Assembly: GCA_035711465.1 (NCBI GenBank)
Contig: DASTCC010000354.1
Span: 1-42,106 of the forward strand
Direction of reading: 5' to 3'
Origin: Vicinamibacterales bacterium
GTDB lineage: Bacteria > Acidobacteriota > Vicinamibacteria > Vicinamibacterales > SCN-69-37
Length of the DNA stretch: 42,106 nt
The position numbers and the translations under genes were made by a program. The notes beneath the pieces are model-generated. The model had not been told where the DNA came from. It was given only the letters and a program-made list of their open reading frames with translations, and did no database searches. Positions 1-42,106 of the stretch are shown piece by piece (positions within the stretch are counted from its first letter, which is position 1; every line of letters starts with the position of its first letter).

Positions 1-224
1 TGTTTCGCTAGCGTCAGTGCGGGCGCCCTCGAGGCGCACATCCGCCCTCTCGTCGCGGCCCTTTCAAGCTCGTCGCTGCGGCCTCAATTACGCGCCTGAA
101 CCCCTGTTTCCGCGGTCAGGTGAGACCCAGGATTCATGCGCCGCGTCCGGCGGTGGCGGCGCGGATCTTGCCCCATGACACAGGCGTAGGTTCTGCCTGG
201 AATGGTCAGTGTGCTGTCCCCGTC

Positions 225-1340
225 ATGAAGCCCATTCACGTGCTCGTCGTCGACGACGCCCTCGTGACGCGCCGGATGACCTGCGACGCGCTCGGTGCCG
301 ATCCAGCCATTGTCGTCACCGAGGCCACTCACGGAAACGTCGCGCTGCAGAGGATCGCCGACAGCACGCCGGACGTCGTGATGTTCGACGTCGAGATGGC
401 GGACGCCGACGCACTCGAGATGCTGCGGCAGCTCCGCCGCGCAAGTCCGAAGCTGCCGGTGATCGTGTCCGCCTCGCCGACCGAGCACGGCGCTGCCACA
501 ACCATCGACGCGTTGCTGCTGGGCGCATCTGACTTCGCGATCCGACCTGCCAACCCCGGCCGCGTCCCTCTCGTGCAACAGCAGCTCCGCGAGGATCTGA
601 GTCCGAAGATCAAAGCGCTCGTGCCGTCCGCGCCGGCCGGCACCCCGGCCGGTCCGACGCTCGTGCACGCCACGACGCCGCACGTCGCACCGATGCCGGT
701 CACGCCGATGCCGCCGGCTCGAGCCGTCAAAACCGCTCCGCCCGCCGACGCGATCGCTGTTGGTGCCTCGACAGGCGGGCCCAACGCGCTGGCGGATCTG
801 ATTCCTGCACTGCCCGCGGACTTGCCGGCGCCGGTGCTGATCGTGCAACACCTGCCGGCCGTCTTCACGCGGCTTCTCGCCGAGCGGCTCGCCGCGCGAT
901 CGCAGATGCCGGTCATCGAGGCCACCGCCGATCTCGACGTGCGTGCCGGCCGTGTCTATCTCGCGCCCGGCGGCTTTCACATGACTCTGCGGCGTGAGGG
1001 TGAGCGCATCGTCATCGGTCTGAATCAGGAACGGGCCGAGCACTCGCGCCGGCCGGCGGTGGACGTGCTGTTCAGGAGCGTCAGCCGCGTCTACGGCGCC
1101 GGCGCGCTGGGCGTCGTTCTCACGGGTGGCGGGCAGGATGGCCTGCATGGCGCCGATCACATCGTCAGGCAGGGCGGACGGGTGATCGCACAGGACCAGT
1201 CGACGAGCGTCGTCGACATCCTGCCCGGCCTGGTCGATCGCGCCGGGCTTGCCGATCGCGTGTTGCCGCTTCAGCTCATCGCCGACGAGATCGTGCGGCG
1301 CACGATCGGCGCGACAGTTCGCCGCGCGGTGGGGGACTGA
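225..1340 (+). CDS. cheB: Protein-glutamate methylesterase CheB (receiver domain plus methylesterase domain)
   Basis: ORF track 120..1340. Start moved to ATG 225 (MKPIHVLVVDD), where receiver similarity begins. The receiver has a DD pair and the acceptor Asp in VVMFDVEM. The C-terminal CheB core has GASTGGP (Ser), VQHLP (His) and RPAVDVLF (Asp). Confidence 0.9.
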   Translation: MKPIHVLVVDDALVTRRMTCDALGADPAIVVTEATHGNVALQRIADSTPDVVMFDVEMADADALEMLRQLRRASPKLPVIVSASPTEHGAATTIDALLLGASDFAIRPANPGRVPLVQQQLREDLSPKIKALVPSAPAGTPAGPTLVHATTPHVAPMPVTPMPPARAVKTAPPADAIAVGASTGGPNALADLIPALPADLPAPVLIVQHLPAVFTRLLAERLAARSQMPVIEATADLDVRAGRVYLAPGGFHMTLRREGERIVIGLNQERAEHSRRPAVDVLFRSVSRVYGAGALGVVLTGGGQDGLHGADHIVRQGGRVIAQDQSTSVVDILPGLVDRAGLADRVLPLQLIADEIVRRTIGATVRRAVGD

Positions 1341-1344
1341 CGGA

Positions 1345-1362
1345 TCAGGCCTTCAAGCCTGA
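1345..1362. terminator. Small hairpin TCAGGC-CTTCAA-GCCTGA between the convergent cheB and MshEN-fusion genes
   Basis: A perfect 6-bp inverted repeat read directly from the sequence. It contains the GCCTTCAAGCC word also found at 20186-20238 and 40471-40540. There is no T-tract. Confidence 0.3.
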
Positions 1363-1408
1363 CAAATGACGCGACGACGATTCCCGAAGTCGACTTTGGA
1401 ACGCACTC

Positions 1409-2470
1409 CTAGAACCGCTGAGCCGACGCCGCCAGGAGGCGGCGAATCGTGGCCTCGACTTCGCGCGCGCCGAGGGACGTCTGCGCGAGCGTCGCGGGCT
1501 TGGCGCCCTCGAGCGAGGGCTGGCGGCTCATCAGCCACGCGGCCGCCAGACCGCGATCGTCGCGGAAGAGCTCCAGCGCGAGACCGCAGATGTACGCCGC
1601 GCGCAGCAGTCGATCGGATTCCTCGCTCGACAACCGGCCTTCCTGCTTGCGGCGCAGCACGCCGCCGCGAGGGATGCTGACCATCTCGAGGACGCGGTCC
1701 TCTGGCAGGCCGGAGTTGATGACCAGACGCTCCAGCGTCTCGTACGGCAGCCCTTCCTCGAGCGACTGATTCAGGGCCTGAAACGACGCCGGCCGCAAAC
1801 CGACGAGCGCTGCGTAGGCCAGCCGCGTGGTCTCGGGATGCCCGAGCATCGATCGGAAATGGGCGATGTCGCCGGCGGCGCCGGCGTCCGATTCGCCGCG
1901 ATTCCTCGTCAGTCGCGACGCCAGTGCCGCGGTGCCGCGAGTGGCCGCATCGTCATAGAGCCGCCGCAGCGCCTTGCGGATCGCCAGCGCCGAGGAAGTG
2001 ACGACGATGATCGACGATCCCGTCAGCTGACCGAGCTCGTCGACGACGTTGCCGGCGGTGGGATCGTCCATCGCGACGGTCAGCGTCGGACCGAACTGGG
2101 CGATCGGCAGGACCAGGTGCTCGGTCGCGAACTCCTGCGGCACCGATCGCGACAGCGCGCGATCGACGACGACGTTGTCGAGATCGAGGTAGGGGATGCC
2201 GAGCTGCGTGCCGAGCGCGCGGCGCATCACCTCGTCGGTGACGAATCCGAGCTTCAGCAGGGCCTGGCCGAGCGGCAGCTTGCTGGTCTTCTGGGCGGTG
2301 AGCGCCTGATCGAGTTGCTCGGTCGTGATCGCTTCGCTCGCGACGAGGAGTTCGCCGAGCCGCTTGCGGCCCTGCGGTCCCGGCGGCCTCGATATGGTCT
2401 TCCGCGAATCGCCCGAGGACATTCGCTGAGTATCATGCGCGGTCCTCCGGGCAACGTCAACAACGCGCAA
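1409..2470 (-). CDS. Fusion protein: T2SSE_N/MshEN-type domain plus Xre-like HTH and DUF2384 (MbcA/ParS-type antitoxin toxin-binding) domain
   Basis: The N-terminal half matches the GspE/MshE N-domain (RLGELLVASEAITTEQLDQALTAQ-KTSKL-PLGQALLKLGFVTDEVMRRALGTQ, then LGIPYLDLD...LPIAQFGPTLTVAMDDP...). The C-terminal ~150 aa matches RES-type antitoxins (RRKQEGRLSSEESDRLLRAAYICGLALELFRDDRGLAAAWLMSRQPSLEGAKPATLAQTSLGAREVEATIRRL). An alternative start is ATG 2422 (MSSGDSRK). Confidence 0.75.
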   Translation of the reverse strand: MRVVDVARRTAHDTQRMSSGDSRKTISRPPGPQGRKRLGELLVASEAITTEQLDQALTAQKTSKLPLGQALLKLGFVTDEVMRRALGTQLGIPYLDLDNVVVDRALSRSVPQEFATEHLVLPIAQFGPTLTVAMDDPTAGNVVDELGQLTGSSIIVVTSSALAIRKALRRLYDDAATRGTAALASRLTRNRGESDAGAAGDIAHFRSMLGHPETTRLAYAALVGLRPASFQALNQSLEEGLPYETLERLVINSGLPEDRVLEMVSIPRGGVLRRKQEGRLSSEESDRLLRAAYICGLALELFRDDRGLAAAWLMSRQPSLEGAKPATLAQTSLGAREVEATIRRLLAASAQRF

Positions 2471-2604
2471 AGAGTCATCGAGAGGTCGTTCGAGTTCGTT
2501 CGTTGCAACATGACGCCTTACTGCCGCTAAAGGCGCGCGTTTTCACGCCGATTTTCAGGGGGACCCGGCAAGCGGCCGGCGGAGCGTGTGCCCGCGAGAC
2601 GACG

Positions 2605-3915
2605 ATGCCCGAAGAGTTGTTGAAGGAATTCCTGATCGAGTGCCACGAGAGCCTCGACAGGCTCGATCAGGACTTCGTCGCCCTCGAACGGAACGCGCAC
2701 GATCGCGAACGACTGAGCTCCGCGTTCCGAACCATCCACACCATCAAAGGCACCTGCGGCTTCCTCGCCCTGAGCAAGCTCGAGTCGGTGAGTCACGCCG
2801 GCGAGAGTCTGCTCTCGCACCTGCGCGACGGCCGCCTGACGCTCGACGCGGAGATGACGACCGCGCTGCTGGCGATGGTCGACGCGATTCGACGGATCCT
2901 CGCTGCGGTCGAGGCCACTGGCGAAGAGGGGGCCGAGAATCCCTCACGCCTCGTCGCCGAGCTCGAGCGGTTGAACGCAGGCCGCCGGCGTCCAGCCGGC
3001 GCGCCGGCACCGGCAGCGGCTGAGCTCACCATCGAAGCGGTCGAGGACCCGCGCTCCGGCGAGGATCGGCGCAGCCACGACGAGCGCCGCGCGGGCCTCC
3101 CGGATTCGTCGCTGCGCATCGACGTCGGCGTTCTCGACGAGCTGATGAATCTGGTCGGGGAGCTCGCGCTCGTCCGCGATCGGATGCTCGAGCTCACGGC
3201 GACCCGGCCCGGCGGCGACTTCGCCAGCGCCGCGGTCCGTCTCGACCGGGTCACGTCCGGCCTGCAGGAAAGCGTCATGAAGACGCGGATGCAGCCGATC
3301 GGGCACGTCTGGGGCAAGGTCCCGCGCATGGCCCGCGACCTCGCGGCGCAATGCGGCAAGTTGGTACGGGTCGAGATGGACGGGGAGCACGTCGACCTCG
3401 ACAGGACGATCGTCGACGCGATCAAAGATCCCCTGACCCACGCCGTGCGCAATTCGGTCGGCCACGGGATCGAGACGCCCTCCGAGCGACGCGCCCTGGG
3501 TAAGTCGGCCGAAGGGGTCATTCGTCTCCGCGCGGTGCGCGAACCTGGCTGCATCCGGATCGAGATCGCGGACGACGGGGCCGGCGTCGATCTCGCGCGT
3601 GTGCGGGCGAGGGCCGTCGAGCGCGGCGTGCTTTCGGCGAGTCAGGCCGCCGGGTTGAGCGATCGAGACGCGGCGCGGCTCGTGTTCCTTCCTGGCTTCT
3701 CGACGGTCAAGAAGGTGTCACACCTGTCGGGCCGCGGCGTCGGCATGGATGTCGTCAGGACGAACGTCGCGAAGATCGGCGGCAAGGTCGACATCGAGAG
3801 CGCGCGCGGCGCCGGCACCGTGCTGCGCATCACCATCCCGATCCTCGCGGTGAACGCTCAGCGGGAATCCCAGATCGCCGCCGGGCCGAAGAGACCGTTG
3901 ACGAATCCGATCTGA
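2605..3915 (+). CDS. cheA: CheA-like histidine kinase with Hpt(P1), dimerisation(P3) and HATPase(P4) domains only; no P2 or P5
   Basis: ORF track 2503..3915. Start moved to ATG 2605 (MPEELLKEFLIE). Hpt His lies in FRTIHTIKGTCGF, P3 is LRIDVGVLDELMNLVGELALVRDRM, and P4 has the N box HAVRNSVGHGIE and the G boxes DDGAGVD and GRGVGMDVV. The protein ends about 20 aa after ...GTVLRITIPILAV, where P5 normally starts. Confidence 0.85.
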   Translation: MPEELLKEFLIECHESLDRLDQDFVALERNAHDRERLSSAFRTIHTIKGTCGFLALSKLESVSHAGESLLSHLRDGRLTLDAEMTTALLAMVDAIRRILAAVEATGEEGAENPSRLVAELERLNAGRRRPAGAPAPAAAELTIEAVEDPRSGEDRRSHDERRAGLPDSSLRIDVGVLDELMNLVGELALVRDRMLELTATRPGGDFASAAVRLDRVTSGLQESVMKTRMQPIGHVWGKVPRMARDLAAQCGKLVRVEMDGEHVDLDRTIVDAIKDPLTHAVRNSVGHGIETPSERRALGKSAEGVIRLRAVREPGCIRIEIADDGAGVDLARVRARAVERGVLSASQAAGLSDRDAARLVFLPGFSTVKKVSHLSGRGVGMDVVRTNVAKIGGKVDIESARGAGTVLRITIPILAVNAQRESQIAAGPKRPLTNPI

Positions 3916-4574
3916 TAGGCGAGGACGAGGCCGAACAGCACGCTCGCGACGCCGGCGCCGGCGTGGAGCGCGCGCGAGAGCACCGGCACGCGGCCCGTCG
4001 TCATCGCGAACGGCACCGCAATCAACGCCGTGATCAGCATCATGCCAAGGATCGTGCCGAGGCCGAAGACACCGAGATAGACGAGTGCCCAGACCGGGTC
4101 GCCGATCGCCGACATCACCAGCAGCGCGACCGCGGCCGAGCCGGCGAGCCCGTGCACGACGCCGACGAGGAGCGGACGCACGAGCATGTACAGCGTGCCG
4201 CCGTCGAAGCGGCGGTCGAGCCAGGCCACGGCGTCGTCGGCCGCATGCGAGTGCGTGCCGCGCTCGTGGCGATGCTGCCGACGCAGTCCCGCGATCGTGC
4301 CGATGCCAAGCAGCACGAGCATCACCGCGACGGCGAACTCCATCGCCAGCCCAAGCCGAGCCGGCATCACCCAGCCGAAGAGGACGATGGCGCCGCCGAC
4401 GACGAACACGGTGAGCGTGTGGCCCAGTCCCCACGCCGCGCCGACGAGGCCGGCCTGGCGAATCGATCGGTGACGCGAGACGATCGTCGACACCGCGACG
4501 ACGTGATCGGGATCGGTGGCGTGCCGCATGCCGAGCAGGAAGCCGAGGGCCACGATGCCCATCGTTCCGGTCAT
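3858..4574 (-). CDS. NicO/RcnA/NiCoT-like nickel/cobalt transporter (6 predicted TM segments, His-rich loop)
   Basis: This is the C-terminal 238 codons of ORF 3858..5162, starting at ATG 4574 (MTGTMGIVALGF). It has the signature LGMRHATDPDHVVAV, a His-rich loop RRQHRHERGTHSH and a second-half HGLAGSAA. The upstream part of the track ORF looks non-coding. Confidence 0.75.
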   Translation of the reverse strand: MTGTMGIVALGFLLGMRHATDPDHVVAVSTIVSRHRSIRQAGLVGAAWGLGHTLTVFVVGGAIVLFGWVMPARLGLAMEFAVAVMLVLLGIGTIAGLRRQHRHERGTHSHAADDAVAWLDRRFDGGTLYMLVRPLLVGVVHGLAGSAAVALLVMSAIGDPVWALVYLGVFGLGTILGMMLITALIAVPFAMTTGRVPVLSRALHAGAGVASVLFGLVLAYQIGFVNGLFGPAAIWDSR

Positions 4575-4655
4575 GCCCGGGACACCAGCGATCGAGAACG
4601 GCGCGTGAACATCGGGGTGATTTGCAAAGGGGCCAAAGACCTGCGATCTTACCCC

Positions 4656-5012
4656 ATGGTCGCCCGGCGCCGTCGCTTCGTCGCCATCGCCGCGATCGTC
4701 GTCAGTCTCGCCGCTGCGTCGCTGGACGCGCAGCGATTCGTCGCTCCGCCCTCGGCATCCCAGCCCTTCAATCCCGTGCCGCGCGACCTGCCGCCGCTCC
4801 ACATCAGCGGCGAAACCAAGATGCGGCTGCGCAACGCGTCGATCGATTCGAGGCTGCCCGCCAATCGCTGGCTGCAGACGCCGGAGCCGACGGGCGCGCG
4901 AACGCCCGAGCGCATCCGCCGCGCCGTCGTCACGCTCACGGCCCTCGCCGCCAGCGCGATGGTGCTGCTGCTGGTCGCCGCCTGGCTCTTCCTCCGCCGC
5001 CGCCAGCCCTGA
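4656..5012 (+). CDS. Hypothetical exported protein with a C-terminal membrane anchor (118 aa)
   Basis: In-frame ATG 4656 inside track ORF 3963..5012. It has an N-terminal signal-like segment MVARRRRFVAIAAIVVSLAAASLDAQ and a C-terminal hydrophobic helix followed by RRRQP. No family was recognised. Confidence 0.45.
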   Translation: MVARRRRFVAIAAIVVSLAAASLDAQRFVAPPSASQPFNPVPRDLPPLHISGETKMRLRNASIDSRLPANRWLQTPEPTGARTPERIRRAVVTLTALAASAMVLLLVAAWLFLRRRQP

Positions 5013-5067
5013 CGGCTGAAAACTGAAATCTGAAATCCGGCGTCCAAAGCGGCACCGGAGGTGCCCG

Positions 5068-5670
5068 ATGATAGTCGTCCTCGCCGCCGCGATCGTTGGC
5101 GCGTCGCTGTCCGCTGCACCGGCGTACGCGCAAGTCGTCCCGCCCGGTGCGCCCGTTGCCACGCCGGCGCCCGCGCCGCAGGTGGCCGTGCCGGCTCCGT
5201 TTCCAGCCGACGCGAGGCTCGGCTACGTCAATCTGCAGGCGGTGTTCAACGAGTCCAACCTCGGCAGGGAAGCGCTGGTGCAGGTCAAGACGCTGAGCGA
5301 TCGGCTGAGCCTGCAGCTGGACGCGCGGCTGAAGGAGATCCAGGGCCTCTCGGAGAAGATCAAGACGCAGCAGGGCATCGCATCGGAGACGGCGATGACG
5401 ACGTGGAACGTCGATCTCGCCAGACTCCAGCGTGAGGCGCAGTTCGCGCAGCAGGAAGCGCGCATACAGGTCGAGCAGCTGCAGCAGGCGCTGCTGGCGG
5501 GATTCCAGAAGCGCGTGATGCCGCTCGTCGAGAGGCTCCGCGCCGAGCGCGGCCTGACGATGATCCTCACCCTTCAGGACGGCCAGTCCAACGGCGTGAC
5601 CATCCTCGCCGCCGACCCGCGCGTCGATCTATCCGGTGAGCTGGTCACCCGTCTCAACGCCGAGCGCTGA
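5068..5670 (+). CDS. OmpH/Skp-family periplasmic chaperone
   Basis: It has a signal peptide ending AYAQ and a GGAGG 6 nt upstream of the ATG. OmpH-like features are LGYVNLQAVFNES, a long coiled-coil Q/E/R-rich middle and the GFQKRVMPLVERL tail. Confidence 0.8.
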   Translation: MIVVLAAAIVGASLSAAPAYAQVVPPGAPVATPAPAPQVAVPAPFPADARLGYVNLQAVFNESNLGREALVQVKTLSDRLSLQLDARLKEIQGLSEKIKTQQGIASETAMTTWNVDLARLQREAQFAQQEARIQVEQLQQALLAGFQKRVMPLVERLRAERGLTMILTLQDGQSNGVTILAADPRVDLSGELVTRLNAER

Positions 5671-5717
5671 GCGGCCGCTGGTGACACAATCGGTGTGCCT
5701 GCCTGCGGGAGACGCCG

Positions 5718-6152
5718 ATGACGAGCCCCCGCCGCCGAGGCGCCATCGCGATGGTTGCGATGGCTCTCGCGGCTCTCACCTACGGTTGTGACGACAACAC
5801 GCTTCCCACCGCGCCCACGGATCTGACCGAGGGCGTCGTGATCTACGAGCATGCCAACTTCATGGGCCGCTCGGCCCACCTGACGAGCGACGTCAGGAAC
5901 CTGAGAGACTTCGACGGCCCGTGCGCGCACGGTGACGGCGACGATGTCGCGGAAGTCTGGGACGACTGCGCATCGTCGATCCGGGTCGCGCCGGGGTGGC
6001 GCGCCATCCTCTATGTCGATGACGACTTCGACGGCCAGCAGCTGACGGTGACGACCGACGTCGAGAACCTCGTGTTTTCGCCGGGCACGTGCGACAAGGG
6101 CGGCTTCAACGACTGCACGACGTCGATTCGCGTAACTCGGCCGACTCAGTGA
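5718..6152 (+). CDS. Lipoprotein with a beta/gamma-crystallin-like (peptidase-inhibitor I36-like) domain
   Basis: The lipobox is ALTYGC. Two Greek-key-like repeats each end in D-C-x-S-S-IRV (VIYEHANFMGRS...DCASSIRV and AILYVDDDFDGQQL...NDCTTSIRV). Confidence 0.65.
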   Translation: MTSPRRRGAIAMVAMALAALTYGCDDNTLPTAPTDLTEGVVIYEHANFMGRSAHLTSDVRNLRDFDGPCAHGDGDDVAEVWDDCASSIRVAPGWRAILYVDDDFDGQQLTVTTDVENLVFSPGTCDKGGFNDCTTSIRVTRPTQ

Positions 6153-6832
6153 ACGACGTCCACCAGGGCGGCGACGCTCTCGAGGATCAGCGCGTGAGGC
6201 TGGCGGCCGAGCGTCCCGCGTGTGCCGGCGCCTGACAGGACGCCGACCGCCGCGTCGATGCCGGCGGCGTGCGCGGCTTCGAGATCCGCGGGTGTGTCGC
6301 CGGCGACGAGCACCCGCGTGCGATCGCTCACGCCTGCCCGACGCATCGCTTCGAGAATCAAGTCCGGCGCCGGCCTGCCGCGTTCGACGTCGTCGCCGCT
6401 GACGACGTGCGACACGAGGGCCGGCGTCCAGCCGAGTCGAGCGGCGAGATCGGTCACGATCTCGCGGTCGAGGCCCGAGCAGAGCGCGATGACGACGCCG
6501 CGGGCGCGGAGCCATTCGAAGGTCGCCGTCGTTCCGGGAATCTCGCGCGCGGGCGCCGCGGCGAACCGATCGATGAGCGTCCGGCGGAACGAGGCCAGCC
6601 ACGCCGCGCTCAGGCGATCGACGTCGGCCGCATCCGGCGTCGTGTCCGCGGCGAGCGAGCGAAACGCGTCGCGCTTGTTGAGGCCGCGGACCGCGGCGAT
6701 CGCGGCGCGCTCGACGGAGACGCCAGATTGGGCCAGCGTCGCCTCGAACAGATCGCCGACCGCATCGGAGCCCGCGACGGTCGTGCCGATCATGTCGAAG
6801 ATCGCGAGGGCGGGAAGGTCGAGCGGACGCAC
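6146..6832 (-). CDS. HAD-superfamily hydrolase, phosphonatase-like subfamily
   Basis: Motif I is FDMIGTT (a DxxGT variant like phosphonatase-like hydrolases), motif II is LCSG, and motif III/IV is GRPAPD...VAGDTPADL. The start was set to GTG 6832 (VRPLDLPALAIFD) because the longer track ORF overlaps the anti-sigma gene. The start remains uncertain. Confidence 0.7.
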   Translation of the reverse strand: MRPLDLPALAIFDMIGTTVAGSDAVGDLFEATLAQSGVSVERAAIAAVRGLNKRDAFRSLAADTTPDAADVDRLSAAWLASFRRTLIDRFAAAPAREIPGTTATFEWLRARGVVIALCSGLDREIVTDLAARLGWTPALVSHVVSGDDVERGRPAPDLILEAMRRAGVSDRTRVLVAGDTPADLEAAHAAGIDAAVGVLSGAGTRGTLGRQPHALILESVAALVDVVH

Positions 6833-6870
6833 GTCGGACGATCGGCGACGCCAGACGCGCCCGGCTGCGG

Positions 6871-7311
6871 TCAAGAGCTGCTGCGCGACATCCAGCGGAA
6901 CATCGCCAGCATGCTGCCGGCGGTGAGCAGGACGGCGCCGGCGAGCCAGGGAAGCGTGGACGTGGCCGCGACGGTCGCGCTCTGCATCGTCGGCCAGAAC
7001 TCCGCCCGCCAGCCCCAATACGCCAGCAGCACGAGCCCGACGATGCCGCAGACCAGCTGGCCGATGGTGATGATGCGCGACGCGACCTCTTCGGCGCGGA
7101 GGCGGCGAGCATGACGCGCGCGCTGCCAGATCATCTGTGCGTTCGCGCGCGGCGGAGGACCGACCCGCGCCGTGCCCAGCACCGCGGCGATCGTCCGGAC
7201 CTCACCGCACGTGCGGCAGCGGTCCGCGTGCGACTGCAGGACTGGCGTCCACCGTCCCGTGACCGACGCCTGTCGAACCGCGTCTTCGTGTGCGCAGCCG
7301 CGGCGAATCAT
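6871..7311 (-). CDS. Membrane-anchored anti-sigma factor (zf-HC2 type)
   Basis: The Zn-finger pattern is C-x27-H-x3-C-x2-C (MIRRGCAHEDA...SHADRCRTC), followed by TM helices. Its ATG overlaps the sigma-factor stop in an ATGA (7308-7311), suggesting translational coupling. Confidence 0.7.
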   Translation of the reverse strand: MIRRGCAHEDAVRQASVTGRWTPVLQSHADRCRTCGEVRTIAAVLGTARVGPPPRANAQMIWQRARHARRLRAEEVASRIITIGQLVCGIVGLVLLAYWGWRAEFWPTMQSATVAATSTLPWLAGAVLLTAGSMLAMFRWMSRSSS

Positions 7312-7919
7312 GACGTGCGCTCCGACGGCAGGCCGTTCTCGGCGCGCCATGCCTCGAGCGCCGACGCGAAGCGGCGGCGCGCCCGGAAGAGCAGAGGCTT
7401 CAGGCTCGCGCGCATCAGGCCGGTGATGCCGGCGATCTCCTTGTGCGACAGCCCTTCGACGTAGGCGAGCAGCAGCAGCTCGCGATCGCGCGGCGTTACG
7501 CGGCCGAGCACGGTCCAGACATCGTCGGCCCGATCCATTGCGGCGCCAGGATCGTCTGCCGACACGCGGTGGTCGTCGGCTGGATCGTGCGCGACGAAAC
7601 GACGCTCGCGGCGGAAGTGATCGCGAGCGAGGTTCGTGGCGATCTTGAACAGATAGTTCTTCCGATGCTCGTCGTCGGCCGGCACGTTCGCCGCGGTGAG
7701 CAGGCGCAGGTAGGCATCCTGGAGCAGGTCGTCGGCGACGCCGGCGTCACGGGTCAGACGGCGCAGGTAGCGGCTGACGGGACCGGAGGTCCTCGCGTAG
7801 AACTCGAGGAACGCCGGCTCGTTCATCGGCAGCCGGCCGACCCGTTCCGCGACGAGTGCTTCCACGACACTGGGAGCAGCAGCGAGCGGGTTCACGCTTC
7901 CTGACCGTTCTGCTGCCAC
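7308..7919 (-). CDS. ECF-type RNA polymerase sigma-70 family factor
   Basis: Region 2 is DDLLQDAYLRLL...YLFKIATNLARDHFRRERR. Region 4 is RDRELLLLAYVEGLSHKEIAGITGLMRASLKPLLFRARRRF. An alternative start is ATG 7826. Confidence 0.9.
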   Translation of the reverse strand: MAAERSGSVNPLAAAPSVVEALVAERVGRLPMNEPAFLEFYARTSGPVSRYLRRLTRDAGVADDLLQDAYLRLLTAANVPADDEHRKNYLFKIATNLARDHFRRERRFVAHDPADDHRVSADDPGAAMDRADDVWTVLGRVTPRDRELLLLAYVEGLSHKEIAGITGLMRASLKPLLFRARRRFASALEAWRAENGLPSERTS

Positions 7920-8350
7920 GCCTTGGCGGCGACGAACGCGGCTGCCGACGAAAGCAGCGCGCCGACGCCGAGCGAAACGCCCATGGTCCCGAACACGAGC
8001 ATCGCCTCCTGGTCACCGTTGCCGACCATGAACTGGCGAATATACAGGAAGCCCAACCCCGCCGAGAGCAGCACGATGCCAATCTGGGCGGCGGTCAACA
8101 TCCGTGTGTAGGCCGCGGGCACCCGCCCGGCCTCCGGCAGGGTCACGTCGAACATCTTCGCCTGGCCCTCGCCTTTCAGGACGTCCAGGACGCCCGGTTC
8201 GTTCCCAATCTTGTCGAGAAGCCGCGCGTTCATCTCGGCCTTGAGCTGCAGCACCTTCATGTAGCGCTGATGCGCCAGGTTCGTCTTGTACATCCAACCA
8301 AGAATCGCCGGAATCCCGAGCAAAACACAGACGAAGAAGAATCCTTCCAC
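7892..8350 (-). CDS. Hypothetical 3-TM membrane protein, first gene of the ECF sigma operon
   Basis: GTG start at 8350 is preceded by GGAGG with a 6-nt spacer. Hydrophobic segments lie at the N-terminus, middle and C-terminus. The gene is co-directional with the sigma gene and overlaps its 5' end. No family was recognised. Confidence 0.55.
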   Translation of the reverse strand: MEGFFFVCVLLGIPAILGWMYKTNLAHQRYMKVLQLKAEMNARLLDKIGNEPGVLDVLKGEGQAKMFDVTLPEAGRVPAAYTRMLTAAQIGIVLLSAGLGFLYIRQFMVGNGDQEAMLVFGTMGVSLGVGALLSSAAAFVAAKAWQQNGQEA

Positions 8351-8368
8351 GCGGGGCCTCCATGCGTG

Positions 8369-8395
8369 TTACGGGAAGGCGCCGTTTGAGTTAAC
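8369..8395 (-). promoter_or_regulatory. Candidate ECF-type promoter (GTTAAC-N16-CGTAA) upstream of the membrane protein / sigma / anti-sigma operon
   Basis: The minus strand reads GTTAAC tcaaacggcgccttcc CGTAA, an AAC-N16-CGT arrangement typical of ECF promoters. It lies about 19 nt upstream of GTG 8350 and just upstream of the GGAGG. Confidence 0.35.
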
Positions 8396-8423
8396 AGCGC
8401 CTCCGCGCTGCTGGCTGCCGGCT

Positions 8424-8486
8424 GCAGCCCGCAGCCCGCAGCCCGCGGCCCGCCGCCCGCAGTCCGCCGCCCGCAGACCGCCGCCA
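8424..8486. repeat. Nine tandem 7-bp units (GCAGCCC consensus); G3N4 x5 on the minus strand
   Basis: Read directly: gcagccc gcagccc gcagccc gcggccc gccgccc gcagtcc gccgccc gcagacc gccgcca. It lies in the divergent intergenic region 8351-8535. Confidence 0.85.
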
Positions 8487-8535
8487 GCCGTGCTACCCTG
8501 CGCGCAACACCCGCAATACTCGGGCGAGGCATCCC

Positions 8536-9384
8536 ATGCGGATACGGCGGTCGGCCGTTCTTGGCGGCGTGCTTGGATTGGTGCTCGTTGCGGCGGCGAG
8601 GCCGGCGGGGCAGCTGCCGCTGGCGCCCAATTCGCGGTCGGGCGATTCGGTGACGCCTGCGTACGAGGGCTGGTATCCCAATCCTGACGGGACCTACAGC
8701 CTCTCCTTCGGCTACTACAACCGCAACACACAGGAACGCGTCGTCGTTGCGCTGGGTCCGGACAACCACGTTGACGTCGGCGACGTCCAGGGGCAGCCGA
8801 CTTACTTTCAGCCGGGCCGCCACTGGGGTGTGTTCGCGGTGAAGGTGCCGGCCGACTTCGGCGAGAAGGCCGTGACCTGGACGCTGCGCAACCGCGGTCA
8901 CAGCTACGCGATTCCCGGCACGCTCCACAAGAACTGGCAGATCGACGCGCTCGAGGGCGAGGCAGGATCGGGCAACACGCCGCCGTCGGTGCGCTTCGAG
9001 GAGAAGGGCGAGCCGGCGCGCGGGCCGCTCGGCGGCACGAGCGGGCCGATCGACGCGAAAGCCGGCGAGCCGGTCAGCATCACGGTCTGGGCGGAAGACG
9101 ACGGCAAGTCGGCGACGAGCGTGGCGTCGAGCGGGCGCGGCAACACTCCGGTGACGCTGACGTTCTTCGTCCACCAGGGTCCCGATCCGGCGGGCGCGTT
9201 CACGTTCACGCCGCCGACGGCGCGCGTGCCCACGACCGGCGGGTCGGCGACAACCAGCGTGACCTTCGCGCGGAGCGGCGACTACATCGTCCGCGTGCGC
9301 GCCAACGATGCATCGGGCGTGGCCGGCGCCGGGCACGCGCAGTGCTGCTGGACCAATGCGTTTCTGAAAGTGCGCGTCAAATAG
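8536..9384 (+). CDS. Exported hypothetical protein (282 aa), upstream partner of the heme-c/monooxygenase-like gene
   Basis: It has a signal peptide (MRIRRSAVLGGVLGLVLVAAARPAGQ) and coherent beta-rich sequence with a C-terminal GHAQCCWTNAF. A 36-nt gap separates it from the next co-directional gene. No family was recognised. Confidence 0.65.
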   Translation: MRIRRSAVLGGVLGLVLVAAARPAGQLPLAPNSRSGDSVTPAYEGWYPNPDGTYSLSFGYYNRNTQERVVVALGPDNHVDVGDVQGQPTYFQPGRHWGVFAVKVPADFGEKAVTWTLRNRGHSYAIPGTLHKNWQIDALEGEAGSGNTPPSVRFEEKGEPARGPLGGTSGPIDAKAGEPVSITVWAEDDGKSATSVASSGRGNTPVTLTFFVHQGPDPAGAFTFTPPTARVPTTGGSATTSVTFARSGDYIVRVRANDASGVAGAGHAQCCWTNAFLKVRVK

Positions 9385-9420
9385 CGACGGATCGATGCGA
9401 TCGACGCCGGGAGGCGTGTC

Positions 9421-10773
9421 ATGACTCGACGGAAGCTCTCGTGGCTGCTGTGCGGGACGACGTCCGCACTCGTGATCTCGGGCATCGCGGTCGTTGCGGC
9501 GCGGCCGCAGGGCAGCGGCGCGCAGGCGGCGAAGCCGGGGCCGACCTACGCCAAAGACGTCGCGCCGATCATTCAGCAGAAGTGCCAGGTCTGCCACCAG
9601 CCCGACTCGATCGCGCCCATGGCGCTGCTCAGCTACGAAGACGCGGTGAAGTACGCGCGACGCATCAAGACCAAGGTGTCGGCGCGGGTGATGCCGCCCT
9701 GGCATATCGACCGCAACGTCGGCATCCGCGAGTTCAAGAACGATCGCGGGCTCACCGACGATCAGATCGACACCATCGTCTCGTGGGTCGACGCGGGCAC
9801 GCCGATGGGCAATCCCGCCGACATGCCGCCGCCGCTGCCGAAGACCGATCCGAATCGCTGGCAGCTCGCCGACGTCTTCGGTCAACCCGACCTGGTGCTG
9901 AAATCGCCGCCGTACACGCTGGCGGCGCGCACGCAGGACAAGTGGTTCCGGCCGGTGATCGAAACCGGGTTGACCGAAGAGCGCTGGGTGCGCGCGATCG
10001 AGATCCGGCCGGTCGGCACCGACGGCCGCCGCACCGTGCACCACGTGCTCACCACGCTCGAGCAGCGCGAGGAGGGCGGCGTCACCGGCCTCGCCGAGAG
10101 CGCCCACGATCACCAGATGAGCGCCGGCCTGTTCATGGAATGGGCCGTCGGCAAGGTCGGCGAGATCTTTCCCGAGGACTCCGGCAAGCTGATGCTGCCC
10201 GGCTCGAAGATCCGCTGGGAGATCCACATGTTCGCGATCGGCAAAGAAATCAAGGATAACCAGGTGGAGCTGGCCGTCTACTTCTACCCGAAGGGCACCG
10301 TGCCCGCCCGGCGCACGGTGCTGCGGATGTTCAACGTCGCGCCTGGATCGGATCTCGACATCCCGCCGGGCCAGAAGACGATGACGCAGAACTTCTACGT
10401 GATGCAGGCGCCGGCCCGCCTCGAGAATTTCCAGCCGCACATGCACATGCGCGGCAAGGCGATGTCGATGGAAGCGCTCTACCCGGACGGCCGCCGCGAA
10501 GTGCTCAGCGTCGTCAACAACTTCCAGTGGAACTGGCACGTGAACTACGTCTACGCCGACAACGCCGCCCCGCTGTTGCCGAAGGGCACGGTGCTGATCT
10601 TCACCGCGTGGCACGACAACACCGCCGACAACCCGAACAACCCCGATCCGCGCCAATGGGTCGGCTGGGGCGATCGCACGGTCGACGAGATGGCGCACGC
10701 CTGGGTGGACGTGACGTATCTCAATCAGGAGGAGTTCGACAGGCTGCTGGCGGCCAGGAAGGCGAAGCGGTAA
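9421..10773 (+). CDS. Exported c-type heme-binding (CxxCH) protein with a PHM/DBH-like copper monooxygenase His pattern
   Basis: GGGAGG lies upstream and a signal/TM segment is present. The heme motif is KCQVCHQPDSIAPM...MPPW. Later motifs are TVHHVL, WEIHMF, FQPHMHMRGKAM and DEMAHAW, resembling the CuH (HH..H) and CuM (HxH..M) sites of copper type II ascorbate-dependent monooxygenases. Confidence 0.7.
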   Translation: MTRRKLSWLLCGTTSALVISGIAVVAARPQGSGAQAAKPGPTYAKDVAPIIQQKCQVCHQPDSIAPMALLSYEDAVKYARRIKTKVSARVMPPWHIDRNVGIREFKNDRGLTDDQIDTIVSWVDAGTPMGNPADMPPPLPKTDPNRWQLADVFGQPDLVLKSPPYTLAARTQDKWFRPVIETGLTEERWVRAIEIRPVGTDGRRTVHHVLTTLEQREEGGVTGLAESAHDHQMSAGLFMEWAVGKVGEIFPEDSGKLMLPGSKIRWEIHMFAIGKEIKDNQVELAVYFYPKGTVPARRTVLRMFNVAPGSDLDIPPGQKTMTQNFYVMQAPARLENFQPHMHMRGKAMSMEALYPDGRREVLSVVNNFQWNWHVNYVYADNAAPLLPKGTVLIFTAWHDNTADNPNNPDPRQWVGWGDRTVDEMAHAWVDVTYLNQEEFDRLLAARKAKR

Positions 10774-10778
10774 CGGTT

Positions 10779-10976
10779 ATCGGTAATCGGGTAATCGGGC
10801 GATCGGGGAATCGCCGATCGGGGAATCTGAGGAATCGGTGAATCTATCTGGCAATCTCATCGGCGAATCGATAGCACGGCGTCAACGCTACTCCCGATTC
10901 GATTGAAAGATAGATTCTCGATCCTCCGATTGCCCGATCGGCGATTGCCCGATCGCCCGATTACCCGATTACCGAT
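10779..10976. repeat. 198-bp imperfect palindrome (perfect 29-bp terminal arms) made of AATCGGG-like words, between convergent genes
   Basis: 10779-10807 (atcggtaatcgggtaatcgggcgatcggg) is the exact reverse complement of 10948-10976. Pairing continues inward for 14 more bp after one mismatch, then imperfectly to about 78 nt per arm. The region is AT-richer than its surroundings. Confidence 0.9.
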
Positions 10977-10985
10977 GGGTACGCT

Positions 10986-12149
10986 TTATCGCGTAAACAC
11001 CGGCTGTCCCGCCGCCGCCCGGCGCTCCTCAATCAGATCCGACAGCTCGAGCCGCAGGTTGCTCGGATTGGTCGCGTAGCTCAGGCCGGCATCGAGGTCG
11101 AGCACGTCGGCGCGGATCAGCCGTTCGATCTCGCCGTCGAAGTGCTGCATGCCGTCCATCGCGCCGTCGCGCATGGCGTCGAGCAGCGTCTTGCCGTCCT
11201 GTTCGCCCTTCTCCACGTACTCGCGCGTGCGCAGCGTCGCTTTGAGCACCTCGAGCACCGCGATGCGGCCCTTGCCGTCCTTCCGGGGCAGCAGACGCTG
11301 CGAGACGATGTACTGAAACGCTTTCGAGAACCGCGTCCGGATCGCATGCTGGTCGCCGAGCGGGAACGCGCCGACGATGCGCTCGACCGTCTTCGACGCG
11401 TCGATGGTGTGCAGCGTCGACATCACCAGGTGGCCAGTCTCCGACGCCTCGACCGCGATCTCGATGGTCTCGCGGTCGCGCATCTCGCCGACGAGGATGA
11501 CCTTCGGCGCCTGTCGCAGCGCCGCGCGCAGCGCCAGGCTGAACGTCGGCGTGTCGGTGTGCAGCTCGCGCTGGTGAATCGTCGCCTTCTTGTGCTGGTG
11601 CAGGAACTCGATCGGGTCTTCGATGGTGACGATGTGAATGGCGCGCTCGTTGTTCATCTGGTCGATCAGCGCCGCCAGCGTCGACGACTTGCCCGATCCG
11701 GTCGGGCCGGTCACGAGGACGATGCCGTTGCGCATGTTGCAGATGTCGGAGAGCGTCGCCGGCAGACCGAGGTCGGTGAGCGTCGGGATCGTCGAGGGAA
11801 TCACCCGCATCACGATGGCGTAGGTCGATCGCTGGCGGAACACGTTGACGCGAAACCGTGCAACGCCGGGCAGCGCATAAGAGAGGTCCGCCGACCCGTC
11901 GCGGGTGATCTGCTGGTGGGCCGACTTGTTCGGGCCAATCAGATCCTGCGCGATCTGCGTCGTCTGTTCCGGCGTCAGCACCTCGAGGCCGGGGAACGGT
12001 AGCGGCACGAGCACGCCTTTGGCTTCGATTTGAGGCGGCCGGCCGGGCGAGAAGATCAGATCGCTCACGTGCTGGCGTCCCTCGAGCATCGAGTCGATGA
12101 GCTGCTCGGTCGGGACGCGGACGGTCGGCGTTGCCGATTCTGTAATCAT
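10986..12149 (-). CDS. pilT: PilT/PilU-family type IV pilus retraction ATPase
   Basis: Walker A is GPTGSGKSST, the Asp box is IVTIEDPIEF, Walker B is ILVGEMRD and the His box is GHLVMSTLHT. The length of 387 aa fits. No pilB or pilC is adjacent. Confidence 0.9.
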   Translation of the reverse strand: MITESATPTVRVPTEQLIDSMLEGRQHVSDLIFSPGRPPQIEAKGVLVPLPFPGLEVLTPEQTTQIAQDLIGPNKSAHQQITRDGSADLSYALPGVARFRVNVFRQRSTYAIVMRVIPSTIPTLTDLGLPATLSDICNMRNGIVLVTGPTGSGKSSTLAALIDQMNNERAIHIVTIEDPIEFLHQHKKATIHQRELHTDTPTFSLALRAALRQAPKVILVGEMRDRETIEIAVEASETGHLVMSTLHTIDASKTVERIVGAFPLGDQHAIRTRFSKAFQYIVSQRLLPRKDGKGRIAVLEVLKATLRTREYVEKGEQDGKTLLDAMRDGAMDGMQHFDGEIERLIRADVLDLDAGLSYATNPSNLRLELSDLIEERRAAAGQPVFTR

Positions 12150-12193
12150 GAGTGCAGGATTCCGTCTGTGAAAGGCCGGTACAATACGGGGAA

Positions 12194-13276
12194 ATGATCA
12201 GGTCCCTGCGTATTTCCGGCGCGTCTGGCCTCTCGTGTCTGTTCCTGGCGGCCGTCGTCGGTGCCTCCGTCGGCGCCGCCTCAGGACCTCAGAACGCCGC
12301 CCCGGCCTCTATCTGCAATATCGCGACCACCGAACGGGTGGTGGCCGTGGGCGACGCCCATGGCGCCTTCGACACCTACGTCTCGATCCTTCGGGAAGCC
12401 GGCCTGATCGACCAGCGGCGCCGGTGGGCGGGTGGAAAAAGTGTGATGGTCCAGACCGGGGACGCGGTGGACCGCGGCGACGATTCGCGCAAGATCCTCG
12501 ACCTCGTTCGGCAGCTGGAGAACGACGCGGCGCGAGCCGGCGGGCGGGTGATCTTCCTCCTCGGCAACCACGAGGTGATGCGCCTGATTGGCGACCTGCG
12601 CTACGTCAGCGACCGCGAGTACGCGGCGTTCCGCGACTCGCAGTCGTCGGACCTGCGCGATCGGCTGTACGCCACGGTCTCCGAGCGCGCGAAGAACGAG
12701 GCCACGGCGGCCGGCAAGCCGTTCGACGATCGCGAATACCGCGCCCAGTTCATGAAGGACGTGCCGCTCGGCCGCGTCGAGATGCAGCGCGCGTTCCTGC
12801 CGGCCGGCGCCTACGGCAAGTGGCTCCGCGAGCACGACGTGATGGCGCGCATCAACGGCGTGCTCTTCCTCCACGGCGGCATCAGCCCGGTGGTCGCCGC
12901 GCGCGGCTGTGACGCGATGGTCGCCGCGGCGCGCAAGGAACTGGAGGCGACCGAGCCGCCCGCCTCACCCGAGCAGTTGCTGATCACCAGTCCGGACGGC
13001 CCGCTCTGGTACCGCGGCCTCGTCGACGGATCCATCGGTCCGGCCGAAGTCGAGGGCGTGCTCAAAGCCATCGACGCCACCGCGATCGTCGTTGGTCACA
13101 CCGTCACCGAGACGCGCCGCATCACGCCGCACTTCGACGGCAAAGTCATTGCGATCGACACCGGCATGCTGGACGGGACGTTCTTCCCGAACGGACAGCC
13201 GTCGGCCCTCGAGATCAAGGACGGGACGATGACGGCGATCTATATCGGGAAGCGGGAACCGATAACTGTCAAGTAA
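12194..13276 (+). CDS. Exported calcineurin-like metallophosphoesterase
   Basis: Motifs GDAHG, GDAVDRGDD, GNHE and LHGG are present, with a signal-like N-terminus. Start set at ATG 12194, because the track start 12152 would abut the divergent pilT start. TACAAT lies at 12180-12185. Confidence 0.8.
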   Translation: MIRSLRISGASGLSCLFLAAVVGASVGAASGPQNAAPASICNIATTERVVAVGDAHGAFDTYVSILREAGLIDQRRRWAGGKSVMVQTGDAVDRGDDSRKILDLVRQLENDAARAGGRVIFLLGNHEVMRLIGDLRYVSDREYAAFRDSQSSDLRDRLYATVSERAKNEATAAGKPFDDREYRAQFMKDVPLGRVEMQRAFLPAGAYGKWLREHDVMARINGVLFLHGGISPVVAARGCDAMVAAARKELEATEPPASPEQLLITSPDGPLWYRGLVDGSIGPAEVEGVLKAIDATAIVVGHTVTETRRITPHFDGKVIAIDTGMLDGTFFPNGQPSALEIKDGTMTAIYIGKREPITVK

Positions 13277-13343
13277 AGAAGTCGTACGACAAGCGCTCCC
13301 GCTCCTGGTTCCGGGTTCCCGAGGTCCCGACGAAGTGTCTCGA

Positions 13344-13370
13344 GAACTCAGAACTTCGAACTCAGAACTT
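13344..13370. repeat. Tandem duplication of the 13-mer GAACTCAGAACTT (two copies separated by 1 nt)
   Basis: Read directly: gaactcagaactt c gaactcagaactt. It lies in the convergent intergenic region 13277-13470. Confidence 0.85.
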
Positions 13371-13386
13371 AGAGCGCATTTCGACA

Positions 13387-13426
13387 GTGAAGGACGTGAA
13401 GAAGCACTCGCCTTCACGGCCTTCAC
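13387..13426. terminator. Hairpin with a 15-bp stem (1 mismatch): GTGAAGGACGTGAAG / CTTCACGGCCTTCAC
   Basis: The inverted repeat is 13387-13401 versus 13412-13426 with a 10-nt loop. It sits between convergent genes. There is no T-tract. Confidence 0.45.
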
Positions 13427-13470
13427 GGTTAACGTCAGACGTGGGTGTAATCGAGCGTCGAGAGGCGTTC

Positions 13471-14289
13471 TTAGTCGTACAGGGCCGCCGCCTCGCCGAT
13501 CTCGGCGACCCGTTTCGCCGCCAGCGCCAGGATCGCGTCGCGGCGCTGCAGGAGCCGCTCGATCTGGCCTGAGGTGAGGTAGCGGCCGACGCGCTTCTTG
13601 AGGTCGGGCTGGTTCAGTTTCTTGATGCCTGCGAGAAGCGAGCGCGAGAACCGCTTCAGGCTGTCGGAATCCTTCAGCTCGCGGTTGCCGCGGAACGAGC
13701 GGGAGTGATCGATCAGCCGGAGATCGAAGTTCTTGGTCACCAGCAGGTTCTTGAGGTGTCGATCGACGTTGGCGATGAGCTGGTCGAACAGCCGCACCTT
13801 GTAGGTGACCTGATTCCACGCTTCGATGTCGGGCGGCTGGATCCGCTTCTCGACGCGTTCGGCTTCCTGCATCTCGCTCTCGACCCACCACTGCAGCGAG
13901 CCGACGTTGTTGTTGAGCCGGCGCTCGACAGTCGCCGGGACCATGCCGAGGCCGATCATCTTGTCGATCTCGTAGGCGGCGATCTCGAGCTGCCAGCTGT
14001 CCTGAAAGTCCACTTCCATCGAGCCGTCGCCCATGCGGGTGACGCCGGCCTTGGTCTCGTCGATCGACTTGAAGACGGCGAAGTGCTCGACCCCGTCGCG
14101 TTCGAGCGTGACCTTCTTCGGCAGCGTCACGCCCTGGCCGAGATCCCGGATCGCCTTGATCTTCGCCTTGGCGAGGTATTCCTCGGGCTTGGGCCCCTGG
14201 TAATCGGCGACCGTCTCCTGCGCCGCGAGCGTCGACCACGCGGCGAGGGCGATCACGACTGCGGCGCCGGCACGTTTCAGAACGGTCAT
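13471..14289 (-). CDS. Exported PI3K/PI4K-like kinase-fold protein (SCO1664-family-like)
   Basis: AGGAG lies 6 nt upstream of ATG 14289, and the signal peptide is MTVLKRAGAAVVIALAAWSTLAAQE. FAVFKSI is a candidate ATP Lys, EIAAYEIDKMIGLGMVPATV is present, the catalytic-loop-like motif is ANVDRHLKNLLV and the DFG-like motif is LIDHSRSF. Confidence 0.65.
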   Translation of the reverse strand: MTVLKRAGAAVVIALAAWSTLAAQETVADYQGPKPEEYLAKAKIKAIRDLGQGVTLPKKVTLERDGVEHFAVFKSIDETKAGVTRMGDGSMEVDFQDSWQLEIAAYEIDKMIGLGMVPATVERRLNNNVGSLQWWVESEMQEAERVEKRIQPPDIEAWNQVTYKVRLFDQLIANVDRHLKNLLVTKNFDLRLIDHSRSFRGNRELKDSDSLKRFSRSLLAGIKKLNQPDLKKRVGRYLTSGQIERLLQRRDAILALAAKRVAEIGEAAALYD

Positions 14290-14309
14290 GGCCATCTCCT
14301 GGGAAGCGT

Positions 14310-17300
14310 TCAGTACGTCAAGTCCGTTTCATGCCTGCTGAGGACGACGCCGAAGACGCCCTGCAGCAGCTCGCCGTGATCGCCGAGCACGTCGAACAAG
14401 TCGTCGTGCGTCAGTCGCAGCGCCCGGCCCGCCGCGGTCACCCGGATGCAGCGTCCGCCGGTCGCGTTCGTGAGCGCTTCGGCCGCGCCCACGGTGGCGC
14501 CCGGCCCGGCGACGACCGGCGGGCGGCCCGGGCGTTCAATCGTGATCTGACCCGAGAGCAGATGATAGATCGCCGGCTCGCGTCTGTCGCCGAGAAGCAC
14601 GTCGCCCGTCGTTATCGGCACCTCCCGGGCGACGGCCGTCAGTTCCTGGAGCTGCGCCACCGACGCATGCGTGAAAATCGGAATCTGCCGCAGGTGCAGC
14701 GTCTTCTCGACGGCGTCGAGGGGGTCCCCGTCGCGCGGCGCCGGCGGCTCGTTCACTTCGTGCCAGTCGAGCTCGACGTTCCGGTTGGCCAGCAGCATCT
14801 GGAACAGGCCCTGGGCGGTCGCGGTGTTGTCGGCCAGCATCGTCAGGAACATCGGCCCGCCGAGCGATAGCGTGACGACCGCGGTCTCGGCATCGAGGCC
14901 AAAGCGCAGCGGGCGCTCCTCGAGCAGCTCGGCGATGTTGAGGACCGCTGGCGAGGCGACGGTCGCCGCGTGCGCGGCATCGCCGGTCAGCCGGCCGTAG
15001 CCGTCGATCAGGAACAGCACCTCGTCGGGCACGACGCCGGCGCGCGAGAGATGCTGGCCGCGCGGGTGGCGCACCTGACGGCCGGCGCCGGCGATGCGGA
15101 AGAGCTCGTCCACCGAGACGCGCCGGAACACGGAGACGTCCTGGAGCCGGCTCGCCAGATCGACGATCGTCAGCGGCATCTCGGCGTCCGCGGCGGCCGG
15201 CTGACGCGAGTGCCGCGCCCAGGCCGCCGCCTCGCGGACGATCGGATCGGTGGTGCGGTGACTGAGGAGGTAATCGAAGTCGTCGTCGAGGCCGGGCACG
15301 CGGGCGACGACGGCGAAGTGGACGGCCGCGGCGGCGACGACCGGGTCGTGCTCGTGGATGAGCTGCGCGACGGTGTCGGTCACGTCGCGGGGACGCGACT
15401 TCAGCAGGCTGTTGGCGTGCGTCACCTTGTCGGCCATCAGCGTGTCTTCGAGGATCGGCATCACCCGCTTGCGGACGGTCCCCTGCAGCACGTTGTCGAG
15501 ATACTCGAGCCCGCGCGCGCGGGTGTTGACGTCGGCGCTCTCGACGGCGACGCGGGCGGCGAGCACGTCGGTCGGCGAGTGGAGCAGGCCGAGCAGACGG
15601 TAGATGCGATCGAGCGCCCGCTCCAGCTTCTCGTCGAGGGCGCGCAGGAAGAGCGATTGCCGCGCCGTGTGCCCGGCGGTGACGAGGTTGAAGCGCAGCG
15701 TCAGGTAGGTGTAGTAGCCGCCGGTTTCCCTGATCAGCCGCGCTTCGATCGCCTCGGCCGGCAGCGTCAGCTCCGGATTCGAGCGCCGCATCGTCTCGAT
15801 GGCGGTGATGATCTTGAAGCGGAGGAAGCCGTCGGGATCGCCGAGCGCGCCGACGAGCACGTCCATGGCGCGCTGCGACGGCATCCGCGCCAGCGTCGCC
15901 GGGATGTGACGCCGGACCCAGATGGGCTCGTGCGGATCGTGCAGGAAGTGATCGAGCGCCTCGACGATCGACGTGCCGTAGCCGATCAGCGCCTCGCGGG
16001 CCTCGCGCTTGAGCTCGCGGTGACCGAGCAGCGAGACCAGCGCCGGCACGAACAGCGCGTCGCTGACGCCGATGGCGCGGGCGCTGGCGATCGCTTCGCG
16101 CGCGACGTCGACGTCCGGGTCGTGGATGAGCGGGATCAGCATCGAGCCGAACGCCGGATTCTGGACCCGCGCCAGCGCCGCGGCGACGTCGCGCCGTGCC
16201 GCGGCGTTGGCGTGCCGGGTGTCGGCGGCGAAGCGTGACAGCGTGCGCTCGGCGGCGGCGACGTCGGCGTCGCGTCCGGAATCGGCGAGCTCGGCGGCCG
16301 CCGACACCGCGACGCGCGGCTCGGGGTCGGCGAGGAACCGCCGCATCCGGCTCGCGCCTTCGTCCTGGCCGGCGGCCGCGACCAGGGCGCGGACCGCGGC
16401 GGCGCGCACGTCGGCATCGGGATCGCCGAGCAGCTTCTGCGCGGCCGGCAGCCACGGCGCCGTCGACGTCGCGTCGGCGGCGAGCACATTGAGGACGCGG
16501 GCGCGCACGCGCGGCGAGCCGTGATGCAGCAGCAGCGAAGAGATCCGATTGCGCTTGCCGAGCGTCTCGAGCATGTCGATCGCGTAGAGCACCGTGCCCT
16601 CGTCGGGCCGCGACAGGTGATCGACGAGGACGTCGAGCGTGGCGGCGTCGCCGACCTCGAAGCGGACGTCGAACGGCGTCAGGTCGTGCGCCTCGAGGCT
16701 GCGCCGGAACGAGCGCAGGTACTCGCGCCGCGCGACCAGCGCAAACCAGATCCAGCCGACCATGACGATCAGGCTCGCGTAGCTGATTTGCTTCCAATCG
16801 AGCCCCAGGCCCCACGGTTTGATCAGCGCCAGCAGCACCACCGCGCCCACCGCTTTGGCAAAGCGATCGACGGTGACGTCGATGAACGGCTTGGCGCGGT
16901 ACTTGATGTCGCCGGGCAGCGGCAGGAACAGCACCTCGCGCGTCGTCTTGTCGATGGTGTAGCGGAGCGACGAGTCGAGCACGCGCGCGGCGCCTGGCGC
17001 CCAGAGGGCGCCGGAGAGCAGGATCACCGCCGCGGTGCCGCCGAGCGTGACCGGGAGGAGCAACAGCGCGAACACCAGCCCGAACGATCGGTGGATGCGG
17101 CTGGTCAGCCCGATCTGCACGACGAAGCCGAACAGCGACAGGTAGACGGTGATCTGGGCGAGGAACTTGGCGATTTCCTCGGCCGATTGGCGGTTGGCGT
17201 CGGCGGCCATGTTGAGCTGCTGCTCGACGAAGACCGCGCCGATCGCGGCAAAGGCGATGACGAGCGCAATCACCTGCAGGTGCCGCGACTGGCGCAGCAG

Positions 17301-17954
17301 CTGGACCGCTTCGGTGGCGCCGACGCCGTGCTCTTCGATGGCGAGCGCAAACGCGCTCGACGGCGGCTGCCGCCGGATCACCAGGATCGCGACGGCGACG
17401 CACATCAGCAGGATCGTCGCGCTTACCGGCAGCAGGTTGCCGATGCCGACGCGCTCGACCAGGAACGTCGTGATCGCCGCGCCGGTGGCGCCGCCGAGGC
17501 TCGCGCCGGCGCCGATGAAGCCGAAGATGCGGCGCGCTTGACGCGGATCGTAGATGTCGTTGGCGAGCGTCCAGAACTGGCTGATCAGCAGCAGCCCGAG
17601 CATCAGCCCGAAGACGTAGAACGCCACCGACACCCAGGTGTCGTCGCTCCCGAAGAGCGGCCAGAATGCCAGCAGGATCGCGGCGAGCGTCGTCTGCGTG
17701 ATCGGGATCACCCAGCGGCGCGGCAGCCGCGTGATCGCCTGAATGTAGACGTGTATCAGCAGGCCGATGCAGACCCCGGCTGCCAGCTGCACGTACGGCA
17801 GGTTATCCGAGCCGAGATGGTCGATGAACTTCGATCGCGTGATCGGCTTGAGGATGTTGTACGACGTCATCGCCAGGAAGGAGTAGGCGAACATCAGGGC
17901 GGCAGTCACGCCCTCGCCCGTCCGAAGGGCGACGATCCGATCCAGACGACTCAT
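14310..17954 (-). CDS. 1214-aa fusion: TLC/Npt-like (ATP:ADP antiporter family) 12-TM permease, HEAT repeats and two cyclic-nucleotide-binding domains
   Basis: The N-terminus MFAYSFLAMTSYNILKPITRSKFIDHLGSDNLPYVQLA and its many TM segments resemble Npt1/Npt2 transporters. The middle carries repeated DPDADVRAAAVRAL / DPEPRVAVSAAAEL / DPDVDVAREAIAS HEAT-like units. The C-terminus has two cNMP-like domains (VSVFRRVSVDELFRIA... and IPIFTHASVAQLQELT...). Confidence 0.8.
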   Translation of the reverse strand: MSRLDRIVALRTGEGVTAALMFAYSFLAMTSYNILKPITRSKFIDHLGSDNLPYVQLAAGVCIGLLIHVYIQAITRLPRRWVIPITQTTLAAILLAFWPLFGSDDTWVSVAFYVFGLMLGLLLISQFWTLANDIYDPRQARRIFGFIGAGASLGGATGAAITTFLVERVGIGNLLPVSATILLMCVAVAILVIRRQPPSSAFALAIEEHGVGATEAVQLLRQSRHLQVIALVIAFAAIGAVFVEQQLNMAADANRQSAEEIAKFLAQITVYLSLFGFVVQIGLTSRIHRSFGLVFALLLLPVTLGGTAAVILLSGALWAPGAARVLDSSLRYTIDKTTREVLFLPLPGDIKYRAKPFIDVTVDRFAKAVGAVVLLALIKPWGLGLDWKQISYASLIVMVGWIWFALVARREYLRSFRRSLEAHDLTPFDVRFEVGDAATLDVLVDHLSRPDEGTVLYAIDMLETLGKRNRISSLLLHHGSPRVRARVLNVLAADATSTAPWLPAAQKLLGDPDADVRAAAVRALVAAAGQDEGASRMRRFLADPEPRVAVSAAAELADSGRDADVAAAERTLSRFAADTRHANAAARRDVAAALARVQNPAFGSMLIPLIHDPDVDVAREAIASARAIGVSDALFVPALVSLLGHRELKREAREALIGYGTSIVEALDHFLHDPHEPIWVRRHIPATLARMPSQRAMDVLVGALGDPDGFLRFKIITAIETMRRSNPELTLPAEAIEARLIRETGGYYTYLTLRFNLVTAGHTARQSLFLRALDEKLERALDRIYRLLGLLHSPTDVLAARVAVESADVNTRARGLEYLDNVLQGTVRKRVMPILEDTLMADKVTHANSLLKSRPRDVTDTVAQLIHEHDPVVAAAAVHFAVVARVPGLDDDFDYLLSHRTTDPIVREAAAWARHSRQPAAADAEMPLTIVDLASRLQDVSVFRRVSVDELFRIAGAGRQVRHPRGQHLSRAGVVPDEVLFLIDGYGRLTGDAAHAATVASPAVLNIAELLEERPLRFGLDAETAVVTLSLGGPMFLTMLADNTATAQGLFQMLLANRNVELDWHEVNEPPAPRDGDPLDAVEKTLHLRQIPIFTHASVAQLQELTAVAREVPITTGDVLLGDRREPAIYHLLSGQITIERPGRPPVVAGPGATVGAAEALTNATGGRCIRVTAAGRALRLTHDDLFDVLGDHGELLQGVFGVVLSRHETDLTY

Positions 17955-17990
17955 GAAGCCGCGCCGATGTTAGCAGCCTGCCGGCTGCTG

Positions 17991-18031
17991 GCTGCGGGCT
18001 GCGGGCGGCGGGCTACAGGCGCCGCCCGCAG
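17991..18031. repeat. GCTGCGG heptad repeats containing a perfect 11-bp hairpin (CTGCGGGCGGC / GCCGCCCGCAG)
   Basis: 17999-18009 is the reverse complement of 18021-18031. The word is the reverse complement of the 8424-8486 heptad. It lies in the divergent intergenic region 17955-18082. Confidence 0.8.
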
Positions 18032-18047
18032 CGCCGCCTAGCAAGCA

Positions 18048-18076
18048 TTGCGGTCTACCTTGCAATACGATATAGT
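18048..18076 (+). promoter_or_regulatory. Candidate sigma-70-type promoter TTGCGG-N17-TATAGT for a leaderless padR transcript
   Basis: TATAGT (18071-18076) ends 6 nt before the GTG start at 18083, and no SD is present. An imperfect inverted repeat GCATTGC...GCAATAC spans the -35 region and could be a PadR operator. Confidence 0.35.
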
Positions 18077-18082
18077 GAGCGT

Positions 18083-18412
18083 GTGACGTGGCTCACTCAG
18101 TTGCGCAAGGGCGCCCTCGAGCTCGCGGTGCTCAACGCGATCGATGGCGATCGCCTGTACGGCTACGACATCGTCCGCCGTCTCAGGCAGCACGATGGGC
18201 TGGTGATGAGCGAGGGCACCGTCTATCCGATCCTCAGCCGGCTGAAATCCGAGGGGCTGCTGCGGACGACCATCGAGGAATCGCCCGACGGCCCGGCGCG
18301 GAAGTACTACGAGATGACCGCGGCGGGCCGGAAGCAGCTGGAGCAGATGAACGCCGACTGGCAGCGTCTCGTCAATAGCCTCGACGCGCTGCGTCAGGCA
18401 GGTGTGCGATGA
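18083..18412 (+). CDS. PadR-family transcriptional regulator
   Basis: It has a typical PadR winged helix: LELAVLNAI...LYGYDIVRRL...SEGTVYPILSRLKSEGLL...PARKYYEMTAAGRKQL. Confidence 0.9.
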   Translation: MTWLTQLRKGALELAVLNAIDGDRLYGYDIVRRLRQHDGLVMSEGTVYPILSRLKSEGLLRTTIEESPDGPARKYYEMTAAGRKQLEQMNADWQRLVNSLDALRQAGVR

Positions 18413-19134
18413 ACTGGACGCCCGAGGCTTCCGCACGGTTCGAGTCGTACAAGGGTCGCGTTCGGCTGGCGGTTGCCGGCAATCCAGGCGTCGATGCCGA
18501 TGACGTGCTGCAGGACATTCAGGCGCACGTCCAGGCCGAGCTTGGCGCGAGCGGCGAGCCGATCACCGTCGGCGCGCTCGACCGCGTGCTCGACGGTCTT
18601 GGCAGTCCCGCGCAGTGGGACGCGGTCGACGCGCCATCGTCCACTTCGTCCACCACGAGCTTTCGCGACTGGGTCCGTCGATCGACGACGTTGTGGTACC
18701 AGCGGCTCTCGGGCGACTGGGGCGGACCGGTCCTGCTTGCCGTGTTGACGGCGATCGCGCTCAACTCGTTCGGCACGATTGGTCTGCCGCTGCTCGCTCT
18801 CTGCTACGTCATCGGGCGCGGCATGCTCGTCCGGCGCACGGACCTCACCGGTCCGCCGCGCTGGCTGGCCGCGGCGCCGGTCGTTGCGGCCTCCGCGCTG
18901 CTCATCGGCGCCGTCGTCATGTTCCCGATTCTCATCGGTGGCAGCGGGCGGCGCGTGCCGCTGATGCCGCTCGGCTTCTGGTGGATCCTGCTGGGCTACG
19001 CGGTGGCCCGGGAACCGCGGCCGGTACGTGCGGCGCTCTATCCGCTCGCCGAATGGTTCGAGCCGACGCACGGTCGGCTGCTGGCGGCCCTCGGCGTCGC
19101 GATACTTGTACTCGGCATCGTCAGCTGGTGGTAG
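18409..19134 (+). CDS. PadR-associated membrane protein with a DUF1700/HAAS-like N-terminal domain
   Basis: Its start forms an ATGA overlap with the padR stop. The N-terminus (ARFESYKGRVRLAV...DDVLQDIQAHVQAEL...LDGLGSPAQW) resembles DUF1700 and is followed by several TM helices. Confidence 0.7.
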   Translation: MNWTPEASARFESYKGRVRLAVAGNPGVDADDVLQDIQAHVQAELGASGEPITVGALDRVLDGLGSPAQWDAVDAPSSTSSTTSFRDWVRRSTTLWYQRLSGDWGGPVLLAVLTAIALNSFGTIGLPLLALCYVIGRGMLVRRTDLTGPPRWLAAAPVVAASALLIGAVVMFPILIGGSGRRVPLMPLGFWWILLGYAVAREPRPVRAALYPLAEWFEPTHGRLLAALGVAILVLGIVSWW

Positions 19135-19209
19135 CCACGCGGCGCGCCGCCTGAATGCGCTCGGCGGTCGTCCCGCCGCTCCGGTAGAATCCCCGGACCG
19201 GAGTCGCTT

Positions 19210-20187
19210 ATGTCTGCTCGAACCCTGCTATGCGTCGGTGTGCTGTCCCTCCTTGTGTCGCCAATCGCGGCGCGTGCGGTCGTGGCGCACTTTGCTCAGA
19301 GTGCTGCGCAAATCGTCCGCACCGGCGATCCCGTTAAGCGCGGCTACACCGAGGCGGACTTTCCGCGCGTGCAGAAACTCGCCGAGGGCGTGTACTCGTA
19401 CGAAGCGCTGCGTTCGGCCGGCCCCGAGCGGTTCACGACCGTAAGCTTGTTCGTCGTGACGCCGGCCGGCGTGCTGGTGGCCGACGGGCAGGGCAGCGTC
19501 GCCGAGACCACGAAGATGATCGAGGCGATCGCGAAGGTCACCGATCGGCCGATCACGCACCTCGTCATCGGATCCGATCACGGCGATCACACCGCCGGCA
19601 ACTCGGTGTTTCCGACCGCGATCACGACCTACGTCCATCCGGCGTCGAAGGCGACGCTCGACGGCGGGGGACGATCGAACGCGCCGGGCCCGGTCGCGGC
19701 GCTGCCCGGCAAGGTCGAGGTGGTGAGCGACCGGACGACGATCGCGCTCGGTGGACGTGAGATCCATGTGCTGTTTCTCGGCCGCGCCCACACGGGCGGC
19801 GATCTCAGCGTCTATCTGCCGGACGAGAAGATTCTGTTCATGAGCGAGGCATATCTGAATCGCATCTTCCCGGCGATGCGATCGGCATATCCGTCCGAAT
19901 GGGTGGCGACGATCGAACGCGCGCAGAAGCTCGGCGCCGACGTCTACGTTCCGGGGCACGGGTTCGTCGAGACGCCGGCAATCCTGAAGGAAGAGCTCGA
20001 GACATTCCGTCAGGCGCTGGTCACCGTCATCGGCGAAGCCAGGCGCTTGCGCGCCGCCGGGCTCTCGGCCGACGCCGCCGCGAAAGAGGCGAAGTTCGGC
20101 GACCTCGAGTCCTGGTCGTTGCGCGGCAGCCAGGGCGCGACCGCGATTCGGCGCGTGTATCTGGAGTTGGAGGGGACGTTGAAGTGA
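19210..20187 (+). CDS. Exported metallo-beta-lactamase-fold hydrolase
   Basis: It has a signal peptide. TAGAAT (19185-19190) and GGAG lie upstream. Motifs are GSDHGDHTAGN (an HxHxDH variant), GRAHTGGDLSVYLP and YVPGHG. Confidence 0.85.
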   Translation: MSARTLLCVGVLSLLVSPIAARAVVAHFAQSAAQIVRTGDPVKRGYTEADFPRVQKLAEGVYSYEALRSAGPERFTTVSLFVVTPAGVLVADGQGSVAETTKMIEAIAKVTDRPITHLVIGSDHGDHTAGNSVFPTAITTYVHPASKATLDGGGRSNAPGPVAALPGKVEVVSDRTTIALGGREIHVLFLGRAHTGGDLSVYLPDEKILFMSEAYLNRIFPAMRSAYPSEWVATIERAQKLGADVYVPGHGFVETPAILKEELETFRQALVTVIGEARRLRAAGLSADAAAKEAKFGDLESWSLRGSQGATAIRRVYLELEGTLK

Positions 20188-20238
20188 GGCTTGGAGGCTT
20201 GGGGCTTGAAGGCGTGGAGCCTCAAGCCTTCAAGCCTC
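20186..20238. terminator. 20-bp-stem hairpin between convergent genes, embedding both stop codons
   Basis: 20186-20205 (gaggcttggaggcttggggc) pairs with 20219-20238 (gcctcaagccttcaagcctc). The two non-Watson-Crick positions are G-U in the plus-strand RNA but C-A in the minus-strand RNA. It is built from the GGCTTGRAGGC word. Confidence 0.6.
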
Positions 20239-21733
20239 AGCGTCCGCCCAACCTGCTCCGCCTGTACCCGTAGAAGAAGTAGATCGCGATGCCGATGAGC
20301 AGCCAGATGCCGAACCGTTCCCAGGCCTGCGTCGGCAGGCCCTTCATCACATAAAGGCACGCGCCCGCGCCCGCCAGCGACACCGCCCACAGGAACGGCA
20401 CGCGGAACGGCCGCTCGCGGCCCGGATCGCGGTAACGCAGCACCAGGACGCCGATACAGACGATCGCGAACGCCGACAGCGTGCCGATGTTCGTCAGATC
20501 GTAGATTTCGTTCTCGTCCGCCACCAGACTGCCGAGCGCGACGACGATGCCGGTGACGACGGTGGTGATGTGCGGCGTCCGGTACTTCGGATGGATCTTC
20601 GACGCCCACGCCGGGAGCAGGCCGTCGCGCGCCATCGCGAAGAAGATGCGCGGCTGGCCGTACTGGAAGACGAGCAGCACGGCGGTGAGCGAGATGACGG
20701 CGCCGAAGGCGACGAACCATCCGGCGATGGGCAACCCCGCCACCTCGAGCGCCCGCGCCAGCGGGTCAGCGGCGCGCAGCTGTTGGTACGGCACCAGCCC
20801 GGTGGCGACGATGCCGACGATGACGTAGATGACGGTGCAAATCGCGAGGCCGCCGAGGATGCCGATCGGCATGTTGCGCTGCGGGTTCTTCGTCTCCTCG
20901 GCGGCGGTCGAGATCGCGTCGAAGCCGATGTAGGCGAAGAACACGATCGCCGCGCCCTCGTGGATGCCGCGCCAGCCGTTCGGCGCGAACGGCGTGAAGT
21001 TGTCCATGTTGATGTGCGTCGCGCCGAGGACGACGAAGAAGCCGAGCACCAGCAGCTTGACCACGACCATCGCGTTGTTGGCGCGGGCGCTCTCGCGGAC
21101 GCCGATGTAGAGCAATGCCGTGATCGCCAGCACGATCAGCGCCGCCGGGATGTTGAGGAGGATCGGGATGCCGGCGATGCGCGGCGCCGTCTCGAGCAGC
21201 GCGTGGATCTCCGGATTCGAGCTGAGCAGCGCCGTCCGGTAGCCGTGGGTCAGGTAGTCGGGCAGGGTGATGCCGAAGCCGGAGAGCAGCGAGGTGAAAT
21301 AGCCGCTCCAGGCGATCGCCACCGCGATGTTGCCGATCGCGTACTCGAGGATCAGATCCCAGCCGATGATCCAGGCGATGAACTCGCCGAGCGTCGCGTA
21401 CGAGTAGGCGTAGGCGCTGCCGGCCTGCGGAATCATCGCCGCCAGCTCCGCGTAGCAGAGGCCGGCCAGCGCGCAGACCGCGCCGAGCAGCACGAACGAG
21501 AGCACGAGCGCCGGGCCGGCGCCGTAGCGCACGACCTCGCCCGACGGCAGCACTTCGCCGGCCGCCGCCGTGCCGATCGACGAGAAGATGCCGGCGCCGA
21601 TGACGGCGCCGATCGCGAGCATCACGAGATCGCCGGCCCCGAGGACCCGTTTGAGGCCGTGCTCGCCGCCTTCGGATTCGCGGACGAGCGCGTCGACCGG
21701 CTTCAGTCTGAACAGAGACCGCGACCCCGCCAT
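20237..21733 (-). CDS. APC-superfamily amino acid permease (cationic amino acid transporter-like)
   Basis: It is 498 aa with about 12-13 TM segments. The N-terminus LKRVLGAGDLVMLAIGAVIGAGIF and the motif FFAYIGFDAISTAAEETKNPQRNMP are typical. Confidence 0.9.
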   Translation of the reverse strand: MAGSRSLFRLKPVDALVRESEGGEHGLKRVLGAGDLVMLAIGAVIGAGIFSSIGTAAAGEVLPSGEVVRYGAGPALVLSFVLLGAVCALAGLCYAELAAMIPQAGSAYAYSYATLGEFIAWIIGWDLILEYAIGNIAVAIAWSGYFTSLLSGFGITLPDYLTHGYRTALLSSNPEIHALLETAPRIAGIPILLNIPAALIVLAITALLYIGVRESARANNAMVVVKLLVLGFFVVLGATHINMDNFTPFAPNGWRGIHEGAAIVFFAYIGFDAISTAAEETKNPQRNMPIGILGGLAICTVIYVIVGIVATGLVPYQQLRAADPLARALEVAGLPIAGWFVAFGAVISLTAVLLVFQYGQPRIFFAMARDGLLPAWASKIHPKYRTPHITTVVTGIVVALGSLVADENEIYDLTNIGTLSAFAIVCIGVLVLRYRDPGRERPFRVPFLWAVSLAGAGACLYVMKGLPTQAWERFGIWLLIGIAIYFFYGYRRSRLGGR

Positions 21734-23040
21734 CGTGCTCCTGATTCCGGACGCGCCGCTGGTCGCGCGTCGCCGAAAAGTGCGACCAGCCTAGACGCCC
21801 GGTGATCGGGAGTCAACCGGCCGACGCGCGGCGCGCGCGGCGCGCGCACGCCGAACGCGATGTTCTCCCGCGTCCGCAGGTTTCGCGGCGGCGCGATGAA
21901 TTGCGGATCGGCGCCGTAGACGCCGTCGCGCTCCGCCGACGGCAGCGACAGCCGGCTGCGGCCCGGATCGTCGGCGCGGAACCACCAGTTGTGCGCGAAC
22001 GTGAAGCTGGCCGCGTGGGTGCCGTCGCCGACGTTGATCATCTGATCGCCGCGCCAGTAGACGATGTTGTCTCTGAACGTGCCGTTGCGGCAGGCCGTGA
22101 CGCCCGGCCCGGCCTGTTCCTGCAGGATCCGGATCGGCCATTTCGTCGGCAGATAAATGGTGTTGAAGCGTACCGCGCCGCCGTCCGAGCCGACGAACGC
22201 CACGGCCGCTTCGCTGCCGATGATGACGTTGTCCTCGACGATCACATCGCGCGCTTCGGCCGCGGCCGGCGGCTGGGGCCGGAAGAACTGCCGGCCGGTG
22301 CTGCCGCCAATCTGCACCGCGCGCGACGACGCGTGCTCGAACGTGTTGCCGCTGATCGTGATCGCGCTGCTGCCGCCCTTGGCCTCGATGCCGTTGCCGA
22401 ATTCGATCCCGGGCCTGTGCCGGAACACGCTGCCGCGGATCACGCCGCGGTGGCAGCCGATCATGTCCACGGCCGATCCGCCGGCGCCCCAGCGTTCGAT
22501 GCGCGAGTCCTCGATGACGAAGTCGGTGACCCCCGAGAGCTTGATCCCGTCGTGGTTGCCTTCGGGGAGATCGAAGACGCTGACGCGGCTGATGCGGATG
22601 TGTGCCGACGGCGTCGCGAACGTCTCGCCGTCGTCGATGTTGATCCCGTTGTCCCGGGCGCCGCGGAAGGTCAGGTCGGACAACGTCACGTAGCGCGCAT
22701 CCGAGAGCTGCAGACCGGTTGGACCGCCCTCGAACACGGGCGGGCTGGCCGCGTCCAGCGCGCGAATCACGATCGGCGCGGCCGCGGTCCCGGCAAGGCC
22801 CGCGCGGTAGGCGCCGCCGGCGTAGACGCCGGGCGCAATCGCGATCGTCGTGCCCGGTCCGGCCGCCGACAAGGCGGCGTGAAACGCTGCCGTCGTCCTG
22901 ACCACGACCGTTCGCGGCGCGGCGACGCCGCGCTGGCCGGATGTCGACGCGGACTGCCCGTTCGCCGCCAGGGACGAGATCAACGCGGCGGTGACGATGA
23001 GCCTGCGTGGCGTCAGCGCCGCCCTCGGCGAGCCTCTCAT
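21703..23040 (-). CDS. Exported right-handed parallel beta-helix repeat protein (pectate-lyase-fold)
   Basis: It has a signal peptide and repeated beta-helix turns (NGINIDD, HDGIKLSG, IEDSRIE, SAVDMIG, NGIEAKG, ITISGNTF, VIVEDNVI). Its 3' end overlaps the permease start by 31 nt. Confidence 0.75.
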   Translation of the reverse strand: MRGSPRAALTPRRLIVTAALISSLAANGQSASTSGQRGVAAPRTVVVRTTAAFHAALSAAGPGTTIAIAPGVYAGGAYRAGLAGTAAAPIVIRALDAASPPVFEGGPTGLQLSDARYVTLSDLTFRGARDNGINIDDGETFATPSAHIRISRVSVFDLPEGNHDGIKLSGVTDFVIEDSRIERWGAGGSAVDMIGCHRGVIRGSVFRHRPGIEFGNGIEAKGGSSAITISGNTFEHASSRAVQIGGSTGRQFFRPQPPAAAEARDVIVEDNVIIGSEAAVAFVGSDGGAVRFNTIYLPTKWPIRILQEQAGPGVTACRNGTFRDNIVYWRGDQMINVGDGTHAASFTFAHNWWFRADDPGRSRLSLPSAERDGVYGADPQFIAPPRNLRTRENIAFGVRAPRAPRVGRLTPDHRASRLVALFGDARPAARPESGARWRGRGLCSD

Positions 23041-23115
23041 GGCTGTCGAAATATGTCACACACCCGTCATCGCCGGATCGATCGGTGCGTCGGCGCGCGG
23101 CTACAATGCACGGCC

Positions 23116-25449
23116 ATGTCCCGGCCCTCCGCGCGGTTCCTGCTTTTTGCGATGACGATCGCGGCCGCATGCGGCGCGCCGCCGCCGACGTCGCCGATCA
23201 TTCTGTCGATCGTCGGCACGAACGACGTCCACGGCGCGATGCTCGATGGCGACGGCCAGGGTGGCCTGGCGCTGTTCGGCGGATATCTCAAAAACCTGCG
23301 GGCAGCGCGCGCGCGCGACCGGGGCGGCGTGCTGCTCGTCGACGCCGGTGACATGTGGCAGGGAACGCTCGAGTCGAACCTCTCGGAAGGCGCCGTGATG
23401 GTCGAGGCCTACGGCGCGCTCGGCTATCAGGCGGTCACGATCGGCAACCACGAGTTCGACTACGGGCCGGCCGGCGAGCACGCGACGCCGACGGAGCCCG
23501 GCGACGACCCGCGCGGCGCGCTCCGCCAGCGCGCGGCGGCGGCGCGCTTCCCGTTTCTCGCCGCCAACATCGTCGAGATCGAGTCGGCGCGGCCGGTCGA
23601 CTGGCAGAACGTCAGACCGTCGACGTCGATCGACGTCGCCGGCGTTCGCGTCGGGCTCATCGGCGTGACGACGGTGGAGACGCTCGAAGACACGATTGCC
23701 GCGAACCTCCGCGGTCTGACCATCCGGGCGCTGGCGCCGACGGTCGAGAGTGAAGCCAGGGGGCTTCGCGCCGCCGGCGCGACGGTCGTGGTCGTGCTCG
23801 CCCACGCCGGCGGCCGTTGCCAGCGATACACCGGCGCCGAGGCAGCCGACACCTGCGGCGCCAACGACGAGATCGTGCAGGTCGCACGCGCGCTGCCGTC
23901 CGGCCTCGTCGACGTCATCGTCGCGGGGCACACGCACGCGCCGATGGCGAACGAGATCAACGGTGTCGCCGTGATCGAGTCGTTTGCCCGCGGGCGCGCG
24001 TTCGGTCGTGTCGACCTGGCCATTGATCCCGCGACGCGCCGCCCGACGACGCGAACGATTCATCCGCCGGAGAACATCTGTGCGTATGCGCGGCCCGACG
24101 GGCAATGCGTGCCAGCCACCGGCGCCGCGGCCGAGATTCGTGAGCGTTACGAAGGCGCCGTCGTGGAGCGCGACGCACGCGTCGCGGCCATCGTCGCCGG
24201 CGCCGCGGAGCGCGTGGCCGAGATCAAAGCGCGCCCGCTGGAGGTGATCGCCGATACCGCCTTCCCGACGCGCGGCGAGATCGAATCGCCGCTCGGCAAT
24301 CTCGTCGCCGACGCCCTCCTCGCCGGCGCAGATGGCGCGCAGATCGCGATCAACAACACCGATGGCGGCCTACGCGCGGAGCTGCCGGCCGGTCCGGTGA
24401 CGTTCGGCCGGATCTACGAGGTCTTCCCCTTCGACAATCTGCTCGTGACGTTTCCGATCACGGGCGCGCAGTTGAAGCAGGTGCTGGCGGGGCAGATGCA
24501 GGGCGGCGCGCAGATCCTCGGGCTCGCCGGTTTTCGCGCGGTCGCCCGCTGCAGCCGCGGCCGCGCCGACGTCGCGCTGACGCGAGCGTCAGGAGCGCCG
24601 ATCGGCGATGCCGAGACCCTGACGCTGGCGACGACCGACTATCTCGCGACGACGCCGCTCTTCGCGACGGTGCCGGCCGCGCGCACGCCGCGCGTCGATC
24701 GCCGGCTGGCGCGCGATCTGATCGTCGACTGGCTGCGCGCGCGCGGCGGCCGTCTCGACGCGGCCTCATTCATCAACGAGCACGCGCCGCGCTATCCCGC
24801 CCGCAGCACGTTGCCGATGAAGTGCGGCGCGTCATCCGCGCCGATCGAGGCGATCGGCCTGTCAGGGGGTGGCGAGGCCGCCGTTGCGTTGCTGCTGGCG
24901 GTACTTCCTGACCCGGAGCGCGGCGTCGAGATGCTGCGGCTCGGCGCGGCCGTTGAACTCGGCGTCGGGATCGAGGATGAAGCGGCGCGAGACGATGTCG
25001 CCGTTGACGGCCGCATGGGCCCGGACGTCGACGACGTCGGTGGCGATGAGCTGGCCGGCGATGCGGCCGAACACGGTGATGTCGCGGGCGATGATGTCGC
25101 CGTCGACGCCGGCCGACGCCTGGACGATCACGGCGCCCTCTTCGCACCAGACCGGCCCCTCGACGTGGCCCTCGAGCGTGAGGTCTTCCCCGGCGTGGAG
25201 TTCACCCTTGATCGAAAGCGACTTGCCTATCGTCGTCATTACGCTTCGATTGTGTCAGAAAACCGTGCCCGGAGATCGCCGCGTGGGCTCATCCACGTCA
25301 CCTTCGCCGGCTCCGCATCGCGCTCGAGCGGCGGGTGCACGCGGACTAATCAGGGTGCGCGGCGGGGAGCGTGCCGAGCAGGCTTCGCAGCGACAGGCCA
25401 TCCCAGAAGCCGCAGGGCACTTCCCGTAGCCGCTCGTCGGAGCGGATGA
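23116..25449 (+). CDS. Lipoprotein 5'-nucleotidase / bifunctional metallophosphatase (UshA-like); homology ends near 24800 and the rest is a stop-free extension
   Basis: In-frame ATG 23116 lies in track ORF 21802..25449. The lipobox is TIAAAC. Motifs are GTNDVHG, DAGDMWQG, GNHEFDYG and AGHTHA, and the C-terminal substrate domain runs ...SPLGNLVADA...FPFDN...TTDYLA.... The first in-frame stop is at 25447-25449. TACAAT lies at 23102-23107. Confidence 0.75.
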   Translation: MSRPSARFLLFAMTIAAACGAPPPTSPIILSIVGTNDVHGAMLDGDGQGGLALFGGYLKNLRAARARDRGGVLLVDAGDMWQGTLESNLSEGAVMVEAYGALGYQAVTIGNHEFDYGPAGEHATPTEPGDDPRGALRQRAAAARFPFLAANIVEIESARPVDWQNVRPSTSIDVAGVRVGLIGVTTVETLEDTIAANLRGLTIRALAPTVESEARGLRAAGATVVVVLAHAGGRCQRYTGAEAADTCGANDEIVQVARALPSGLVDVIVAGHTHAPMANEINGVAVIESFARGRAFGRVDLAIDPATRRPTTRTIHPPENICAYARPDGQCVPATGAAAEIRERYEGAVVERDARVAAIVAGAAERVAEIKARPLEVIADTAFPTRGEIESPLGNLVADALLAGADGAQIAINNTDGGLRAELPAGPVTFGRIYEVFPFDNLLVTFPITGAQLKQVLAGQMQGGAQILGLAGFRAVARCSRGRADVALTRASGAPIGDAETLTLATTDYLATTPLFATVPAARTPRVDRRLARDLIVDWLRARGGRLDAASFINEHAPRYPARSTLPMKCGASSAPIEAIGLSGGGEAAVALLLAVLPDPERGVEMLRLGAAVELGVGIEDEAARDDVAVDGRMGPDVDDVGGDELAGDAAEHGDVAGDDVAVDAGRRLDDHGALFAPDRPLDVALEREVFPGVEFTLDRKRLAYRRHYASIVSENRARRSPRGLIHVTFAGSASRSSGGCTRTNQGARRGACRAGFAATGHPRSRRALPVAARRSG
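24862..25239 (-). CDS. Bactofilin (polymer-forming cytoskeletal protein, DUF583)
   Basis: The 125-aa sequence shows the typical bactofilin beta-helix periodicity: SLSIKGELHAGEDLTLEGHVEGPV...VDGDIIARDITVFGRIAGQLIATDVVDVRAHAAVNGDIVSRRFIL. Confidence 0.85.
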   Translation of the reverse strand: MTTIGKSLSIKGELHAGEDLTLEGHVEGPVWCEEGAVIVQASAGVDGDIIARDITVFGRIAGQLIATDVVDVRAHAAVNGDIVSRRFILDPDAEFNGRAEPQHLDAALRVRKYRQQQRNGGLATP

Positions 25450-26380
25450 CGCGGTCGAGGACCAGATACCGGTCGGCGCCGCGTCCCTCCGGCGCACGGA
25501 AGCGCTGCCAGTGCACCACGGCATCGTCGTCGACGCTCGGATTGCCGGTCGCGATGAAGCGGCTCCAGTAGCCGGCCATGGCGGAGTGGAGCGCCAGGTC
25601 CTCTGCCTCCAGCGGGTGGTTGGGGAACAGGTTCGGCACGTAGTCGTTGCCGAACAGGATGTTCGACTCGACGCCGTGAATCGCGCGGCCCGGCGCGAGG
25701 TCGTCGATGACGTAGTCATATGAGTAGAGATAGGCCGGCGTCCGGGTGTCGTCGATCAATCGCGCCAGTCGCTTCGCTTCGCAAACGAACTGCCCGTCGG
25801 TGACCAGCCGCGCGAGACTCTCGAGGGGCGTCGCCTCCAGGGTTGCCGGGTAGAGCGCGAGAACGGCGGTTGCGAGTCCCTGAAACTCGGCGGCGACCGC
25901 GGCGTCGAATTGCGCGGCGGTCAGGCCTCCGGGGAAGCTGCGCGTCACGAACGAGCCGTACGCTTCGTCGCGCGTCACGCCGACGATCGAGGGCACCTGG
26001 GCGAAGAGCCCGGCTTCGAAAAGCGTGCGCGGCTGCGCAGGAATCTCGAGACCGTCGACGTTCGGCAGCCACGCAGTCCGCCCGGCGATCTCGCTGACCT
26101 GGGGCGCGAACAGCGGCAACGCCGCGACCTGATCCCGTGTCTTGCCGCGCAGACAACCGAGCGCTGACGCGGCCTCCGTGCAGCCGAGCGCGGCAGCGAA
26201 CGCGGCGCCTTGCGCCGCGGCCTCCGTCCCGTCCGGCCAGCGCAGCGTCACGGCGCCGCTCTCGATGATGGCCTGTTGAAACAGATCACGCGAGCCGGGA
26301 GCGACCAGATGCAGCCTGACAACACCTGTCGTTGAACACGGCGGAAGCGAGGAGTAGAGTCCGAAACACCCGACGGAGCC
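25346..26380 (-). pseudogene. Type-B carboxylesterase/lipase family, 5'-truncated remnant lacking the oxyanion-hole region and the GESAG nucleophile elbow
   Basis: Similarity starts at ...LHLVAPGSRDLFQQAIIESG (the segment just after the catalytic Ser in this family). It continues through VPSIVGVTRDEAY and AIHGVESNILFG (His region). No ATG lies at the homology start, and the upstream space is occupied by the divergent gene starting at 26384. Confidence 0.55.
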
Positions 26381-26383
26381 TTC

Positions 26384-28414
26384 ATGTCCGATCCCCTGAT
26401 GGCCGAGGCCGCGCGATCCGATGAGCCCGGCCGCCGTCTCGACGCCTGGAAAGAGATCGCCGCGTATCTGAAGCGCGATGTAACGACGGTGCGCCGATGG
26501 GAGAGGCGCGAGGGCCTGCCGGTCCATCGGCATCGACACGACAAGCTCGGATCGGTGTACGCGTTCACGAAGGAAATCGACGATTGGTGTCGCCAGCGCG
26601 GCGAGCCGGTCTCGCCGTCTACGGAGCCACCACCTCCGCTCGGCGGCTCATCGGCCGGCGCGCGAGCCCCGACGTGGCCGAGGTGGATGCTGGCCGGCGG
26701 CGTGCTCGCCGCGATCGCGGCATGGCTCATCATCGGCGCGGACGTCGCGCCGCCCGACGCGACTGCCGATGCGGCGCCGATGTCTCTGGCGATTCCGGCG
26801 CCAGCCGATGGCGGCGTGGCATCGCTGGCGATTTCGCCAGATGGACGTCGGCTGGCATACGCTTCCGGACGCGCCGGCGACGTCGATCGGCTGTGGATCC
26901 GGCGTCTCGATTCGACCGTGGCCGAGCCGCTCGCCGGCACGGCGGGCGCCAGCTATCCGTTCTGGTCGCCTGACGGGCAGCGCCTTGGATTCTTCGCCGA
27001 TGGGCGTCTCAAGACGATCGCGATCGACACCCGAGAGATCGCGGACCTGGCGGATGCGCCGGTGCCGCGCGGCGGCACGTGGAGCGCTCGAGGCATGATC
27101 CTGTTTGGCCCCGATCGCGGGCGGCCGCTCTCGCAGGTGCCGGCCAGCGGCGGCCTGGTCACGCAGGCAACCGCGATCGACGACAGGTATCGTGCCGGGC
27201 ATGCCTGGCCCGAGTTCCTGCCCGACGGCCATCGCTTCCTCTTCCTCGACTACGATCCGCGACGTGATCGCCATGGGATCTACGTCGGCGATCTCGACTC
27301 GGCCGAGACGCGTCGGCTGGTTGCCGCCTATTCGAGCGCGAGCTACTCGACCAGCGGCGACCTCATCTATGTCGCGCGGGAACTCGTCGCCCAGCACCTC
27401 GATCTCGAGACGTTGACCATGACCGGTCCGCTGCGGACGCTGGCGATCCATGTCGCCGTGCGCGAGAGCGACGATCACAAGGCCGAGTTCTCGATGTCGC
27501 GAACCGGCGTGCTCGCGCTGCGTGCGCCCGAGAGCAGCCGCCGCCGCGTCGTCTGGCTCGATCGGCGCGGCCGGCAGACCGGAGCCATCGGCGACGCCGC
27601 CGGCTACAGCAGTCCGACGATTTCGCCGGATGGCCGGTCCATTCTGCTGTCGCGATTCGACTCCGACGACGGGCCGATGTACCCCTGGCGTCTCGACGTC
27701 GCGACCGGCACGGGGACGCGGCTCACTGCCGGAGCAGGCCTCGAGGTCTCCCCGATCTGGAGCCGGCGCGGCGATCGCATCGTCTTCGGCGCGATCGGGA
27801 ACGGCCACGTCCGCTTCCTCGAGGCGTCGCCGCTGCCTGGCGCGATCGCCGAGGGGCTGTGCGACCTCGCGCCGTTGGCGACGGCGGAGAACTGGACGCC
27901 CGACGGGCAGACGTTGCTGCTGACGGCGCTCCGGCCGACGACCAAGGCCGACGTGCTGCTGTGGTCGCGATCGACGCGCGCGCTGACTCCATGGCTGGCG
28001 ACGCCAGCCAACGAGGTGCAGGCACGGGTCTCACCCGATGGACGGTCGGTGGCCTACGCGTCCGACGAATCGGGCCGCTACGAAATCTACGTGCGAGGCT
28101 TTGCCGGAAGCGCCGGGACCTGGCGAGTCTCCGACACGGGCGGCGCCGATCCGAGGTGGCATCCCGACGGTCGAACGCTGTACTACATCCGTCCCGATGG
28201 CACGATCGTCGAGGTCGCGCTCCGAACCGCCGCCGCACTCGAGCGCCACGTCGGGACGCCCCTGTTCGACATCGGCACGGACGGCCTCTGGGCCGAGGCG
28301 CGCAACCACTACGACGTCGCCAGGGACGGACGTATCGTCACTCTCCGGCCGGTCGCCGACTCGCGGCAGACGCCGTTCACGCTGATGGTCAATTGGCGGG
28401 TCGGCTCGAAGTGA
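26384..28414 (+). CDS. HTH (excisionase/MerR-like) - TM - TolB-like WD40-like beta-propeller protein
   Basis: The N-terminus is DAWKEIAAYLKRDVTTVRRWERREGLPVH, followed by one TM (WMLAGGVLAAIAAWLII). Repeated PD40 units follow (SPDGRRLAY, WSPDGQRLGF, FLPDGHRFLF, ISPDGRSILL, WTPDGQTLLL, VSPDGRSVAYASDESGRYEIYV, WHPDGRTLYY). Confidence 0.8.
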   Translation: MSDPLMAEAARSDEPGRRLDAWKEIAAYLKRDVTTVRRWERREGLPVHRHRHDKLGSVYAFTKEIDDWCRQRGEPVSPSTEPPPPLGGSSAGARAPTWPRWMLAGGVLAAIAAWLIIGADVAPPDATADAAPMSLAIPAPADGGVASLAISPDGRRLAYASGRAGDVDRLWIRRLDSTVAEPLAGTAGASYPFWSPDGQRLGFFADGRLKTIAIDTREIADLADAPVPRGGTWSARGMILFGPDRGRPLSQVPASGGLVTQATAIDDRYRAGHAWPEFLPDGHRFLFLDYDPRRDRHGIYVGDLDSAETRRLVAAYSSASYSTSGDLIYVARELVAQHLDLETLTMTGPLRTLAIHVAVRESDDHKAEFSMSRTGVLALRAPESSRRRVVWLDRRGRQTGAIGDAAGYSSPTISPDGRSILLSRFDSDDGPMYPWRLDVATGTGTRLTAGAGLEVSPIWSRRGDRIVFGAIGNGHVRFLEASPLPGAIAEGLCDLAPLATAENWTPDGQTLLLTALRPTTKADVLLWSRSTRALTPWLATPANEVQARVSPDGRSVAYASDESGRYEIYVRGFAGSAGTWRVSDTGGADPRWHPDGRTLYYIRPDGTIVEVALRTAAALERHVGTPLFDIGTDGLWAEARNHYDVARDGRIVTLRPVADSRQTPFTLMVNWRVGSK

Positions 28415-29102
28415 CGCGCAGATCGAACCCGTCACAGTCGTAATAGGCCAGCACCCGCAGCTCGAACACCTGCCCGGCGCGCAGTCTCGCCGTGAGCGAG
28501 ACCGTATTCCCCGGCGCGCCGGTCGGCTGTGCGGGCTGCCGGTCGTCCGTGTCGGTGGAGTAGAGCATCAGCTCGACGAGGTCCGCCGGGCCGATCCAGC
28601 TGAGCTCGGCCGTCAGGTCGATGTCGACGTCCGTCGCAATCACGTATCGCCGGCACGGAGCCCGTGCGTCCCACTCGGGGTCGCAGGGCCGATCGACGGC
28701 CAGATCGATCGCGGAGTGGATGGCCGTCGGCGGCGACAACCGTTCGCCGGGCTCGAGCGCGATCGTCAGAAAGGCCTCGCCCGCGCTCGGCGCGGGAAAC
28801 CCGTAGCCGGGGAGGAAGCCGGTCTTCCAGGCGCGGACGCGCTCGATGCCGACCGTCTCGCCGAAATCGAAGGTGCCGTCGGCGGCGGTCGTCGCCATTC
28901 GCCCCGACTGAAGCGTCACCGTCGCGCCCCCGACCGACATCGCATCGACGTCCGTGACGCGGCCGCGGAGCGTGAAGGTCGGTATCTCGACCCGTCCGGC
29001 CGAGGGCGACGGCAACATCGTGGACGGCTGCCCGCATCCGAGCTGCGCGGAAACTGTGGTCGCAATCGCCGCGGCCAGGGCGAATCGAAGCGTGCGCGTC
29101 AT
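28389..29102 (-). CDS. Lipoprotein with a carboxypeptidase-regulatory-like domain
   Basis: Start set at ATG 29102 (MTRTLRFALAAAIATTVSAQLGCG lipobox). A CarboxypepD_reg-like segment is FTLRGRVTDVDAMSVGGATVTLQSGRMATTAADGTFDF. The 3' end overlaps the convergent gene by 26 nt. Confidence 0.6.
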   Translation of the reverse strand: MTRTLRFALAAAIATTVSAQLGCGQPSTMLPSPSAGRVEIPTFTLRGRVTDVDAMSVGGATVTLQSGRMATTAADGTFDFGETVGIERVRAWKTGFLPGYGFPAPSAGEAFLTIALEPGERLSPPTAIHSAIDLAVDRPCDPEWDARAPCRRYVIATDVDIDLTAELSWIGPADLVELMLYSTDTDDRQPAQPTGAPGNTVSLTARLRAGQVFELRVLAYYDCDGFDLRVTSSRPAN

Positions 29103-29258
29103 GTCGGCGACCAGTGTCGGGGCCGCTGAGGCCGAAAACAACGGGCAAAGTCGGGCGCCCTACTTTGCCGGCGTCCGTCGCCAGCCAACATTCCCGCGGC
29201 TTCCTACGTCCTATGTCGCGACGCTCCGCCGGCGGACGGCGGATCAGGGAGGCCGTCG

Positions 29259-29996
29259 ATGTCGTGGTGGCGTCGTAGCAAGACGGAGGCCCCGGCCGCG
29301 GAAGCGTCCGGCCTGCCGCTCATCCGCCTGGAAGGCGTGACCAAGCTCTTCGAAGGCGATGCCGACGAGCCGGCGGTGGCGCTGCGTGACGTCACGGTCG
29401 ACATCCATCGCGGCGAGTTCATCTCGGTCTCGGGGCCATCCGGCTGCGGCAAGTCGACATTCCTGGCGATTCTCGCGCTGCTCGACACGCCGACGTCGGG
29501 GCACTACTGGCTGACCGGACGGCGGATGGATCGAATCTCGCCGGGCGAACGGGCGCGGCTGCGCAACGTCGACATCGGGCTGATCTTCCAGAGCTTCAAT
29601 CTGATCGGCGATCTCACCGTGTACGAAAACGTCGAGTACCCGCTGACGCTGCGCGGCACGAACGCCGCGGAACGGCGCGCGCGGGTCGAGGCCGCGCTCG
29701 AGCGCGTCGGCATTGCCGCGCGCGGCAAGCACCGTCCCGGCTCGCTGTCGGGCGGTCATCAGCAGCTCGTGGCCATCGCCCGCGCGATTGCCGGCCAGCC
29801 GCCGATCGTGCTGGCCGACGAGCCGACCGGCAACCTCGACTCGGCCAGCGGCGAGGCGGTGATGCAGATGCTCTGCGAGCTCCACGCCAGCGGTTCGACG
29901 GTGTGTCTGGCGACGCACGATCCCCGTTACATCGCGCTGGCCCGCCGACACATCTATCTCTTCGACGGACGCGTCGTCGACCAGCCTGTCGCGTAG
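29259..29996 (+). CDS. ABC transporter ATP-binding protein, MacB/LolD-like, with no adjacent permease
   Basis: GGGAGG lies upstream. Walker A is GPSGCGKST, the Q-loop is FQSFNL, the signature is LSGGHQQLVAIARA, Walker B is IVLADEPTGNLD and the H-loop is ATHD. Confidence 0.9.
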   Translation: MSWWRRSKTEAPAAEASGLPLIRLEGVTKLFEGDADEPAVALRDVTVDIHRGEFISVSGPSGCGKSTFLAILALLDTPTSGHYWLTGRRMDRISPGERARLRNVDIGLIFQSFNLIGDLTVYENVEYPLTLRGTNAAERRARVEAALERVGIAARGKHRPGSLSGGHQQLVAIARAIAGQPPIVLADEPTGNLDSASGEAVMQMLCELHASGSTVCLATHDPRYIALARRHIYLFDGRVVDQPVA

Positions 29997-30119
29997 CGGC
30001 CGTCGTGCCGGGTGGTGACCGCGGTTCCGAAGAACCCGTACGGCTCCTGCCGACACCAGCACGGTCGAGGTGGGCGTGCTATAGTCCGCTCACACCGACA
30101 ACCGATGACGAGGAGCCGC

Positions 30120-30821
30120 ATGCGCGCCCTCCGCTGCTTGGCGTTCGCCGGGGCGATCGTCCTCGCTGGCTGCTCGAGCGACGATTCCGGCGGTCTCCCA
30201 ATCCGGCCGAGTCCTGGTCCGACGCCGCAACCCTCCGGCATCCAGATCACCGGCACGGTGATCGGCCACGAGGGGCCGGGCTCCGGATCGCCGAAGAGCG
30301 CGGAAGTCTGGCCGTGGTTCGAACGCGACTCTGGTGCCGGCACCGGCGGCCGGCACCAGGCTGGCGCGAACGGCGCGTTCACGATCACGGCGCCGCTCGA
30401 CACTCGCGCCGTGCGCTTGTTGGCGCGCACCGGCGATTTCCTGCAACCGTGTCTGGTGACGCTGCGCCTCGCCGGCGGCGCCACGTCGTATGCGATCGAC
30501 GTGCACCTCGTCCGCGAATCCGCGCTGCCACAACTGCGGACGTTCGGCTTCGTGCGCGGCACGGTCGAGGGGTTCGTGTTCGAGGCAACGCCCACCGGAC
30601 GACGAGGCGTGAGCGGCGCGGCGATCGTCGTCGACGGCCTGGGTGGAGACGGACTGGTGCTTGCCGACACGATCTCCGACCCGGAAGGCCGCTTCCTGCT
30701 CTGCGGACTCGAGGACGTGACGCCGACGGCGGCCCTTTTTGTCGTGAAAGCGGGGTACACGATGGGGGTCGTCAATCTGCCGAGCACCCCCGAGGCGATC
30801 GAGATCGAGCTCAAGCGCTGA
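30120..30821 (+). CDS. Lipoprotein with a carboxypeptidase-regulatory-like domain
   Basis: AGGAG (30111-30115) precedes ATG 30120. The lipobox is VLAGCSS. A C-terminal CarboxypepD_reg-like segment is VRGTVEGFVFEATPTGRRGVSGAAIVVDG...DPEGRFLLCGL. Confidence 0.6.
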   Translation: MRALRCLAFAGAIVLAGCSSDDSGGLPIRPSPGPTPQPSGIQITGTVIGHEGPGSGSPKSAEVWPWFERDSGAGTGGRHQAGANGAFTITAPLDTRAVRLLARTGDFLQPCLVTLRLAGGATSYAIDVHLVRESALPQLRTFGFVRGTVEGFVFEATPTGRRGVSGAAIVVDGLGGDGLVLADTISDPEGRFLLCGLEDVTPTAALFVVKAGYTMGVVNLPSTPEAIEIELKR

Positions 30822-31425
30822 TCGCGGTCGGCCGGAACATACTCCACGTTTCCAGCTCCGGCGTCACCTTCGTGTGACCGACGACGGCATAGCCGAAGTG
30901 CTGATAGCGCGCGACGTTCTGCGGCAACTCGGTGCTGAGCGAGACGCCCGCTGATTCAGGGTCCGCGGCCGCGAGCGCATGCACCGCGTCGAGCAGCGCG
31001 CGCGCGTGCCCGCGTCCCATGAACTCGTGCCGCACGCCGATCATGTTGAGGTGATGGTGCGGCGCTGTGACCGCCAGCGCGCCGGCGGCGTTTGCGTAGG
31101 CCGCGTGCTTCTCGCGCGCCGCATCGCCGAGCGCCGCCCAGGTGCGGGCACGGTGCGCGTGCACCGCCTCGGGCATCTCGCGCTCGCCAGGCAGCGTCAT
31201 CGTCGCGGCGGCGATCAGCCGGCCGTCATCGCCGGCGACGCCGAAGAGCGGCTCGTCGCGATGGACGCGGGTCATCACGAACAGGGCGATCAGCTCGCGG
31301 AGCCGCGCGTCGCCGAGGCCGTCGAACGGGCCGGAGATGTGCGTCATCACCGGATACGCGCGAAAGGCGTCGCAGAAGACGTCGATGATCTCGGGGGCGC
31401 GTTCGGCAGTGAGGCGGACGACCAT
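30811..31425 (-). CDS. GNAT-family N-acetyltransferase
   Basis: The acetyl-CoA-binding region is IGVRHEFMGRGHARALLDAV (Q/RxxGxG/A type), with a C-terminal YQHFGY. The length is 204 aa. Confidence 0.7.
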   Translation of the reverse strand: MVVRLTAERAPEIIDVFCDAFRAYPVMTHISGPFDGLGDARLRELIALFVMTRVHRDEPLFGVAGDDGRLIAAATMTLPGEREMPEAVHAHRARTWAALGDAAREKHAAYANAAGALAVTAPHHHLNMIGVRHEFMGRGHARALLDAVHALAAADPESAGVSLSTELPQNVARYQHFGYAVVGHTKVTPELETWSMFRPTAISA

Positions 31426-31491
31426 TCCGCAGCATAACGCGCGCGGCTGGCGTCGGCATACGACGCGGTATTAGGATGGCGTGACACCGCC

Positions 31492-31914
31492 ATGAATCGC
31501 GCCGAGGTCGAAACCTGGCTCGCGAGGCACCGCGCCGCCTTCGACGCACGCGATGCCGATCGGCTCGCAGCCGGTCACAGCGAGCACGGGACGTTCGAGA
31601 GTCCGGCCGCCGGCAAGGTCAGCGGCCGCGCGGCCATCCGCCAGGTGTACGCGTACTGGCTCACCGCGTTCCCAGACCTCGAGTTCACCTGGGACAGACC
31701 GGTGATCGACGGCGATCGGGTGGCGTTCTTCTGGCGCTTTCGCGACACTGCGCAAGGCGCGTTCTTCGGCGACGTCAAAGCGGGCACGCGCCTCGAGTTC
31801 TCCGGCGCCGGTCAGTACCGGATCTCGAGCGAGGGCATCGAGGAAGCCCGGCACGTCTTCGACTTCACCGGGGCGTTGATCAACGCCGGCGTGCTGAAGG
31901 TCAAGCCGCTGTAG
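31492..31914 (+). CDS. SnoaL-like / ester-cyclase NTF2-fold protein
   Basis: Typical features are AFDARDADRLAAGHSEHGTFESP...GRAAIRQVY..AFPDLEFTWDRPVIDGDRVAFFWRF...G..F.G...GTRLEFSG. Confidence 0.75.
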   Translation: MNRAEVETWLARHRAAFDARDADRLAAGHSEHGTFESPAAGKVSGRAAIRQVYAYWLTAFPDLEFTWDRPVIDGDRVAFFWRFRDTAQGAFFGDVKAGTRLEFSGAGQYRISSEGIEEARHVFDFTGALINAGVLKVKPL

Positions 31915-32015
31915 TCACGCGAAGGGGAGCCGGGAACGCTTGGCGTGTCCGCGGCCGGCTGCAGGGGTGCGCTCCTGGGAAAATCGGAGCAGGGCCGGCG
32001 CGCGACGAGCGGCGG

Positions 32016-32120
32016 TCAACCGATCGCGGCGACGAGCAGTGCGGCGACGAGCAAAACTGCCACCGCCGTCTCCGACGTGTTCGAAAAACTCCACTCGATG
32101 AACGAAAGCCTGCGAAGCAT
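32016..32120 (-). CDS. Candidate small hydrophobic protein (34 aa): MLRRLSFIEWSFSNTSETAVAVLLVAALLVAAIG
   Basis: It is below the size cut-off of the ORF track and was translated by hand. ATG 32120 is preceded by AGGAG with an 8-nt spacer. The C-terminal 17 residues are hydrophobic. It lies about 100 nt downstream of, and co-directional with, the PQQ dehydrogenase gene. Confidence 0.3.
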   Translation of the reverse strand: MLRRLSFIEWSFSNTSETAVAVLLVAALLVAAIG

Positions 32121-32123
32121 TGG

Positions 32124-32152
32124 GTCTACTCCTGTGTTCCAAAGGAGTAGAC
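32124..32152 (-). promoter_or_regulatory. Perfect 10-bp hairpin that sequesters the AGGAG Shine-Dalgarno sequence of the 34-codon ORF
   Basis: The plus strand reads GTCTACTCCT gtgttccaa AGGAGTAGAC. On the minus-strand RNA the distal arm supplies CUCCU pairing with the AGGAG 8 nt upstream of the AUG. Confidence 0.5.
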
Positions 32153-32224
32153 GCAGGCGAGCGCGAAAAGTTAGGGCCCGCCTGCCAGGTCACCGACATT
32201 TCACAGGTTGTTAACCTCGCCGGA

Positions 32225-33451
<1,227 letters not shown>

Positions 33452-33485
33452 GATCGGATCGTATTACGAACCCGCCTGCGGCGGG

Positions 33486-34325
33486 CTATTTGCGGAACGG
33501 CAGCTCGTAGGAGAAGTACAGGAACACGCCGACGTCGGACGACCCGTCGACCCAGGTCACGGGCACCGCGAAACCCCCGACGATCTGCTTGTCGCCGACG
33601 TTCCAGCCGGCGCGAAAACCTGGGGATAGCGTGTACGCGGTGTCCCGCGTCGTCCCCGAGACGTCGGCGAGCGACTCGCCGAAGAGCACGACCTGCTCGA
33701 GCATGAGATGGAACATCGGCCGCAGCCGGTAGATCGCGCTCAGCGACACGAACGGCGAGAGCAGGTTTTCGTCGTCGTCCTCACCGGCCGTCGAGTCGGG
33801 CCGTTCGGCCGCGGGCAGCCAGGTGAAGCCGGCGTTCCAGTGCAGGTAGGTGTCGTTGAACTGCTTACTGAACGGCAGGTTGATTTGCAGTCCGTACGAT
33901 CCTTCGCCGCGCCGCTCGGTGGTGTTGCCCGTCGGCAGCACCAGACTGGCCCGCGGCGAGAATGCCGGCCGGCCCGGCCCTTCGCTCAATGCCTGATACC
34001 GATAGTTGATCAACGTGTCGCCGGCGCCGAACTTGTCGATGCCGTCGAGGAACGAGATCGTGTACGAGAACTGATGCGCCTGGCTCCTGACCGGCCACTC
34101 CTGGGTGAAGGCGAACCCCCACTTGTCGGCGAGGCGCGTGATGTTGACGATGTTCTGAAAGATGCCGGGCTCCTGGTTGAACGCTTCTTCGACCAGGAAC
34201 GAATTGTCGGCGATGCCGAACGGCTCCGGGCCGGTGCGCTGGCCCGGCGCCGGCGTCTGGCCGGCGGCAGGACGTGCCGCGGCGACGAGCGCCAGCACGA
34301 TCGCGCTTGTCATCACGCGCCGCAT
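33486..34325 (-). CDS. Outer-membrane beta-barrel protein (MetA-pathway/transporter-like family)
   Basis: Start is ATG 34325 with GGAGG upstream. It has a signal peptide (MRRVMTSAIVLALVAAARPAAGQ), amphipathic beta-strand periodicity and a C-terminal FSYELPF-RK. The track ORF 33486..34958 is longer, but its upstream part looks non-coding. Confidence 0.65.
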   Translation of the reverse strand: MRRVMTSAIVLALVAAARPAAGQTPAPGQRTGPEPFGIADNSFLVEEAFNQEPGIFQNIVNITRLADKWGFAFTQEWPVRSQAHQFSYTISFLDGIDKFGAGDTLINYRYQALSEGPGRPAFSPRASLVLPTGNTTERRGEGSYGLQINLPFSKQFNDTYLHWNAGFTWLPAAERPDSTAGEDDDENLLSPFVSLSAIYRLRPMFHLMLEQVVLFGESLADVSGTTRDTAYTLSPGFRAGWNVGDKQIVGGFAVPVTWVDGSSDVGVFLYFSYELPFRK

Positions 34326-34360
34326 GCAGAACCCTCCTCTCGAGACGATGACGGCGGCCA

Positions 34361-35398
34361 TCAGCGTCCGCCGCGCTTCTTGATGTAGGCCGCGCGCACG
34401 GCGGCGAGAAAGCGCTCGTCGACGAGTCCCCGTGGCGTGCCCTGGTAGTTGAGTCCGTTGTCGGCGCGGAACTGGTCGACGGCGGCAATGGCCTCCTCGT
34501 CGTACAGCATCAGGTCGTTGCCCTCGGGAAAGGCCGGCAGCGCCGGCCGCCAGTAGCCGAGCGCGTGCAGCCAGCGTTTCAGCTCGAGCACGTCGGCGCC
34601 TTCGATCCGCGAGAAGCTTCGATACCCTGGACGCCGCGCGGTCGTGTAGTAGATCCGCTTCATCTCGGCGACCGGTTCCGGGTGCTCGCCGACTTCGATC
34701 GCGAGCGCGATGTAGTCGCCGCCGCGTCCGGGGTTCTTCGGATCGGCGATCTTGATCGCCGCCGATTGCAGGTTGCCCCAGCGCCGATCGCCGCCTTTGG
34801 CCTGACCGGCTTCGATCGCGAGGATCATGCGCTCGGCCAGCGGCCAGCCGGTGTTCGCGGTCGCTTCGAAGCTCGCGGCCACCGCCTCGATCACCTCGGG
34901 ACCGACCATGATGTTCGCCTGGACCGTGTAGTTCACGCCCTGCGTGCTGCCGGCCCAATTGCCGTTCTGCTTGCCGGTATGGGCGGCCGTGCGGCCGCTC
35001 ATGTCGATCAGGCCGACCTGGCGCGATTCGCGCTGCGCGTCGCTCGCCAGCAGCTGCGAGAGCGCATCAGCGGGTGCGACGCCTTTCGCCATCAGGTCCA
35101 GCCCGCGCGGACCGAACTCGACCATCGTCGAGGCCTGCGTGCACACCGCGCCAACGCCAGCACGGACGTGCGGGACGGCGCGGCCGACGAAGGGCACGCG
35201 CGTCGTGACCGCGGCGCCGGACTGTCCCGTCGCCGGATCGATCGCGCACAACGAGAAGGTCGAATACTGCGGCCGTCCGTCGGCGTCGAGCGGCACGCCA
35301 TCCGCGGCGATCGACTGCGCGTCAGCCGCGGTCGCTGCCACTGCGAACAATAGACAGAACAGCGCCACACGGCGGCTCATTGGCATCCGCGGCCTCAT
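34361..35398 (-). CDS. Exported DUF1028 (Ntn-hydrolase-fold) protein with a C-terminal peptidoglycan-binding (PG_binding_1-like) domain
   Basis: It has a signal peptide. The DUF1028 core is STFSLCAIDPATGQSGAAVTTRVPFVGRAVPHVRAGVGAVCTQA...GDRRWGNLQSAAI. The C-terminus is VLELKRWLHALGYW...YDEEAIAAVDQFRADNGL. Its first ATG overlaps the cyanophycinase stop (ATGA at 35395-35398). Alternative ATGs are at 35386 and 35380. Confidence 0.8.
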   Translation of the reverse strand: MRPRMPMSRRVALFCLLFAVAATAADAQSIAADGVPLDADGRPQYSTFSLCAIDPATGQSGAAVTTRVPFVGRAVPHVRAGVGAVCTQASTMVEFGPRGLDLMAKGVAPADALSQLLASDAQRESRQVGLIDMSGRTAAHTGKQNGNWAGSTQGVNYTVQANIMVGPEVIEAVAASFEATANTGWPLAERMILAIEAGQAKGGDRRWGNLQSAAIKIADPKNPGRGGDYIALAIEVGEHPEPVAEMKRIYYTTARRPGYRSFSRIEGADVLELKRWLHALGYWRPALPAFPEGNDLMLYDEEAIAAVDQFRADNGLNYQGTPRGLVDERFLAAVRAAYIKKRGGR

Positions 35399-36216
35399 CG
35401 CTGCAGCGAGTAAGTCATGCCCGCGCGCAGCACGGACAGCTTCAAGCCCTGACCGGCGCTGACCTGGCCGGCCTCGATCTTCTCCGGCGCGGCGCCGCGC
35501 GGGTCGATCACCACGACGGCGCTGCGGCCGATCACCTCGATCGCCTCGCCGCGCACGACGACCGCCGTCGCCTCGTCGATGCCGATGCCGACGAGCGCGG
35601 GACGATCCAGCACCGCGCTCAGCAGCCGGTTGATGCGCTGTCTTCTGAGAAAGTGCTGATCGACGATGACGCCCGGCCAGAGGCCGAGACCCTTGGCGAG
35701 CGTCGTCTTGCCCGCGGTGAGCGACTGCAGGTCGGCGTCGCCGGTGATCATCGCCTCCGACAGCACGGCCGCGCCGGCGCTGGTGCCGCCGACGACGGCG
35801 CCGGCGCGGTGCCGCGCTCTAATCACGTCGTCGAGACCGGTGCCGGCGATGGCTTTCATGAATCGATTCTGATCGCCGCCCGGCATCCAGATCAGCGTCG
35901 CGCGCTCGAGCGCGGCCGCCGCCTCGTCGCGCGGCTCGAAGCGCACGATCGCCGCGCTCTTCGCGCCGGCGTCGAGCCACATCTTCACCGAGCTCTCGCC
36001 GGCATTGGCGACCGCGGAGGACTGCGGCAGGACCGCGACGACGGCGTTCGATCCGCCGGCCATCGTCAGCGTCGTCTTGACGATGTCGTCGGTGGTGCCG
36101 CCGCCGCCAACGACCACGAGCGGCCCGGGTCCGGATTGGATGGCGATGATCGTCCTGCCGGCGACCGCGAAGAGAAGGGCCGCGAGGGCGGCGGCGTGGA
36201 TTCGTCTGGCGGGCAT
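35395..36216 (-). CDS. Exported cyanophycinase (peptidase S51, CphE-like)
   Basis: Start set at ATG 36216 (MPARRIHAAALAALLFAVAG signal). Motifs are VVVGGGG, MPGGDQNRF, GGTSAGAAVL (the Ser nucleophile), VDQHFLRRQRINRL (His) and GIGIDEATA (Glu). Confidence 0.85.
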   Translation of the reverse strand: MPARRIHAAALAALLFAVAGRTIIAIQSGPGPLVVVGGGGTTDDIVKTTLTMAGGSNAVVAVLPQSSAVANAGESSVKMWLDAGAKSAAIVRFEPRDEAAAALERATLIWMPGGDQNRFMKAIAGTGLDDVIRARHRAGAVVGGTSAGAAVLSEAMITGDADLQSLTAGKTTLAKGLGLWPGVIVDQHFLRRQRINRLLSAVLDRPALVGIGIDEATAVVVRGEAIEVIGRSAVVVIDPRGAAPEKIEAGQVSAGQGLKLSVLRAGMTYSLQR

Positions 36217-36342
36217 GGTCCCGCATTCTGCCATAGCGCCGTGGCGCCGCTGCTCGGTGTCGAGGCAATGAGATCGGTCTCGACAGCAAAACCGGCGAAC
36301 CAACGGCGGGGCTCGCACGTCTAACTCACCTTAGAATCTCAG

Positions 36343-37476
36343 GTGAGGGACTTCACTATGACGATGCGTGTCGTTGCGCTCGGTGTGATCGCGTTGCTAC
36401 CGGTGTCGGGGGCCGAACCGCCGCCGCGGGCGCCGGCGGAACTGCCGCTTCGCGTCGAAGGCGCGCTCGGCCACATCACCGGCGCGTACGAGCTGCCCGA
36501 TGGCCGTGTGCTGCTGACGGACGAGAAACGTCCGGCGGTCTCGGTCCTCGATCCCAAGACCGGTCAGGCGTCGGTCGTGGGCTCTGCGGGGGTCGGTCCC
36601 GGCCAGTACGTCAGGCCTGGCGGCATCTACGGCGGCGGTGCACGCGAGATTCTCGTGCTCGATCGCGCGCAGACCAGCGTCCACGTCTTCTCGACGACCG
36701 GCGCGTACGTCCGCACCTATTCGATCGCCGTCGCCGGCGTGACCAGTTCCTCGGACGGCGTCGACCTGCAGCGCCTCGACGGCCGCGGCCATTCGTACTT
36801 CACGGAGCGTTCCGGGCGGCTCGAGTCCCGGCTGACGGGCGGGCCGCCGGCGCCGGCCCAGGTGATTCGGTTCGATCCGGTGAAGCAACAGCGCACCGTC
36901 GTCACCGACCTTCGACAGCCCGACACGAAGACGGTGCCCGGCGGCGACGGCATGGTCTTCTCGCGCGCGGTGGTCGGATCGCCGGCCGACGGCTTCGGGG
37001 TCGCGCCGGACGGACGCGTCGCCGCCGTGCGCGCCGAACCGTATCGCGTCGAGTGGGTCGCCGTCGATGGCAAGGTCACGACGGGACCGGCGATCGCGGT
37101 CGACACGCTGCCGATGACCGACGCCGACAAAGCCGAGTACAAGGCTAAATACGGTGGTGCCGGCGGCGCCACCGCCGTCGGTGTCGGCAGCACGTCCGGC
37201 CGCGGCGGCCTGTCGGGGCTCGAGCCGACCTTTGCCGCCACCAAGGCTCCGTTTTCGCCCGCCGACGTGATCGTCTCGCCGAATGCCCACGTGTGGGTGC
37301 TGCGCACCCGGCCGGCTGGCGCGACCACGGCCATCTACGACGTCTTCGACGCCAGCGGCCGCCGCGTCGATCGTCTCGAGTTCCCGGCCGGCAGCCGCGT
37401 CGCCGGCTTCGGCGCAAACACCGTATACATCACCGACGAGGCTCGATCCATGCTCAAGAAATACAAGGTGCGCTGA
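36343..37476 (+). CDS. Exported hypothetical protein, beta-propeller-like (NHL-like repeats)
   Basis: It has a signal peptide (MRVVALGVIALLPVSGAEP) and repeated motifs of the type LPDGRVLLTD / ILVLDRAQTSVHVFSTTG / VYITDE. The start is ambiguous (GTG 36343, ATG 36358 or ATG 36364). TAGAAT lies at 36332-36337. Confidence 0.55.
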   Translation: MRDFTMTMRVVALGVIALLPVSGAEPPPRAPAELPLRVEGALGHITGAYELPDGRVLLTDEKRPAVSVLDPKTGQASVVGSAGVGPGQYVRPGGIYGGGAREILVLDRAQTSVHVFSTTGAYVRTYSIAVAGVTSSSDGVDLQRLDGRGHSYFTERSGRLESRLTGGPPAPAQVIRFDPVKQQRTVVTDLRQPDTKTVPGGDGMVFSRAVVGSPADGFGVAPDGRVAAVRAEPYRVEWVAVDGKVTTGPAIAVDTLPMTDADKAEYKAKYGGAGGATAVGVGSTSGRGGLSGLEPTFAATKAPFSPADVIVSPNAHVWVLRTRPAGATTAIYDVFDASGRRVDRLEFPAGSRVAGFGANTVYITDEARSMLKKYKVR

Positions 37477-37478
37477 CC

Positions 37479-37823
37479 ATGGCGAGCCGTGACAAACTGC
37501 CGATTCTGCGCGGTACGCTCGACGTGCTGATCCTTCGCTCGATCGCGAGCAAGCCGCTCCATGGGTTCGAGATCAGCCTCTGGCTGGAACAGGGTTCGGA
37601 CGGCACGCTCGATCTCGATGACAGCGCGCTCTATCAGGCGCTGCACCGGCTCGAGGCGCGCCGGTTGATCCAGGGCGAATGGGGCACCACCGAGAACAAC
37701 CGGCGGGCGCGGTACTACCGCCTGACGCCGGCTGGGCGGTCGCATCTCGACGACGAAAGCCGGCGGCTGGTGTCGTTCGCCAGGACGCTGACCTCGCTCC
37801 TGTCGCCTTCGCGAGGCAAGTAG
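37479..37823 (+). CDS. PadR-family transcriptional regulator
   Basis: In-frame ATG 37479 lies in track ORF 37293..37823, 2 nt after the upstream stop. The sequence is LRGTLDVLILRSIASKPLHGFEISLWL...SALYQALHRLEARRLIQGEW...RRARYYRLTPAGRSHL. Confidence 0.9.
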   Translation: MASRDKLPILRGTLDVLILRSIASKPLHGFEISLWLEQGSDGTLDLDDSALYQALHRLEARRLIQGEWGTTENNRRARYYRLTPAGRSHLDDESRRLVSFARTLTSLLSPSRGK

Positions 37824-37825
37824 CC

Positions 37826-40450
37826 ATGACGCGACTGCCGCCCGACCGTCACCGCGAGATCGACGAGGAGATCGAAGCGCATCTGGTGGCGCGCATCGAT
37901 CACCTCGTCGCGCAGGGGATGTCGCCCGAGGCGGCACGCGAGGAGGCGGCGCGCCGCTTCGGCGATCTCGACGCCGGCCGCGCCGCGCTGCACCGGCTGG
38001 CGATCGACGAGCGGCGCCGGCTCGATCTGCGCGAGCGGCTCTCGAGCGTGGCGCAGGACGTGCGCTACGTCGGTCGCAGCCTGCTCCAGCATCCGGCGTT
38101 CGCGCTCGGCGTGATCGCCACGTTCGCGCTCGGTCTCGGGATCAACACCGCGGTCTTCCGGGTCGCCGATCGCGTGCTCTTCCGGCCGCCCGCCGGCGTC
38201 GCCGACGCGCACGAGCTGCGCCGGCTCGAAACGACGGTGCAGTTCGGCAGCAGCGAGCCGATGCGGGCGACGGTGTTCTCGTATCCCGATGCCGCCGCGG
38301 CCATCGGCGCGGCCGCGTTCACGCAGGTCTCGGCGAGCAGCGCGCCGCGATCGATGCCGCTGCCGAACGGGCGCGAGGCCTGGGTCAGCGCCGTCGACGC
38401 CGCGTTCTTTCCGATGCTCGGGACGGGGATCGCCGCCGGCCGCGGCTTCGATGCAACCGAGGGCGAGCCCGGCTCCGGGCGCGCTGTCTGTGTCGTGTCG
38501 CACGCGTTCTGGACGCGCGAGCTCGGATCGCGGCCGCTCGCCGACCTCTCAGCGACGATCGGGACGCTGACCTATGCGGTCATCGGCATCACCGCGCCGG
38601 GATTCACGGGCATCGATCTCGATCCGACCGACGTCTGGATACCGTTCGGCATCGCCGCGCTCGGACGCGGGGAGGTCAACGGCGTCGAGATTCCCTGGTA
38701 TCGCCTCGACAATCTGCGGAGTCTTCGTGTCATCGGCCGGCTGCCGTCGCCCGGCGCCGCGCCGGCGGCGACCGAGCGCGTCGGCGCGGCGCTGGCGGCG
38801 CGCGATGCCTCGGAATCCCGGCCGGAACGGCAGGCCGAGCTGATCCCGATCGTGCCGGCCGGCGGCGCCGCGGTGAACCAACAGTCGCAGCGCATCCTCG
38901 GACGGCTGACGATCGTCGCCGCGATCGTGCTCGTCATCGCCAGCGCCAACGCGATGCACCTGCTGCTCGCGCGCGGCTTGCGGCGGCAGCGCGAGATCGC
39001 GACCCGTCTGGCCGTCGGCGCGAGCCGGGCGCGGATCGCGCGTCTCCTCCTCGTCGAGAGCCTCGTCCTTGCCGCCGCCGGCGCGGGCGCCGCGGCGCTC
39101 TTCGGCGCCTGGACGTCCGACGCCTTGCAGCGTCTCATCTTTCCTGATGGGCGATGGACGACGGCGTGGCTCGACGCGCGCACCTCAATCTTCACGGCCG
39201 TCCTCGCGCTCGCGGCGGGCGTCGCCGCCGGCCTCGTGCCGGCCTGGCAGTCGACCGCGTCCGATGTCGTGAGCGCACTGAAGGCGGGCCGGCTTCAGAG
39301 CAACCGGCGCGCCCGCCGCACCCGCAGCGGTCTGCTGATCGCGCAGACGGCGATGTCGCTCGCGCTCCTCGCCGCGTCGGGGCTGCTCGTCCGCAGTCTG
39401 CTTCAGCTCAACGCGGTCGAGCTGGGCTTCGACTCGCGCGGCCTCGTCATGGCGACGGTCGGTGACGCCGTCAACCTGCGCGGCGACGGCCGCGACGCGA
39501 GGGCGCTGGCCGAGCGGCTGCGCGCCGGCGAGCAGATCGGCGAGGTGGCGCTCACCTCGTCCGCGCCGTTCGGCGCGCAGTCGCGGACGAGCATGTCGGT
39601 GCCGGGCAGTTCGTACCAGCCCGATTCGCAGCTCGATGCGCCGATGACCATGGCGGTCAGTCCCGAGTTCTTCCAGGTGATGCGAACGCCGGTCCTCGAA
39701 GGCCGGACGTTCTCGCCCGCCGACGGCGCGGAGCCGGTCGTCGTCGTCAACGCGTCGATGGCGCGCAACTACTGGGGGCCGTCGCTGCCGCCGGGCGCCT
39801 GCGTCCTGGTCCATGGCAAGCCCTGCGCCCGCGTGATCGGCGTCGTCGCCGATTTCAAGGAGGCGCCCGGCGACAAAGCGCCGATGCGGTTCTTCGTGCC
39901 GCTCGAATCCGGGTGGAACGCGCCGAGGGTCGTGCTCGCCCGCGTCGACGCTGCGGCAGCGCCGGCGCTGGTGGCCCGCATCAAGGCACTGCTGCCGCCG
40001 ACGCCGCGCCCGAGCATCGAGGTGGTGAGCGATCGGCTGGCGCGCGCGCTGCGTCCATGGCGGACTTCGACGCAGCTCTTCGTCGCGCTCGGCGCGGTCG
40101 CGCTGGCGCTCGCGTGCATCGGCATCTACAGCGTGATGAGTTACGGCGCGTCCGAGCGCGTGCAGGAGGTCGGCGTCCGCATCGCGCTCGGCGCCACGGC
40201 ATCCGACGTCCGCCGCCTGCTCGTCGGCGAAGGGCTGCGGCTGACGCTCGTCGGCGCCGTCCTCGGTCTCGGGGCGGCGGTCGTGGTTGGCCGGCTGCTC
40301 GAGTCGCTGCTCTTCGCGGTCTCGCCGTTCGATCCGTGGGCCTACGCGCTGGCGCTCGTCGCGATGCTGGTCGCGGCGCTGACGGCGATGCTGCCGCCGT
40401 CGCTCCGAGCCTCGCGCACCGACGCGGTGGTCGCGCTGCGGCAGGAATGA
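37826..40450 (+). CDS. Duplicated FtsX/MacB-type permease without an adjacent ATPase (acidobacterial duplicated orphan permease type)
   Basis: In-frame ATG 37826 lies 2 nt after the padR stop. The N-terminus [47 protein letters not shown] is typical of this family. It contains two MacB-like periplasmic domains, each followed by FtsX-type TM bundles ([16 protein letters not shown] and [15 protein letters not shown]). Confidence 0.9.
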
Positions 40451-40470
40451 TCAGGAGGCTCGGAGGGTTG

Positions 40471-40527
40471 GGGCTTGGAGGCTTGCGGTTCTGAGCTTCA
40501 CGGCTCGAACCTCGAGCCTTCAAGCCC
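40471..40527 (+). terminator. Hairpin with a 13-bp stem (one G-U): GGGCTTGGAGGCT / AGCCTTCAAGCCC, followed by a second GCCTTCAAGCC copy
   Basis: 40471-40483 pairs with 40515-40527, with a 31-nt loop containing an inner GGTTC/GAACC pair. A second word copy lies at 40530-40540. It sits between the co-directional permease and GH51 genes. Confidence 0.5.
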
Positions 40528-40553
40528 AGGCCTTCAAGCCTTATCATCCCGCC

Positions 40554-42106
40554 ATGCGAACTCTGCTGGCGCTTGCCTTAGCCCTGCTGCTCGTCTGCCT
40601 GCCCGCCGCGCCTCGCGCGACAGGCGTGGCGCAGGCGCCAGCCCTCGTCCCGGCGCGGATCAAGATCGACGTCGATCGGCAGATCGGCGTGGTCGATCCG
40701 CTGCTCTTCGGCAGCTTCACCGAGCACCTCGGGCGGATGATCTACGGCGGCATCTACGAAGAGGGCAGTCCGCTCTCCGACGCCGACGGATTCCGCATCG
40801 ACGTCATGCAGGCGGTGAAGGATCTCGGCATCACCATCCTGCGCTGGCCCGGCGGCAATTTCGCGTCGAGCTACAACTGGTTCGACGGCATCGGGCCCAA
40901 GGATCGCCGTCCGGCGCGGCTGGATCTGGCGTGGAACGATCTCGAGTCCAACCGCTTTGGCACCGACGAGTTCCTCAGGTACAGCGAGCGCGTCGGCGCC
41001 GAGCCCTACATCTGCATCAATCTCGGTCTGGGCACGATCGACGACGCGCGTTTCTGGGTGGAGTACACGAACAGCAAGCAGCGGACGCATTGGGCCGATG
41101 AACGCCGCCGCAACGGGCGTGAAGCGCCGTGGAGCGTCAAGTACTGGGCGCTCGGCAACGAGATCGACGGCCCATGGCAGATGGGCCACAAGAACGCCGA
41201 GGACTACGCGAAGATGGCGCTCGAGGCCGGCAAGGCGATGCGCGCCGTCGATCCGACGATCAAGCTGATCGCCAACGGCGCCAGCAACTACGGCGCCGAC
41301 TGGGTGGCGTGGAACCGCACCGTGCTGCAGGTGCTGCGCAACCAGGTCGACTACATCGCGCTGCACACCTACATCAACAACAGCGCCAACGACTTCGAAC
41401 GCTATCTCGGCACCGCGCAGCAGAACGTCGATCGCTACATCGCGACGACGGCCGCGCAGATCAAGGAAGTGCAGACCGGCGCCAACCCGCGTCCGATCTA
41501 CATCGCCTACGACGAGTGGAACGTCTGGTACCGCACCGGCAACGCCCAGAAGCTCGAGGAGATCTACACCTTCGAAGACGCGGTGGCGATGGGCGGCTTC
41601 TTCAACTCGTTCTTCCGCCGCGCCGACATCGTCAAGATGGCGAACATCGCCCAGCTCGTGAACGTCATCGCGCCGATCATGGCCAACAGGGACGGCCTGT
41701 TCCTGCAGCCGATCTACTTTCCCATCGTCGAGTACGGCCGTCAGCGCAACAACGTCGCCGTCGACGCCTTCGTCAGCGCCCCGACCTACAAGCTGCCGAA
41801 CCGGCCGGTCGAGCCGATGTACCTCGACGTCTCGAGCACCTGGAACCCGACGACGCGCGAGGTGTTCGTCAACGTCGTCAACCGCAGCAAGGACAAGGAC
41901 CTCGTCACTGCGATCACGATCCAGGATCGAACGCCGTCCGGCACCGTCAGGGTCTGGCAGATGAACCATCCCGATCTCAAAGCGACGCACACCTACGGCG
42001 ACGACAAGAAGGTGCGTCCGGCGACGTCGACCGCCGACGTCGCGGTCACCGGGAACACCGTTACCTACACGTTCCCGGCGCATTCGCTGACGATCCTGAA
42101 GATCGG
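40554..42106 (+). CDS. Alpha-L-arabinofuranosidase, GH51 family (3' end runs off the window)
   Basis: It is absent from the ORF track because it has no stop in the window, so it was hand-translated from ATG 40554. The sequence is [20 protein letters not shown] (signal)...[22 protein letters not shown]...[20 protein letters not shown]...[15 protein letters not shown]...[11 protein letters not shown].... The window ends at ...[11 protein letters not shown]. Confidence 0.9.

Follow-up and report, generated by a model that had tools for sequence, protein, structure and literature searches.

What might an antitoxin do when it has no toxin beside it, is fused to a c-di-GMP receptor domain and is encoded among chemotaxis genes? 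The question is raised by a gene in a 42,106-nucleotide stretch of DNA from a Vicinamibacterales bacterium (contig DASTCC010000354.1), which we refer to as the window. The encoded protein, which is identical to cluster P0001 of our comparisons, carries an MshEN domain at its N-terminus and a module related to the antitoxins of Xre-RES toxin-antitoxin (TA) systems at its C-terminus. Known MshEN receptors include V. cholerae MshE, PilB/PilF and NfrB, as well as MshEN-CheX, MshEN-REC and CheA-MshEN_N fusions, so that attachment of the domain to CheA and CheX has precedents (PMC5013675). These receptors share with the window protein the tandem 24+5+24 signature and the deployment of the domain as an N-terminal sensor on varied outputs, chemotaxis proteins among them. 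Their outputs, however, are an ATPase, a glycosyltransferase, REC or CheX, whereas in the window protein no secretion ATPase follows and a module derived from an Xre/RES antitoxin stands in that place. The preliminary description of this locus had not recognised the architecture as a described one, and we likewise found it neither in the published table of MshEN architectures (PMC5013675) nor in the searchable literature on MshEN in conjunction with DUF2384, Xre, antitoxins, flagellar or stator functions, and orphan or domesticated antitoxins. Judged by its domain composition, it is a new architecture of a known receptor family.

The preliminary description had taken the reading frame from a TTG at position 2470, which yields 353 residues. 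We replace this start with the ATG at 2422, given that the aligned homologues begin at the same Met and that a promoter-like element falls within the supposed N-terminal extension. The coding sequence accordingly spans 1409..2422 on the minus strand, where all features of this gene lie unless stated otherwise, with the stop codon at 1409-1411 and a product of 337 residues. The element in question is a sigma-70-like promoter (2432..2460), recovered by a consensus scan as one site against 0.0 expected, with its -35 box TTGACG at 2455-2460 and its -10 box CATGAT at 2432-2437. Both boxes lie downstream of TTG 2470, which rules out that codon as the start. The -10 box ends 9 nt upstream of the ATG, and the same arrangement, TTGACG-N17/18-CAT(C/G)AT at 9-11 nt before the start codon, recurs in the homologous loci L001, L002, L005, L007, L015 and L019. 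A promoter that ends so close to the ATG implies a leaderless or near-leaderless mRNA and separate transcription of the fusion gene. It resembles sigma-70 promoters rather than flagellar ones, which counts against a connection of the gene with motility. Upstream of the -35 box lie the tandem decamers GAGGTCGTTC/GAGTTCGTTC (2482..2501, plus strand), which contain CGAACG on the gene strand. Decamers of this type also occur upstream in L005 and L007 and are not clear in L001 and L002; they are a possible regulatory site, though the motif is short and a chance origin is conceivable. A conserved upstream operator was considered and dropped, as the CGAACG direct repeats are found in three loci only and perhaps by chance; among the upstream regions compared no operator or palindrome is conserved, and conservation is confined to the promoter hexamers.

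The N-terminal half opens with the MshEN_N signature (2204..2362; residues 21-73), two 24-residue motifs with a spacer of 5 residues. This tandem had been read from the letters alone, and the NCBIfam model NF053729 for the MshE-related c-di-GMP motif matches exactly the same residues (37-89 of the 353-residue frame) with 60.3 bits, the cut-off being 38. The MshEN_C subdomain, of the T2SSE_N1 type, follows at 1943..2203 (residues 74-160). That the rest of a T2SSE_N fold comes after the motifs, as had also been proposed, is borne out by Pfam MshEN (PF05157; 1.6e-19, 70.1 bits against a gathering score of 23.1), by PDB sequence matches of MshEN_C to the N-terminal domains of PilB and PilF, and by Foldseek superposition of an AlphaFold2 model of the fusion protein on c-di-GMP-bound MshE (5HTL; TM 0.78, rmsd 2.9 Å, 138 columns). 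The model has an overall pLDDT of 91.4, with values above 90 across residues 21-160, and contains both the four-helix bundle of MshEN_N and the α/β subdomain MshEN_C. Across 15 family members the mean pairwise identity of the signature is 0.72, the highest of any region, and that of MshEN_C is 0.66.

The ligand-contacting positions of the window protein are intact: motif I has R, L, G, L17, L21 and Q24, and motif II has L, G, M17, L21 and Q24. The family as a whole retains R/K-L-G, L17, L21 and Q24 in the first motif and L-G, h17, L21 and Q24 in the second. These features, read from sequence, make the fusion protein a probable c-di-GMP receptor, which we infer would bind the nucleotide. Several deviations from the strict motif had been pointed out earlier, and they differ in weight when set against the relaxed form of the motif that was published in 2016 by Wang et al. 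([RKPN]hGxxhhxx[GAS]hh...; PMC5013675): P1, F at position 11 and M17 of motif II are allowed, whereas E10 of motif I lies outside it. The relaxed tandem motif is fully satisfied by five of the nine first-retrieved members (P0001-P0009), and the spacing is exact in the window protein. The Glu takes the place of the conserved glycine of the α1-α2 turn (G18 in V. cholerae MshE), and within the family it is confined to the window protein and its closest relative, P0002; for the window protein it is a point against a receptor function.

A stronger form of this objection would hold that the MshEN half of the window protein is blind to c-di-GMP and works as an interaction domain in a constitutive scaffold, like GspE N1 with GspL or PilB with PilZ. 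There are precedents for its components: XpsE-type homologues have lost binding through changes in the motifs (PMC5013675), and MshEN/T2SSE_N domains do bind partners, 7LKM and 4PHT being among the structural matches of our model. We nevertheless consider it unlikely, as the substitution that takes motif I beyond the relaxed motif is the lone deviation and affects a turn residue that is Gly in most orthologues, while XpsE deviates at eight key positions (PMC5013675). The positions that contact the base and the ribose/phosphate are all in place, and the NF053729 score is far over its cut-off.

The C-terminal half is reached through a poorly conserved helical linker (1829..1942; residues 161-198; identity 0.17). 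In the AlphaFold2 model residues 145-173 form a long helix, the lowest internal pLDDT (~69) falls at residues 161-180, and the pTM of 0.59 means that the mutual orientation of the two halves is of low confidence. Beyond the linker come an Xre-like HTH subdomain (1595..1774; residues 217-276), matched by PF20432 (1.2e-8, 35.5 bits against 25.8) and by 6GW6_B and 9R35 in Foldseek, and the Xre/MbcA/ParS C-terminal subdomain, the toxin-binding DUF2384 region of such antitoxins (1436..1579; residues 282-329), matched by PF09722 (5.7e-8, 33.1 bits against 24.5) up to position 48 of the 51 in the profile. PF05157, PF20432 and PF09722 thus all exceed their gathering scores, and both halves of the assignment in the preliminary description are significant. 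Among the more specific models, the protein exceeds the cut-off of TIGR02293 (74.7, cut-off 57) and falls short of that of the RES/Xre antitoxin subfamily model NF049845 (NCBIfam; 73.4, cut-off 90). The AlphaFold2 model superimposes on the full-length Xre antitoxins 6GW6_B and 9R35 with TM 0.67-0.71 over ~149 columns, and on 8GUG_B with TM 0.82. The fold of HTH plus DUF2384 is hence common to the fusion protein and the antitoxins of the Xre-RES, MbcA-MbcT, ParS-ParT and NatR-NatT systems (6GW6, 9R35, 8GUG, 6FKG, 8QNL; TM 0.67-0.82), as are the core motifs GRLxxxESDRLL, WL..Q..L.G..P and LGAREVE. The nearest stand-alone relatives of this half, at 48-49% identity, each have a RES gene immediately downstream, and by its sequence the half descends from a true type II antitoxin of the Xre-RES kind.

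It had been called a complete antitoxin unit, which holds for the fold, as judged by HMMs and structure, but not for two elements of its sequence, the EHGV-type tail and an R-T signature in the recognition helix. Where real antitoxins end in a tail of the R(L/I)EHGV type, the window protein has the degenerate LAASAQRF (1412..1435). The R(L/I)EHGV type of tail is found in 133 of 149 diverse antitoxin representatives (89%), and EHGV is invariant in all 20 of the closest stand-alone antitoxins, whereas none of 15 fusion proteins has it. The loss bears on function: in MbcA the last 10 residues are required for toxin neutralisation (PMC6436930), and the C-terminal tail or helix end of the antitoxin occupies the active site of the toxin (PMC6436930, PMC11535050). 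The toxin gene is missing as well. With two RES proteins from the closest stand-alone TA loci as tblastn queries, no RES homologue was found anywhere in the window, and a Pfam scan of the larger window ORFs revealed no RES toxin; the neighbours are cheB and cheA, in agreement with the earlier reading. The same two queries found no RES gene in 20 homologous loci, covering up to 10 kb, and no RES, ParT or MbcT toxin lies beside any family member. The fusion protein consequently differs from type II antitoxins in lacking both cognate toxin gene and tail, in possessing a 190-residue N-terminal sensor domain, and in a flagellar chromosomal context in place of a two-gene TA cassette.

It could still be argued that the protein acts in trans, as an antitoxin against a RES-type NAD+-degrading toxin encoded elsewhere, whose release would be under c-di-GMP control. 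The toxin-binding subdomain is clearly homologous to that of working antitoxins and well conserved in the family (mean pairwise identity 0.62 among 15 members), and some sensor-antitoxin fusions do have a RES gene linked to them. The REC-Xre protein P0151 is one; like MerR-Xre P0158 and BON-Xre P0108 it resembles the window protein in bearing a regulatory N-terminal domain on HTH plus DUF2384. Unlike the MshEN-Xre fusion, these three have a full PF09722 match (51/51) and the EHGV tail, which P0151 combines with a RES gene directly following it, and to judge from these features they look like regulated yet genuine TA antitoxins. Type II antitoxins are almost always encoded beside their toxin, which counts against action in trans, as do the lack of a RES gene at ~20 loci, the loss from all members of the tail that blocks the toxin active site, and the NF049845 score under its cut-off. 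In its favour, a link between c-di-GMP and a toxin has been reported for a different toxin, HipH (PMC11452175). We regard action in trans as improbable.

Relatives with the full-length architecture form a small family of ~20 distinct loci, found in 7 of 185,579 GTDB species, restricted to Acidobacteriota and, wherever labelled, to Vicinamibacterales. All members come from metagenomes or MAGs, and rarity and provenance together could suggest a chimera of the assembly, two genes mis-called as one, or a TA locus decaying into a pseudogene. Against this, the architecture is shared by ~20 independent contigs with identities of 43-88%, their reading frames are intact, the promoter is conserved, and both halves are under strong purifying selection. 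The survey of relatives thus points to a conserved gene family rather than an assembly accident, and the notion of an artefact or remnant, to which we give almost no weight, is effectively refuted by the comparative data. An in-place swap that would have started from the MshEN-OsmC paralogues P0010-13, which are 50-60% identical over the MshEN half, was considered and rejected, because P0013 sits in an unrelated context.

If the toxin-directed function is gone, the HTH could have retained its own. The recognition helix of the window protein (IPRGGVLRRK; 1646-1675, residues 250-259) departs from the stand-alone consensus I-x-x-R-T-L-x-R-R-K in that R-T is replaced by G-G. Antitoxins use this signature to bind their operators, and in P. 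putida Xre the change R67A abolishes repression. The strict R-T...R-R motif is found in 106 of the 149 representatives and in no fusion protein, and the R-T pair, lost in the window protein, is also missing from the other members of its subclade, P0002-P0008. With an identity of 0.28 the helix is the least conserved structured part of the protein, nearly as variable as the linkers (0.17). The DUF2384 subdomain, by comparison, has positions that are conserved in the fusion family only (S299, R300, P302, S303 and A307). These contrasts are signs of exaptation in the antitoxin half, and fit the earlier idea of an antitoxin-derived docking domain.

The alternative is a c-di-GMP-responsive transcription factor, in which the Xre-type HTH would bind its own or flagellar/che promoters and the MshEN half would control HTH dimerisation in the stead of the RES toxin. 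This view has substance: the HTH fold is modelled with high confidence and can be aligned from end to end with the DNA-bound Xre 9R35; the basic residues that close the recognition helix, and the G-R after it, have largely been retained (R258 in 8/9, R263 in 9/9); and in Xre-RES and NatRT the partner sets the oligomeric state that governs DNA binding, a part for which a fused sensor could substitute. Moreover, a second subclade (L077, L017/L027, P0074 and L016) retains R-T or R-A in the recognition helix, so that members of the fusion family may bind DNA, and the window, L005 and L007 carry repeated CGAACG decamers ahead of the promoter. Set against these points are the variability of the helix and its missing R-T pair in the window subclade, upstream regions in which only the promoter hexamers are conserved, and the behaviour of isolated P. 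putida Xre, which is a monomer and a poor repressor. We hold a DNA-binding regulator to be rather unlikely, and from the conservation pattern output by protein docking seems more likely than output by DNA binding.

The gene neighbourhood may hint at the partner that would be docked upon. In the window, as previously described, the gene is convergent with cheB (225..1340, plus strand; receiver and methylesterase domains, CheB_methylest 1.1e-56 and Response_reg in Pfam, NF001965 308 against 293 bits) and divergent from a short cheA (2605..3915, plus strand). Pfam and NCBIfam assign to the latter Hpt, dimerisation and HATPase domains, with no P5/CheW-like domain detected and the NCBIfam CheA model matches ending at ~537 of 666-670. 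The preliminary description had proposed CheA or CheB as a possible partner. A survey of homologous loci found the cheA/cheB adjacency in this window only, which rules these genes out as conserved neighbours, and their role as partners is therefore without comparative support. The recurrent neighbour across the family is instead the convergent flagellar stator pair motB-motA, and cheB in the window lies where most homologous loci have motB. By the model TIGR03818 the adjacent MotA is a flagellar stator protein. Of 17 informative loci, 16 have flagellar or che genes in convergent orientation downstream of the fusion, whereas what lies upstream varies; occasional accompanying genes encode CheX, a receiver-domain (CheY-like) protein and HDOD, a histidine-kinase fragment, and flgM-like, fliA-like and fleN-like products. 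Being convergent with them, the fusion gene is not co-transcribed with the motility genes, and since the family belongs to one acidobacterial lineage, shared ancestry could account for much of the synteny; housekeeping genes, skp/ompH for example, also show synteny on the opposite side in several loci. A 102-aa gene without a Pfam family match, divergently upstream in the contigs of L001, L005, L007 and P0007, was rejected as a universal partner, as it has no homologue in the window.

The reading that we favour, tentatively and at somewhat less than even odds, is that of a soluble c-di-GMP effector tied to motility or chemotaxis, with a domesticated antitoxin as its output. The N-terminal domain, of the PilB/MshE type, would bind one c-di-GMP through the tandem 24-residue motifs. 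The C-terminal antitoxin is left with neither a toxin gene nor the tail that plugs the toxin, and in the window subclade its R-T DNA-reading signature is gone as well; these losses lead us to view it as domesticated into an output module. Its conserved former toxin-binding subdomain would then dock onto a protein partner upon binding or release of c-di-GMP, and c-di-GMP levels would be coupled to flagellar motility or chemotaxis, a coupling that the conserved promoter of the gene itself and its tail-to-tail position with motB-motA or other che/flagellar genes make the most likely one. A more specific version, in which the former toxin-binding domain of these Acidobacteriota proteins makes direct contact with a chemotaxis enzyme or the flagellar stator and so serves as a brake or clutch unrelated to PilZ, is possible but doubtful.

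The effector that we favour would have its functional parallel in the PilZ-type brakes and adaptors YcgR, MotI, FlgZ and MapZ. The PilZ effectors (YcgR, MotI/DgrA, FlgZ, MapZ, PlzC) are small soluble c-di-GMP receptors, as the fusion protein putatively is, and act on stators or chemotaxis enzymes, with MotA, FliG/FliM or such enzymes bound in a c-di-GMP-dependent way; for the fusion protein a link of this kind is proposed from gene neighbourhood alone. Their ligand-binding fold and output domain are different, and Pfam and NCBIfam searches of the fusion protein, extended to E = 1, gave no match to PilZ, the domain of the RxxxR and DxSxxG motifs; the resemblance would be functional only.

Acidobacteriota are abundant in soil, yet their c-di-GMP signalling and control of motility have barely been characterised. 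The gene neighbourhood suggests a link between c-di-GMP and swimming that has not been described, and the fusion family supplies a candidate c-di-GMP effector beside stator genes for this phylum; if the link to motility is true, a non-PilZ receptor would fill the role of the YcgR-type proteins of Proteobacteria. Members of the family are named in databases as "putative toxin-antitoxin system antitoxin component" or "toxin-binding domain-containing protein", names that are misleading, and counts of TA loci should leave the fusion genes out. The family offers instead a testable example of a TA part reused for signalling, with the toxin-binding scaffold still under selection, and, if engagement of the stator or of chemotaxis is true, it would clearly exemplify the recruitment of a TA component to second-messenger signalling.

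The fusion gene lies on the minus strand of the window (42,106 bp, G+C 68.8%) and was first listed as an ORF at 1409-2470. Its true start is the ATG at 2422, giving a protein of 337 aa, because the homologues begin at the same methionine and a promoter lies upstream of it. This sigma-70-like promoter, TTGACG-N17-CATGAT (2460-2432, minus, the gene strand), emerged from a consensus scan, and TTGACG-N17/18-CAT(C/G)AT stands 9-11 nt before the start codon both in the window and in six homologous loci (L001, L002, L005, L007, L015 and L019), whose proteins are 43-62% identical to that of the window. The fusion gene therefore has its own promoter, whose position implies that mRNA and translation would be leaderless or nearly so in this gene family. 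Repeated decamers containing CGAACG are seen upstream of the -35 box (window 2482-2501, L005 2956-2985, L007 about 880-925); they may constitute a regulator site, although the motif is short and was not seen at every locus.

Three Pfam domains score above their gathering thresholds in the fusion protein: MshEN (PF05157, 1.6e-19), Xre-like-HTH (PF20432, 1.2e-8) and Xre_MbcA_ParS_C or DUF2384 (PF09722, 5.7e-8). Among the NCBIfam models, the c-di-GMP motif model NF053729 matches residues 37-89 of the 353-aa ORF (nt 2204-2362; 60.3 bits, cut-off 38) and the antitoxin-component model TIGR02293 scores 74.7 against a cut-off of 57; a narrower RES/Xre antitoxin subfamily model, NF049845, falls short of its cut-off of 90 with a score of 73.4. 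Sequence searches of the PDB likewise match the N-terminal half to the N-terminal domains of PilB, PilF and MshE, and the C-terminal half to the antitoxins 8GUG_B and 6GW6_B. An AlphaFold2 model (input alignment of 50 sequences; mean pLDDT 91.4, pTM 0.59) was superposed using Foldseek on c-di-GMP-bound MshE (5HTL; TM 0.78, rmsd 2.9 A, 138 columns), and also on c-di-GMP-bound PilF GSPII-B domains, the full-length Xre antitoxins 6GW6_B/9R35 (TM 0.67-0.71, about 149 columns) and 8GUG_B (TM 0.82). The MshEN fold is intact, and the protein belongs to this family by both sequence and fold. The preliminary description had proposed exactly these two halves, with the c-di-GMP signature at the very residues that NF053729 covers, and had suggested the three domain searches and the superposition, all of which came out in its favour.

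The deviations from the signature listed there were compared with the relaxed motif that Wang et al. 2016 used for searching, [RKPN]hGxxhhxx[GAS]hhxxxxhxxxhxx[QNKRYWST] (PMC5013675). It permits Pro1, Phe11 and Met17 of motif II; only Glu10 of motif I breaks it. The Glu replaces the glycine of the alpha1-alpha2 turn (G18 of V. cholerae MshE), a change common only to the window protein and its closest relative, cluster P0002; other family members have Gly. This substitution favours a reading in which the protein is a scaffold that has lost c-di-GMP sensing, which we consider improbable; the MshEN ligand-contacting residues are under the strongest selection in the whole fusion protein. Mean pairwise identity among 15 family members is 0.72 in the 53-residue MshEN_N signature, 0.66 in MshEN_C, 0.62 in the DUF2384 subdomain and 0.57 in the segment from recognition helix to DUF2384 (GRLxxxESDRLL, residues 260-289), falling to 0.41 in the first HTH helices, 0.28 in the recognition helix, 0.17 in the linker and 0.08 in the C-terminal tail.

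When the C-terminal 153 residues were used as query, stand-alone proteins of 139-170 aa were recovered, 41-49% identical and with both antitoxin domains; a RES toxin gene lies immediately downstream in both of the two examined. This makes the module a descendant of a genuine Xre-RES antitoxin. Twenty stand-alone antitoxins have an invariant recognition-helix signature, I-x-x-R-T-L-x-R-R-K, and an invariant E-H-G-V within the C-terminal tail; the fusion family conserves neither. A HMMER search of 1.84 billion representatives returned 2,126 matches at E <= 1e-3, and 149 newly returned representatives were counted among the best 150 of these, the 150th being the family member P0004. An R(L/I)EHGV-type tail is present in 133 of the 149 and a strict [RK]T[LIVMF]x[RK][RKW] motif in 106; both are missing from P0074, the sole fusion protein among them, as they are from P0004. 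By sequence alignment, these elements are probably the counterparts of ones characterised experimentally elsewhere. The C terminus of MbcA blocks the toxin cleft, neutralisation being abolished by deletion of the last ten residues (PMC6436930), and the C-terminal helix of NatR reaches into the NatT active-site groove (PMC11535050); the operator contacts of P. putida Xre include the recognition-helix residues R67 and T68, and an R67A mutant no longer represses (bioRxiv 10.1101/2024.05.20.595033).

The window protein ends in LAASAQRF, its PF09722 match stopping at profile position 48 of 51, and its recognition helix reads IPRGGVLRRK, with G-G in place of R-T. Tail loss is universal in the fusion family. 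A second subclade (L077, L017/L027, P0074 and L016) retains R-T or R-A in its recognition helix, so that the DNA-reading signature is clearly lost in the subclade of the window, a conclusion that does not extend to the whole family. The antitoxin unit earlier called complete is thus complete in fold and has lost its tail and, in the window protein, its R-T pair; three of the four testable features of a functional Xre-RES antitoxin are lacking. The scaffold itself is conserved, and the positions whose conservation is confined to the fusion family (S299, R300, P302, S303 and A307) cluster in the former toxin-binding subdomain. The retained HTH speaks for a c-di-GMP-dependent transcription factor, a reading that we regard as rather unlikely.

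A toxin gene was reported absent beside the fusion, and our searches agree: neither the window nor any of 20 homologous loci gave a RES homologue when two RES proteins of the closest toxin-antitoxin loci served as tblastn queries (best E-value 0.3), and Pfam found no RES domain among the larger window ORFs. That the protein acts in trans as antitoxin to an unlinked RES toxin is, with the toxin-plug tail decayed, very unlikely. Other sensor-antitoxin fusions exist, namely REC-Xre-DUF2384 (P0151), MerR-Xre-DUF2384 (P0158) and BON-Xre-DUF2384 (P0108). Unlike the MshEN fusion, these keep a complete PF09722 match and the tail, and in P0151 a RES gene still follows directly (L074: fusion 18-860, RES from about 869), which suggests that they are signal-regulated Xre-RES systems. 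This contrast supports the view that, in the MshEN fusion, the missing tail and the missing toxin are linked losses.

In the window, as had been described, the fusion gene is convergent with cheB (NF001965, 308 bits, cut-off 293) and divergent from cheA. This cheA is short (2605-3915, plus; 436 aa) and encodes Hpt, dimerisation and HATPase domains. Matches to CheA models end short of P5, and neither a CheW-like P5 nor a recognisable P2 domain was found; no cheW, cheR or MCP gene is visible in the window, the contig ending 120 nt upstream of the cheB ORF. This cheB/cheA arrangement is particular to the window, whereas relatives have motB-motA tail-to-tail, directly adjacent in L005, L007, L015, L016, L018, L019 (the same locus as L082/L083), L075, L076, L078, L079 and L080. 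A histidine-kinase fragment intervenes in L001, CheX, a CheY-like receiver protein and an HDOD protein in L002, and a 163-aa ORF without Pfam match in L027; in L077, ORFs resembling flgM, fliA and fleN (judged by eye from the sequences) are found downstream in place of motB-motA. The adjacent MotA matches the flagellar stator equivalog TIGR03818 (332.6 bits against 303.8), and flagellin-glycosylation-type genes (NeuB, Maf/MptE-like) follow. Flagellar or che genes thus lie downstream in 16 of 17 informative loci, L017 being left out for its short flank. Their convergent orientation precludes co-transcription with the fusion gene, and since all members belong to one lineage, inheritance accounts for part of the synteny.

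The upstream side differs among loci: cheA and a NicO-like gene in the window, elsewhere a 102-aa unknown gene with skp/ompH or a 296-aa unknown protein. The 102-104-aa protein, of no Pfam family and without homologue in the window, is encoded divergently in L001 (9415-9723, minus), L005 (2098-2406, minus) and L007 (429-743, minus). L002 carries further c-di-GMP-related domains, an EAL protein two genes upstream (243-950, plus) and an HDOD-HD protein between the fusion gene and motB (3976-4872, minus).

Elsewhere in the window, a 387-aa T2SSE-family ATPase without an MshEN domain, possibly PilT/PilU-like from its size, lies 8.5 kb from the fusion gene (10989-12149, minus). A 1,214-aa protein (14313-17954, minus) is unusual in architecture: HEAT repeats occur together with an MFS/TLC ATP-ADP-transporter-like membrane domain and, at the C terminus, a weak cyclic-nucleotide-binding domain. 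An ECF-type sigma factor (7311-7919, minus) precedes and overlaps a 159-aa ORF of no Pfam family (6874-7350, minus), possibly its anti-sigma factor; a small beta/gamma-crystallin-like protein (5718-6149) and a bactofilin (24865-25254) are encoded nearby.

Among 5.8 billion protein clusters, eight others share the three domains of the fusion in full, at 46-88% identity, and a metagenome scan added about 8 loci. Full-length members occur in 7 of 185,579 GTDB species (one genome per species), all Acidobacteriota MAGs, with Vicinamibacterales as the finer label wherever there is one, though some records are labelled otherwise; that the fusion is an artefact or remnant is scarcely credible. A larger set of paralogous MshEN domains (P0010-P0013, L020-L044, L084-L154), 50-66% identical and with other C-terminal halves, occurs in soil Acidobacteriota and Methylomirabilota/Rokubacteria; P0010-13, 50-60% identical, carry OsmC instead and lie in a different genomic context.

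With no toxin, a persistent flagellar neighbourhood and an independent promoter, we tentatively favour, at somewhat less than even confidence, a reading in which the protein would bind c-di-GMP and relay the signal, by way of the subdomain that once bound the toxin, to a partner protein in motility or chemotaxis. YcgR, MotI, FlgZ and MapZ are PilZ effectors, and we propose them as its functional parallel. MshEN is a known modular c-di-GMP sensor, with published fusions to T2SS/T4P ATPases, glycosyltransferases, REC, HD-GYP, CheA, CheX, cyclases and kinases (PMC5013675). Neither the text nor the supplementary architecture table of that study mentions Xre, HTH, DUF2384 or antitoxin, the MshEN-OsmC fusion is likewise missing from the table, and searches of the accessible literature for MshEN with DUF2384, and related searches, found no description, in keeping with the earlier impression of an undescribed architecture. 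We class the fusion as a new domain architecture within the MshEN receptor family, its output being an exapted antitoxin, and not as a new kind of system. The family thus provides a clean example of antitoxin domestication and, through an output mechanism that we infer, a plausible and testable way for c-di-GMP to act on motility without PilZ, in a phylum that has received little study.
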